Source: Eutreptiella sp. 'Long Island Sound 2002'
Taxonomy: Eukaryota; Protista; Euglenida
Direction of reading: 5' to 3'
Length of the DNA stretch: 64,000 nucleotides
Assembly (NCBI GenBank): GCA_964036045.1
Contig: OZ038379.1
Coordinates: forward strand, 15,996,001 to 16,060,000
Positions 1-64,000 of this stretch are shown piece by piece. Position numbers and translations under genes: made by a program. How positions within the stretch are numbered: position 1 is the stretch's first letter; every line of letters begins with the position of its first letter. The notes beneath the pieces are model-generated. The model was not told the DNA's origin. It saw only the letters and a list, made by a program, of their open reading frames with translations, and made no database searches.

Positions 1-1357
1 AAATGGTATCGTCGTACAGCAGCCTGAATGATTTTTTGATGCCGCGGATCACAGAAGTGGAGCAGAATCGGCGGCTGTGTGGGTACAAGTTGGGCATGGA
101 TGTTTCCAAGTTCGAGACCTTCTCTGGAGTCCACGTGACGAGTGGAGGCGGTGTTCAGGGTGCGGATTTGCAGTGGAGAGGTATGTCTGAGTGTTGCCTA
201 GATGTTGCACACATGTGGCCCAGGTGTTGCTGTTTCTGAGGAGGATTTGAAGCCGACAATGTGAACAAGCAGAGGCAGAGTATCGGAGCTTACCCTCAGA
301 ACCATCACAGGAGATAGCATGTCTACTTTAGTAAGGGCCTGAAGTTGACTAAACTAAACTAAAGTTGACATGCTGCATTCCCACTGCAGAATACGCAATA
401 ATGCAACGACAGCAGAGTATCAAGGGGAGTCCCTTACGCGGCGTGCGGCACAAGTACTCGGGCAACTGAGGAGCTTCGGACCGCGTTAGTGGATTCTGCA
501 TGCTCAGCAGGGGGATTGCCAGGGTTTTGAAGTTGCCCCCTGTTGTGTTTGACTTCGGTCCGATTCGCCAAAACTGGGGTACGCCGAAGAAAGGGGGAAA
601 GAATCGCAATCTGAGGGCGGTAGGACACGCCTTTGTCGGACTGTGGACTGTGCCATGCACAGAGCACTTGTGTATGGATCCAATTGTCATTGATCCGATC
701 TGTGCACTCCAGCCACCATACACAAAGACCACAAAGGCAGCACTAACAAAAATGGGCATGGAAATTGAAGCATAGCAGGACCAAATAGAGACCAAATAGA
801 ACAGACCCCTCGGCTACACCCGACCATGCCCCCAAGCTTCTGACCCGGCCAATCCTTCCGGTGAAGCCAAATTAGTTCAAAACACCCAGAGAAAGCCCCG
901 GCAGACACGACCACCAAAACCCAACAAAGGGTGACCGTCATGGCTACTTTGATGAAATCGTTCACTGTGCCCAGTGAGTATAAGTTTGTGAAAAAGGATG
1001 AGGTGGCCAAGCAATCTCAACAAGAAACTTTGCTGCTACCAAAGCCAGCACTTGTGCTTCGCCTGCAGCACCACAACAGAAAATGAAGCAGCCGTTCATT
1101 GCCTCATTTTTTCAACGCAACAACAAACAGCCTCAAAAACTGGCCGGAACAGTGCATTTAGATGCATGCTGCCTCAACTCCGAAGGTCTAGTGTGTTTGG
1201 TCCGTTGTACCGGGGGGGCTCCATTCAAAACGGGGTGCGGGTTCGGGAATACTCTGGCAGTTCCCAGGATAAGCACCTCAAAAGGTGCAAGGCCGACAAA
1301 CATCATGATTGGCTACTAAAATAGGGGTCTGCCGATCCTATTATTCCGCAGAACCCC

Positions 1358-1545
1358 CATCCAACCTACACCCACACCCATATCCACAACAACATCCACA
1401 CCCACGCTCACACCCTCGTCTACACCCAGACGCGCAGTTATGCCAGAGCCACAGCCACAGCCACAGCCACAGCCAAACCGAAGCCCACACCCATGCCCAT
1501 GCCGACGCCCACCCCCTGGCCCAATCACACCCGACATTCTCACAA
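1358..1545. repeat. Degenerate 6-bp microsatellite (CACACC/CACAGC) in the presumed SRP68 intron
   Basis: Visible 6-bp periodicity, e.g. ccacagccacagccacagccacagcc; it explains the His/Pro-rich spurious ORFs. Confidence 0.8.
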
Positions 1546-1869
1546 CACGACATGTCAGATATCGAGCCTGAAACCCTCTAATGGGCAAGAAATGGCACGC
1601 AGCCCTTGGAAATGACAACGAAAGAACGTGACCCCCTTTGCTTAAGGTGAGTTCCACAGGATGGACTGGGCGATCAGGGCCTGTGGTTAGGTGGGTGGGT
1701 TGGTCAACCCCAGCCAGGGAAGGCCCCCAAATGATCCCGCGCCACCCCTTTCTTCCCCTCGGTGGCTACGCAGTCGTCTGACCTACTCTTGTCTGCAAAT
1801 CTAGGGCCTTTGTACAATCCCCCGAAATACCTGCACTTTCAGACTTTGCCCCAATGCGCCCTCTTTCAG

Positions 1870-2936
1870 GGAAGGCAATAAGTTTGTATTCAGAGAAGCT
1901 GAGGGAATTAGTACGAACGGCGCACGAAAAGGCCGAGGCCATCACGGCAGAAAGGGCAAAACCACAGGATTTTGTTGGGGGTACTACTGCCCTTAACAAC
2001 ACTCTGGAGATCTATGACGCGTTGTTCATCTGCTACAACGATGCAATATCCATTGTGAAGCAGGACTTGAAGGCGGAAACTGCAGACAGTTCCCAGCTGC
2101 ATTTGATACTCAATTATCTATCCGTGATGCTCCTCGATTTTACTTTGCAACGCAACCTATACCTTGTGGAAGCGTACACTGTCCGATATGCGGCACGTGG
2201 GAAGGAGAAGGCGGGCAAGAAGAGCAAAGAGATTTGCCCGTCAGATATTGTTCGTTTGTATGACATATTGCTCCAAAACCTCCAGGAAGTGCTCTCGATC
2301 CCTGGGATTGAGGACGATGACGATTTGGGGCCCAAGTACGAAGGACAGAAATTGCTGTACCGGGCCACGCGTTTGTTTTGGAAGGCGGAGGCTTTCAGTC
2401 GCGCAACACAATACGCGCACGCTGTGGCATGCTTGTCCGAAGCTTCTCAGCTTATTTCAGATTGCTTTCAGTTCCACAGGTCCCGGAAGTTGGACACAAC
2501 AGAAACCGAAGCCATTGCCACGAAGATCCGCGCCAACAAGTGCATTGTGCAAGGCCGTGCCTACCTGCTGAACCATCAACAAGGGGAACGTCTCGCTGAG
2601 GATACAGCCGATCTAAGCCTGCAGGAGGACAAACCTGGACGCCAGGTGGTGAACAGTCTGGATAATTATTCAGACTGCAGTGAGTTGATCAGTGTTCCGC
2701 TGGAGTTCCAGTGCATGGGATGCAAGCCTATGTTCTACGATGTGGCGGCAAACTATATTCATGAAAAGGACATATCACACCGCATGCCTGTGGTTGTGGA
2801 GCCAAAGAAAAAGAAGCAGAAGGCTGAGGCACCACCACCAAAGACCGAACAGAAAACAGAGACGCCTGACAAGCCTGCCCCTCTCGAAAAGAAAAGCACG
2901 GGCGGATGGCTCAGCTCTTTCTGGTCATCATCATAA
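1870..2936 (+). CDS. SRP68: Signal recognition particle subunit SRP68, 3'-terminal exon (upstream exon(s) not found in the window)
   Basis: The translation carries SRP68 motifs (PSDIVRLYDILLQNLQEVLSIPG; PLEFQCMGCKPMFYDVAANY; C-terminal GGWLSSFW). The N-terminal RNA-binding domain is missing. A pyrimidine tract plus AG (ccctctttcag|gg, AG at 1868-1869) sits where homology starts (GKAISL). TAA at 2934-2936. Confidence 0.9.
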
Positions 2937-5422
2937 TGGGCAACACGGTTGGTGGTTGTCGCGCGGCGGAACGGTTGCGCGTGGAGATTGCAGCCGCCAG
3001 CGGCAGGTTGGCAAGTCTTGTGTGTTCAGAGTCATCCTCAAAAGGGTGGTATTTCATTGTCAGCCAGGGAAATCTGGTCTGTATATATCCCAACCTGCTT
3101 GCACGTGTTGGTGGTCAGGGCAAATTTCATGGCCCAGAAAGTGCCAACAGTGCTTCCAGACAGAGTTGAAATGGGATCAGGGCCATCATGGGTCTGTGGC
3201 TGTCACTGTGGCTTTCACAGCCCAACTCACCTGATCGATGCCCAAACAAATGCCATCTCAAAAGATATGAAGGCATAATAGGGGCTGGAGGGCGCTGACC
3301 ATTTTCAGGATTGTCCACAGCCTCTGGGGACTGTTCACGCTTTGGGATTGGTGTTTTTTGGACAACGCATTGGGAACACTTGACAACTTTGAGACACACA
3401 TGCTTGGGGCAGTTGGAAAGCAATTGCTCATGAGGGGCTTTCACAACCCACACTGCTAACTTGCAGGAATCGGTTTGCCTGAAAGGGCAGCTCCCAGCAT
3501 GAGATATGCTGTGTTCCAAAGAGCCATTTCGTGTAGCCTGTAAATTTTTGGATTTGTTCAAACTCTTTTTGAGATTTTGTGTCCATCCACAGGTATGCAA
3601 CACATTGCACACACCATGTGCACATGTTGTGGACTGCATTGCAGGCCCACTGTGGCCCATAGTGCATTTTGGGCAGCAATCTGCTTTCCACTCTGGAGTG
3701 TCGCAGTGGATGCCTCTACGCTGAGTGATTATTCAGTAGGGGTATGATTTGAGGCACAGTTTGCCTTTTTTTGGCAAGAAGCACAGCAAGCCACATTTGC
3801 GCATGGAGCCTTGCAGCCTGGGCGCGGTTTATGGTGGTGAACAAGGTTGTATGTGGCAGCAAGTGTGGCATTACGTTGGATTGCAGAGGGGGACACTGTG
3901 CACAGCTCACAATAGGATTTTGACGGTGGTATTTGGCAATTTCCCAGATGGACTGACCCGGGGTTCACCTCAACAGCTTCTGACCCATGGACCTGCAGGA
4001 TAGGGATGCAAGATGACATGCACTGCTGTCCATTTGCCTAGTGCGTTGGGGTAGCAATGTCAGACTGCCAAATTCTTGCAGACCCCAGTCCTCATTTGGT
4101 TTAACCTTTACAAGTGGAGAAGAGCAAAAGGGAGATGGGTGGAGACAGATGGGGTGGCAGCTGGACCTTCTAATTTGCTCTTGATCAGCTTAATGCAGTG
4201 TATCACTTTCTGTTTTCATCTTTGAATTGACACAGCCAATGTTGCAGTCAATATTTGTTGTTTTTGGCTTGGTGATGCTGCTGCTTGCAGGGAACAGCAC
4301 GCAATCATCGGGATCGGCAGGCCCATGTTGCATGTTTGGGTTTTGGCGATGTTTCCTAACATTTTTTGCAATCAAGAGCACACAAAGAGTGCATTTTCGG
4401 CAAGAATTAATTGTGGAAGGCACTACTTTTTCTTTGGATTTGTTCGTGTTAGGAATATTTACCAAGCATCCAGGTTGTCAAATGTGACAATTTGTTTTTT
4501 GCCTCCGGACAGCAGTATTGATTGCTTTCAAATTTCTGATTATTGGGGATTAAGTATTTTTGATTGTTTCTGAACCTGTAGCATGATGGACGGCCGCATG
4601 ATGAGACGAACAAATTCAATTTATGTTTGTTTTCTGTTCAGAGACCCCACCCCACTTGATACTTACAGTGTGGCTGCTCCAGCAAGAATGTGATTAGAAG
4701 AATACACAGGCTACAAAAGTTCGGAAAATTTTAAGAATATGTGCAGCCTAGGAAATTTGCCCGTATTCCACGATTTCATCAACCTTGCCATGCATGTGAA
4801 TGAAACAAGAAGCTCACCCCTACCACCCCAAGGGCGGAGGTACCATCCTTCTTGTCACATGCAAAATTTTGCCATCAACTGATTGTCTCTCAACTACTCC
4901 TTTGTGCACAACTTTGGCATCAACTGTGCTACACTTTGCGAATATGCAACAACACATGCACGTGCACCAACACATGTATGTCTAATAACTTCAAACTCTT
5001 GTGCATTTCGTCCTTAAGGGGGAGTGCTTTGCAACAACACCCATTTTCCTTTTGGCCCGTATTCCTCCAAGGGAGGCAATGCTTGGTACCACATCACCCC
5101 TTCAAAATTCAGGACATATTCACCGTTGTGGACGCCCGTATTATACAATTTTGAGAAATGCCCAATCTTGCACCCCACTTCGCAATTATAATCCAACGCA
5201 ATGCACAACTTGAGACCCTAGCACCCCAGGGATTGAGGGGATGCACAGTGCAAAAATGCACAACTTGAGTTTTTTCAAGTTTTGGACAGATATGTCTTCG
5301 GGAGGTTGTAGGACTACAATGTGATCTCGCCAAGAAGAATTCCCTTCTCAGTACCCTAGCCTAGAAATATTCCTAGCCCCTCCGTGGCCCAGCCTATACT
5401 TGCGTAATAGCATATTCTTAAT

Positions 5423-6750
5423 TTACTGGATGATGGCCAGCCTGCATATTTTTATATCCATATTCTTCCTGGTGAGATCACACTGTACCTCAACCCATGC
5501 CGGCTTCATGAAATGGCCTTGTTGGTCAACATTCAATGGCCCAAGTACATCCGAACCATCCGATGCCCCATCCGAATCTACTTCATACACCTGATTTTCA
5601 TCATCACCGCCTTCTCTATCATTTGCATCATCATCATCTTCTTCATCTTCCGCCTCTTCATCTTCCTCCTCGACATCATTTTCGGATGGAACATAACTGG
5701 CATCATCCAAGCTGAAAATGTATTCCTCCTCCAAGCCTTGCAGTCTAATGTCCATTTGGTTGGAGAGGTCTTTTGCTAAACCCGAACCGGTTTTGAGGGC
5801 CAACCTATCAAAATCTATCTTTGCAGACACATTGTCCCAAATATTGCCCATCCACTTTGTTAAAAGAATCCTTTTTTCTGAAATAGGGACCTGTCCATTC
5901 ACTATGCGATCATTGTTGTCCTCCTCCTCCAACCACTCATCATATGCTTTGTGCATATGATTCTTACACATTTTTCCTACCCTTGCATCGATCACAGCAA
6001 TCTCATCAGTGCATTCTGATGGCTCCAAGTGCCGCTTTGCGCTGCACTTATTCTACAGGAGGCATGTGAATCGTACATTGGTCTGTGCTGACAAGTTGTC
6101 CAAAAATAGGCATGTTTCCTCTCGTTGGTTGATGGATTGCAAGAAAGGCTTGAATACATGCAGGACCCACTCGCATGCAATTTCATCGTTGACCTACGCC
6201 TTTTTCTGCCCAAACACAACAACTCTGCTGTCATATTGCCGTGTCTCTGCTTTTGGAATTCTTTGCCCAATGCCCTTGAACACAATCCCTGCCTTTGGCT
6301 GTAGTCCCCGTTTGGGAATGAATTTGCAGCAAAGCTGAAGAATGGTGATAACCCAAAACGGAGAGTGTTGTTGTACAAAAATGAAATGAATGAATTGCTG
6401 TCTACACACATTGTGGTGTTGTGGGATACAAATGCAGGATCCTTCATCCTTTCTAAGTAGGCCTATTTGCAAGATGCCTCAATGCACGTGACCGGTACAC
6501 TCTATGGTAAACTGGTCTATCGACGTTAGTGTGACACCGATCGGTCTCCATTTGGGAGGAAAAAGAAAAACTTTAGCAGCATCCTTTAGCTCAAACTTTG
6601 ACCCTTTTTTTGCTTCAGCAACTTATGGAGTTCCAGCAATAGTTCTTCGACCACCAACTTGCTGCGGAATTGCCGATTACCAAAAACGCCCAAATCCAGT
6701 TTTGGCCTCCTTTCGAGTGGAAGACTCCCGTCACTCCTGGTTGTAGACAT
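5423..6750 (-). mobile_element. Decayed pogo/Tigger-like (DDE_1) DNA transposase remnant
   Basis: Minus-strand frames read ...LQLCCKFIPKRGLQPKAGIVFKGIGQRI...YDSRVVVFGQKKA*...EWVLHVFKPF...CLFLDNLSAQ...CTDEIAVIDARVGK...YDEWLEEE...KRILLTKWMGNIW, then an acidic tail. This is the typical pogo DDE core, interrupted by stops. Confidence 0.8.
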
Positions 6751-9651
6751 GCACCGCTAGGTGACAATACTTCCTTCTACTTACCTTGCCACGTGTAGAA
6801 CCTTCCTATTAAAAGTAGATAGAGCAGTGCGACTGCTAACTGCACTACTGTTGGACACCATCAATCTGTTGTTCCTTCATCATGACCCATGGTTGCTGGG
6901 CAATGGTGAATGGGTAGCATCAACATCATCCCTGCATTTTGATGCCCTTTATACTTATTATAAATAGGCCGACAATGCTAAGGTATGGGATTGGTGGCGG
7001 CTCTACCTTTTTGAAGACCTGGATAATATTGCCGTTGTATTGGGTATTCAAACATAGGCCCTGATGCAATGTTTCATTGGTTTTGTAGAATTTGTTGATT
7101 TTCAGTGTAAAAGAATTCCCAAACATGAACACTAAACCGGATGAGCCGATTCATCATTGCATTTTTTATAATGAAGACACCACAATGTTTCTCCTGCTTG
7201 TACCGGCACAATTGGTGAGCTCAAAATGTTCAAGCGACACAATTGGTTGCCATTTAAACTCTTATTGTTCCTTTTATAGACGAGAAGTTGTTCTTGCATC
7301 CAATCTCTGTTCCAGTGTTGAAGGTGTGGGGCCAACTCACTTATACTTATCCGTTGCACCTGCCATTCTTCTTCTGTACGTTTGCCACTTGCGGTAATGT
7401 TGCCTTTTTGGGTGTCCTCATTGTATTTGTGACCCCAACGCGCATGAGTGTTGATTGGGAAGCTTCCCATTATTGCGCCCATCTACAGTGGACAGCAAAC
7501 TTACCTGGACACATTAAATGTAATGATGTATCCTTGGAGAATCAGGTACTAAAAATTTTTGCTATGAGCACTCTTTCTACAGAGTTTGTCGGGCGAGATT
7601 GGTGTCTACTCTCTCAGATTTGGACTATCTTGATTAGGTGATTCAATGACATTTGTTGTCTTGACAACATCTTAACACCGCGATACCAGAGGGTAATACA
7701 ATAGAACCACATTGGTGATAATGTGCTTCTTTCACTGACACAGTGTGAGCAATCTATCATCGGTTCGGAACATAGAGGTGGAGGGTGGGTAGGAATCCTC
7801 TGTGTATATGTCTTGAGGGCTTGGCATCATTCTTTTGTGCCTTTGTCATGGCCACGTGTTGTGCATTATCTAGCAAGTAGGTAAGCTTTTGAATCTGGTA
7901 GTGTTGCAAATAACCAGTTTTTGTCGATTGATTTCACAAAAACAACCTGTTTTGCCAATTCTTGGTTTTCAACGAAACCAGTTTTTCCGATTATTTGCTC
8001 CAAGATTCTACCAAGATTCTCAAATAAATTGCAAATGAGGCCATATAAGCCAGAGCAAAGGGGCAAACACAATATGGCAGCTTGTATTTTACAATCTACT
8101 CGCAATTGTCGAGACGATACCTTATTTTGGTGCAAAAGGTGGACACAATGTATTACTGAAAATAAAAATCTTGACGGTGAATGATCACTCCAATTATTGG
8201 GTTTGAATTGGTTTTGGAAATAACCGGTTGTGCCGACTGTTTTGAAAATGACCTCCAATTATTGCCGATAACAAGTTTTTTCAATTAATTAGTAAAACCG
8301 GTTCTGAACCCTATTTGCCCTTCACACAGCACAGCACGAAACTTTATGCTATTCTGAGGCCTTTGTCTTCTGTCAAACAATTTTTCTGCACAATAGCGCG
8401 CTCGCCACATTGCAGAGGTAACCGTGAGTACGTGAATGAAAATTGACGTGTTGAAGCTTTCATGTTGAACTGCTGGGTTGCCTAACCTGCTGGGCTGGAG
8501 CCTAAAAAAAATATGTTGCTGCTCAATGGGTTTGACCTGCGGTGCATCTCATGCACCACCATCAAAAACAATTAACAGCTCTATCCTGGGATGAAGATTT
8601 CTTCATGCAACTGCGATTAACCAATTTAATGAAGGGGGAACCATGCTTTCAGAAAATGGACAAACCCTTTCGGAGGACGTCAACATGAACTCAACTGAAC
8701 ACCCCCATATGAACCCACTGGTCCAGAGTTATTATTGAATGCTGTGCAAGGGTTTGGACTGTTCACTCTAGGGCAGTGGATTCCAAATTCTTCCACAATC
8801 TACAAGAGGTCAGCAGTGAGATCAGAAGGCAACTACCAAAACAAGGTAATTACATTGGTCTGCCAAACATGAGAACACTGGCAACATGACTGGTTAGAAA
8901 TGAACAGAGCTCTCCCACCCTCCCCCCTCCCTCCCTCTTGAGGTGTGTTTCAAATGATGACACATAATTCAAACAGCCTTTGAGCAGAAATGTGCCAAAG
9001 AAATGTGTACAGCAGCACATGGGTTGAATATTGGTTGGAATTTGTACAGATGTATTGTACATCTAATGGGGAGGACATCCGTGACTCATGTGCCCAACCA
9101 CATTATGGGTTCGAAATATGGGGTGGAATTGAATAAAAGTTGCTTTGGGTATAGGTCAAGCACAGCTGGATAGGTCAGTGTGATGCATACACTTCTAATT
9201 GTTTCAATCTCAAGAACCATGACTGAAGCAACAGCCCCCTCAAACTCACCATTTGTCCATTGAATGTGTGTAGCCCAATTATGCATGAAGCTCATGCACT
9301 TATGTCTGCACAGCACCCTGAGGGACAGGCACCTTTCTGCACCACATGCCAGCAAACATCCCACCTGATTTAGTGATGGCAACACAACCCACAACTAACT
9401 GTCCAAGCTCGAGTCTCACAGGCCACTACTTGTGTGTGCGTGTTTGTGTGTATGCCTGTGACGTTCCCATGACCCTCCTGCAAGCCAGCCACCTCTAGAA
9501 TCACGCCCGGATTTCTGGTTTGACCATGACTCCAGGGTCCACGTTTGAGCGTAATCGGCGTCTATGCACCCAAGGAAGAATCCGTCTCTCCCCCTACCTA
9601 CAGCCTTGGGGAGCCTGATCAGCACCATGGGAAGCTCTGTGGTCACTCTCA

Positions 9652-10425
9652 GGGGAGTGTTTGCCCTGCGCGTGCCCTGCGCGCGCCATGTGCGCACCCT
9701 GCGCACTACTTTTAGTATGACTTTTCCAGATTCAGTCCCCAAGTTCACCATTACCCAATGAAGCCTCGGGATGGGGAATGTGATGACGGTTGTGTCGGGG
9801 AGCGACCGCGAATGCGGCTTCCATCAACAAGGGGGTCCAAAGGAACTTCTAGAGAGACGTCAACTGCAGGAATTGATGGGGATGGTGGTGGAGACTCGAG
9901 ACTGGGGACACCAAAGGAGATGGAGTCCATGGGGCATCGATGATTGACGACCCGCACACCACCTTGATCATGCTCCAACTCCACATGCCAAAGGCCAACC
10001 ACCTTCGCCAGTACCCGAAGCCCCATAGACTTGGTGTAGAACACCCTGTCCCCAATGCTCAACTCCATAACAAATAGCAAAAGGGCTCTGAAGACACGAG
10101 GGGCAAAAGCTGATGCTCCACAGCAGGCAGGCTGAATGTATCACCATGTACCCAGCTCAACGTGCCTGTTTGACAATACACATGTATGCACCGTGTAGCC
10201 CTACAACACATCAAACTAGGGGAATTGGGGGACAAGGTGCGGGAAAGGGGCCGGTCCATATCCCCAACCAGAAAGGGTGAGGGAAAAGGCAAGTCCATGA
10301 GGAGAAATCATCCCAAATCGCCGCATCCCACCCAACCACCCACTTACCCACCCCAAAAGCAAGGGTAGGAATCAGATTCAGCCCAAAAAATTGCCGTGTG
10401 CGCGCCTTGTGCACTAACGCTCCCT
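9652..10425. mobile_element. MITE-like element with imperfect TIRs and GC-rich subterminal GCGCAC motifs
   Basis: Left end ggggagtgtt...gcgcactacttttagta and right end gtgcactaacgctccct (imperfect inverted pair). The left subterminal motif resembles those at 11648, 45127 and 63041. Confidence 0.45.
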
Positions 10426-11647
10426 CCTTGACCTGTAGGGCCACCTCATCCGTCGGCAACAAAACACGGCTTTGAGTTTGCGATGGTGCCCACCCACTGC
10501 TTTAAAACTGTTTATGCCACAAGTACCCTCTCCAATAAACAACCCCCTTCCGTGCAACAGCTGCTGCTGGCAGCCTTGGCCACAAAGTACACGTGCGCAA
10601 GGAATTCCACCCAATTCTCCAGTACGAAAAGGGCCTACTTTTTGCATAGCGCACGCGCAGCGCACGGTGTGCCACCAGCATGGGTCAGCAGGAACAGCTA
10701 ACAAGTGTGGGAGTATACCTGGGACACCCCAAGAATTGCGAAAAACCAAATAGTGCCTTCTATGTACATCACCTCTTTGACCACGATCAGCAAACTGCGA
10801 GGTTCAACTGTGTTTGTTTGTGGGGGGAGTATGCGCTACAACAAACCACGAGTTCAAAGGTGTTTGATGAGCCGCCGTGCAGAACCCTGAACACACTGAT
10901 TGACAGCTTTCTGACCCTAGCAACACCACTCCATCCCTGTCCTGTCTCTCATCCATACATTAATTGAGCTTTCATTGACATGCATTGCATCTTGGCATTA
11001 AGGTGCAATGCATTTGCTGAGAAGGACAGCAATTCACAAACCAGTCACTCTGCAGAAACACCACAACGGACAAAGCAAACAGCACTTGGGCACTTCATAC
11101 TGCTCTTTGCGGGACTCACTCAAACCTCCAGGGGGTTTGGGGACCCAACCCATGGGCCTGTTGGAAGTGCGCATATTCGTGGCCAGTCCAGGCCTCTTTC
11201 TGAAGTGAGGGACCACCAAGTTGGCCAAAGCCAACAGCAGTGATGAGTTTTTGATGAATTTTTATTGGCGATGAGGGAATTTTGGGGGATGCCAAGCTGA
11301 GCATGGGCCGCACCACCTGTTGTGCTGCTTGATTGTTGCATGCGCCGGACTGTGGGACTCTGCCATGTGTGCAATCACCGGGCCGAAGTTGACTTGAAAC
11401 GCCGACACCGAGCTTTCCCTGCCTAACCTCAATTAGAGCATGCCCCAAATGCAATTCAGGTCCCTTCTTCTGGCACACCCATATGACGCCCCAGCCATCA
11501 ACATCTTGCTGCATGTGCCAAGGGAGCCGTTGTACCCAGGACACAGCCAATATTATGGCTGAGGCAAGGACAGTCCATCCAAACACAACCGCTCACTGCT
11601 GTGTGGTGGCCCTGCAGTTGCCCCTTGGGGACACCAACCGCGCCTCT

Positions 11648-12176
11648 GGGGGAATCCTTGCACTGTGCGCGCACTGCGCGCTACTTTTAGACTAGATTCC
11701 CCTGTGAAGAGCCCCCAATACCGACCCCTTCCAAACACCCTCAAAATTAGGCCACCCCAGCTACCCTAGCTCAAGACAGTTGCGGACCACCTTCCCTTCC
11801 CATCAGATGCCATGAAATAATGTCCCTTGAATCTTTGAAGCCCTTTAGGATCCCAAAGAAGAACACCCGCCAGTGTAATGAGGGACAAAGGAAAGTCTTT
11901 CGACCAATCGAATCTCGGCAACAACACAATTCAAGTAAGACTACACACCATACACATTTGCCCACCATGCACCTCAGATTATCAAGCTGCTCTTTGTCTA
12001 ATGGTTGATCTTCATTTGCACACTTGTCACCTGCATGTTGATCTTTACCTTGACAATTGCATCCGACACAGGATGCAAATCAAGAGGCTGATGCAGTGTG
12101 GGTTTCTAGTACGGCGAGATGCCCAAATAGTCGCACTATGCGCGCACTGCACGCGCACTGCGCTTAAGGCCCCCCC
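11648..12176 (-). mobile_element. Internally deleted PIF/Harbinger-like DNA transposon (copy 1)
   Basis: GGGGG...CCCCC termini and a 3-bp TSD, TCT (11645-11647 and 12177-12179). Both ends and an internal stretch (revcomp tgggcaaatgtgtatggtgtgtagtcttacttgaattgtgttgttgccgagattcgattgg) are homologous to the 62298-63041 copy. Confidence 0.65.
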
Positions 12177-14784
12177 TCTACCTAGGAAACTGCAGTTGTT
12201 GCACATGGTAGCGTCGTGCTGGCGAGGCCAGCCCCAACAAAATTGTTCAGGTGGGGGTACTAGGAACGGCGCTCACGGTGCACACGCAGCGCGTACATCG
12301 GGGCTGTACCAAGAGCGCACAGACAGTATTTTGAGGGCCTATGATGGGGGGCCATTGGGCCAGGTCCAAAACCCTGCACCGTGCGGGCGCGGTGCCCTCA
12401 CGACATTGAAGGCCAGCTGTTGAACGCTTCAGTGATCTGACGGCCCAGTGCAACAGTTACCTGTGCACATACGCACACATATGGAGGCACCAAGTCGAAA
12501 GACAGCCAATGAGTGCGACTGGGAGGAGGACAACAGGGACGTGCTCTTGCAAGGGGGTTTGTGACAAAGGATCAGTAAGTGTGCTGGTGGGACATTTGAT
12601 CACACCACCCTACCAGTACTCACCTCCGCAAGGGCGTCTGTTCTATTATAGTACAGGCAGCCATGTTTCGGTGGTAGGTGGTGGGGGGCAAAGCCGTCGG
12701 CGGCACTTAATCAGCAGCTTGCAGTGAATCGACAGTGGTTGGCAGCACTTGAAGGTTCACTGACAGTGGTTTTCGTCCTCTCCAATGCTCGGCCTCTGCA
12801 TATCTGAGCCCCTTCGCAATCCCCCGGAGACGCGGTGCAACACCCACATGCACCACCTCCAGGCTCAGTGCTGGGACACAGGCTCCAGCTGTACTATTCA
12901 TTCCTAGATGTATGATAACAAGTTCCAGTGCTGCAGGTTGTGGTCAAGGTTGTGCAATGTGAGTTAGGGTTATTATGCAGCCAAAGGACAGCAGGGCGCA
13001 ATAGGTGGGATGATAAACCGAAGTGGCACTCATGAGACAAACCTTCACCTTGTTGACTGGCAGGAACACTGGAAAGAGGTATGCATCACTCTGCAGTGTG
13101 TACTCTAATGTTTGGCACAGGTTGTGGGTGAGAGGTGTGGGACTGAGACTGCATAGCGTTCGCTCACATGCGATACACATACATCACCTGAGAAGCTGTG
13201 TGGTGCGTGTTTGTGTGAGCATGACGGATCATCATTATGAGGAGGGAGTCACTATGACGGTGAAACAGGCTGGCGCTCAGGGGGCGAAGGGTGGGGAAAT
13301 GCATGACATTTCACACTTCTTGGTCTGCAGTGGGGATGGAAGGGTCGCAGGACCACTCACTTTCAGGGAGAGCACAGGAAGGCAAGGAAGAGCAACATGG
13401 TAGGAAGCACGCAATTTGGGAATCAGCGATGCTTCTTTTTGCACAAAATGTTGATGAGGCTTGGCATGCAAAACATCCATTCTGTGGTAGTTTTCACGGA
13501 AGCACTCTTCTCCGCCCCCAAAACACCCAAAAAGCAAAACACGTGGCAATTCTACTTGGCAAATGACGTGCCACAATCATTTGGTCGAGCCTTCTTGTGA
13601 ACACACAGGCTTAACAAGGGATCTCCATCTATGCACACGTCATTGCAAAGCCAAAGCAAACTTGTGCATGCAGCCGTTGGATGGCCCTAGGGGCATAAAA
13701 TAAGTATCATCATCATCATCCTCGTTCACATTGAACTTGGGTGTCTGACCCAATAGAGGAAGGGATGTGCCCTAAAAGGCCATAGGGGGTTTATTGCTCA
13801 AGGCAGGTCTCTGCGAGGTGGACTTGCCGAATGCAATAGAATTTCGTCTTCCAAAATGATGATTTTACAAGGGGTTAAACATCCAACTTCCTACATTGTG
13901 GTAGGCTACGCGATCATTCCCCCCAAAACGGGGTATAAGGCGTGCGCGGGTGCGCTTGATCTAACAACCTCTTCAAGATGATTTCAAGGCACAAAAAGGA
14001 ACAGGGTGTCGAATCATGCGTTGCTGCTTCTGACACACTCCAACCTGAAATGAGAACTTTTTACACAAGGCAAGCGCCACCACAAATTCATTGCTGTCTG
14101 GTGGCTGCACAAGGAGGGGAATACATTTACCACCTCTCAGCTCTCAGTGCATTGCAAGTGGTTCCAGGGTAATAAAGAAGTTTGGACAGAAACGTCTCGT
14201 GTACAGCTCAGCGTGGCCCAGGTTGAAGTCGTTGGTGCACCGTCCATTTACGGGACCTTGGCCGGGTAAATCGCAGTTTAGATAGATCGTGTGCTCGTGT
14301 GACAGCCCAAAAGGGTCATTGAAGAGCAGCCACAGAGGTCCCGCTCAGGCATGGCGCGTACCAAGGCAATTGCCATACAACCGGGTGCCATACGGCTTGA
14401 TGCACGGGGTTCCTGTGAATGCACCTTTCCTATTCCAGCATCCCAGCCCCTCCCCCCCAGGTACTGTTGTCTTGTCCGTGTAGCAATCTCCTGTCACAAA
14501 TGGTTAGCCACTGAAGGCCCGTAATTGATGGAGCTGCTGCCACAGCTTCCAAGCAGAAAAATGCCAAAAATGAGACTAGATGGGCCCTGTCTGCATGTTG
14601 GGCCCCCGAAATGCAGCCCCAGTGTACAGGATTTTGGGCTGGATGTCGCCTTGAAGGCCCGAACATGCGAGGACACACCGGAAAACAACATTTTTGCAGC
14701 GGCTTTCAGATGCCTCCCAGTTGCAATAAGGAGAGGACAGGGGGTGTTTACCCTCTCGAAATGGCTCCACCTAGCCTTATGCTC

Positions 14785-15125
14785 GGGTTTCCCAGTATAG
14801 CGGACGGAGTGAACTACCTCCCCCGCCCCCTAGTGCACCAGTAACATCACAGCCAAACTACCGCGTGACCTAACCACCCTGCAACAGGCCATAAACAGCA
14901 CCGACACAGACATGAGAATCGCTTCATGGAATCATGGATTGTACAAGGGGTCCAGGGAACGACAAGCCAACAACGTTAGCCAACATCATTCAACTACTAT
15001 GCTCCAGTACAATCGACGCAGCCGGTCTCCAGGAGTCCCATATCCAAACAAGGGTAAAAGGACCACAAATTGCGGAAACAGTGTACAAGTGTACATTAGC
15101 TCCACGCGAAGCAAGCAACCGTTTG
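14785..15125 (+). mobile_element. 5' fragment of a LINE: N-terminus of an APE endonuclease, frameshifted
   Basis: ATG at 14912 gives MRIASWN. The shifted frame gives ...LANIIQLLCSSTIDAAGLQESHIQ...VYKCTLAP (APE motifs xSWN and LQE; LQE at 15027-15035). YKCxxAP matches the start of the 55.7-kb element. Confidence 0.65.
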
Positions 15126-15275
15126 ACGGTTTACGAATGGCGATGAATGGAGAATGAAGAGAGCGCACTGTCATGAACGTACGCCGTATCCATCGTTCCC
15201 TCCCTCCCCCCCTCCTCCCCGCCAGTGCCCTCCTGTTGACTTGCATTCCGGCGATCCATCCAGAGACTTGCCATC

Positions 15276-17996
15276 TCATTTGCGCCGCGGTCGTTTCGCA
15301 GTCGGCTGGCTCCCCTTGGCCGGGGCAGGCCGCTTCCGTGCGGACTTCGCACGGGGCTGTACAGAGCCTTTTCTCCTCGGGGTCGACGCAGGCTTTTGGA
15401 GCGCCGGCCGCGACGGTGCAGAGGTCCCCCGCCGTTTGGCAGGCGAGGACACCGCATCCGCCCCTCTTTTTCTTACTGGCCTTCCCCTTTCCCGAGCAGT
15501 GGCTGCGGACTTGTGTGTACGCTGCGAGCCCTGTCCCGAAGGAGGCCTTCCTCTTGGCTTTGGAGGGTCCACTGCGGCGGACCTGCCCCGGGGCTTCGGT
15601 GGCACCTTCGAGGCAGAGCTGTCTTTTGGCCTTGACGACTGCTTTGAGGCACTGCCTTTGGGCAACGGACGGTCCACTGAGGTGGACCTGCCTCTCGGCT
15701 TCGGCGGCGACTTTACGGCAGAGCTGTTGTCTCTTGGCCTTGACGGCTGCTTCGAGGTTCTGCCTCTTGGCTTCGGAGGCGCGTTTGATCTGGGCGTTGG
15801 AGGCTCCTGGGAGCTGGCCCTACCTCTGGGCTTCGCAGGCACCGATGGGGCGCAGAACAACGAGACGGCGCCGACCCAGTGGTCAGGGTCCACGGCAGTG
15901 CCTCTCCACTGGTCAGCGTCCAGTGACAGATCCGCTGCGGAGCTCGGCAGCGACATCCGGCGAAGTGTCATCCCAAGTGCGGTACTGGGCTGGGTTGCCG
16001 TGGAGGAGCCCGAGCCCCTGCGGCGGCTTCGGCCCATTGCTGTCTCTGGGGAGGCATCGGGAGCAGCATGGCAATCATCTACGGCCGCCGCGGAACCGGA
16101 ATTTTTCAGCCTCGTCCGGGCGTCTGGCGTCGTGCTTTCCTCATTCTGGGTTTCCCGCGCACCGCTAGGCACACTGGTGGACCTGCAGGCATCGTTTTCC
16201 CGTGATGGGCTGGCTGTGGCGTCGCTAGAGGCACATGGGGCGACAGCATCCCCGGCGACCATGTCGACGTCGGATGTGCTGCTAACAGTGTCTTTGATAC
16301 TCGGGCTTCGAGCGGCGTCCTCCTTCCCCGGGCTCCGGATGGCGCCCTTGCACGTGGCATCGATGCTCACGTTAGGCAATGAAGGGGCGTCACTGGTGCT
16401 GCTGCCCGCCGTCAGCCCGGAAGCACACGAGCCCTTGGCCCCGGTGCTGGTGGCACTAACCTCGTCGTTTCGGGTTTCGAACGTCATCAGTCCGAAAATG
16501 CCACTGCTGCTACTGCTGGACTCGTCGCTTGTTGGACTAACGTCGTTGCCACAGGGGGTGCCGATGCCGCCACTACCACTACTGGCCGGACTGATGCCGG
16601 CGCTCGGGTGGCGAGCTATCGTTGTGCTGCTGGTGCGCTTGACAAGCGCGTGCCGTGGCTGCCCAGGGCGGCCCTTCAACAGCGGAGACTTCGCCGCAAT
16701 CAGCACTGGTACTGGTAGCGGCGGTGAATCTTGCACTGGCTCTGTCGGTGCACTACTGCAACGCCGAACGAGGTCAGACAATGAGGCGGTGGTGGAAGGG
16801 GGGTGTTCCTCGGCGTCGGAGTCGCTTTCTTCAACGTCGTCAACGATAGCGCTCTCGTTAAGGGCAACGTTCCCGTTGCCGTACTCCTCCTCCTCGCCCG
16901 TGAGTGGGACATTGCCGCGGGCCGCTTGCTGCGTACTATCCATAGCCTCATCATCCCAATTGCGATCATCCTCGGTAAGGAGACCGTCAGGTGACTCATC
17001 AACATGGCACCCGTTGGCCGTTGCGAGGCTCGTCGCGGCATCCGGTCGGTCTATGGCGACGATGACCACGGTAATATCATCGTGATACAACCTCCGATTC
17101 CCCGGGTTGATCCTACGCAATTGCTCGTACGACATATTTAACGCTACCGCGATCTTTTCCCGCAACACATAATCAATAAGTTGCTGTGCGGCTCCACTAA
17201 CGTTGCCCGTGCGATCAACATATGCCCGAACCACGTCAACCACTTCTTGGTTGCTCATCCAATTGTACAAACCGTCGGAGGCAAGCAATACAAATTTGTC
17301 GCTTTCCGGGTCCAAACGCCGGGTCTTAATAACCGGTGTGCAAGTGATGTACGGCACATAGCGGCTATATGGCAGGAACGATTTCTCCTTCCTTTTGAGG
17401 TACGCGTCACCCATGGCACGCGTGACCATAAGGCTTCCCGCAACGCGCAATGGCCCACCAGATAGCGGCGACCGACGGATGGGGTTCTTGTCTGCCGTGC
17501 GTTGCCTCACCAACATGCACTCCTTTTCATTTTGGCAATCTTGGTCCACGCTTAGCGGCTTTGCGCACCACTCGTCGTCTGCACTCGTGCACAGGATTGC
17601 TCTACTATCCCCGATGTTCGCGACGAATACCCACTTCTTGTAGAAGCAAGCTACTAGTGCACAAGATCCTGTAGTCGACTTCACCTGCGGACGATCCAAG
17701 AATTTATTGTCCATCGAAGAGAAACACGACCGGATCGCCTCCTTAATGTAATTCCTCTCGTCTTCCTCAGTTTCGAAATTGAGAGGTCTCGATGATAACT
17801 CGAGCAAGTTGCTAGCCAACTGGTGAGACATGAAGTGGGAGCAATCCCTACCACCATGGCCATCAAATACTCCATAGAATTTGCTCACATGGGTGTCTAC
17901 GTGGACGTCGAGTGCCACAAATGTGTCCTCGTTGATCACATTGGCTTGGTAAGTGCTTATGGAATGGACAAGGGCCGGGGTACCGCCATGAAACAT
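15276..17996 (-). CDS. Intronless PP2C/PPM phosphatase (906 aa; PDP/plant clade-D-like catalytic domain) with a long low-complexity tail bearing AT-hook-like repeats
   Basis: Motifs YQANVINED, FYGVFDGHGG, VANIGDSRA, RVAGSLMVTRAMGDAYLK, FVLLASDGL and HDDITV are all present. A probable trans-splice acceptor (ccttgttcgttccaag|) lies about 25 nt upstream of the ATG. Ends in TGA. Confidence 0.9.
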   Translation of the reverse strand: MFHGGTPALVHSISTYQANVINEDTFVALDVHVDTHVSKFYGVFDGHGGRDCSHFMSHQLASNLLELSSRPLNFETEEDERNYIKEAIRSCFSSMDNKFLDRPQVKSTTGSCALVACFYKKWVFVANIGDSRAILCTSADDEWCAKPLSVDQDCQNEKECMLVRQRTADKNPIRRSPLSGGPLRVAGSLMVTRAMGDAYLKRKEKSFLPYSRYVPYITCTPVIKTRRLDPESDKFVLLASDGLYNWMSNQEVVDVVRAYVDRTGNVSGAAQQLIDYVLREKIAVALNMSYEQLRRINPGNRRLYHDDITVVIVAIDRPDAATSLATANGCHVDESPDGLLTEDDRNWDDEAMDSTQQAARGNVPLTGEEEEYGNGNVALNESAIVDDVEESDSDAEEHPPSTTASLSDLVRRCSSAPTEPVQDSPPLPVPVLIAAKSPLLKGRPGQPRHALVKRTSSTTIARHPSAGISPASSGSGGIGTPCGNDVSPTSDESSSSSSGIFGLMTFETRNDEVSATSTGAKGSCASGLTAGSSTSDAPSLPNVSIDATCKGAIRSPGKEDAARSPSIKDTVSSTSDVDMVAGDAVAPCASSDATASPSRENDACRSTSVPSGARETQNEESTTPDARTRLKNSGSAAAVDDCHAAPDASPETAMGRSRRRGSGSSTATQPSTALGMTLRRMSLPSSAADLSLDADQWRGTAVDPDHWVGAVSLFCAPSVPAKPRGRASSQEPPTPRSNAPPKPRGRTSKQPSRPRDNSSAVKSPPKPRGRSTSVDRPLPKGSASKQSSRPKDSSASKVPPKPRGRSAAVDPPKPRGRPPSGQGSQRTHKSAATARERGRPVRKRGADAVSSPAKRRGTSAPSRPALQKPASTPRRKGSVQPRAKSARKRPAPAKGSQPTAKRPRRK

Positions 17997-19054
17997 TTAA
18001 AACAATGGGCCGCACAAAAGACTTGGAACGAACAAGGAATCACAAGACGAGAGGGAATCATAAGAGGTGGTTGATAACTCCCTACTACAAGCATATCTCA
18101 CTTTCATCATATCTTTGAAACCTAGGGGGTGCGGGGGTTGCTTTGGGAATAACACAGAGGGTCCCTTTTCGTCAATACAAACGTGACGAAGACATGTTGT
18201 TGTCCAGAAATTTCTTCTTTCTTTCTCGTGCCTTGTTACGTGGAAGTTGGCGTTAACGCATTCCCCCAAGTCGGTTTTGCGCCGTGGTTGATGCGCTAGC
18301 CATATCAAAAAAGGCTTTTGCCCGTCCTTGCGGGGCCCATTGAGGTGAGATGGCACAAAGAACGTGGCATTCGGTAGCAAACCAAGGGAAACTTGCGAAG
18401 CACGTAGGTACTCTTTGACATCTCTCGAGTTCTTACGAATTCGAAGAAGCCGAAGATAGATCAAATAGGCGTAGTTCTCTTCTGTTGGCGTCGCGTGATA
18501 CATTTGCACAATTCCGTCCACAATTCACCAGTTTCTATCGGGGGACGCTTTGCCTTCCGAGAATGTGGGCAACAATTGGCAGCATCCCGCAAACAGGGCT
18601 CATCGTATCGATAGTGTTCAGAGAGAAAGCAAGCTTCAAAGAATCACCACCCGGAAAACAATAGGGACCGGTGGGGTTTAACTTTGTCACCGTGTTTATC
18701 AATTGTTGCATGGGGATGTTTGTGTAGGCTGTGCGGTTGTATTACACAAGATCCACGGGAATTGCGTTCCTACTGCTTACTTCTACAGCCCTGGGCGATA
18801 TCCCACCCCTGTATTTAGCTCCCAAGAGCTTAATGACGTATTAGGATGTGCTGTGCACACCTTCCATCGCTTCCTCAGATTCACAAGGAAAGGAAGCAGG
18901 ATCACGGAAAAATTCGTATGACATCGGGAGTCAATAAAAAAAATCAGGAAAATCGGTTGCTCAAACTTCAAAAAGTCAAAGAATACTGGAAATCCACAGG
19001 CGTCGCGCAAACGGTTATCTGGGAATAGGCGCGAGGTCGGGCGCGGGAGAATCA

Positions 19055-19126
19055 AGGTCCTACCCGGATCCGAACCGGGGTTACAGGAATCAGAATCCTG
19101 GGTGCTAACCACTACACTATAGAACC
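19055..19126 (-). tRNA. tRNA-Gln (anticodon CTG)
   Basis: Revcomp GGTTCTATAGTGTAGTGGTTAGCACCCAGGATTCTGATTCCTGTAACCCCGGTTCGGATCCGGGTAGGACCT (72 nt) folds into a cloverleaf: acceptor GGTTCTA/TAGGACC, anticodon stem CAGGA/TCCTG around TTCTGAT, T-stem CCCGG/CCGGG. Confidence 0.95.
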
Positions 19127-19876
19127 TGTGATGCTGTGCCGAGAGCGCATATAAACTACAACCTACATTGAGATCTCGTGTATCGCTTAGGTACAGTCAC
19201 AAGTACGTATGCGTCTGGATGGTTGATACTGGAACGAACAACTTCTCGTACCGTTGATTGATTTTTCCAAAAGAATTCTCTTTGCTGTAGTTGAAAGCCT
19301 TGAAAGTAACGTGTGGGATTCCCTCAACATAGATACTCTCTAGAGTCATCATTCGTGCATTGGTAGACCTAGATCAAAATATACTGTAGTGGTTACCGTG
19401 GTTTTATAGTGCCTTTGCGGTGATCGCTTCGTCTTGACACAACACCTCATCTCACATATCGATACGATTTCCCAAAAAACAAGTTCCTTGTATGCCGAGT
19501 CTTCATCCATGAGACAAACAACTACCAAAGTGTAGTTTTAGCATTATCAATTCCGTGTGCCATTCATGCCACATGCATTTCAATTCGAGCGCAAAGACGA
19601 GCGAATCGGAATACGGACAGTAGAGGACGCATGCATCGTGCATGGATGATGGATCGGGCTTGGATGCTCCTACACACATCCCTTTTTGTGCCATGGAGGT
19701 CTGGTATCGGACGACGAGAAGATCTTGGTGCCCTTGACTGAAAAAAAGGTAATGTGGAGGAAGAAATTGCATTGGGAAATAAAAAGCTTTAGTTGTAATT
19801 GGTAGCCTCTTCGTAACGTATCGCACGTTTGTCCAACAGAATGTCTCTTCATATCTCCAAGTACGTTGGCAAGGCC

Positions 19877-21572
19877 ATGGAAAATGACATATTGAATGAC
19901 ATTCATAATGCATTGGTTGATGCCGAGAGGGTTCAATTGATCCCGGCCTTCCCACCATCAAGTATATATGCACAATGCCGACAAACTATTGTGGTTTGGA
20001 TGATTGAGGTTTGCGAAGCAATCGCAACGAAAGCAAACGCGGTGTGCTTTCAAGCATGTTATTTTTTGGACCGCGTATTTTTGAACAACGGGCTCGATGA
20101 TTTAGCCCATCGTGGGAAATTTCAGGTTTGTGGAGTCTTGTTACTTAACCGTCCAAGCTACTTGAGTTGAGTCGCAATTATAGGTTCATTCGCCTTACAT
20201 CGCCTCGTGTTGCATTAGGTTCGCTTTCGTGGTTTCCTAATGGTTTCCGAGTAATGCTTTTGCATCCATACTTTGAAGAAGGGGAGCTTCCAAATCGAGG
20301 AAAATAACACCGATTGCCCACTTCACCGATTGCCCACGCACATGCTATTTGCTTGTTTGCTTGCAGCTATTTGCTATGGCATGCATTTGGATTGCCATGA
20401 AGTTTGCCGAAAGCGAAGATGTGCGTGACCTTGGGAAACAACTTGTGGATTATTCCAACGATGCGTACAAATTGGAAGACCTTGTGTCAGCGGAGCACGC
20501 AGTTCTAACCTTGCTAGATTGGAGGGCAAATCTCGTCACTCCCAATTGTTTCTTGGGCGTTTACATGTCTCAATTGACGTTGCACCGTGACGTGCATTCC
20601 CTCACAATTCTTCTGTTGGGCCTTGCACTACAGCAACACCATTTCATGATTTACGCGCCATCTATTTTGGCATCAGCGGCTCTACAGGTGTGCAAAATTG
20701 GATCACAACCTGCAACTCCGCCATGGCATTATGGTAAGGGTGCTTGAGCCGCGTTCGCCCTACGACTCACCCGGCCACCGCGGAACGGGCGTGGCCACGT
20801 TGGGGTACATATTACCACACACAAAACATGCAAGTGAGTGCTAGTGCTAGTGCAAAGACTAAAGGTTGTGCACGCTAAGAGTTGAAACGTACGTGCGAAA
20901 GAAGCATGATGTTTACAACGTGATTGACAGCCGATTTATCCAACACACGTTGGACCTACGGGTTCATCCCACGCGGCAAACGTGTGTTAAGAATGTTTTG
21001 TTGCATAAACAAATCGATGCGCTAAAAACTGTGCTTCACGAATGTTGTTGCTTGCCTCGGTGGGTGGGCCTAGCACGCAGAGCCCGGTCCGTTTGCCCGT
21101 GAGCCACGGATATGGGGCAAGTGAGTTGAAGGATGGAGGTGGCATGACATTGCGTGGCATGCCACCTTCTACAACATTGTGTAAGTTGTCAACAAGTAGG
21201 TGTCCAGTCGAGCAATGGGGAAGCAAGCAAAGTTTAGAAAGGTGTTTCGGCGGGACACTCGTGTTTTGAATACCACGGAGTACAGGCGTTTTTTCCGAAA
21301 AATATTGGTTCAACACGCGCACCGCGCACACCGTGTAACCCGAGGAACATGAGGAACAGTGCACTTTTGTGGATGGGAGTGGAATGTTTGCCTCGGTGCT
21401 CACAATTGCCACGCGCTTCCCGATTGGCGGAGAGTTCGGATTGAGGCTCTCCGGTTGGCAAGGGGCTCTCCCGGCTTGCTTGGCCCCCTCCCTCGCCAAC
21501 AAACATCGAACTAACAAACATCGAAGTAACCAACATCTAAATTTATGCCCACGCTACGTGCGGCGGACACTG

Positions 21573-21605
<33 letters not shown>

Positions 21606-22296
21606 TCTCACTAAGCCGTCTTGCCCTTTATGTTGACCAGGCACGCAAGCGACTGCATAGACTCATCCGCACAAGTGTCACATATTTAATTGCACTCTGG
21701 ACACCGACAGTAAAGACACCATCAAGCAAGATTGTGCGACCCGCACTACTATCAAGGCCTTGGTAATGCCATACAGAGCCCCGAAGTCGGGCAGTCTCCA
21801 TGTGTCGGTATTATGCCCAATGTGGAAAGTAGAATGAGTGCAACGACACGATGAATTTTTGCAGCCCCCAAGCAACTTGGATGCTAACGTGTGTTCAAGG
21901 TTATATTCATGTGTTGTGGTTGTTGTTTTGCTTGACACTCGCATCTCTTCGTTGCAGTGTGCGGGCCATTTGGTGTATGTTGACGGAGACCTGAAAGAGG
22001 ATGCATTTGCTGCTTGGAGTGCACAGGTGGTGAACATCAGCAAACTTTCAATCATCGAGGTGTCGCCATGCGCCCAACTCATGTACGAAGCATACAACCA
22101 GTTTGCGGCCAACCACGCACGCGTGATCTCGCCCATGAATCGGATGGAGTCAACCGTGGAGAGCTCATGCATTGTTTCGGCTGATTGTGAGGTGTCATCG
22201 TTACCCTCATCACCATCAGACACTAGTAGTGTTGGTCCCATGGAGCCTTCCCCTGGCGAGGAAGACTTTGGATTGACGGTTGATGGTCATGAGTAA
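19877..22296 (+). CDS. Cyclin, three exons: join(19877..20125,20367..20687,21958..22296), about 302 aa
   Basis: Cyclin box CRQTIVVWMIEVCE...QACYFLDRVF...KFQ|LFAMACIWIAMKFAE...AEHAVLTLLDW; cyclin C-terminal part YAPSILASAALQ|CAGHL...W...CAQLMYEAY. Two phase-0 GT-AG introns (20126-20366, 20688-21957) with pyrimidine tracts. The start could alternatively lie upstream, and exon 3 assignment is less certain. Confidence 0.8.
21573..21605. repeat. (CTA)11 microsatellite in cyclin intron 2
   Basis: Direct reading of the sequence. Confidence 0.95.
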
Positions 22297-22762
22297 TGTT
22301 AGATACCAATTGATTCCTGCTTGGGTCGTAGCGCATCACTGTTGGTTGGTGCACCCCTTTTTTTCGACTGATTCTAGCTTGGCACTTTTTGGTCGGATTG
22401 TATGTCGCATTTCGCCGTCTTACCTTGAGACGAGGTTGCACTGCTTGCAACCAGTAACGTGCTCAATTTTTTCCCAACGACGAGTCCATGCCCTCGTTCG
22501 CTGGCACGTGTCCTACTGCATCTTCTAGCACTAGCGGTGGTGCAGCGGCGGCCTCCACCCGCCAACGGCATTTGTAACCGACAACAACCGCTACGTTCCC
22601 GCTCGTCCCCGGACATTTCCCCTTTGTCCCCGGACATTTCGGTCTTGCCTACCCTCTCCAACCGGCTTCCCGACAGCTCTTGACACGCCCAATCTGCGCC
22701 CCCTTGCATCCCTGTCCCCATCAACGCAAGCTGACAGAAGGGTAACCATTCCAGTCCCTCTG

Positions 22763-23163
22763 TCACCCTCACTCTCTCAATCCCCTGACGTCCAAAATTC
22801 TAGCGAAAGACTCGGGTTGTCCAATATGTTGGCAGAACGGGAAAGGGTTGGTTCTCTTCCAAAACCGGCACGAAGCGCCAGGTCGATTCAGCCGGCCGAG
22901 GACCTGTCGCCACCGGGTCGCCTCCCGCAACTGGTCGCTGTTGTAGGACTGGCCTGATGCAGAGAGCAAGTGGTTGGCCCCTCTGGTCTCGTTCATGTCT
23001 CGGACGGTTGTCTGCACTCTGCTGATCCTGGGCTGCCCATTCAACGCCGATTGAACTGCAGGTCACCGACCTGGCAGAGACAACCCCCCTCCCCGCCCGA
23101 TTGGGCAATTTTTGTGGCGTCGGGGACCTCCCGGTCCAAGCGGAGATGACGATGCGCTTCTGT
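22763..23163. repeat. 401-bp direct repeat, copy A
   Basis: Matches 25964-26364 (offset 3201); only two substitutions seen. Confidence 0.9.
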
Positions 23164-24378
23164 TGGTTGCTTGATCGCCTGCCCTCGCAGGCTTTGGCCT
23201 GCTGCTGCGCCCTTTTGGATGGCGCTCGCGTCTGTCGGCCGCGCATTTCCCGAAGTGCACAGTGCCTGAGGCGCCCATGGCTGTTCTGATGGCTGAGGTA
23301 CAGTGAGGGGGCTGTACGGTGCGCGCCTCGTGCGGTGACCAACGGCAAAGAGGACGACGGCTGCTGCAGAACTGCACAGTCGCGAAGCTGAATCCCGAAC
23401 GGCAGACCATGTGGGATACATCCGTCACGTGCGCGCGCCGTGCAGCCACTCCCTCAGTCGGAGTACAGACTGGATCAGTTTTGGGGCCCAATTCTAATTT
23501 GGTGCCAATTGTATATTCCGCCCGCCGCTCTCTGTCACCCGCCCCCTGCTGTTCGCAAGTTCACATAAACGCGTGAGCGGCAGGTTGCTTCTGTTGCCTG
23601 CCCAAATACCTGTGTGTGACAGGACACTCCTGCCTGCCACACACCTCCTGCTTGCCTGCCAACAAAGCCAAACCACCTCCCCAGGGTTCTGCCCCAAGCA
23701 GTGCCGTGGACAGTGGTGTGCGTGCGTGGGCAGTCAAGGTCAAGTGATCCGCACCGAGCTGCCATTGTAACAGTGACAGCACCCGTTGCATGCATTTCTT
23801 GTGCAGTATGACCAGTGCCACGTTGTCCCATCTCCCTGGAACACAGTTTGGCACCTTAGCCCATGTTTGTCAGTTTGTTTTGTATCTATCAATTATGGCG
23901 ACAGTACTGTCCCCCAGGGGCAGGTGAAATTGACAACCACCCTGGCAGGCAATCTGGTATGCTGGTGAAAACACGTCCAGGAAGTGTGCTGCTATGCAGA
24001 TAAGGCAAGTAGGGACAATTGCAGTACCAAACCGACAAGGTGGCTGTGCAAAACAAGGTGAGTCCACCAAGGTGCCATGTTAAAAAATTTACCTTCTTTA
24101 AAAAGGCTTACTTTATTTAGGCCCCACCCCCTCCCCCCATACAGCGAGCAGCGGAAACACTGCACAGCCCAGAGGCACGCCCCCACAAAACACAGCCCAG
24201 TGGGTCCAACGGAAGTACCAATCAGCAAACCCACCGTTATGGGTCATTCGCCCCATCTTCATTGAGATCACCTTCATTAGCCCCCCCCCCCCGGGGAGGG
24301 CATCACTTGGCAACTGCCCTCGCGGGGGAGGGGTTGCGTACAGGGTCAGGTTGACCAAGGGGGGCACTGATTTGTGTT

Positions 24379-24850
24379 GCATTGCACATGGCATTTTAAT
24401 TGGTTTCTGGTGTAATTGACACCACACGATTCTACCAAGCAAGAAGTATGTTTCTACTTGCACCCGCACACAGCATTGCACATGGCATTTTAATTGGTTT
24501 CTGGTGTAATTGACACCACACGATTCTACCAAGCAAGAAGTATGTTTCTACTTGCACCCGCACACAGCATGGCACATGGCATTTTAATTGGTTTCTGGTG
24601 TAATTGACACCACACGATTCTACCAAGCAAGAAGTATGTTTCTACTTGCACCCGCACACAGCATGGCACATGGCATTTTAATTGGTTTCTGGTGTAATTG
24701 ACACCACATGATTCTACCAAGCAAGAAGTATGTTTCTACTTGCACCCGCACACAGCATGGCACATGGCATTTTAATTGGTTTCTGGTGTAATTGACACCA
24801 CATGATTCTACCAAGCAAGAAGTATGTTTCTACTTGCACCCGCACACAGC
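24379..24850. repeat. Tandem array of five near-identical 94-bp units
   Basis: Unit gcat(t/g)gcacatggcattttaattggtttctggtgtaattgacaccaca(c/t)gattctaccaagcaagaagtatgtttctacttgcacccgcacaca starts at 24379, 24473, 24567, 24661 and 24755. Confidence 0.95.
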
Positions 24851-25963
24851 CGTCCAAGCGGCATAACAGGTGTTGCACGATCTGTACTCTGTTGCATTAG
24901 CAGCAGGAAAGGTAGTCTTGGAGGTAAAGTCGCCAGCCGACACATTGCACCGTGTTTATGAGAATATGCAGCCCAGCTCTCGTTTGAATTGCTGGGTATC
25001 TCTGAAGAGCACTTTTTGATACAGGTGCCGGGTTACCCCCCCCTTGGAGTTGATACTATGGTGCCGTCATTTTGACCTTTTTGGCAATGCATGTGTGACA
25101 TTCTCTAAGATCCTCTCCTGAGATTTGTTCATGTTGTACGTGGCAGTGTGGGTCATTTAGTCATTCAGACACAAATGTATGCTGCAGGCGATCATGTTGG
25201 CACCACTCTCGCAGCAAGGGTGGCCGACTGTTGGCTACTGTTATTGTTCTCCTCCCCACTGGACCTGGGTTCTTGCACATTCAGCACAAGGGTGCCAGTC
25301 ACAAGGTTGTGGACCACACAGAAGCAAAGTTATGTCAGTTGGAGGTAGTGCAGGTTGCATCTCCCAGAACACCGGCATCTGCTGGTGACAGTCCTTCTGC
25401 CAAACCAGCGGCACCTACAGCGGCACCGCAGGCACCACAGGACACTCCATACTTTGCAGAATCGTTGTTTGCGAGCACTGCGCATGCTTCTTTGCCCAGA
25501 GCTTTTTCTCATCTTATCTTATCTGAGTATGCACATCCCGTATGTTGTTCGTGTCATATATTATGGATCATGTGGACATAGGGAGGTTCCAGCTGCGGGA
25601 CTCGTTCCAACCAGCAGCCTTCTGCGCCGAACAGGTAACCCTATTCGTAACCTGCACAGAGGCCTGTCTACGGCCATTTGAACTGCTACATGCACGCTCA
25701 GCGGACACTTGGTGGAACAGTGGTTTCGGTGAAAAGAGATTGCATTTATGGATCATTTGGATCGCTGACATCAGAAGACTCTGAAGGACAACCGGCTTCC
25801 TGTGCACCCCAAGTGGCCGCTCGGCTCAGCGGAATTGTCGGACATGACGCCAAGCCCACATGCGGATCTCCTGGCAGGTTTCGGAGTTGAGCGCAGTGTT
25901 CCACGCTTCTGAAGACGATTTGGGAACGAATCAGAGGGGTGTAAACCCAACCCAGTCTCTGTT

Positions 25964-26364
25964 TCACCCTCACTCTCTCAATCCCCTGACGTCCAAAATT
26001 CTAGCGAAAGACTCGGGTTGTCCAATATGTTGGCAGAACGGAAAAGGGTTGGTTCTCTTCCAAGACCGGCACGAAGCGCCAGGTCGATTCAGCCGGCCGA
26101 GGACCTGTCGCCACCGGGTCGCCTCCCGCAACTGGTCGCTGTTGTAGGACTGGCCTGATGCAGAGAGCAAGTGGTTGGCCCCTCTGGTCTCGTTCATGTC
26201 TCGGACGGTTGTCTGCACTCTGCTGATCCTGGGCTGCCCATTCAACGCCGATTGAACTGCAGGTCACCGACCTGGCAGAGACAACCCCCCTCCCCGCCCG
26301 ATTGGGCAATTTTTGTGGCGTCGGGGACCTCCCGGTCCAAGCGGAGATGACGATGCGCTTCTGT
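25964..26364. repeat. 401-bp direct repeat, copy B
   Basis: Matches 22763-23163; only two substitutions seen. Confidence 0.9.
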
Positions 26365-29329
26365 GGGTATACATGGTCAGCAGGGAACGGCAACAGAAGT
26401 AGGCCCACCACTCTTCATCAATCATGCAGTTGTTACCTGCTTCCTTTCTTTGCTTGGCAGTACATTTGTTGAGTTACTTGCACTGCTATGGAATATACCA
26501 GCCACCTTGCCATTGTCATTGTCATTGTCATTGTCCAAGGAAGCAAAGGCATTAAGGCATGTTGTGTCACTGCCCTGTGAAATGGCCAGCTGCCTGCGTT
26601 CATGTCAATGTCACCTCAAAAATGGCCATCAGTGCCCCCACATCCTGCGCTCTATGCCCCCTGCCTGCCAAGCCAGGCTCGTTGGGCCTGCCGAGCTCGG
26701 CATGCCCCCTTGTCTTCTGATGGGACGTTGCATGTTTGTGCTTACCATGGCTCGAAGAGAATCCTTTGTAATTGCCTGCATGCGGGTTCCGTTGGATTGG
26801 TTCTCCCGCAGATTTGGTGATGGTGGCGGCTTGTTGGGAGTGGGCCATTCATGCAAAAGGACAGAAGTACCCAATGCTGAAAACGGCACGAACGGCTCAA
26901 AGCGGAAACAGCCAACACCATGGGAACGGAAACAGCACAACCAGCAAGGAAATACAACAACGAGCGCAGGAACATCAACCCCAGTACCACACTCGACAGC
27001 AGGCTGTTGGCATTGTGCGCAAAGGGTTTTCTGCCTCGCATAGGCCGACATGTACGATCACTGTGGTCCATGGCGTTTGCTATGAAACCGCTTGCTTGCT
27101 TCGGGGACTGGACTCCAGCTATCAGCGGTGAGCGCAGACGAAAAGGAATGGTTGTTTTCTGTCTCCGTTTCGCGGGCACATTGAGCGCAGCAGATTCCTG
27201 TCGCCATTTATTTGTAAGTGTATCTGTTTCCTTCAACAGAATCTCAGCGTCGCATTCTTGAATACAGAGCTGAACATGATAATAAATTGCTTTCTTATGA
27301 TGCTGATAAGCGGCTGTGAGTTTGTTTTTTGTCTGATGCCAGACTGTCTTTTGCACTCGTTCAGGAAATTGCCCATTGTAGTGCACACGCAACCACTGAA
27401 TGGCCTAAAGGGCGTGTGGCAGCTCAGCTGTTCTCGACTGTGCACATATTGAGACCGAGCCGATACAACACCCTGTCAATGCACGAATCCTGCAGGGCGA
27501 AGGCTCTCCTGTTTTACATTGTGCATGTGATCCCAGAATGTCTTAGCACTTTTGAAAAAGGGTCGGTCCAGAAACCCTTCAGAAGGGAAGTGCAGACAGT
27601 CAGAAAAAAAAGGCAGTCGTTCAGCAAAACACGCCACAATTGGCACGCAGCCATTTTAGCGATTTCCCTGTTTGCCACATTTGCTGTTGGAGACGGCCCA
27701 ACTGTCGCTTTTTCTGCAAAGCATCCCGGGCAGGTTGCGAATTTTTTTTCGTCCTTCAAATTTCTTGTTGACAAACAGCTTCGAGTGAAGTGCAAGTGCT
27801 AATGTATTCGATTCGTACTGGCGTGTATCTAGGATGCCCACGATCTTTTTGCGGAAGCAGATGTGTATAGCACTGGAGTCGGCCTGGAATGCCACGCACA
27901 TCATGTGTGTCAACCCTTGTACACAACTATTGTCTGCAGTTAGTATAGCGCAGCGGGGTAACGAAAGTTCTGCCACCGGGCCCCCAGCACCCCCCCCCCC
28001 CCCTGTCCTGCTTCCCCTCCTCCCTCCTCCCCTCCTTAGCCTTTTATAATTTAAAGGCGGGGGTACATCACTACACAAGGCTTTCCTCCAGCTTCCTGCA
28101 CTTTCATCAGCAGTAGCACAGGTGACTGACTACCGCTACCACCTTTCTTATGTATAAGACAGCATCATACCAATAAATTGGGGACCACTGCCATATCTGG
28201 ATTCTGTGCTTCTACAATTTTTCGCCAGCAGCAATGGGCGAATCCCACCTTACAGACTTAGCAACCACATGCACAGGATCCAACATGGCATGTTCCTGGT
28301 ATGATCATTTATAAAAGTCACCAGCTACGATGGTCTCATGACCGTCCCCTTGGATGTATCACATGGGTCCAAATGGCATGGCAGGCCAGTTCGGCACTGC
28401 CACTTTTCTGAAGTTGTCACATCTGATGTTCTTAAGTTGTCACATCTGATATTTGTTTTGATGCCTGTGTGGACATTTGGGAGGTAACCTGAAGTTCGGC
28501 ACACATCAGCTGTGCTGTGCTGGATGCAAAGCACAGGAAAGAAGAACCAATTAGGCAAACCTTTGTTGCTGTTCAGAAACAACATTGCCTGGGTTGTCAT
28601 TGAAAGTGATGATTTGTGGGAGAACATTTCAGTGAATCAACACAGATTGTTTGTGTACTGACACTTTGCCATTTCTGGTTTCCGAAATTGAATTACATGC
28701 TGTAGCACATTCCAGGGAGAGGGTTTTTGGAGACAAAGGCCACAGGTTTGCTACATACAAGATGATGGGCTTTTGGAGACAAAGGCCACAGGTTTGCTAC
28801 ATGCAAGATGATGGGCTGGTTCTGCAAATTGCTCCTCAACTGGCTAATGCAGAAACTGCGCTATGCAAGAAGCAACTGACACTGTATTATAATTGGTTGC
28901 AACTCCACCTGTGCCCAACCCACACTTGCGCTTCTTCTGTGTGCCAGAAGCATGTGGCATGTCTCAAATTTAGTGGTTGAAATCATGGTGTGCAAGAGGC
29001 AAAGGGCAACAAGCAAGAGCTCTGTGGAGAACCATCTTGCTGCAAAATACTATTAATACTATCTTTGTTAAAAAAGCAACAAGGTAAAAGGAGGCCACAA
29101 CCACAAACGAAGCCACAAAGGGGGCGCACCGCCAGGGTTCTAGTTCACCTTAGCCGACACTGTGTATCCTCTACACGCCATAGGTGATCAGGTGCAGGCA
29201 CCGATCTGCCCCACTAACACAGGTGTATCACAAACATGTACATACAAGATGGGATTGTACTGCATGTGAGTGGCGCCACCGGTCAGCCCCAATTACCGGA
29301 TCAACACTACACTGGAACTAAGGCTGAAA

Positions 29330-30520
29330 GTGCCTATGGCGGGGGCATTCAGTCAATGAGATACCGACCATCAACCCCCCTTGACGCACGGTGGCCTCGC
29401 TAGCTTTTGGAATGGAAGAACGGGCGTACTTGTTCGCGTCATGGGTAGCACCAATAGTATACTTGATGGCGCAGGCGTATGCGCCGAGGGAACATGGCAT
29501 TGCGCAGCTCAATATGGTGCACCGGGTGGCAATGGATTTAACCACATGGCATCTCCCCATGCCCATTGTGGCACTACCGGTGTCGAAGGTGGGGCTGGGG
29601 CAGGTCTGGCTGGGAATGTATGTTCAATGGGTCCACAATCACACCTTCGTGCAGTCACTACTGCGACTAGCATCGGTCATAGAGGTGCATGCAGGACCCT
29701 TTCGGAGGTGGGCAAGTGGGGTGGGGCTGGTGATGGAGCCTGCATGTCTGCCGTATCTGCAGCTAGCCCCGATCTCGTGACCTAACTCATCCTTCTTGCA
29801 AGGCAGTGTGAAGGCGTATTCGGTGGTACGGAGGGGGGCGGGAGTGCCCCCCCCCTCCCTTGCGGGACTTGCTCAACTTGCGATTTGGCACTCGGTGTTT
29901 TTTAGGAATGGAATGTGGCTCTCCTATCTTTCTCCGGTGTTGCTTAAGCGGGGGGTCATGCAATGGATGGACTTGGTGCAGGGGAGGACAATGCCAAAAC
30001 AGCTGAAATGTCACATTGCTCCCACGTGGAGGGCGGTGTATGCGGAGTCAGTGAAGACGGTAGCCAATATGTATCGGCCTAATTACGAGGCTCCGCCATC
30101 CCCGCCGGTTGACCAGTGGGGGCAGCAATGGACTTGACAACGAACGCTGTTGTTCATGCGGCAGCGCACGTGCCTTGCGGTGCAACAGCCACCTGAGGTA
30201 TGGCGTGTCTTCAATAATCGGTTTTTGCCAAAATGCGATTTAGATTTTATAAGACATGTGCTCTGGAGGAAACTGCCAGTAGGAGTGTGACAAGAGCATA
30301 TGGGGGGAAAGATGTGTCCATTGAATGGGTGGGTGGAAAATCATGCACATGTCCTGAAAAACTGCCATTTCTCCATTGTGGTGTTTGACACTGTGCGCTG
30401 GGCGTTTGGTTTGGTGACCTCTGGGAGGCGGCAAGTCGAACTCACTGGCCAGTTCCAAAAAAACGTCAGCGTCATATTGCACAAGAACCACCCGAACGTG
30501 GAAAGCAGCCTGCAACAAGG
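29330..30520 (+). mobile_element. Decayed L1/Tx1-like LINE, post-RT region including a zinc-finger-like motif
   Basis: Frames read YLFASWVAPIVYL...IVALPVSKVGLG...LAQLAIWHSVFFRNG...PVLLKRGVMQWMDLV...CPLNGWVENHAHVLKNCHFS, typical of the non-LTR ORF2 C-terminal half. Interrupted by stops. Confidence 0.6.
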
Positions 30521-31809
30521 ATGATGGGTAACATGTGTAGCTGTTCAAGATGATGTGGGACTGCAAGAGAAAGTTTTACACTGTACCTGTTCAGAAGAAG
30601 GGGCAGGCAGAAAACTTCCCTTTGAAAGACTAACACCCTTGTCCAAGCAACAGTAAGTGTTGTTTCCGCAACTTTTTGAACCATATCCTATTTTGCCCTT
30701 TCTCAACCCCCCCCCCCCTGTTAGAGCAATAGTTTGTGCTGCAGTGCAGCAAGGCAAAACAATGAACTGAAAGTAGTGGGTATGACCATATGCCTGTGTC
30801 ACGGGGGTGTATGCGAGCTCAGTATCTGTTGCTCATGGCCTGTTAGAGCAACAGCAGGAGTTGTTTCCGTCAAATTTTGGGTTTTTAGTGTTGCTTTGGC
30901 AAGGGGGGGAGGTATGTGAAAACTGAAAACATTTACCAAGTGACCCACACCTGTGGTGGGATACTGCCCACCAAGCAATATGGGCGGGGCGTTTACCTAC
31001 AGACATGACCCCGCCCCCCCCTCTTGAATGGAATCTGTTGGTTACCCTCCCCCCTGTTTTGTCCTAACATCGGCTGGTCCAGACATGGTGACCCCGTGTT
31101 TCTGCACTTTTGGGGCTTTCCTTTGAACCACTGTTTTTGGTTCCAATCCAATTGAGATTGTGGTTTGTACCTTTGTGTAGGCTGCAGCAAGGGTCAATAT
31201 GGGTGTCAAAGTGTTTGTTTAGGTGTAATTCCATGTGCTCTTGTGTTCTGGGGTGTATGTTGGCATGTTGGACACCCTTTTGTAGTCATGAAGGGGTAGG
31301 GTTGGCTTATGTCTGTAGCATGTGTTCTGTGATACGTGCTGTGCAGTACCACGGGCTTGTCCAAACACGGTGACCCCCGTGTTTCCATCTTTTTAAGTTT
31401 GCCCCCTAAACCAGGACCTGGCCCATGTTAGGATAAGGCCGGGGGGTAACAAGAGTTGGGTCATTTGTGCTCAAGTTTTGCCCACATGGGTGGGCCTTTC
31501 CAGAAGTCACAAAATTGTCATCTTGCCTTTGAGGTCTTGGCCTATTGTTGGTTGGTTTGATTGTATGAGCAAGATTTGGATAAAACAGGTGTATCATTTA
31601 CACGTGACCCGCAGTATGTCATGTACACCAGGGGTCCCATGGCCCCAAAGTAAAGCTTCGCAAGCTTATGCTGATGGAGCACCTGTGAAGCATGTGAAAA
31701 ACTGCCAAGTACTAGCTGGGTTTATGGTGGTGCAGTTGCATAAGGACAGTACAGCTGCAGTCATCAAGCATTTCAAGGCTCAAGGGGAACATCACACCGT
31801 GATGGAAGG

Positions 31810-32340
31810 GCCGTGAAAGTTCTTGGGCAGGGGTCAATGGCAAACATGACGCAAGTAGGAGAGTGGACGGGGTCCATGTTTGGACCCACTTCTGATGATG
31901 ACACTGCAAATGGTTTGTGCACGGGCAGAACAGGATTGGGGAACAAGTATACATGGATCTTGCAGCGGCCACAAAGCGAAGGTCAGATGTGCTACTACTC
32001 CAAGAGGCGCATTTCAAAAGAGTGGTGGGCTGGCATATGCAAGATTTGGAGCAGGAGGTAGCAGGGCATGGGCTCCAGGTAGTCCGGGTGTGTCTGGGTG
32101 CTGGTTACTAATTTTTGTGGATTTGAGTTGTGCCTCTGGCAGTGGAGGCAACAGCTGAGGGCACAAAATGGACTAGATTGGGGAGTTTCCAAGTCAAGCA
32201 TCTTATCTGTTTCCCGCACCTTTGGGGAGCATTCAGTGCAGTGTGCGTGGTGCATGTGTGATGCAGGGTTGAATTGGAGTGGCGCTTGCGAGTGTTGTGG
32301 GTCAAAATCAGCCATCAATGAGTAGTCAAGGGAAATACTC
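31810..32340 (+). mobile_element. Decayed LINE APE endonuclease fragment
   Basis: The APE-type motif SDVLLLQEAHF is present; the surrounding frames are broken. Confidence 0.45.
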
Positions 32341-33099
32341 CCAAAAGGTGTGTTCAGTGTGCACACAGTGCTGACCCTGACACTTTCATTGGACTGATGT
32401 AGTCTGGCATGGGGTCAGGACCATGCTGGATATCTAAAAAACCTGACATCACGACCCGAGGTGCTTTTCATGCAGACAAAAACAGGGTGTTCTTTGGGAA
32501 AGCACTTCCGAAACGTGTGCAAACAGCTCTCTCTAAGACGAGCCTCCAATTTTCCATTGATCCCTCCTCGGAATTTCGTTCAGATTTCACGAATCTCCAA
32601 AATCAGGCTCCCCGTCCTATCACTTCTTTTATATTGCGCAAAGTTCAGAATGGACACCTGATTTTTTTCTGGTTTGGGGTATGGCATTAATGTTACCGCT
32701 GTCAATTTTGGTGCAGGTGCCTGTTGTGTGTCCAGTTATTAAAAATGACATCGGTTCATCACCTGCACCTTTGCATGCCCGAAACCATTCTTGGGACTGT
32801 GACCAGCGTCTGTTGGTCCAACAGCTTGTTGGACGGACATGCGAAGAGGAAACGACGAGTTTTTGTATGGGAATCCGTGATGGAACCGCCTGCCACTGTG
32901 CCACTGTGCGCCCTTGCTTAGCATTGTCACTCATTTTCAGCAAATGGTGCTGCATTCCAAGGGTGTTTGCAGACAGGTCAGGTAATGTCTGTCCCACAAG
33001 GCATTTGCCCTCAATACTCCTACTTCGGCCTGGGGAAATCCGCACGTTGTACACATGATAGTACTCGTAATCGCCTCTCCAATACTTTCTTTGTGCTCC

Positions 33100-33117
33100 A
33101 GTGTCGATTTTTCTTCG
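33100..33117 (+). promoter_or_regulatory. Relict (genomically fixed, decayed) spliced-leader 3' part; probable current trans-splice acceptor region
   Basis: AGTGTCGATTTTTCTTCG versus SL AGTGTCTATTTTTTTTCG is 16/18 identical and ends 13 nt before the ATG at 33131. atactttct (33082-33090) resembles the SL 5' end ACACTTTCT. Confidence 0.7.
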
Positions 33118-33130
33118 CCTTTGATCTACA

Positions 33131-34639
33131 ATGGCCAGCAACACATGTCATAGGATGTATTACACGGATCTTGAGGCAGCCACCTCTGCACCAGCTGTTA
33201 TGCCCTCTCCTCAGCACTGGTCCATCTCCCAGATTGCTGTGGCCCTCTCCGCTGTGTGTGTGGTAGGGACTGCTGCCTTTACCTTCTTTGGTTCTACATC
33301 ATCTTCAACCTCCCTCTTTACAACCCCTCCAACAGCTGCGACTACAACAGTATCCACACCAGCTGCTGCTGCACGCCTCAGGGCTCCTCCTCTGCATGCA
33401 GCTGGCCGTGGGGGGTCCATGCGTGTGGCTGGGGCTGTAGCATCCGCTGGCTTCGCAGCACCGGCTCACGCTATGGTGCATGATGATTGGGTTGCCCAAG
33501 CCTCGGCACCAGCCCCCCTTTTGGGCTTTGCTGCCACTGCAGCTGTGGCAGCTCTCGGCCTGGCCCTGTACTCAGCATTTCGTACACAGCGGCCTCAGCC
33601 TCAGCTTGCATTCGCAGGCAGCAGCACCCCGGGGCGCCCTCATACTAACTCCATGGAACCCCAGATCCCACTTGTTGCGTTGAAAGCTGAGACCACACCC
33701 CTTGAGCCGATCACTTCCGTCGAGTCACCCCCCACCGACTCCCCGACAACCCCCCTCGGTGTGGAAGTGGGCAAGTATTCCTTACAGGGTAGCAGCCGCG
33801 CGCAGAACGAGGACCGCTACGACTTAGGGGACTGCGCCAACACCCAGTTTTTGGCAGTTTTTGACGGCCACGGAGGGAATGCTGTGTCAACATGGCTGCA
33901 GAAAGAGCTGCGGCAGCGTATTGAATCGACCTTTGAAATCACCCGCCCTGACAAGTCTCTGGATCGGTGCTTCCGCCGCGCAGACAAGTTCATTTGTCAG
34001 CCGCAAAAAGGATTTCTGGGCATGGCGATGGAGAGAGGCATTGGGGGCGCCAAATGTGGATCCACTGCTGCTCTTGCCATGCTGTACGAGCAGGATGGGC
34101 AACGCAAGTTGTGCTGTGCTCACGTTGGGGACGCGCGTGTGTTGATCATCACCAAGAAAGGAGTTGATCAGTTGACCGAGGACCATGTTCCAGATCTTGA
34201 GGATGAGCGAAACCGAATCGAGTCCAAGAATCCCAATCCGTTGAACCCAATGGTCAGGTTTGAGGGCGAGACCTACCGAGTGCGGGGGATGCTGGCCCTC
34301 TCGCGTGCCTTCGGAGACGCCTACTACAAGGGCTTTTTGCAGTTCGAGGGTGTGAGTTACAAGAACACCAGGCTGGATTCCGGACACGGGGTCATTGCGG
34401 AGCCCGATGTTGAGAACATTCTCCTTGAGCCCACTGATGAGTACATCTTGGTCTGTTCGGATGGTTTGTTTGCCAATCCTGAGCGCGGAGGCGGTGGAGG
34501 GCTGAACAATGAGGACGTTGGCAAGTTGATTCACGATAATATGGACAAATCGACGGACGAGCTAGCAGAAATGCTCTGCAGGACGGCCCAAGACACAGGC
34601 AGCACTGACGACATTACAGTCTTGCTGGCGAAGCTGTAA
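33131..34639 (+). CDS. Intronless plastid-targeted PP2C/PPM phosphatase (502 aa) with a euglenid class I-type presequence
   Basis: The N-terminus has hydrophobic segment 1 (IAVALSAVCVVGTAAFTFFG), a Ser/Thr/Ala-rich transit region, hydrophobic segment 2 (LLGFAATAAVAALGLALYSAF) and then basic residues. Catalytic motifs: QNEDR, AVFDGHGG, AHVGDAR, LALSRAFGD, ILVCSDGL, TDDITV. Ends in TAA. Confidence 0.92.
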   Translation: MASNTCHRMYYTDLEAATSAPAVMPSPQHWSISQIAVALSAVCVVGTAAFTFFGSTSSSTSLFTTPPTAATTTVSTPAAAARLRAPPLHAAGRGGSMRVAGAVASAGFAAPAHAMVHDDWVAQASAPAPLLGFAATAAVAALGLALYSAFRTQRPQPQLAFAGSSTPGRPHTNSMEPQIPLVALKAETTPLEPITSVESPPTDSPTTPLGVEVGKYSLQGSSRAQNEDRYDLGDCANTQFLAVFDGHGGNAVSTWLQKELRQRIESTFEITRPDKSLDRCFRRADKFICQPQKGFLGMAMERGIGGAKCGSTAALAMLYEQDGQRKLCCAHVGDARVLIITKKGVDQLTEDHVPDLEDERNRIESKNPNPLNPMVRFEGETYRVRGMLALSRAFGDAYYKGFLQFEGVSYKNTRLDSGHGVIAEPDVENILLEPTDEYILVCSDGLFANPERGGGGGLNNEDVGKLIHDNMDKSTDELAEMLCRTAQDTGSTDDITVLLAKL

Positions 34640-36284
34640 AGTTCCTTCAGGTTCTTAGGAGCAGGCAATTGTAATGTTGTACTGCCGAATGGTGTGAGTG
34701 TAGATTGAGGTGCTGGATGCACTCTGCCGGGGGTGGAGATCTAGCTGGCATCGCTGCCGAAATGCACACCCAATCCCAGCAGTATCCACGCCGCCGTGGC
34801 ATGATTCGGATGCACCAGATGATATTTTTTTTTTCTGTCAAGCCTCTTCCTGGGGTTGGTGATACCTAAGCGCGTGGCACTAAATTCCCACTCCAGTCGA
34901 GCCTGGAGACTAGGTTGAAATAGTGACTTTACAGCTGTTTCTCTCGTTCCTCCGAAAGATGTCCTGCACACTGCATGCGTTGATGTTGTTGCTTTCGGCA
35001 TGCAGATTGTCTGGAACGATAATATTATCGCAGTGCAGTGTGCCACTGTGCTCCCACACATGTGCGGGACCACTGTGGACCGATTTTGGATGTCTGTGGA
35101 CATGTCCTAGTCCTACGCTGCACCATTTGCATTTGTGACGGACCACTGCCTGTCTAAACACCCGGCCGGACCGCACTTGTTCATATCGGTAACTCCATTT
35201 TCTGCAGCGCTCTCAGACAAAGACGTGCCGGCTACGGTGGTGGGGACGCCATGAAAAGGGGCTTGCATGCTCATATAATTGGCCGGACACCCGCCTGAAC
35301 ACAGTCCTTTTCAGCCTCCCCCACAGTCGTTCAGTGCGGAGATTGCAAGTCTTAGGACCCGGCCCGTGCTTAAGCAAGGGGGAGAGGGCACGGGCGGCAG
35401 CAGCAACGTATTCACAGCAGAAGGACGTGACCTGTGGTGCACCGCTGAGCAGAATTTAGTAGCGATACAAATCACACACGTCCATTCTTTCACCTTCCGA
35501 CCACCAAAAGAGCAGTGTGTCTGAGAGTAATGATTTGTGTGAAATATGTCGTGAGGCTATACATATCCAAACACAGTTTAAGTGTGGAGGCAACCGTCCT
35601 CTGAGATGCCGTGGGTATCCTCCTCGTGACACTTGTATTTACTTAGCAGGCTTCAACTCACTACACAATCTACGAATATTTGTTGGAGCCATCTTTGGAG
35701 CGGCAGCCCACCAAAGCACCTGAGCAGTCTGGTGCTATTCAGCATTTTTGTCTTGTCAACCTTGTGTATCATTAGCGAACCAAAGAGTTTCTTTTTTTTT
35801 TTTTTCGAAAGTGGACGGTGGGAGACCCCGTCCAGTGCTACTGATTTGCCTTGTATGACGCGACGATATGTATGATATTGTGGTCAACAGCTGCCCACTG
35901 CAAGAACCGCAGCCTACCCTTCCATCCTGTAGTGATGCTTGATTTTCATTGTCGGTGCCTCCAACAAACATGAGAGGTCTGAGGGGCAAGTACTGCACTG
36001 GCGCAGATTTGCACGGTGTCACCACGCACTTACACAGGGGGCAGCATACTTCTGGCCATCCAGAGATGCCATGTGGTGTCGTACTGTGGGGGCATATTGC
36101 GTGCTGTGCGCGCACTGTGCACAAAGTCTGTACAGGACCAGACCCAAGCTCCATAGTAGTGCCTAGTACCAGTAACAATGAGTCTTGTTGTGCATTTGTA
36201 TGAGTTCCCTGCATGCCTAGCCCTCATTTCTAGTGCATTTGTGTGTGTTGTTGTGCATGTCACTCAAAAAGGGTACCCATTTTG

Positions 36285-36790
36285 GTGTGTCGGGCGTAAG
36301 TCACTTATTTTTTTTTTGGTGTAAGTTGCTTATTTTTTTTTTAGGCGTAAGTCGAGTGTGGGGAAAAAAAACTTCAAAATGTATGGCATGTGACATACAC
36401 TTTTTTTGTGACACGACCTATCCCCAGAAAAAGAATTACGTGACTTGCGCCTTTTTTTTTTTTTTTTTTGAAAAAAAGTGAGTTACCCTTTTTTTTTAAA
36501 CACAAAAGTGAGTTACGCTTTTTTTGATACACGACCTACTGCAAAAAAAAGATAGCGAATTACGTTTTTTTTTAAACACGCGAGTTACACCTTTTTTGTA
36601 ACGCGACCTCCACTTTCTTTGATACACGACCTGCAGCAAAAAAAGCAAGTTACGCCCTCTAAAAAAAAAAAGCGAGTTACACTTTTTTTGTTACGCCACC
36701 TACACTTTTTTTTGATACACGACAAACTGCAAAAAAAGTTTGAGATTTATGCTTTTTAAAACAACCGTGATGTTCCCCCCAAAAACAAAA
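36285..36790. repeat. Degenerate short-period repeat (gttacgc/acgcgac cores separated by A/T runs); a related inverted block lies at 39730-39885
   Basis: The revcomp of about 36310-36370 (ttttccccacactcgacttacgcc...gcaacttacaccaaaaaaaa) matches about 39735-39795 (ttttccccactcgcgac...gcaacttacaccaaaaaaaa). Confidence 0.6.
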
Positions 36791-36794
36791 AAAA

Positions 36795-38165
36795 TTCCCA
36801 CTGCTGATTTTATCCCCTGCTCTGAAGCGTTGGGGACTGCGGGGGTGATGTAACCAATCTGCCCACTTGTGGGCCACTTCTGTTTTTGTCCCCTGCTCGG
36901 AAGCTTTGGGGACCCCAGACGGCAAGGGTGATGTAGCCACTAGGCCCACTTGTTGGCCAATTCTGATTTTGTCCCTCGCTGTGAAGCATTGGGGACCCCC
37001 CAGACGGCAAGAGTGATGTAGCCAATCTGCCCACCTGTGGGCCCCTTCTGATTTTGTGCTCCGCTCTGAAGCGTTGAGGACCCCGCAAACGGCAGGGGTG
37101 ATGTAGCCAATCTGCCCACTTGTGGGCCACTTCTGATTTTGTCCCCCGCTTTGAAGCATTGGGGACCCTGCAGATGGTAGGGGTGATGTAGCCACCACGT
37201 CCACTTGTGGGCCACTTCTGATTTGATACCCCGCTCTGAAGCGTTGGGGACCCGCAGACGGCAAGGGTGATGTAGCCACTGGGCCCACTTGTGGGCCAAT
37301 TTTGATTTTGTCCCCCGCTCGGAAGTGGGGACCGTGCAAACGGCAGGGGTGATGTAGCCAATCTGCCCACTTGTGGGCTACTTCTGATTTTGTCCCCCGC
37401 CGTGAAGCGTTGGGCGCCCCGCAAACGGCAGGGGTGATGTAGCCAATCTGCCCACTTGTGGGTGACTTCTTATTTTGTCCCCCGCTCTGAAGCATTCGCG
37501 ACCCCCCAGGTGGCAGGGGTGATATAGCCACCACATGGGCCACTTCTGATTTTGTCCCCTGCTCGGAAGCGTTGGGGACCCTACAGACGGCAGGGGTGAT
37601 GTAGCCAATCTGCCCACTTGTGGGCGACTTCTTATTTTGTCCCCCGCTTTGAAGCATTCGCGACCCCCCAGGTGGCAGGGGTGATGTAGCCACCACATGG
37701 GCCACTTCTGATTTTGTCCCCTGCTCGGAAGCGTTGGGGACCCTACAGACGGCAGGGGTGATGTAGCCAATCTGCCCACTTGTGGGCGACTTCTTATTTT
37801 GTCCCCCGCTTTGAAGCATTCGCGACCCCCCAGGTGGCAGGGGTGATGTAGCCACCACATGGGCCACTTCTGATTTTGTCCCCTGCTCGGAAGCGTTGGG
37901 GACCCAGCAGACGGCAGGGGTGATGTAGCCAACAAGTCCACGTGTGGACCACTTCTGATTTTGTCACTTGCTCTGTAGCGTTGTGAATCCCCCCAATTGG
38001 CAAGGGTAATGTAGCCACTAGGCCCACTTGTGGGCCGATTCTGATTTTGTCCCCTGCTCGGAAGCGTTGGGGACCCTGCAGACGGCAGGGGTGATGTAGC
38101 CACAAGGTCCACCTATGGGCCAATTCTGATTTTGTGCTCTGCTCTGAAGTGTTGGGGTGATGGAC
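36795..38165. repeat. Satellite of about 16 units of 85 bp (with 77-bp variants) containing a 162-bp higher-order repeat
   Basis: The marker gatgta-gcca recurs at 36853, 36936, 37021, 37106, 37191, 37276, 37357, 37442, 37527, 37604, 37689, 37766, 37851, 37928, 38014 and 38099. Spacing alternates 77/85 from 37527 to 37928. Confidence 0.92.
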
Positions 38166-40107
38166 TCCCACGCTTTGGCGTGGCCCCTTGAGTTGGGGTC
38201 TAGGACTAGCTACATTTGAATTTTGTCCCTTGCATTGGGACCCTACGGTGCCTTGAGGGTGCTGGCCGGCGGGTAATGGCTCATTGCTTTGCAGAGGGGC
38301 CGGTGCCAAACATGCCTATTTGATATTCACGTTTCTTCAATTCCTATACTTCAATGGCTCTTTGTAGTCGCTTCAATTTCTGGCTCAAATATTGCAATGG
38401 GCCAAGGCTTGTGTCTTGCAAAGGTGGTTGAAGCGGGGAGGTGATGTACCCTTGTGGGTTGTGGTCCGCAACCACCACCTCGAGTTGCTATGACCATAGG
38501 CAACACGCTCGCCGGTGCCCACAAATGGCATATACCATATATAGGTAGTGCCGCAAGTAGTTGTCTTTGCTTATGTGCACTTATAAAAGTGTGCCATGGT
38601 GTGATGGGATTGCTCATGTGGCTATGAATTGTTGCATCTTTGTGATGAGGTGGCTGGCCATAGGGGAAGCCTCGCGGACGTTGATGTTATCTTGACACTT
38701 TTGCCGGAAGGATTCATCAAGGAAGCACTGCGCATCATCAATGCAGATCGCTCTGTCCGAGTCCCCGGCACCATCCCTGAGTATGGATGGGAGGGGGAAG
38801 TGAGTGGTTGGAAGCCTGGAGAATCTCCCCCTGCCCCAGCCTCCAACTCTGAGTCCCCGCCCCCATCTACTTCCCCCCTCCTTTTTGACGAAGAGGATCC
38901 CCTTTTGGAACCCGAGGGCAACATTGCTGCCTCCTCCTCGGAGCCAACAGTTGCAGAATCTCGTGCCTTCCTAGCCTCCAACTCCGAGGACGTGCCCCCA
39001 GATGGAAAGTCAGCGAAGGGCAATGTTAAGGCCCCTCCACAGACCCCGCACTCCGCTTCCTCTTCTCACACCCCCCCCCTCCCCCACAAGTGATGACGTC
39101 TGTCCATACGTGCTCATCCGTGGGAAGCGTGTCGAGGTCCCCGAGGTGTGCCCAAAGGGCGCAAAAAAAAAGAGGATCGGCTGGTAAACGACCAATGATT
39201 TATTGACGAGTTGGAATAGTTCCTTGCGAAGGACATCCGTGACGCTTGTGCGCGGAACAACAATCCGTGTGCAAAGCTGAGGGCATCGGACACAAAGGCT
39301 GCTTTGATCTACAAGCGTGTGTTCGCCGACTTCTTATACTTGGCTCCATGCCATTATGGTTGCATGCAAAGAATGTAGTTAGCCTGAGGTGACCGGACTC
39401 AAGTGTTATCGCTGGCTTGAGCTTCGTAGCCGGTTGTGCCGTCAACAATATAGTCATTGTGATACCGCTTGCCAAAGGATGAAGGGTAAATTGCATTTTT
39501 GGTTTGCGATCATGATGAGCACCTCATATGGGTGTGCTCCACATTATTTCCGCCATCTGCCGGCGATGAGTATAAAAACCACCCTTCACGCCGAGGCTCC
39601 GTTGCTTTACCCGTGCCGGAGGTACCCAAAATGTCCGTCGGGGCTACATGCTTCACCTCCTGTGGTAGCAATGGCGGTTGTTGGTGGTTCTTGTGCCCCC
39701 CCCCCCCCCTGTTTTTTTGTTTTTTGGAAAAAAGCCTTTTTTCCCCACTCGCGACTTTGGCAAAAAAAAGTTGACGCAACTTACACCAAAAAAAAATCTG
39801 TTGAAAAAAAAGCGTGACTTACGCCCCCCAAAAAAAGTTACGCGACTTACGCCAAAAAAAAAAAGCGAGTTTCGCTCATTTCCACAATCGAGCTACGCTT
39901 TCCTCCATTTTGGTGCTATGGCGATACATGCGGACTTCCGTGAACATTTCGAGTTGTTCCTCAAGGAGAGTCACAAGATCCAAACGGACGCCATGCTTGG
40001 CATCTGGTTGGCGGACAAGAAGTTGTGGAAGTACGAGATGGTATGAGGTTGTCCATCATTGTGGGGGTGTAGTATGGTCTATATAAGCAAGAGTATTGCC
40101 AATTGTA

Positions 40108-40597
40108 CCCCCCCCCCCTTGCAAACTCCCACCCCTTGCAATCCCCCCCCCCCCCGGGAGACCGTCACTTCCATGTTTTTCTAGTTAACATGTATTGTGC
40201 TGGTTTGTGTTGCCCATCTGCTTTACGCATGGCCTTGCATTGCTTTCCCATCACTTCAAATCAAGCACCTGTGTGTTTTCTGTGATACTCTCTCTCCAAA
40301 GGCGTTGTATGGGTGTGTTGTGTTGCTACTTCAGACCCAAGATGTTTTCTCCCGGTGACCATGTACCACTCACACACACTTGGTGCACATGTGTTGGCCA
40401 CTGTCGTGGGCCCTTCACCAAATGGGCCACAGTTTTGCCACGTTCGGTACATACGCCCTGGTGGGGTCACTCCGGTGGATCATGAGAGCGCCCAACTCTC
40501 AAGGCTAGAGGCTGTGGCGGTTGGATCACCCTTGCAATCCCCCCCCCCCCACCCGGGAGACCGTCGCGCGCTAACCCGGGAGTTTGCAAGGGGGGGG
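40108..40597. mobile_element. MITE-like element with perfect 20-bp terminal inverted repeats
   Basis: ccccccccttgcaaactccc (40111-40130) is the exact revcomp of gggagtttgcaagggggggg (40578-40597). An internal direct repeat ccttgcaatcccccccccc..cgggagaccgtc is present. No TSD recognised. Confidence 0.65.
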
Positions 40598-41399
40598 CAG
40601 GGTAGCCAAAATCCCCCATTTCTCCCTGTAATATGCGCGCTGTGCGCGCGTTATGCGTGCGCTATGCACGAACACCCCCCTCCCCTCAGCCCCATCCAAC
40701 TGACAGGCAAAGTGCAGGATGCCCATCTTTGGACAAGCCCGCTGCTACCTGCATCTTGGCATCGTCTGCTGGATCGCTCTTGCCTACGACCTCTTTGGTT
40801 CCATGGGCAAGGTTTAAACGCCAAGTTTCTGGATGAACACTCGGGATTTCCAGTCACGTAGGGGCACCATGAGCAGCCAGCGTACACAGGCCTGGGTCCG
40901 GTCGCCATTTTGCATGCTACTGACGATGCCCTTACTCCCGAGGTGTTCTTGCAGTCTTCAAGCCACTTCAATGGGGTTTTGGCAATTAGCTATCAAACAC
41001 CCTTGAAAATGTATACAACAACTTGAGATTGCACTGGACACATGGTGTGCAGCATGACTTATCAATGTGGGCTTTGTGCCCCGAAGAAAAAGACAGCTAG
41101 AAACATGACAAGAAAAAGACAGCTAGAAACATGACAAAACCGCACCATGAGCATGGTGTGTCACAATTTCACACTGCAGTGCAGTTGACACCCCCCTAGA
41201 AAGACCCCAAGACAGTAGGGGTTGCACAGCCACTTTTGAATACGTTCGTTGAACCTTCCGGTGCTACTGAGGTGAATTGGCCCATTGGAGGGGTTTGGAA
41301 AACTGAGCGCTTTGGAATCCGAAATATGCGGCACATGATTACAAGGTCATCATCGCTGTAGAGATGTGGGGTAATTTTGGATAGACTACCTCAACACAT

Positions 41400-42110
41400 G
41401 TGACACATGTTGTGTTTAATGAACAGTTTTGTCCTCACAAGTGTGTGGGTCAATACACTCTGCACAATAGGTGGGGTGCTTCTGACAGCACAATGCACAA
41501 ACCTCAACCCCATCCCTCCGTCATCTTGCGTGGCTACTTAGTTGCTTGCGCCAACAGTTTTCCAAACATGAGGGAGAATATATTCCCACAGTCCGTAAAG
41601 GGGGTAATGAACCTACCTCTGGATACAAAATTGTGCAAAATGCAACACCATACAAACTGATTGATGCAATTCATTTGGACCACCAGGCCAGATGTTCCCA
41701 ACCAAATGCCACAAATGAGAAGAGTTGCTCAATCCGCACCCTGTACCACCCATGTGCATCATTGTATAACTGTTGTTGGGCTGTCCAAGTGCCAATCCTT
41801 CTTCCAACAAAAAGCACAAAGACATGTACCTCCCCCATGTACACCCCCAACCTCAAAATCAAAGAAATCACTGCATGCGAGAGGGTCTATACCCCATTAA
41901 GACATTGGCGGGTGTCCTCGGGGCTGGATGGCAAATCAGATGTGGTATTATGTTGTGTGCTGCATGTTTGGTAGGGAAGGGGTTGGGGTTGATTCTGGTG
42001 TGCTTTGGGGGCTTCCCTAGGGGAGGAGGGTAAAACTGGGGCTACAGTTGGGATACTTGGTGCAAATGTAGTGTGCTGGGCAAACACTCCCCCCAACGGT
42101 GCATAGCCAT
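41400..42110. repeat. Decayed interspersed repeat, with a second copy at about 46840-47420
   Basis: About 41550-41870 matches the revcomp of about 46840-47130, while about 41935-42075 matches about 47270-47400 in direct orientation. Confidence 0.6.
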
Positions 42111-43299
42111 CATACCTCTGAATACAACTTCCTGGGCCTCATACTACATACTTTTCACCACTATACAATACCTGTTACTCTTGTAATATCTTCACAAGCA
42201 TAGTCCTGTGGTGTGGCTGTGCAAAAAGTAAGAGGGCATCACAAGTAGATGTGGGTGTTCATATCTCAAGTTGGTTCAAAACCAGGTCGGAGTTGGCTTT
42301 GAAGGGCGCACATGGGCGAATCTAGGGTTGCACCACAATGGCCTGGCTCTGGGCCCTTTGATGCACTGACGGGGCCGCATTTTTCGGACAATTCATGGAG
42401 TTGGCTCATTCACGCTTCTTTTACACAAGCAAAGAAAGTGTGTTGCACTCTCTCACTCCATTTCTTGCAGACTGGTTGTCTTCTGGGGCAATGGCCAAAA
42501 CAACCAGGTTCTAATTTTTTTAATCAGCTGCACCGTGTTGGGGGTACTACTTGGGTGTTGTGCAGTCACTTGGTGCAACCCACCTCTTTGACAGAGGCAA
42601 TGCAAGCAAATTGTGGCACATGACATTTGTTTTGTGCCTTTGGTGGCCTTGGAGGGCCAGTTTTGAGAAATGACACACACTAGGCCTGTCTATCAGAGCA
42701 AGCCAGCACTTCCTGGGCTGAAGCTCGATGGTTGCAGTTTGTCCAGGATTTGGGACGATGGAACTCATTGGGATGGGATCAGTAAAAGGTGGAGAACCAA
42801 TGCATAAGATAGGTTAAATGTGTATTGTTGCACTCCAATCTGTGAGAGGCGTTCAGATAGTGCATATGTGTCTTTCTAGCATTTGCACTAAGTGGACATT
42901 TCACATAGATTTCTCTTTGGTACTTGGTTCACAATTCACAACCAACTTGAGCAGTGGTTCATACTTCTCATCTCCAAGAATAGAGTGCAATGTATGGCTA
43001 TATCTGCCTTCCGTATCCGGGTCGGGCTTCATGCCCTGATGGCCACATATCACCCGATGGCTACATCGGGGCTAGCCCTATTCCAATAATAGGGCTAGAA
43101 ATTGGCTACATATTCCCAAACATCTTGGGGCCGCCAACGTGGAGGAAAAACAAAGGCCACTTAAGCTAGGATCTAGGATCATTTTTGAAAAAATTCAGTT
43201 TTTGTGCCCAGTGGACCTTGTTGACCTATTTTGGCATCCACCTCTTTGCGCTTCTTGTAGCTTGGCGTAGCCTAGTGGTCCCAGGAACGGGGGTTTAGG

Positions 43300-44010
43300 T
43301 GTCCGGTTGAGGAATTCTCAGGGCTGAAAACCACAAGAGGTTGAAAGAACGCAATCAAAAGTGGTTCCGTAACCCGTGCTGTCTCATGGTCCCCCAAGTG
43401 GGCAAGAATCAAAGTGACTACATGACCCTTGCTGTCTAGGGTTGTCCACGGTGGAGAGGAATCAAAGTGGCGACAAAACCGATGTTTTGCCAAAAACATA
43501 CGTTTTGTTCATAGTGCTTACTGTTTTTCTTGATGTTTGACAGTACGAGACAGAATGCGAATTGACTGACGTGCAGGGCAGGTGAGGGAAGCAATCACAA
43601 AACCCTTGCCTTCTCAGGGTCTTGTGAGTGGGCAAGAATCAACATAACACTTACCATAACGGGGTCTCCAAAGCAGAGAGGAATCAAAGTGGCTGCATAA
43701 ACCATGCCTTGTCCAGGTTTCCGGGGCAAAGAGCAATCAAACAAGTTGCGTACACACTGCCTTCTCGGGGTCCCTAGAGCAGGGAGGAATCAAAATGGTT
43801 ACATAACCCCGACCGTCTTGGGGCCTCCAAAGTGGAGAGGAATCAAAGTGGCTATTTTACTCTTGCCATCTTGAGGTCTCCATGGTGGAGAGGCATCAAA
43901 ATGGCTGCAAAACCCATGGCATCTCGGGTTCTCAAAAGCAAAGAGGAACCTGTTGTCTCGGGTCTGCAAAGTGGAGAGGAATCAAAGTGACTATGCAACC
44001 CTCGCCTTCT
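43300..44010. repeat. Degenerate minisatellite of about 52 bp (roughly 11 units), related to the 85-bp satellite in opposite orientation
   Basis: Core ggagaggaatcaaagtggct...accc(t)tgcc recurs every 45-56 bp. Compare the revcomp of the 85-bp unit: aaatcagaagtggc...ggctacatcacccctgccgt. Confidence 0.7.
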
Positions 44011-45126
44011 TAGTGTCCCTTGGTGTTTGCCTCATGCGAAGCTCTATTCTTTACATTAAATGCATGTGCAACCTTGATCTTGTTCTATCATGGGCTTCAT
44101 TGTGGGATTAGTGAGTGGTGGGCGCATACCAAGCATCTTTTTAGGCCGAAATGCCCCCCAACAAACACTACACCGTGCACTATCCAAGACTTCCCCACCA
44201 AGTTGCCGAGCTACTCATGCCTACACTCACCCCATTAAAATTGTCCTTGGAGGTGCTCTTCATCTAGAATTTCTAGGATCCCCAAGGTGGGGGGGGGGGA
44301 TTGCTTTGCAAGATTCTCTGACCATTGTTACTATTGTTGCCATTGTAAATAACCATAATGGCAAGTTGCAACCATGGGGCATGCGTTGGATGAGCATTTG
44401 ACAGGTGTGTGCCAAGTGGTGCTTGTGGGGGAAGGGTAGATTTGGAATTTCCAATCCCCTTTTTGGGAGGGGCGGGGGTTGAGATGCAAGGCTGTGGGGG
44501 GGGGGGGGGCAAAGCCATGAGATGGGTATTGCTAGGGGGGTTGCTGACAACGTGTAGCAGATCTTTCAACTAGGGAACACCGTTGGTGTGAAAACATGGG
44601 CACAATAGCAGCATGGCAAATATGGTTTGGAAGTATGTGCAAACCCCATTGTATGGTCATGTCACCGGTCTATCATGCCAATGGCAGTGGTACCCTAACT
44701 TGGGTCAAAGGGAATCACTATAGGTAGCACCAGTGATCCTAACTCTTGGGTATGCCTCAAAAAGGCAGAGGCTAATGCTCAAATGGGGCAAATAAAATCC
44801 AGTGCAACCCCAATAGCTCGTGCTCATAGAGGGTATGTTTGCCCGGCGCGCCTGCCATCCAAATGAATGGTCCAGCCATCCATCCCAATGCTTTACCCCC
44901 AAACATCAGTCCCTCCTCTAGCCCAGGAACCCCAAGCACAACACATTGTATGATTGTTGATAATCAATTAAATTTCCATATTTTCGCCCAACAAATGGGA
45001 CGATCATATGCACCCTACCCTTGTAGGCCCCATCATGGCCACCCGCCTCAAAATCAAAGAATCCCCCTCTTGTGCGTGGCGGACGGCTCAAGTGGCCACA
45101 CCGAAGAGTGGGAGTGGGGGAACCTT

Positions 45127-45520
45127 GGGGGAACCCTTGCACTGCGCGCTACTTTTAGACTAAATTCCCTTGTGAAGAACCCATACCGACCCCTTCCAAA
45201 CACCCTCAAAATTAGGCCACCCTAGCTACCCAAGTGCCCCGAAATTTAGGCCACCCAAACTACCCTAGCTCAAGACAAATGCAGCTACCTTACCTTTATA
45301 TAAATCACCATGCGGAAAGCCACGCACATATCCTCTTTTTCGTTCAATTGAAAGCTCACTCACCCTACCAGCTAGTCCCAAAGCCACGTATGTGTCCACC
45401 CCTTCCTCAATTGGACCGTGGGGCAAAGTTTCTTGCTGGAGCGAATCCATATCAACCTGTGTTTTCAACTTGTGGCACAACCACGCTTCCTCATCAGCAG
45501 GGATGCAGCCTTGCATAGGG
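45127..45520 (-). mobile_element. Truncated PIF/Harbinger-like element (copy 2, one end only)
   Basis: ctt|gggggaacccttgcactgcgcgctacttttagactaaattccc...ccctcaaaattaggccacc...ctaccctagctcaagac is nearly identical to the end at 11648. Confidence 0.6.
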
Positions 45521-45857
45521 CATTCGACGATGGCCAGGCAAAAACCGGCAGTCCATCACGTCAACTCGAGGGGCCACGCCAAAGCGTGGGAGTCCATCAC
45601 CCCAACTCAAGGGCCCACACCAAAATGTGGGAGTCCATGGTGAAGATGAGCAAAAAAAATGTGAAAAGGGGGGAAATGGGTGAAGGTGGGTGAAAATCCA
45701 AAAGTGCCATATCCCCCATGTGGAAGAAGCATCAAAACCTATGCTAGGGGCAACAGTGATGCCCCTAGTATCACAAACTATGCCCTCACAAGAGAAATGT
45801 GCTGTAGGTCACACGTACAGTGCCGTGATGTGAAGGCCACGGGCCGGGCCGAGCCCC

Positions 45858-46712
45858 CTACTGCTCTGCCGGCGGCGCTTCCTCAATGTCGTAAAGAACG
45901 CGGTACACAGGGAACTGTGAGGTGTCGATCCAGCCGTCCACGTCCTGGAACGTCACGTTCAGTCATCCCGCGTGGGGCATACGAAGCGTCGTGGGCTTCG
46001 TCTTGGGAAGGATCTGGAGGACGGAGTGCACCATCGTCCGCCATCGTCCGCCGAACCCAAACACGTCCCCTGACTCCAGTTTGATTGTCTCGTGGTCGGC
46101 ATCGTAGTCCAGTTCGAAGCCGAACACCGTAGTGTCCCCCACGCTCAACGCCACGATCGGGCGCGTCGTCTATCTGCGGATTTGCTCCGGGTTTTCACTA
46201 TCCTTGTGCCACTTGAACTCCGCCTGCTCATCATAAAAGTTCACGAGGCAAGTGGTCGGATTGTAGTCGCACTGCAATGCAGGGCACATGCCTTGCACCA
46301 CCCTCAGGTACCGCATGCATAACTCGGTCCACTGCAGGGGGAAGTCTGCGGTCGCGGTCTGTGCGACAACATGCCCCCTGTGCCCTTGATTAAGCCGGGC
46401 TCGGCCAGTGGGCTGCACCTCGTAAAAACCCCCCTGCCGCTCCCCCTTCTGCCTGGTCCACCAGCCAATGTTGGGTATCAAGTCCATGGCCCACTTCAGG
46501 ATCACAAGGCCGCCCGAACGGATGACGCGATGCTGTGTGGACATGGGGACATATTTCATGGGCGAGATGCCAAAGTCCAATCTTGAGGATGCTGGAGCTT
46601 TGGCGCCGAGGGCACTGGAACATCCTGGCTGGCCCCAACTCGGCCCTGCCCCTGCAGAGGGCTTTGCCGGTTTCTTGGGTGCCCCCTTCTTCTTCTTGCC
46701 GCCGATTTGCAT
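45858..46712 (-). pseudogene. AlkB-family 2OG-Fe(II) dioxygenase pseudogene (intronless)
   Basis: Motifs CLVNFYDEQAEFKWHKDSE (HxD), PIVALSVGD, LESGDVFGFGG..R.MVHSV and G*LNVTFQ (normally GRxNxTFR). In-frame stops at 46170-46172 (TAG) and 45963-45965 (TGA), and probable compensating frameshifts near 46430-46490. Confidence 0.85.
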
Positions 46713-48263
46713 TACGGTGCAAGTGCAATGGGACTCACATGATGAGACTCTAAACAAAGATGGCGCAAAACTCGGGAACTGACGCCAATAGCCCTATGTT
46801 CAGTGCTCGGAGGCACAGGCAAGGTGATTTCTTTGATTTGGTTGATTGAGGTTGGGCCATGATGGGGTGCATGTCTTTGTGGTTTTGACGGCCCAACAAT
46901 ACTTATACAATGATGTACATGGGTGGTATAGGGTACGGATTGCGCAATTTTTTGCTCATTTGTGGCATTGGGATTTGGAAAGGAACATCCCGCGTAGTGG
47001 TCCAAATGAATTGCAGCAATCAGTTCATATGTTGTTGCATTTTACACAATTTTGTATCTAGAGGTGGGTTCATTATCCCCTTCATGTGTATGTGTGGAAG
47101 GCTACTGATGCAAGCAACCGAGCAGCCACACAAGATGACAGATTGGAGGTTGTGCATTGTGCTGCCAACAGCACACCACACTTTGTGGTGTGCAGCATGA
47201 AACTCATTCCACAGAGAACTGTTTATTAGGCACAACACATGTCTTGTGTGTTGAGGAAATGGAATTCACAGATTTGGTATTATGTTGTCTGCTTTGTAGG
47301 GAAGGGGTTGGGGTTGATTCTAGTCTGCTTGGAGAGCTTCTCTAGGGGAGGGCAAAACTGGGGCCAAAGTCGGCATACTTGGCACAAAAGTTGCGCACCC
47401 AGTACGCACCGCGCAACCACTCCCTCACCGTTACCAAACAGTGAGTGCTCTGAGGGTGTTGGAGGAGGAGATGCATTCTGTTGCACCTTGTCCACGTGGA
47501 ATGCGCCCAGGAGATGCCTCAACCTGCTCCAGTGACGGTTCCTGCCATGTTTGGGATAGGTCTCAGAAAGATGGCCACTGTTAATACCAGGGCCACTCAA
47601 GAACAGGTGAGGGAAGTTTGCACCCATGGTGTGCACAGCATCCATTTGCAAACTCGGTTGCTGTCAAATTTTGTCATTGAACCACCTTGTAGTGTTGGTT
47701 AATCACCATCTGCTGTCTGCATACCAATGCCGCCCCACTTCCCCAGCAAACCTACTCTACTTTCGCCCCCCCCCCCCCCCCCCACCCCCGTGTTTGTCGC
47801 TGGCTTTGTTGAACAAAGCCAGTCTTCCAGAGGGTCCGTGCACACTGCCAATGACATATTTCTCTCAACCTGGTTCCCTTTTTTTCAAGAAACTTGCCTC
47901 AGCGCTTGTTGGAGCCTCCTGGAAAGTGTCCACCACTGGCTGATACGCGCGGCATCCTTACTGAGAGTACACCTGAACCCATCCATTTCAGAATTCAGCC
48001 AGGGGCAGGACCTGTTGGTGCCTCCATTCACTCACTTTTTGCCCAAACAGCACTGGAGCTCGTGTCAGGCTGCAACACAGCTCAGTGGAATGGGACATAT
48101 GATGACCCCCAATGTGATGCATGATGATTCCAATGTGAAGGATAAGGGGACGCATTCTGCGTCCCGTGTGATGACCCGCCCCCCCTGGCTACGCTCAACG
48201 GGACGCGTGACGATGACCCACAACGCCTCCCCCTCTCGTGGCGCCTTTCAGAGTGTTGCACAG

Positions 48264-51200
48264 ATGGGGACCATCTCCTCAGCGGAGAATGCCGAGGACA
48301 TCCGCATGGGGGTCCTCAACGATTTGCACGACGTGCCATATCTGGCGGGCGCTGACGACAAAGTCCTGCTCGACCATTTCGGACCCTTGCACATCGAAAG
48401 CGTCAGTCTGGAGTCGGCCAGCAACCGCAAGGCGCATCACACCGACATGTACGACGACAAAACCCTGATTCTGCGCCGCGGAGCATCGTTCGTTATCACG
48501 GTCATGTTCAGCGAGCCCTATCCCCTTCATCCGAGCGAGACCAAGTGTACAGTGCTGCTCCGCGACGAGCGGGACAACGAGCTGCGCCTTGCGCCGGAGA
48601 AGTCGGATCGACAAGACCTGTCGAAAGAAAGAGGGTGGGTGCAAGTGGTCGACTTTGCCGAGGGGCTGCTGCTCCTGGTGGCCAACCTGCCGGTCCGTGT
48701 GCCCACCCCTCATCTGATCCCCCCCCTCCCCCACATGGCCCTGACTCCTGACTCTGGTGAAATCCAACGCCTAACCGCTTGGCCCAGGAGTGCCAGCACA
48801 AGCAAGGTGGCTAGGAAGAGGATAGCAGCCTTTGGGCGCCCAAACTGTTCTGTACGATTGAAACACTCAGTTGTTGACAAAATAAAGGCCAATACTGGTG
48901 CAGGCAATCGTATGGTAGACCCTGGTGTATCATAGAGTCGATCTCAATGGTACTGCCGAACATTGCTGCATATGCATACCAGGACGTGCATGTGTGGAGC
49001 GCTTTGTGACCTGTTTGCGGCCCCCACGTGGCTTGCATCACTCACTGCGGGTTTGTACCGTCTGGTACAAGGGCGTCCTCGACTGGAGTTTGGATCCGGA
49101 AGGGAACGCAACCCCGTTGGACCGGCCCTTTGCCGCGGTACCCATTCCCATTTGTTACTTTCTTTCCTCGAAATGGTCGCAAGTCCGGTGGAACTGCACT
49201 TCAGATTTCGAAGGGTCCTGTTGAAATGTCGCAGGACGATACGAGCACACCGGCGTTCCCAATAGCAGAGGGCACGCGGGGCTGTGATTGATCATCTGAA
49301 GAACTTTGGGTTGGTTGCCGCAGTCCTTGTGGTCCGGAATGCAAGAGGATGCGTGAGCCGGTTGTAGTGGGAGAGTGGGGCCGGTCATGCCTGTGAGGAG
49401 TTGTTTGTGCCTGTGATGGCATTGTGCTTGAGACTGTTGTAGTCATCTACTTTTTGGACTGCAAGGGGGGCCAGACGCTCTCCCCCCCCCCCCCCGTCGA
49501 ACCGCTTGAACGGGCGTTGTGAAGGATCGAGCGCCGCTTGCCTTTGGGTTGCGCGTAGGCATGGCCCTGTCTAAGCACGACCTGTCTGTCTCAGCACATA
49601 ATTTGTCTACACACATGACTTGTCTCAGCACATGATGATTCCTGGGGGCGCCTATGGTGCCTTTCTGGAATCAGCGGGGATGTCTAATACAGAACCCCTT
49701 GCAGTTTGTTGAGGGTGTGATGCGCGGGACGACGAGCATCGTCAGATTGAGGCCACGCGCATAACTCCCTGTCTGACCGCCGTTTCCCCTGCCGTCGGCC
49801 GTACTTGCGCTTGCGCTTGTTCATGAGTGGGACTTGTGTCCCCTCCCCACCCCCCCACCTTTGTAGAAATGTTGTGTGTGGTTTTGTGTCATGTTCTCTG
49901 CAACAACATGATGGCATCCGCAAATATCCCCCGGCATTCAAGTGTTCGGGCCGCTGACTGAGCCCTCATCGAAACCGCCTGACACAAGGTCACCGAGGCA
50001 AGCTCGTGTGCTTTCCCCCAGGCCCCCATCAGGAGACGCGAGTCCAGTCAGCACAGAGGCAAAGCGAGACTCAATGACCGACGTGCAGCAGAAAACACTG
50101 CACCGCCAAAGCATCGGCCGTCGACAGCCTGCGCCCCCACAAAACACACCCAAGTGCATTACACCGGCAAGCCGACCCCCACCTCCATCCCCCATTTAGT
50201 GCCATGCAGTGAAGACGCCACGGCGCTGGGCGGTGTCGCCTGGTGTTCGACAGCGAGGTGGATGAGCTACTTCCTCACTGAACGTGCCTACCGGACCTCG
50301 GGGTAAGCCCTTGAGGAGGTACGGTAAGGTATGCAAGACCGCTGGTGATGCTTCACAATGATTCGTGGCCACCTCATCCCCCTCCCCCCCCGCCGGCAGA
50401 GGCTGCCCTTGTGAGCAGAGGGACAGCCGTCCCACTCTCACCTCAAAATCCGCTTCCCCACCGTCTGTGGACCAACAATGTGTACAACTTCCTCTCCGAA
50501 ACTTGAGCATTAGCGCAGACGGATGACCCCCCCCCCCCCTCGTACTCCCCCCCTCGGTTCGCTGACTTCCGAGTCCACATCCGAATCTTGAAATCAGGTG
50601 GACGCTGCCATCGGGCGTTACAAAGTTGAGGTCAGCATCCGCTTTCGGCAACGCAAGGTCACGAAGACCCTGGACGAGCCTCTGACGATCCTCTTCAACC
50701 CCTGGAGCCCCGACGACGAAGTGTACTTGGGCTCGCAGGAGGAGCTGCGCGAGTACGTGCTGCTCGAGGACGGCATTGTGTACCGCAACGGGGGCCGCGC
50801 GTCGGTGGACGTGTCGCCGAAGGCGTGGAACTACGACCAGTTCGACGCCGTGTGCTTTGCCGCCGCGCTGCAGCTCGTGGGGCGTCTCCCGAGGCACGAG
50901 CGGCACTCCGCGGTCCTGGTCGCGCGGCGGTTCGCCGCGCTCGCGAACGCGCAGGACGACCGCGGGGTGCTCGTGGGCAACTGGTCCGGCAACTACTCCG
51001 ACGGCGCGGCGCCGTGGCAGTGGAACGGCAGCCGCGAGATCCTGAAGGCGTACCTCCGGAGCGGCGAGCCCGTCAAGTACGGGCAGTGCTGGGTCTTCTC
51101 TGGGCTGCTGGTGACGCTGATGCGGGCGCTGGGGGTCCCCGCGCGGTCCGTCACGAACTACGGGTCGGCGCACGACACGCACAGCAACCGCAGCATCGAG

Positions 51201-52242
51201 TTCTACTACGACGGCAACACGCGCCTGGGCCACATCTCCGACAGCATCTGGAACTTCCACGTGTGGAACGAGGTCTGGATGCGGAGGGGGGACCTCCCGC
51301 CGGGCCGCGACGGGTGGCAGGCGATCGACGCGACGCCGCAGGAGGTGAGCGGGGGGAAGTACCAGATGGGCCCGGCGTCGGTCGTCTCCGTGCAGAAGGG
51401 GGAGGCCACGGCGTACGACGCGGAGTTCGTGATCGCGGAGGTCAACGGCGACGTGCGGCAGTACCGGCGGGAGCCGGGGGCGCGGTGGCACTTGTTCGGG
51501 GTGGACTCCACGCGGGTCGGGCGGCTGGTGGTCACGAAGGCCGTGGGGCGGCGGGAGGCGCGGGACATCACCGGCAACTACAAACACGCGGAGGGGTCCG
51601 TGTCGGAGCGGGTGCAGGCCCTGCGCGCCAACGGGGGGCCGGAGGAGCTGGAGTTCGCGGTGGAGTTCGGGGGCCGCGCTGGGCCGGCCCTACGCCGTGC
51701 AGGTGGCGGCGCCGGCGGAGGGCGCCGCGCCGCGGACGGTCCACACGCAGATCAACTTCTTCTCGCGGTCGTACCACGGCCGCCACCGGAAGCTGCTGAA
51801 GACGGAGCAGAGCACGCAGCTCCCCCCGTTCCGCCTGCGGCTGGAGCTGCGGCCGGAGGAGTACCAGGGGTACCTGAGGGACGCGGGCTTCTGGTTCCAG
51901 TGCGAAGTGCACGCGATGGTCCAGGAGACGCAGCAGATCTTCACCCGCGACGAGGCCTTCGAGCTGGAGCTGCGGCCGGCGCCGACGGTCGCGCTCGCGT
52001 CGCCGATGGCGGTCGGGACGGAGGCGCGCGGGACGTTCACGTTCGTGAACCCGCTGGGGGTCGCGCTGTCGCAGGGGCGGCTGGTGGTCGAGTCGACGGT
52101 GCGGCTCATGGCGCGGCTGGACGTGGAGGCGCCCGACGTGGCCCCGCACGGCGACGCGGTGATCCCGTTCATCGTCAACTGCCAGTTGGACTACGATTGC
52201 ATTACGGATATCCGCGGCTTCGCCGAGGTTGAGGTCCGGTGA
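48264..52242 (+). CDS. Animal-type four-domain protein-glutamine gamma-glutamyltransferase (transglutaminase): join(48264..48692,50598..52242), with a single-base frameshift in the G-run at 51669-51673
   Basis: N-domain NRKAHHTDMYDDKTLILRRGASF. A phase-0 GT-AG intron (48693-50597) joins ANLP|VDAAIGRY. The catalytic triad is intact: YGQCWVFSG (C), WNFHVWNE (H), WQAIDATPQE (D). The C-terminal barrels (SRSYHG, FVNPLGVAL, ITDIRGFAEVEV) continue in another frame to TGA at 52240-52242. Confidence 0.9.
48955..49030 (+). repeat. Short interspersed repeat (other copies at about 52335-52405 and 61735-61810)
   Basis: Shared core gccgaac(a/g)ttgctgcat(a/c)tg(c/t)atacca(g/c)gacgtgcatgtgtggagcgctttgtgacctg; the 61.7-kb copy is more diverged. 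Confidence 0.7.
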
Positions 52243-55200
52243 GGCTGAGTTCCGCTTCAGCGCAGTGGGTGCCGTGAGGCCACCCCAACGACGACGTCCC
52301 CCCACCCCCCCCCTCCCTCCCGATGTGAAGAACTGCCGAACGTTGCTGCATCTGTATACCACGACGTGCATGTGTGGAGCGCTTTGTGACCTGCTGGCGG
52401 CCAATGTGAAGACGGTGGCATTTGCTGATCACGCAACACATCGCCGGACCGACCACCGTGGCCGTTGATGCGCCCGTGGGTCGTGGGGCCGTATGATGCC
52501 CAGCACCGCCTGCCGCTGTGGGTTTCCCTTGGAGCTGCAGGTTCTGGTGCTCAGCCGTGACGCCCCCTCCCCCCCCCCATTTGCGGTGCTGCACTCCTCC
52601 TGACGGCCAACGTGTCCTACAGAACGGCTCCGGTGGTGCCAACGAGGCGGCATGTCTCTTGAGCCTTCGTCCTGTGGCACCCCCATGAAGTGCTGACTGC
52701 TGGGACTACGTGCGCACTGTGTGCCACTGCAGGGCACTGGCTCGCTCAGAGCCGCCCCGACCGCGTTGCTTTGCCGCAGAGCAGGGGCCTGAAAGGCACG
52801 GAGCCCTCGTGGGCCCATGTTGCGGTTGCTTCGTTGACCACTGCTGTGGGCGCGTGGCAACGGGTTTATCCCGCGACTGGCCACTGTCCCCCTCGGCCCG
52901 TCTGCGGACCCGAGAGATCTGGCGGATCGTCCATGGCAAACCTCTTGTTTTAGTGCAACTTTTGCTCTCGGCATGTGCAGTCCCCTCTCCCCCCCCCCTC
53001 CGCAGGTACGTGGCTGTGGCAAACGGCGTAAGTCTACCAAAGGCTCCACCTGCACCTTTGCTAAGCTCACCTTGATTGGTTTGTAACCCCCCCCCCCTTT
53101 TCACGGTCTGGGGGTTGGCAGCAGAGGGGATTTCCACATGAGGAACAGCAACACCACTTGTGGGGGGGGGGGGCGGGGGGGGGGAGGGGGTACGCAGCTC
53201 GAGTGTGAAGGGGGGGGGCGGGTGCAGTCTTGTGCCGGAGGGTGGAATGCCTGTCCCGCTGCTCACGACTGCAATAAAATACCACGGCAAATTTGACTGC
53301 TGCACTTTCTGCACAAGGGTGCCCCTGGGATTTGGATTTGGATTTGGTGGCCGATCTTCAGGCCCACAGGACGCCCGGGGGGGGGGGGGGGGCACGATGG
53401 CGTCCCCGATGACCCTGCAGACCGGTGGGCCATGCCACATGTGATGCACGTCCCAGGCCATTGACGGACCTTCCCCTGCACGCAACCCCAGGTGCCCCCG
53501 GGTCCATTGGCGGTGCAGGGCCACGCCCCGCTCGGCCCATAGGGCGCACCTGGTACCCTCCTTGGACCGTGCCCCAGCACCCTCTCTGGGGGTGGTGGGC
53601 CGCCCACTCCGGGAGGTGCCACTGGGAATTTTTTGATGGTGGGCTCTTAGACGTGATGGGGCGAACGGACCTCGCCCTTCATACGCCTGCATTTCAAGAC
53701 CCCCCCCGCCCCGCCCACCTCTTGCCCTGCAACGCCCCATGATGTTGCCGAGTATTTACTGAGAGAGTTTTCTGGAGTGGCTGCGGGGGGGGGCAACGGC
53801 CATTGGCAGACCATGGCCAAGCTATGCCTTGTCTCAGACACACTACCCGGTGGACCCGTATTTCTTTGGCACCCACATTAATTCGGAACCAAATTGAGGG
53901 GCCCCCTGAGAAGCACATGATTCTGTGTTTTTTTGCGGGGCTGGCTGCAACTCCGATATCTTTCTGTTTGCAGACCATTTAATCGACGATTACTGTACGC
54001 CAACGTGTCCCTGCGGCTCATGTGCCCCATTGTTCGCTCACCATAGCTCACCATGCAAATGTCTCTCTTTGAGCCATGTGCAAGCTACGACTTGTCTAAG
54101 CTACAACACCCGTGGAGACTGTGTTCTCTTGGGACCTGCTGTGTCTCGGACCACGGGGAAAAGGGGGGTCTGGTGCCACTGCATTGCAACCATATGATCC
54201 CCCTGGAGGGCTGTTCCAGTTCAGTACCGAGTCCAGAACACGGACACATCTCTGCTGCTGCTGGGGGGGGGATTGGGCCATTGGGCCGTTCACCGACCAC
54301 AGGACATTAGAGCATTTTGATTTCGCGCTGTTGTGATTTCGTACATGTGGTGGCCCTCTCCTCCGGCAGGCATTGCACCTACGGTCAACGTTTGCCTGGC
54401 CGCAGTTCTTGTGTGTGCAACATGACATGGTTGGTGAGTCTGTGACCTCTTTTCCTTGACTTCGCCCGTGCTTGTGCCAGGGAGGGGGTTACTGCCTGCA
54501 CTGGCGCCGATACTCTCTGTGACCCATCCCCTTTGTGTGACCTTTGGCAGTTCATGTGCCTCGGCATTGGGGATTTGCAGTCAATGTGATCCATGAAGGG
54601 GGGGAGCACGGGATGCGGCGCAACTTTGGGGCAGCCAGGCGGCAAGTGGGTGTTGCATAGTGGAAGGGTGTCTTTATGTTCGTGGGGAGGGTGTGGGTGG
54701 ACTGGCCGTTCCCAGGATGATCACCATAACAGTTGTGCATTGTGCGCAGCGCAAGTACCCCCCCTTATGGGGGAGTATTAGCGCGCCGGGCATCTTTTTT
54801 TTTTTACCATTCTCCACCCGTGCCTGTTTTTGCCCCCACCTCACCAAACAATTTGGAGTACCTTCTCGCCGTGTCTAAGAATTTGGCCCATCCCTTGCAC
54901 CCAGTTTATGACGATGGCAAGGGTGGTGGTTGGAAGTGGTGGCAGTGACATTTTGTGTTGTTGGATTCTCATATTTCGGCTTCTGCAAGGTGCCTTGCAA
55001 GGAAGGTTTGCAGTCTAGTGCGGTCTACTTGGCCTAGCAACACTCTGCCCTCAAACATGCACTGAAAGGAATGCTGTGTGGACAGGATGCGCTTGAGCAG
55101 ATAACGCTGGATCATATCGACGCTCTTCCCAGCCCCCCCCCCCCCCCTCCTCTGGGTCATAGGGGGAATGTTTGCCCGGGGCGCTGTATTAAGTATCTTA

Positions 55201-55741
55201 TCTCTAGCCCCAAGTTTATCTCCACCTAGGGAAGTCCCCCAAGATGACCCGCTGCCCCCAACACACGACAGCGATGTGCTACCAAAATGCATTGATGCAA
55301 GTTGACCCCTCCCCCCTTTGGGCTGGACCCCCTTTTGGCCTGACATCTCATCTCATCTCATCTCATCTTGTTGTCTTCCCCCTTGTGCCCAATTATCGAT
55401 CTACTCTCACCTGACAGGACCAAACAGCCCCAGATTATCTGCCCATAACCCCGTGTCTGAACATTACCCAAAGAGAAGAACGCCACTGCAACTCACGCCC
55501 GATGCACATCATGCGGCATCAAGCGGACGCAGGATCAAGGGTTCCCTCTGCAAAACCGGAACTTGGAAGCGGTCTAATTGTTTGGACTTTTTGTGGGGCA
55601 CCACCCGTTCTTTGACGCGGAGTGCATTGGTCTTATTTGAGGGCTCATTGGGTCTGACCGTACCCCCCCCCCCCTTTTCCGCGAACAACGCCTGTGTAAG
55701 AGCAGCACGAGCTGTGGTTTCCGCAATATTTGGAATTTAGC

Positions 55742-58700
55742 TCACTTTCTGAGTGTCTATTTTTTTTCGGGTCCTTTTCCCTAAACCAGAGGCAGCCACA
55801 ACAGCACTCAACAACGACTACAAGTGCTACGCTGCGCCTGGGACCGAACCACGGATAGCTTTCATTGTCCGCAACGCTGTGGTCCCCCACATACTCGAAA
55901 CGTTATACTCACCCAATGGTTTGGCAGGGGCCATCAGGATACAGCTCCCAAACAGCCCCCGCCGCACCATTGCGTGTGTGTACTCCAAATTCAACCAACA
56001 GGACAAACAAGAGGTAGACCTATTTCTGCAGTCCCTGAGACCATACGACATCATTATGGGGGACTACAACGATGACATTTGGTCACCCAACCCGACACGC
56101 CCGTGGCAGGAAGACCTGGCCAGCGGAGTGTTCTTGGACCCTTTGCACGCTAGCAGCCAACCCCCGGACCCCCGGCAATACTATACCCGCATCCCTAGGC
56201 ATGGACGCCCACGTCGACTAGATGCCATCTTGATTAGGCAACAAATACCGAACATACCCTGGACCTACTATGACACCATACAAATGCCCATATCGGATCA
56301 TGCTTTGGTCCTGCTTGGGGTCCGATGGAGGATAGGGGTCCCCGACCCACCACGCAGAAAACCACAGCCCACAGTCGCGAAGTGGTATACAAAACAATTT
56401 CAACGGTTTACTAACACCATATCCACACTACCCATAACAAACAACGACCCACCCCTACACACGGCACGACGGATCCTGTCTGCTATAGCGCACGCGGCGC
56501 GGCCACGACGACCCACGCGCGCAAAGACAGCGACCACCGCAAGCTGGTCGGAAACCACGGACCCCAAAACACGGTTACGAGAGTACGGGGAAATACAAGA
56601 GCAACACATACGGAGACAAATCGGCAAACTGCGCCGAGCGGCAGTGCACAAATTGGGCTATTTTTATAAAATGGTCAAGAGATGGCGCACTGGACTCATA
56701 GCCTAGGACACACCGCAGCCCCCAATAGGAGGAACACAGTACGTACTCAACCACTTTGCGGGCGACCCAACATACGACGAAGACGCGTGCCGGCAACTCA
56801 TACGGAAACATGTACGGCACCGCACGTGGAACACAACGACCCCCACATACGAGGAGTACTTGCGGTGCCTTCGGGCACCAAAGAACAAATCTGCCGGACC
56901 TGACGGTGTCCCCCCACACCTGCTCCGGCACCTACCGGACCACGTGCAGCGGCAACTATACCAGGCAATCGTTGCAGTCTGGAACGGACAGCACATCCCA
57001 ATGGCTTGGCTGCAGTCCAGGGTAGTGCTCATCTATAAAAAGAAGGATCCCCAGGACCCACGAAACTACCGGCCAATCTACGTATCCACGGCCATATATA
57101 GTATACTCACACGCCTCCTCCTGACGCGTATATCGGGAGCCTTGACCCCGGGACTATTGGACATACAACACGGCGCCACACAGGGCCGAAACACCACAAC
57201 GTTAGCCACGAAACTATTAAACGACCTGCACGTTGAGGACGGGTACGTGGCCCTACTTGATGTGGCCAAAGCTTTTCCTTCAGTCCCCCGACCCATGCTG
57301 ACTGGGATCGTCAAGGAGGCAGGGGCACCAGAAAACATCATACGGATGTTGGGGGAAATATACCAGCATACACCGGCCGTACTAACCCTACACGGAAAGG
57401 ACCTACCCATACGCCCCACCAGGGGTATGAAGGAGGGGTGCCCCCTCTCCCCAACACTATTCCTCCTTTACTACGACATACTATTACGTGAAACCATGGA
57501 ACGATGCCCGGGAGCCCGACTGTACGTGTTCGTTGACGACATAGCTGTGCGTGCGCCCACGAAGGAAGCATTGCTGCACACCCTGGATACCCTCCACGAC
57601 GTGGCCCACACAATGGGGTTACGCTTCAACAAGGACAAAATTGAAGTGTGCCACTGGGCTAAGGACTACGACCTAACGCCCATCACGTGGCGGCATCAGC
57701 TCATCCCCGTGCGGCCACCTATAATGACTTACCTGGGGCATGTGCTTGCCCACCCCACACAAGAAGACACAGCATGGGACATGGTCACTACACAGCTACA
57801 CCACGACGTAGCGGCATACAGGGCCCTGCCGCTCAACGCCTACGAAAAGGTGGCTATCATCAACGCCGTCCTTATCCCCCGTTGGACGTACAGGGGACTG
57901 TTCCTCGGAAATAGGACACGAATGGCGCACTGGGACGACATACTACTGCAGTTCATCAGGGATACACCCGGGGTAGAACAACAAATGAACAAACACCGGC
58001 TGACTACCAACCTCAGTCACGGGGGACTTGGCCTACGCCAGCTGTGGTGGTCCTACATCACCCGGTGGGTCACAATTGGCCAACAGGAACTGCAGCGCAC
58101 CGGCCCTACACAACAACTCACCGCAACCCAATATAAATACATAGACGCCGTCCGAGCCCTAGGGGGCACGGTGGGTCAGCGTATATCCCAACCCCGACAA
58201 CACCGACCCTTGTCCGCGGGACTCTACGACCCGGAGAGCTCAGAGGAGGACCAGGAGACGCATGCAGGGAAGACACGGCCAGCTACCAACCGCTTAGACT
58301 ACAGCTGGATAAACCCTCCAGAGGAGCCAACCCCTGAGGAAACCCATGAGGTTTGTCAGGCACTCCCCCACCAGCAAAAACTCCACGGCATCACCATACA
58401 CTACACAGGAGAACCCACCACCACCCGGTGGTACACAGACGGGTCAAAACGACACGGACGAGCGGGAGGGGGCATCTACAACGGAACATACCGTGCGGCC
58501 TTCCGGGTGCACGGGCCACAACAGGTTCATCGGGCCGAAACGATCGCTTGCGCCTTAGCTTCAGAGCTGGCCAAGCCAGGAGACGACATTATACTAGACA
58601 ACCAGAGTGTGGTGAAGGCCACACCTATAAAACGCAAAGGAGTGGTCAAGGACCAGGACTACCGCGACATAGGGTACCTCAACTCCACCACGAAACGACT

Positions 58701-60430
58701 GACGATCCGATGGACACCAGGGCACCGCAATCTAGAACAAGCCACCACGTATAAAGACTACCAGGACATACAGGGGAACAACCACTCTGACGTCCTCGCC
58801 AATATGGGCGACAACCTGCCCATGGATTCCCAACAACCACAACCCCATGATATTGTCATCACAGGACAGATCATGCCCACGCCTGCCAAGGCATGGATCA
58901 TGCAAGTGCGTAGACAAAAACAAACACCAGATGTACACTGGGTGAGCTGGCTCCCCATGAAGCACTACTGACGGAACGCGTGGACACCCTGGCTGTGGGG
59001 GCAAGTGCGTTGGTGGGGAATGGGCGCCCCCTGGGAACGGACACCCCGCCTCTGCTCCCAGTGTGGCCACCAACACGGAGCATCGGTGCAGTCAAAACTG
59101 GCTTGCTGTCCTGCCTGGAGCGACTTCTGAGACCTGTGGCGCAAGAGCTGGACTGATTGGGCCCCATACACGCACCAATGGCTGCAAGCGGCCGACAACC
59201 AAGAACTATGGCTCTGTGTCAGGCTGCTCATACCACTATCCCTCGTCGACGCCATACCCACTGCGGAACGACACAAACTGCGAACGGAGGTGGGCCTGTT
59301 CCAGTTTCGCATGATACAGTCCGTCCAAACACTAAGACGGAAGTACGCCGACCCAACACCACAACAACCACCGTCGCCCCTGTGGCTCACCAAATACATG
59401 GCACAGGCACTTCCGCCGCGAGAAACGCCCCGAAACCTACGGAACCAAGTCGGGGCGCCCACGTGGTGCGGCGCGAAACGCAAACGTAAGGCCGAGGTCG
59501 CAACGGCTGACCCAATCGATCCCGGCCAATGGTTACAAGATGCACGCAACGTGGGCGATAGTGAGGCAGTGGCATGGTTCGTCGCACGAGCCACTAACAC
59601 AGGGGCAGACGACCACATAAAGAAACGTCAGCGCCTCAACGTTGACACACAGCGGTGGGAACAGTACAAGACGACCACAGACAGGCTGGCAAATGAACAC
59701 GCTCAGCAAGCACGGGACATATACCACAAAGCACACATGGAGGCGATGGCGAGACAACACCTGCACACCCTACACATGGGCTACACCAACGCACTGACGG
59801 CTAAAATAGACTACCACAGGCTTGTCATAAAACTAGTCGACCAACAGAGACAAACACAACGACTGCACGACACACATGCACACCTATACCAAATACGTAG
59901 GCAATGGTACGAACAAGCGAAGGACGACACAAGGATGTGGTACACTGACTCAAAACTGCTACTGATGGTCAACGACCGATACTGGAGGCCGAGCGCAGGC
60001 ACTGCCAAGCTACTTGACCTGCACCATCAACAAGCGACCTACATGTGGCAGCAGCAGACACACCTGACTGCCATGGCACAGTACTACCAAGACGCCTGCA
60101 AACACAAGACAACACAATACTGGCAAACAACCCGACCAGCCCGACAGACGATATACCTGATACGGAAGCGGCCGCGGGAGCACTGGGACCCCACCTTGTG
60201 GGAAGTCCCGTTACAACCGCTACCGAAACGCCGCAAAACGCACTGGGACCCAAATGAGTGGGAAGTACCACTGACATGACTACACCAACCTCAATGGGAA
60301 ACCATGGGGGCACAGTCACGAGCTGCAGCCCGTATGCATACCCTGGCTTCGCCGAAATCTGTATCTTACTTCGAACTTGGTCCACTGTGGCCCCTGGCAC
60401 TTATGAACTGGCCTTTTTGATAAAAAAAAA
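55742..60430 (+). mobile_element. Non-LTR retrotransposon (APE endonuclease - RT - RNase H - Cys-rich finger - long C-terminal extension), SL-capped, poly(A)-tailed, with a 17-bp TSD
   Basis: One reading frame runs 55771-60279 (about 1500 codons), broken only by in-frame stops at 56704, 58969 and 59128. APE: TIACVY, IIMGDYN, RLDAIL, ISDHALV. RT: KSAGPDGV, NYRPI, LLDVAKAFPSV, GMKEGCPLSP, FVDD, YLGH. RNase H: WYTDGS, RAET, ILDNQS, WTPGH, GNNHSDVLA. A-run at 60422-60430. TSD AATATTTGGAATTTAGC at 55725-55741 and 60431-60447. Confidence 0.95.
55743..55769 (+). other. Intact euglenid spliced-leader exon sequence at the 5' end of a retroposed element
   Basis: 55744-55769 reads ACTTTCTGAGTGTCTATTTTTTTTCG, the 26-nt SL of Euglena as I recall it. 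The preceding C extends the match to the longer ACAC-starting form recalled for Eutreptiella, with T in place of its first A. It is followed by GGTCC, not by the GT of an SL-RNA intron. Confidence 0.95.
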
Positions 60431-62297
60431 AATATTTGGAATTTAGCAGTTCCCTTTTGTAGTTGTCCATGAAGATCGAGTTTTTTCCTGTTGGGGCATG
60501 GGATGGCATATTGGGGTGGCTGCTTACTGTCCTGCCCCGTTTGCCCTCCCCTGTGCCTCCACAGACGTGGTTGTGGGGCCCTCAATGATGGTTCGCTGTG
60601 CTCTCACCGCTTGTGTCTTCTCAGGGTGCCCGGAAGCAACAGGACGCGTTGTTCCCATCATTTGCACTGTCTTTACATTTTTTCTCCTGCAAGAGGGGAG
60701 GGGGAGGGCCACCACTTCTTGGAGCGCAGATCCAGTGCCATGTAGTTGACGCCCCCGCGGCGATGGGGCTGGCACGCCCTTGCCTACGCACAGCGCGCCT
60801 GTGTAATGGTTGCCTGACGGCAATTAACAATGTGAGATTACACGTTTGTAAGCTGAAGGGGCTGGGTCATGCCTGTGCAGAGTAGGTTCTGCTCACGCAA
60901 CATTGTGTTTGATACTGCAACCCAGTTCCATTTATTTTTGATTTACATTTTACCGAATCTGCGGTCACAGGGCCCAACTCCCTCAAGAATTGCCTGCTTG
61001 TCTGCGCATGGGATCCCTGTCTGATGGTCGTTTTCCATGACTTAGGTTGTGTTTGTACATGAGGGAGCGTTGGGGGGGTTTTACATTCCAGAAGCATCTA
61101 CTGGTTTGATGGCACACGTAACACGTTTATCTGTCCACCATCGATCGAGGTGCCATTGAGGTGCCATCATGGCAGCTCTTGCGACAAAGCGATTGCTGCT
61201 GCATTTTCTTGCACACTGCGAGTGTTACCTAGCGTGCCATTTCATTCTGCGGGCTCTCTCCATGGAGGGCCAGCCCAGCGCCTAGTGCACAGGGCTCTGA
61301 GGTTGTTCTGCATGATACACGTGGTGGCACTCACTGTGCTGTTCCGATGGACTGCCGGGCCACGGGGGGGCGCCCAGGTGGAGTCCGTGACCCCCCCCTC
61401 CTGGGGGCCAAAATGTTTAAAAGGTCCCGACCACAGTACAGTCCAATATGGAGAAGTTGGGGGGCGCCGCAGGCGCCGGAAAATTTTGGTGCCCCATTTG
61501 AAGGGGTTGGTAAAACCGGTCACCCCGTGTGTTTATACTCAACATGAGATGAACAACAAGGTTTCCTTGGGGCTGAGTGGACCGGGAGGTGGCTGCACAG
61601 GGTGCGTGGGTCCAAATATTCCCTGGACACCACGGCGGCTCGAAGAAGGGGGTGGTTTTTGGTCCCCCCCCTCTTTGAGGGGCCAAAATGTTTAACGGGT
61701 GTCGGGGTCAACGACTGCACTTGGGCGCCCCCCATGTGCCGGGCATTGCTGCATATGCACACCAGGACGTGCCTGGGAGGCCTGCCTTCGGACCTACTTG
61801 TGGTCAGCATGCAGGGCTCCCTGAGGACTACACGTGGAATGACTGACCGATGCTGTCAAACATCCCCTGCACACTGGCGTTTTGGGCGCCTTGTGTTCCC
61901 ATTCGGCGCCACAAAGTCGCTTCAAATCAAGTGGAACCTGTGGCCGACCTGTCGGTTCTTGCTGCTGTGCATTTCCCCTTCTTCCATCACGTATTTTTTT
62001 TTTTTACTAGATGTGCACTGATTTGCTCCCCTTTGTTGCATGGCCCACCTTTTACATTGATTGGTGCTTTCTTGCGCATTTGCTGTTGTGACATTGACTC
62101 CGCCCAGATCCACCCTGATGCGATTTAGTCTTTTCGACTCTCCCATTTATTCCTGATTCCTTCTTTTCCTGCACACATAAGACATTCGAACCATGATGCA
62201 TGTTTTTTTGATTTTGCTTTGGTGTGGCAATTTTTACCGCGACACCATACCTCTGATTAGAGACATGTCCAGTGTCCTGCAGTGTCCAGTTTCCCTT

Positions 62298-63041
62298 GGG
62301 GGCGCCTCAAGCGCAGTGCGCACGCAGTGCAACTATTTGGCCGTCTGGCCGTATTAGAGACCCATACTTTGAGATACTAGGGTCCCCTAGGGGCATCATG
62401 GTGACCCGTAGCGGAGGTTTTGAGTTCTGATTTTGTCCCCCTTTGTTGGGGACCCCCGAGAATGCAGGAAAAGGAAGCAACCTGATGAACCTCGAACATT
62501 CACCGAGGAGGAGGTGGCAAAAATGAACAAACAAACGGAAGACAAGATCCTGGAGATGTTGCTCCATGTGCATGAGAAAAGCACCGGAGCTCACCCTCTT
62601 GACCCGCAAAAAGATGGTGTTGAGTGGTGGATTAAGCGTTGTGGTGGAACTCGGTCCCTAAGGACGCATATCAGTTATATGGGTATTGATGCCCACTCTG
62701 CCGAGGAGTTTTTGGCTAAAGTATGGGCATGATGATTTACTTCCACGCGAACATTTGTTCCGCTTCTTTTTCTTCCTCAAGCACACTCCACCTCAAAGGT
62801 GTGCTCATCTCCTCTCTGGAGCAACAGGGTGCTCTGAGGAGGCTTGGTGGGCAAGTGTGCATCGTGTTCGCTCTTACTTGAATGGTGTTGTCGCTGAAAT
62901 TCGATGGGCGGGGCAGTTGAGCTGGGGCAGTTTGGGTCACCTAATTCTAAGGGCGTTTCCAAGGGGTGTGCTTGGGGGCTCTTCGGGGGGAACATAGTCT
63001 AAAAGTAGCGCGCAGTGCGCACGCAGTGCAAAGACTCCCCC
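62298..63041 (+). mobile_element. Internally deleted PIF/Harbinger-like DNA transposon (copy 3) retaining the N-terminal part of the transposase
   Basis: GGGGG...CCCCC termini and a 3-bp TSD, CTT (62295-62297 and 63042-63044). The broken internal frame reads ...LLPREHLFRFFFFLKHTPPQRCAHLL...EEAWWASVHRVRSYLNGVVAEIRW, resembling the HTH region of PIF/Harbinger-like transposases. Both ends are homologous to the 11648-12176 copy. Confidence 0.65.
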
Positions 63042-64000
63042 CTTTCACAATGGCTTTTCCATGTGGACTACACTGCTGATGTAGAGCCCAGGAGCCATCC
63101 GAGTACCTTACGGTACTCCCTGACTGGGTTGTACAGAGGCCTGTACCTCGTGCCCCCATTAAAAAGTGCTGCTGTTTCCGCTTTATTGCAACGGGGATTC
63201 TACCTGACACATTGGTTATTTGATTGGTTTGTTATTTCTCACTGTGGCTTGATGTTCCTAGGCAGAAGTGCTTTGTGACTCGGAATCTACATGTTGCATG
63301 TTGAGCTCTCGAGCTATCAATGGTTTTTGGGGGGGGGGGGGGTCATCAGTGGCATGCACAATATTGCCCCGAAGGAGGGTTTTGTCTACCAGCCAGGTTG
63401 CTCCCTGACATTCCTGTTTTATTCCGAGCTCCATTTCTCTCAGTTCGTACATTATAGCATGCAAGTTCATTTGGTTTATACTGGTTGATGTGTCTGCATT
63501 TGCATGACATTCCAGCATGTTCAATGCTCAGATTGTCTGTCCAGATGTTTGCATGCATTGTCAACATAGTTCTATTGCTTTGGGCAATGATCCTGCACGT
63601 GGCTGACCCTGCAATCATCCAAGACAACAGTAGCCTAAATTTGGGCGCTAAGTTGGCAACTGCTCGGAAGAAAAAACTAATTTCTCCATGTGTTGCGATA
63701 CATTTTGCGCGACGGCTTGCGCATGACACTGCTCTTTGACGACCTTTTTGCTATCATTTTTTGTAGTATATTTCACCATGTGATGCAGCTTTGTGTGCTT
63801 GCTCTGTTGCTTCATGTGCGAGGCTTCGCGCATAGAAGAGGATCAAGCAATGTTTTTTTGTGGGTCTCGGTTGGATACAGCTTAAAAAAGTGGCATGCAA
63901 GCACTTGATGGTTCGGAGCTAGTTTCACGGAAAAACAACGACAGCCAAAATAGATCGAACGTGTCATTTTTGGTAAAAAGCAAGGGATTTTGTTGGAAAG

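Follow-up and report, generated by a model that had tools for sequence, protein, structure and literature searches.

A relict spliced leader in front of an intronless PP2C gene supports mRNA recycling in a euglenid

We analysed a stretch of 64,000 nt, hereafter the window, from Eutreptiella sp. 'Long Island Sound 2002' (GCA_964036045.1 OZ038379.1:15996001-16060000). Its plus strand carries an intact ORF of 502 codons (33131..34639, ATG at 33131), delimited by ORF search, Pfam and hydropathy, which encodes a PP2C phosphatase. The ORF is followed by a 3' region (34640..36136) that matches RNA contigs exactly and is intronless, as judged from the alignment of contig L003 and from the Logan contigs. 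The reference for the spliced leader (SL) is ACTTTCTGAGTGTCTATTTTTTTTCG, the sequence of E. gracilis (PMC6242988). This organism has a Euglena-type SL, and an exact full copy lies within the window.

Starting from about 33075, the DNA reads, in order, CTCTCCAAT, ACTTTCT, TTGTGCTCC, AG, TGTCGATTTTTCTTCG, CCTTTGATCTACA and the ATG. The 18 nt at 33100-33117, AGTGTCGATTTTTCTTCG, correspond to the 3' 18-mer of the SL (bases 9-26) and are identical to it at 16 of 18 positions. The two mismatches fall on T positions; the seven non-T letters of the SL 18-mer are all kept. This reproduces an observation of the earlier note on this DNA, which had described a 16/18 match to the SL 3' end, with 13 nt between it and the start of a 502-codon ORF. 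The AG (33100..33101, plus strand) represents SL bases 9-10 and is the trans-splice acceptor in Logan and JGI RNA contigs. The 16 nt that follow, TGTCGATTTTTCTTCG (33102..33117, plus strand), match SL bases 11-26 at 14 of 16 positions and form a 5'-truncated relict SL that stays in the mRNA. Its last base is exactly the final base of the SL, and the DNA continues with CC (CCTTTG), with no GT donor. The 13 nt between relict and ATG, CCTTTGATCTACA (33118..33130, plus strand), would be the original 5' UTR, going by the mRNAs of homologues.

Upstream of the acceptor, and missing from the mRNA, is ACTTTCT (33084..33090, plus strand), identical in 7 of 7 positions to SL bases 1-7. The SL is interrupted at this locus, with 9 nt in place of the lone G that is SL base 8. 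These 9 nt, TTGTGCTCC (33091..33099, plus strand), are pyrimidine-rich and run into CAG; together with the upstream flank they act as the polypyrimidine tract of the acceptor. ACTTTCT is probably the 5' end of the old, genome-encoded SL. Its place in the relict is likely rather than proven, given that the 9-nt stretch lies between it and the remainder; this stretch may be an indel within the relict or host flank. The likeness to the SL 5' end seen in the earlier note is thus exact for these seven bases, and only likely as regards their membership in the relict.

The encoded protein contains a PP2C domain (residues ~215-502), with a Pfam PF00481 match of 6.9e-36 over residues 237-495 (gathering cut-off 20.3 bits). 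All the columns that are invariant among 7 homologues are kept, including DGHGG, GDAR, SDG and STDD, and the solved structures of PPM1K and of plant PP2Cs are matched at ~1e-13. The preceding residues, 1 to ~214, form a presequence according to hydropathy. Two parts of it are hydrophobic, with their centres at residues 39-47 and 133-141, and the stretch between them has 21% Ser+Thr, 30% Ala and 2 acidic residues. For class I presequences of euglenids, the published rule is a signal-peptide-like segment, a hydroxylated or Ala-rich transit region and a second anchor ~60 +/- 8 residues on (PMC6242988). The N-terminal extension appears to follow the same double-TMD layout, with a segment spacing of roughly 75-85 residues that lies above this rule; in the homologues, which share this architecture, the segments are closer together.

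In terms of relationships, the named best matches outside euglenid-type sequences come mostly from green algae, at ~45-53% identity. The tree places the euglenid clade next to a Pavlova-type group, and the named sequences around them are mostly green-algal. The description "plastid PP2C" in the earlier note holds firmly for the intact PP2C, through Pfam and the invariant columns, and for the plastid we reasonably infer it from the presequence. The copy is intact and expressed, and being the sole close copy found it is regarded as the working gene. A second PP2C is present in the window (15276-17996, minus strand); with 25% identity and a different subfamily, it was dropped as a possible source copy.

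The evidence from RNA consists of assembled contigs, not raw reads. It comprises four Logan contig sets, two from runs of a single organism-labelled study and two from estuary metatranscriptomes, and three protein-coding JGI contigs (L003-L005). All four Logan sets fit the genome at 33101-35500 with no gap and no other letters, and extend 444-593 nt past 35500. In each of them, 33101 is preceded by the loose letters (A)TTTTTTTTC. The genome directly upstream of this position reads ...GTGCTCCA, so the T run of the contigs derives from a fresh SL. The JGI contigs read ...TTTTTTTTCG and then TGTCGATT, with a 5' order of A-T(8-9)-CG, TGTCGATTTTTCTTCG, CCTTTGATCTACA and ATG. The SL and the genomic AG both end in G, so that the base at 33101 is shared between them and the joint is at 33101|33102. 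Sequence sets with this RNA include estuary metatranscriptomes and JGI-hosted transcript assemblies.

In all seven RNA contigs (4 Logan sets and 3 from JGI), the relict 16-mer follows the 3' end of the fresh SL. The AG at 33100-33101 is therefore an acceptor in use, and the mature mRNA consists of a fresh SL joined to a truncated relict. Both had been anticipated: the earlier note had placed the acceptor at the SL-internal AG, which the joint in Logan and JGI contigs bears out, and had predicted an mRNA of SL + TGTCGATTTTTCTTCG + CCTTTGATCTACA + ATG, which is present letter for letter in the seven contigs.

The distribution of the locus among sequencing runs follows the same boundary. Runs recorded as RNA, or presumed to be RNA, contain 0.80 of the sampled words of 32500-35500, which is the fraction from 33101 on. 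The 2024 runs, whose kind is unstated and which are presumed to be DNA, contain 0.98-1.00 of them. The upstream flank, that is the 600 nt before 33101, is missing from RNA contigs and present in the 2024 runs. Metagenome contigs were also scanned, with 0 matches to either the genomic 29-mer spanning the acceptor or the 32-mer of the mRNA joint.

The same contigs define the intron content. Positions 12-3047 of L003 correspond to 33101-36136 of the window, 3,036 nt with 100% identity and 0 gaps, and L004 and L005 are likewise gapless, to 36110 and 36055. From this gapless match it follows that there is no intron in the UTR, in the ORF or in at least 1.5 kb downstream. The gene had been described as intronless on the basis of its ORF, and this now extends to the whole of 33101-36136 by comparison of RNA contigs with the genome.

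Homologues of this PP2C are known from mRNAs alone, with transcript contigs L001, L002 and L006 coming from other euglenid samples. The proteins P0002 and P0003 are 49-55% identical, and P0004 is 60% identical over the domain; all three have the same presequence and N-terminus as the PP2C described here. Together with it they form a clade with a support of 98/97, in which the present PP2C has the longest branch (0.79). Each of the three transcripts has one SL, without a relict. In L001 and L002 the SL 3' end is followed by 14 nt and the ATG, while L006 reads 17 nt of SL, 7 nt and the ATG. The distance from SL to ATG is thus 14, 14 and 7 nt in the homologous mRNAs, compared to 13 nt from the relict end at this locus. 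When the sequences are aligned by their ATG, the real SL of the homologues overlies the genomic relict of the window. The simplest reading would be that the ancestral mRNA had an SL, about 13 nt and the ORF, that this mRNA together with its SL became DNA in the present lineage, and that the relict ends at the former SL joint. The position of the homologues' joint at the relict end provides independent support for an origin from mRNA.

How often such a match would appear by chance was estimated in several ways. On both strands of the 64 kb, the SL 18-mer with up to 3 mismatches has 2 matches, the site at 33100-33117 and the exact full SL at 55744-55769; the number expected in the window is 0.07. 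The earlier note had considered that SL-like matches of this score could be as frequent in shuffled sequence. Within the window this is not the case, as none of 100 dinucleotide shuffles had two or more matches to the 18-mer. The P of a match to the 16-mer with no more than 2 mismatches, at one given place after the acceptor, is 2e-7 with the composition of the window and 2e-5 with 45% T. Finding ACTTTCT within 30 nt upstream has a chance of 0.2-1%, which gives an analytic joint P of 4e-10 to 2e-7. With up to 2 mismatches, the relict site and the true SL alone match in the window. At 3 mismatches, the 16-mer also matches plain T runs at 27736 and 35792. The SL match at 33100-33117 exceeds chance.

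The exact full SL at 55744-55769, found by searching the 64 kb, caps a LINE. Directly after it there is an ORF with an endonuclease/exonuclease/phosphatase domain, followed by a reverse-transcriptase ORF. This SL-capped LINE indicates that SL-bearing RNAs get reverse-transcribed into this genome, with the necessary enzymes available.

Taken together, these findings make an SL-capped mRNA, which encoded a presumably plastid-targeted PP2C and was reverse-transcribed, the most likely ancestor of the gene. This cDNA origin is well supported, since the RNA contigs are as predicted and the SL joints of the homologues lie at the relict end. The source would be a spliced mRNA rather than an SL-RNA gene, because the relict ends at the last base of the SL and is followed by CC, not GT. 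The retrogene interpretation of the earlier note is accordingly upheld by the SL match, the re-spliced mRNA, the lack of introns and the joints of the homologues, with reverse transcription as the step that would have produced these marks.

The course of events may have been as follows. An ancestral mRNA would have consisted of an SL, a UTR of about 13 nt and the ORF, a form that the homologous mRNAs still have. A cDNA of this mRNA would then have entered the genome, leaving an intron-free gene with the SL written in DNA before the UTR. Once the locus is transcribed, the splicing machinery takes the AG at SL bases 9-10, located after a pyrimidine-rich tract, as its acceptor. In the resulting mRNA, as the RNA contigs show, a fresh SL precedes the last 16 nt of the old one.

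Two routes of integration could lead to this outcome. By ectopic retroposition, for example by LINE machinery such as that of the window, the cDNA would have been inserted at a new place; an indel would later have arisen in the SL, and both the parent and the 3' hallmarks would have disappeared. Alternatively, the gene's own cDNA may have taken the place of the native gene, its 5' end being joined at the native CAG acceptor. We searched for marks that accompany retroposition. No poly(A) remnant was found in 34640-36500 and no A run lies near the contig ends (35944-36136), the only one being an A8 at 36364-36371. T runs at 34823-34834 and 35792-35805 were considered as a tail remnant and rejected, as the tail of a plus-strand gene would be on the opposite strand. 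Among the direct repeats listed for 32900-36600, no pair joins the 5' boundary with the 3' region as a target-site duplication would. A word-based protein search for an intron-bearing parent gave, beyond the protein itself, nothing 60-100% identical. Since poly(A) remnant, target-site duplication and parent copy were not found, both routes are retained. The presence of SL bases 1-7 gives a modest preference for ectopic retroposition, which is somewhat more likely than replacement in place.

In a replacement in place, the gene's own SL-capped mRNA would have yielded a cDNA that served as template for repair or recombination at the native locus. At the 5' joint, the CAG of the native acceptor would have paired through microhomology with the AG of SL bases 9-10, so that the net effect is the insertion of only TGTCTATTTTTTTTCG at the old trans-splice site and the erasure of introns. 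The native acceptor and its polypyrimidine tract would still be in use, with ACTTTCT as a chance match in host flank. Several features fit well with this: there is no poly(A) remnant, listed flanking direct repeat or second copy, a good pyrimidine tract and CAG stand precisely at the internal AG of the relict, the UTR after the relict is as long as that of the homologues, and the 9 nt that break the SL require no special indel. This last feature is also a point against ectopic retroposition, where the broken SL needs an indel or else ACTTTCT is coincidental. On the other hand, ACTTTCT equals SL bases 1-7 in the right order 9 nt upstream, a coincidence with a chance of only 0.2-1%, the LINE shows that ectopic insertion of SL-bearing cDNA occurs here, and the PP2C has the longest branch of its clade, as is common in relocated retrocopies. 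We consider replacement in place rather unlikely.

The remaining explanations do without a cDNA of this gene. A T-rich 5' UTR past an ordinary trans-splice acceptor might by chance resemble the T-rich SL, whose 3' half has 11 T in 16 positions, all the more as acceptor surroundings are pyrimidine-rich and the 16-mer with 3 mismatches does match the two T runs mentioned above. This is very improbable, given that it is the non-T letters that are all kept, that matches of up to 2 mismatches occur only here and at the true SL, that P stays low at the fixed place even with 45% T and lower still jointly with ACTTTCT, and that the end of the match coincides with the SL joint of the homologues. An equally small likelihood is given to a fragment of an SL-RNA gene or pseudogene that was moved, as DNA, to a place upstream of the gene. 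Organisms with SL trans-splicing typically have many copies of their SL-RNA genes, and the window contains SL-like scraps at 27594-27606 (minus strand) and 27733-27751 (plus strand). The layout of an SL-RNA gene (GT donor, intron, Sm site) is, however, absent at the locus, where the relict ends at the last SL base and runs into CCTTTG and the ORF, at a boundary equal to the splice joint of the homologues; Rfam reports only a tRNA in the window, with no match to an SL-RNA family. Least credible of all is an artefact, by contamination of the assembly with cDNA or by a double SL taken from a tandem-SL donor RNA, such as has been proposed for some dinoflagellate transcripts (PMC6616646). The assembly may itself have been built from the 2024 runs that contain the whole stretch, and these would then not be independent. 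Against contamination, the genome continues into the 600 upstream nt that RNA contigs lack and the 2024 runs contain, and it was not copied from the present mRNA, as it has ACTTTCT, 9 nt and the relict instead of a fresh SL and the relict. A tandem-SL donor does not account for the relict, which the genome encodes in cis with the ORF. A cDNA origin of the gene is thus preferred.

Recycling of mRNAs with relict SLs is reported to have been described in dinoflagellates by Slamovits and Keeling in 2008 (Curr Biol 18:R550, as cited in PMC12582326 and PMC9311404). The subject is also discussed in a later paper (PMC6616646). As in dinoflagellates, a genome-encoded SL copy precedes an intron-free gene, and in the mRNA a fresh SL is joined to a relict that has lost its 5' part up to and including an SL-internal AG. 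The differences are the euglenid (Discoba) lineage with its unrelated SL of 26 nt, the presence of a single relict, not stacks, with the old SL broken by 9 nt, and the fact that no parent or tandem gene family is seen here.

The PP2C also shares with classical processed retrogenes, such as those mediated by LINEs in mammals, the intron-free copy of a spliced mRNA, intact and expressed. A poly(A) tract and target-site duplications are usual in those retrogenes, whereas here both were sought and not found. The SL as a 5' mark has no counterpart in organisms that lack trans-splicing.

Comparable cases come from two other groups. In Paulinella micropora, genomic SL sequences located less than 100 bp before gene starts were read as reverse-transcribed SL-mRNA; six candidates passed manual checks, and some candidates are single-exon (PMC9311404). 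Our locus is similar in having an SL in DNA close upstream of the start of a single-exon gene, and differs in having both the ancestral joint and the re-splicing at the AG inside the SL documented. In flatworms, partial and full SLs in DNA, including SL-tagged retrotransposon loci, have been ascribed to integrated trans-spliced transcripts (PMC12582326). The same explanation applies to the LINE at 55744 and would apply to the PP2C; unlike these mobile-element copies, the PP2C is a host gene and still the working copy. A literature search for relict SLs, retrogenes or mRNA recycling in euglenids found no report, most subscription journals being outside its scope. In the searchable literature, relict SLs are established only for dinoflagellates, with candidates in Paulinella and SL-tagged transposons in flatworms. 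Our results support SL-mRNA recycling at this locus, a process of a known kind, now in a euglenid.

Relict SLs are the clearest molecular fossil of an mRNA written back into the genome. This locus unites the mark in the DNA, the direct evidence from RNA of re-splicing inside the old SL and the outgroup mRNAs that fix the ancestral joint, which together place the same process in euglenids, whose lineage and SL are both unrelated to those of dinoflagellates. It bears on intron loss in euglenids and the remodelling of genes from the green-algal plastid donor, as well as on how a gene without its own promoter may be expressed, through rescue by trans-splicing. A relict SL also offers a simple genome-wide marker to count and date retrocopies in the very large genomes of euglenids.

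A broader idea, which we put forward tentatively and with less than even confidence, is that the AG at SL bases 9-10 is a built-in re-entry site, and that recycling is a routine means of gene replacement and intron loss in euglenids. If so, an SL-capped cDNA landing in transcribed DNA would bring its own acceptor and be expressible at once, and recycling at this locus would have replaced the sole plastid-type copy of this PP2C. Were the replacement in place, the joint would have formed by microhomology of the native acceptor with the SL-internal AG.

As for the surroundings of the gene, the ORF of the neighbour SRP68 (1854-2936) spans profile positions 246-565 only, and a transglutaminase is divided over the ORF blocks 47727-48935 and 50598-52232. 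From this ORF structure we infer that both neighbours are split by introns. Finally, scaffolds L003 and L004 link 36136 and 36110, respectively, through 10 Ns to 40668-40776. Similar GC-rich repeats of the GCTGTGCGCGC type are found on both sides of this link, which was taken for a repeat-driven scaffold join, not an intron.

The window contains a LINE copy capped by the spliced leader (SL), at 55744-60280 (+). It starts with an exact 26-nt SL at 55744, with no GT directly after it. Immediately behind, at 55753-56706, an ORF encodes an endonuclease/exonuclease/phosphatase domain, whose match covers profile positions 66-225 only, and a reverse-transcriptase ORF is present at 56860-58971 (+).

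Other SL-like sequences were found in the window. The site at 35785-35807 (+), which reads GAGTTTC, a run of 14 T and CG, differs from SL bases 8-26 by 2 mismatches and by a T run longer by 4. For a match of this type we estimate a chance expectation of about 0.002, across the 26 runs of 8 or more T in the window. The site is inside the stretch spanned by the RNA contigs of the intronless PP2C, and it is either a second, 5'-truncated relict SL that no ORF follows or the A-tail belonging to a retro-insert on the minus strand. Two more scraps have no obvious ORF behind them. One, at 27733-27751 (+) and ending in GAATTTTTTTTCG, agrees fully with the final 11 bases of the SL and at 15 of 19 positions in total, and the other, TTTCTGACTGTCT at 27594-27606 (-), is identical to SL bases 3-15 at 12 of 13 positions.

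As for the fresh SL on the PP2C transcripts, its T run is 8 or 9 long depending on the contig (L003 and L004 versus L005, all JGI transcript contigs, and the loose ends of RNA contigs), reflecting either variants of the SL-RNA gene or homopolymer noise in the assembly.

In the JGI transcript scaffolds, a gap of 10 Ns connects the 3' region of this PP2C with sequence that lies 4.5 kb downstream (3048-3166 in L003 and 3022-3140 in L004), corresponding to 40668-40776 in the window. Similar GC-rich repeats of the GCTGTGCGCGC type are present on both sides of the link, at 36096-36115 and 40634-40667. The link is probably a repeat-driven join, and we favour this over an intron or a convergent transcript. 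Just past the transcript contig ends, at 36290-36600, short units recur in a cluster that also has runs of T and of A and inverted 12-mers (GGCGTAAGTCAC / GTGACTTGCGCC). The cluster is possibly a small repeat element, and the breaks in the assembly are likely due to it.

The intronless PP2C has the longest branch of its euglenid clade in the tree (0.79, versus 0.04-0.5 for the others), and carries extra Pro/Thr/Ser-rich residues, at about 185-210, between the presequence and the domain. Both features may stem from accelerated evolution once the gene had relocated, or else from a lineage effect.

A second PP2C, unrelated and with 25% identity to the first, is found at 15276-17996 (-) as an uninterrupted ORF of 906 codons (Pfam, 8e-42). 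No SL-like sequence occurs in the 200 nt upstream of its ATG. Since its profile match begins at position 34, the sequence may have an upstream exon.

Lastly, the window holds a single SRP68 ORF that spans the C-terminal two thirds of the protein (1854-2936, +), a tRNA gene (19055-19126, -; Rfam, 58.6 bits) and a transglutaminase in at least 2 separate ORF blocks (47727-52232, +).

Follow-up and report, generated by a model that had tools for sequence, protein, structure and literature searches.

The window, as we call the whole 64,000-nt stretch of Eutreptiella DNA analysed here, contains an insert enclosed by a 17-bp target site duplication (TSD). It begins with the dinucleotide TC, after which come an exact copy of the euglenid spliced leader (SL, 26 nt), an APE-RT LINE segment of 4.65 kb and an A-run (Table 1). 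The 17-mer AATATTTGGAATTTAGC has exactly two matches in the window (0.01 expected by chance), and the SL, which is the same string as the E. gracilis leader quoted in PMC6242988, has one exact match (0 expected); the order of parts described by the sequence-only reading, an earlier annotation made from the letters alone, is thus borne out. The leader stops exactly at the exon boundary, as it would be left by splicing. It lies inside the TSD and is followed by GGTCC rather than by the SL-RNA intron, in agreement with the earlier statement that no GT comes after it. In the TC directly 5' of the leader, C is the base that precedes the SL in SL-RNA genes and T replaces the A of the gene.

Table 1. 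Parts of the insertion and features of its LINE, in window coordinates.
Feature	Position	Strand	Evidence or remark
5' TSD copy, 17 bp	55725..55741	+	exact repeat of 60431-60447
TC, 2 bases between TSD and 26-nt SL	55742..55743	+	placed within the insert by the TSD
Complete 26-nt euglenid SL exon	55744..55769	+	exact match; followed by GG, not by the gene intron GTATATACTCGC
GGTCCT, 6 nt of neither SL nor LINE family	55770..55775	+	comparison of copies
3' 4.65 kb of the ~14-kb LINE family	55776..60421	+	truncated APE, RT, RNase H-like region, C-terminal region, 3' UTR
APE endonuclease remnant	55834..56301	+	Pfam PF03372 Exo_endo_phos, E 4.4e-6, profile positions 66-225 of 225
In-frame stop TAG, private	56704..56706	+	C>T relative to all 23 aligned copies
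Reverse transcriptase domain	57037..57741	+	Pfam PF00078 RVT_1, E 4.7e-25
RNase H-like region, weak	58423..58803	+	Pfam PF00075, E 0.007, 17 bits against a cut-off of 25.8
In-frame stop, private	58969..58971	+	A at 58969 in all other contigs
In-frame stop	59128..59130	+	absent from every contig covering it; X3, X6 and X13 contigs have G at 59130, X1 has no depth at this place
A-run, 9 A's (11 with the first two TSD bases)	60422..60430	+	flanks of other copies diverge directly after it
3' TSD copy	60431..60447	+	exact repeat of 55725-55741

Both outer joints are backed by independent contigs of single-copy depth from three runs belonging to two studies: on one side contigs of all three runs span the boundary between unique flank and SL, and on the other they lead from the LINE 3' end through the TSD into unique flank. 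On the other hand, the SL-LINE joint (55769/55770) is bridged by none of the listed independent contigs. No empty target site was found elsewhere in the assembly with up to 3 mismatches allowed.

The LINE occupies a single frame (55753-60279, 1510 codons) interrupted by three in-frame stops. Of the APE-RT-RNase H frame announced earlier, the RT and APE domains are indeed present, but the frame is broken, the APE domain is N-terminally truncated and the RNase H-like region, in which a WYTDGSK motif is visible, falls below the Pfam cut-off. The APE remnant lacks the N-terminal third of the domain including the catalytic-Glu motif IQEYH; other copies of the family continue upstream through this motif and encode GIQEYHPGFPKPE just 5' of the position of the joint. 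Among the solved structures in the PDB, the RT is closest to that of Bombyx R2 (7e-22), ahead of human LINE-1 ORF2p (4e-13), and the closest non-self database proteins are unnamed and only ~25-39% identical. A non-LTR-type RT, an APE domain N-terminal to it, a TSD and an A tail together define an element of the APE-type LINE class. The family comprises at least 395 candidate copies genome-wide, and over the stretch 55776-57870 (up to ~2.1 kb) the window copy is 98.0-99.2% identical to 27 others; its 3' terminus recurs in a second copy (beside L062). Since it departs from the family majority at only 10 of 2095 positions and carries private stops, comparison of the copies indicates that the window insertion is a young, dead-on-arrival member of an APE-type LINE family of ~14 kb.

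The window copy lacks the first 9-11 kb of this family and starts within the endonuclease domain. Family sequence reaches at least 7.4 kb 5' of the SL-LINE joint, and the copies differ in their 5' truncation points, with inverted 5' segments in two of them (L063 and L067). The claim that the RNA of the element had been copied to its own extreme 5' end must therefore be abandoned, as the family extends ~9-11 kb further upstream. The leader is also not joined directly to the LINE, as had been supposed, because 6 nt belonging to neither part (GGTCCT) intervene. In 24 other copies that contain the anchor, CACCCAGG or a one-base variant of it precedes TTTCCCTAAACC; a source locus with GGTCCT+TTTCCCTAAACC was not found in the assembly, and GGTCCT+TTTCCCTAAACCAGAGG (with at most 1 mismatch), like any copy with four T's after a base other than G, occurs in the window only. 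No AG directly precedes the joint in the family sequence; use of the nearest one would yield SL+GTTTCCC, 5 nt shorter. We rejected GGTCCT as a small upstream exon, as its three occurrences in 7.4 kb are close to the number expected by chance and none follows an AG. A jump to the 5' end of the element itself was likewise rejected, since it predicts SL+GTGCTA, which does not fit.

The leader of the window copy has a counterpart at the true 5' end of the family, where the results rest on coordinates and short matched strings from pattern searches. In all copies found to contain the start of ORF1 (~18 places), an SL or a slightly mutated SL end is followed by a decayed older SL and then by the ORF1 ATG. 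Wherever the relict is exact, an SL end precedes it (11 of 11 copies, 7 with the exact end and 4 with a slightly changed one), and the combination of SL, relict and TCCATGGAAGAC has 12 matches at 11 places. Two of these 12 have an additional middle layer, an SL truncated behind its internal AG, which is exact in one case and lacks a T in the other: a three-layer stack of SL, TGTCTATTTTTTTTCG and relict lies at C1:38085185, and a similar one at C14:4915578. This layering indicates that SLs already written into the genome at the start of the element serve again as splice acceptors in later rounds. One locus with TC+SL (L027) runs on into sequence that lies ~294 nt upstream of the family 5' region in at least 13 loci, and since its flank is unique in the genome, the family repeat begins at the SL. 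In a copy on C2, the SL at 8155585 is linked to an APE region at 8143802 (L052) that is 99% identical to the window copy. Full-length LINE RNA would be expected to begin with SL, GTGCTATTTCTTCG and TCCATGG. A monomer of ~100 nt (GCCACACGCATGGAAC) was considered as the 5' end of the family and proved not to be it; no SL was found directly before it. Apart from a weak RING finger, no Pfam domain was detected in the family ORF1 or in three further repeat families that start with an SL (A, B and C); these three have no similarity to the window LINE.

The leader is abundant in this genome far beyond its genes. Out of 2588 exact SLs only ~738 belong to SL-RNA genes, which lie in arrays elsewhere in the genome, leaving ~1850 non-gene copies. 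The base at -1 is C in 2387 of the 2588 (92%), and TC precedes the SL in 617. At -2, non-gene copies have T (~37%) or A (~35%), and the genes have AC, with GGTAC immediately before the SL in the eight genes compared (L001-L008); the SL primer in PMC5654406 likewise begins with ACAC. These figures agree with the earlier suggestion that the odd first base T of the window copy is a misreading near the cap. Cellular mRNAs have also given rise to SL-capped retrocopies, e.g. of a C-type lectin (L009) and, within the window at 33084-34639, of PP2C, so mobilisation in trans does occur. Stacked relict SLs cut at the internal AG are present in L010 and L069 as well. No TSDs were found within the 1.5 kb examined around 22 other SL copies. 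The ~1850 non-gene SLs and the SL start of full-length copies of the window LINE family together argue that target-primed reverse transcription regularly writes SL-capped LINE RNA back into this genome. What is new is the SL, intact or with a slightly mutated end, before a relict SL at the start of all ORF1-start copies found, the third SL layer in two of them and the ~1850 SLs outside the genes.

The window insert was made by a single event of target-primed reverse transcription, with its 17-bp TSD, A tail and canonical family 3' end; the integration mode claimed earlier stands, as the SL lies within the TSD of one insertion. The cDNA ended on the complete SL in a 28-nt form, the first base of which was read as T. 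We regard it as highly probable that this SL stems from an RNA that had been spliced, and that SL and LINE arrived together in one insertion. The earlier proposal that the RNA of the window element was itself trans-spliced gains partial support from the SL start of full-length family copies. However, as the SL sits within the APE domain, not directly after a family AG and with 6 foreign nt between, an extra event is needed. This event is either aberrant splicing or a template switch of the RT, and the two explain the data about equally well.

We tentatively put forward, though with rather less than full conviction and short of an even chance, that an aberrant trans-spliced short RNA was copied in trans to its 5' end. 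The mRNA of the family would normally be capped by SL trans-splicing; here the template would have been an aberrant short RNA rather than the full-length mRNA, with the SL exon joined by the spliceosome 6 nt upstream of a site within the endonuclease region. The likeliest substrate would be RNA that had read through an older copy truncated at its 5' end, the flank of which supplied the acceptor AG; the RT of the family would have copied this SL-bearing RNA in trans to the very 5' end. It tells against this route that an acceptor merely 6 nt from the truncation point is a coincidence, that the putative source locus is missing from the assembly, and that the joint lacks an AG and GGTCCT never follows one upstream. 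The last of these features suits a template switch better, in which the cDNA stopped in the APE region and the RT switched to the 5' end of a second RNA with an SL and copied it to the cap, as happens when U6/LINE-1 chimeras form in mammals; we consider this a somewhat less probable but serious contender. The architecture is that of known chimeras, in which the whole 5' end of a second RNA precedes a LINE truncated at its own 5' end, with one TSD and one A tail; U6/LINE-1 and mRNA/LINE-1 examples are on record (10.1101/2025.02.02.635956). The 6 foreign nt resemble jump filler. The donor could be an mRNA starting with SL+GGTCCT, a short capped fragment, or a free SL exon to which a few untemplated nucleotides had been added. 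Nonetheless, if the donor was an mRNA of normal length, a landing just 6 nt from its SL is improbable, a free SL exon is only a transient intermediate, and the SL-RNA itself is ruled out because its intron is absent. Two other retrocopies considered as donors, L069 (SL+GGTCCT+TTGG) and L071 (SL+GGTCCT+GTTTC), each fall one base short of an explanation by microhomology, and as neither fits exactly both were rejected.

The remaining explanations carry little weight. A full-length SL-capped insertion could have lost ~9-11 kb from behind the SL to the APE region by a later genomic deletion repaired with 6 nt of filler; the SL does start full-length copies and end joining typically leaves filler bases, but the 5' breakpoint must have hit within one base of the SL exon boundary in ~14 kb, the relict SL would have had to vanish entirely, and the copy is very young, all of which makes such a history very improbable. 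Slightly less credible still is a chimera of the assembly, with the SL coming from another short retrocopy or from contaminating cDNA: the unbridged joint and the high copy number of both SL and LINE leave room for it, yet one half of an exact 17-bp TSD adjoins the SL and its other half the A tail of the LINE, and contigs of single-copy depth bear out the two outer joints. As for an element specific for SL genes, like SLACS/CZAR/CRE or NeSL, that inserted in an SL-RNA gene, its sole support is that an SL adjoins a non-LTR element. Neither the flank upstream nor the bases that follow the SL resemble those of the eight SL-RNA genes compared, the SL is inside the TSD, an APE domain is present and the genes lie in arrays elsewhere; the flank comparison and the location of the arrays refute such an insertion, and its probability is negligible.

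Whatever the extra event was, aberrant trans-splicing of a short RNA, which we favor, or a template switch, the family itself may carry an SL copy as a built-in, self-renewing 5' module, a proposal to which we give an even chance. The internal AG of the genomic leader would serve as a trans-splice acceptor, turning read-through transcripts into capped LINE mRNA without a promoter of their own, and every retrotransposition would write a new leader back in. The same machinery would tag and copy host mRNAs and occasionally produce leader-to-interior chimeras such as the window copy. The SL start of the family ties the life cycle of a retrotransposon to SL trans-splicing in a euglenozoan, and the SL is a natural tag on every RNA-derived insertion in a 2.3-Gb genome, so that the birth of retrocopies, LINE activity and gene duplication driven by retroposition become directly countable. 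The bases kept before the leader, C followed outwards by T or A, are informative about where the SL RNA truly begins and about its probably modified first nucleotide.

Non-LTR elements adjoining SL sequence are known in trypanosomatids (SLACS/CZAR/CRE) and nematodes (NeSL), where they insert site-specifically into SL-RNA genes by means of a restriction-like endonuclease. The window element, in contrast, carries an APE domain, its targets are dispersed, and the SL belongs to the insert itself. The ingi/L1Tc elements of trypanosomatids possess an RNase H-like region. They are, like the element described here, APE-RT non-LTR elements in trans-splicing euglenozoans (PMC1874656, PMC8190864), but L1Tc relies on the internal promoter Pr77 and its transcripts are unspliced (PMC1874656, PMC8190864), whereas full-length copies of the Eutreptiella family begin with the SL. 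With the mammalian U6/LINE-1 and mRNA/LINE-1 chimeras (10.1101/2025.02.02.635956) the window copy shares a foreign 5' end on a 5'-truncated LINE, one TSD, one A tail and a joint without splice signal; its 5' part is, however, a trans-spliced leader of 26-28 nt with 6 nt and not a whole snRNA, and as the mRNA of the LINE also bears the SL, the splicing route is equally possible.

A close parallel is provided by the retrogenes with relict SLs of dinoflagellates (PMC6050394, PMC5585692, PMC3942190). We found no published description of SL-capped LINE copies in euglenids, and the phenomenon described for dinoflagellates only. There, too, RNA-derived copies carry an SL encoded in the genome at their 5' end, and recycling of DinoSL through repeated trans-splicing and retroposition is recorded in stacked relicts cut at the internal AG. 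The window copy has the genomic leader 5' of an RNA-derived copy with no SL-RNA intron after it, and the stacked leaders occur in its family but not in the copy itself. As such stacks show repeated cycles and had earlier been described only in dinoflagellates, the trait has arisen independently in two trans-splicing lineages. Eutreptiella differs in its phylum and its leader and in the clear LINE hallmarks (TSD, A tail) of its copies, and in that the retrotransposon itself, and not just host genes, has the leader and its relict as a regular 5' end.

The insert reads, from 5' to 3', duplication, TC, spliced leader (SL), GGTCCT, LINE sequence, A-run and duplication (see the table for coordinates). 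The 17-bp duplication AATATTTGGAATTTAGC occurs in the window only at these two borders (about 0.01 matches expected by chance, two mismatches allowed), and the 26-nt leader ACTTTCTGAGTGTCTATTTTTTTTCG, identical to the invariant E. gracilis SL string quoted in PMC6242988, occurs once. These matches confirm the order observed in the sequence-only reading, namely TSD, TC plus exact SL, LINE, A-run and the same TSD. Independent sequence is provided by Logan contigs from three runs in two studies. Contigs of single-copy depth cross the duplication and TC, linking the unique 5' flank to the leader as far as 55766-55768; further contigs cross the A-run and the duplication, linking the LINE 3' end (60403-60405) to the 3' flank. 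No listed Logan contig bridges the joint between the leader and the LINE, both sides of which are high-copy repeats. Since the leader end and the A-tail end carry matching duplications and thus belong to a single insertion, an assembly chimera is unlikely, though less securely so for the interior of the insert. A metatranscriptome run contains LINE-family contigs at 97-99% identity, which is no proof of transcription.

Features in the window and at other leader or LINE loci (G000, genome assembly; C, contig; L, locus)
Feature	Location	Strand	Remarks
Duplication	window 55725-55741 and 60431-60447		17 bp
Leader	window 55744-55769		26 nt
Open frame of window copy	window 55753-60279		stops at 56704, 58969, 59128
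Endonuclease (APE)	window copy		Pfam profile positions 66-225 of 225 only
Reverse transcriptase (RT)	window copy		Pfam, E 4.7e-25
RNase H	window copy		Pfam, weak, E 0.007, below cut-off
A-run	window copy		9 A's; 11 with first two bases of 3' repeat; sequence reading
Decayed leader	window 33084-33117		ACTTTCT..AGTGTCGATTTTTCTTCG; 13 nt before ATG of PP2C frame
PP2C phosphatase frame	within window 33084-34639		uninterrupted, 502 aa; PF00481, E 6.9e-36
SL-RNA gene arrays, among others	G000: C1 0-0.46 Mb; C3 164.0-164.7 Mb; C7 99.75-99.85 Mb; C9 0-1.6 Mb		
L009	G000:C1:836637	-	leader, 12 nt, ATG of 445-codon open frame; C-type lectin PF00059, E 6.9e-8
L010	G000:C1:1042749	-	SL + AC + near-complete second SL + AGTGTCTATTTTTTTTCG
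L069	G000:C1:62485367-62485434	-	two complete SLs, duplicated 16-mer between
Leader-started repeat family	L015, L016, L022, L024, L029 (plus L023, L030)		
Leader-started repeat family	L011, L012, L025, L026		
Leader-started repeat family	L017, L019		
LINE monomers, ~100 nt	L065 element positions 481 and 580; G000:C11:17532979-17533280		

The 2.28-Gb genome contains 2588 exact leaders. Among the first thirty leader sites, eight are true SL-RNA genes, which have in common the upstream sequence ..GAGAGGTAC and the intron GTATATACTCGCTCC.., and the combination of leader and intron recurs at 738 sites genome-wide, clustered in arrays on few contigs. These approximately 738 genes form loose arrays with neighbours about 9-90 kb apart and no tight tandem repeats; some have variant introns and some lack the GT (e.g. 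L001, SL+GATTATTTCG). The window leader can be ruled out as an SL-RNA gene, since its flanks and the bases that follow it differ from those of the genes, which upholds the earlier exclusion of SL-gene targeting; an element specific for SL genes is excluded by the flank, post-leader and array tests.

For the LINE part, at least 395 candidate relatives were found genome-wide, the best 40 of which are 98-99% identical across the first 600 nt, while 27 copies aligned across 1.5-2.1 kb show 98.0-99.2% identity. None of the 24 fetched copies bearing the anchor starts where the window copy does: all read on upstream, through ..GGCATCCAGGAGTATCACCCAGG|TTTCCCTAAACC, which encodes the endonuclease's catalytic IQEYH motif. 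In eight copies fetched further, homology extends up to 7.4 kb upstream with varied 5' truncation points, and at least 40 copies extend past 7.4 kb. Two of the eight carry inverted 5' segments, a mark of twin priming. The upstream continuation of the other copies indicates that the window copy is a 5'-truncated, endonuclease-dead family member; its reading as the complete RNA of the element was wrong. Compared with the majority of 23 aligned copies, it has changes at only 10 of 2095 positions (median 14 for the other copies), and its three in-frame stops are private changes; it is a young copy derived from an intact source.

Our results on the 5' end of the family rest on coordinates and short strings printed by pattern searches. 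A leader end followed within 30 nt by TCCATGGAAGAC was matched 12 times in 11 places, mostly as SL + GTGCTATTTCTTCG + TCC ATG, where GTGCTATTTCTTCG is a decayed copy (relict) of the leader's 3' part. Two of the 12 matches possess a third layer: at C1:38085185 the SL is followed by TGTCTATTTTTTTTCG, a leader cut exactly after its own AG, and then by the relict, and at C14:4915578 this layer is shorter by one T. Wherever the exact relict and ATG occur together (11 copies), the end of a leader stands in front (seven exact, two with an extra T, two mutated). Downstream of its leader, L027 (a TC + SL site at C1:22768903) has 85-93% matches in at least 13 loci, the family locus L065 itself among them; these lie about 294 nt upstream of the 5' region of the family and place its full length at about 14 kb. 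The flank in front of the L027 leader has no second occurrence in the genome, so the leader marks the start of the repeat. A single copy on C2 joins all parts: leader (8155585), L027-like sequence (8154212), L065-like sequence (8153320) and the endonuclease region L052 (8143802), itself 99% identical to the window copy. Together, the stacks of leaders and relicts, L027 and the C2 copy indicate that the mRNA of the family is regularly SL-capped and that the cap-proximal leader is copied back along with it; at the family's 5' end, genomic leaders have been used again as acceptors. The leader-started copies bear out the pathway proposed in the sequence-only reading, i.e. the writing back of SL-capped LINE RNA.

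The 5' region of the LINE also comprises tandem ~100-nt monomers, of which each copy has two to five, every one with an ATG; mouse L1 has a comparable monomeric 5' region. In L066, a 5'-truncated LINE copy is preceded, at a distance of about 300 nt, by a 41-nt satellite (positions 1-292; GGAATATTTATCCACAGG, a G-run and TACACCACCTCAGT; higher-order period 119).

Position -1 relative to the 26-nt leader is C in 2387 of the 2588 leaders (92%) and in about 89% of those outside SL-RNA genes; TC stands in front of 617 leaders, and AC, then a non-G base, is found for 415. At -2, T and A in roughly equal shares account for roughly 70% of the non-gene copies. SL-RNA genes have AC at these two positions, and the SL primer in PMC5654406 starts with ACAC. 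Given the C at -1 and the T or A at -2, the retro-copied leader is effectively 27-28 nt long, with an ambiguous first base (A or T). The T before the window leader belongs to the insert, because the duplication delimits the latter. We infer that a modified first nucleotide misread by RT, or an untemplated A on the cDNA, would explain the A/T mixture.

The joint between leader and LINE in the window copy is unusual. The six bases GGTCCT that separate the leader from family sequence are absent at this joint from every other copy examined, no locus in the assembly bears the joint as a potential source, and within the element GGTCCT never follows AG. The nearest AG of the family would yield SL+GTTTCCC, five bases shorter, and a source in the 5' end of the element itself does not match either. 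Two other retrocopies begin with SL+GGTCCT; each is one base off the observed string, and they were rejected as template-switch donors. The leader may have been spliced onto a short, aberrant RNA with LINE sequence in it, or RT may have jumped from the LINE RNA to a different RNA at its leader-bearing 5' end. Either route would leave the leader ending exactly at the exon boundary, and either requires a coincidence of a few bases. Much less likely is that a later genomic deletion produced the joint, because its breakpoint would need to fall on the exon boundary.

Leaders are found on other sequences as well. L009 represents a host mRNA copied together with its leader, and the PP2C frame with its decayed leader looks like an older leader-tagged retrogene. 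A metatranscriptome contig joins the genomic flank of L069 to the leader. In three repeat families the leader is the exact starting point; their upstream flanks are unrelated, and their open frames exceed 480 aa. They show no Pfam domain and no relation to the window LINE.

The window copy is one aberrant instance of a genome-wide pathway. In our full-text literature search, leader-capped retrocopies or LINEs were nowhere described for euglenids, nor are they mentioned in the keyword-matched passages of two Euglena genome papers; a pathway that writes a LINE family and host mRNAs back with the spliced leader is apparently unpublished. The trypanosome L1Tc has an internal promoter and unspliced RNA (PMC1874656). 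There is established precedent in mammals for chimeric LINE retrocopies (10.1101/2025.02.02.635956) and in dinoflagellates for retrogenes that bear a leader tag and relict leaders (PMC6050394, PMC5585692, PMC3942190).
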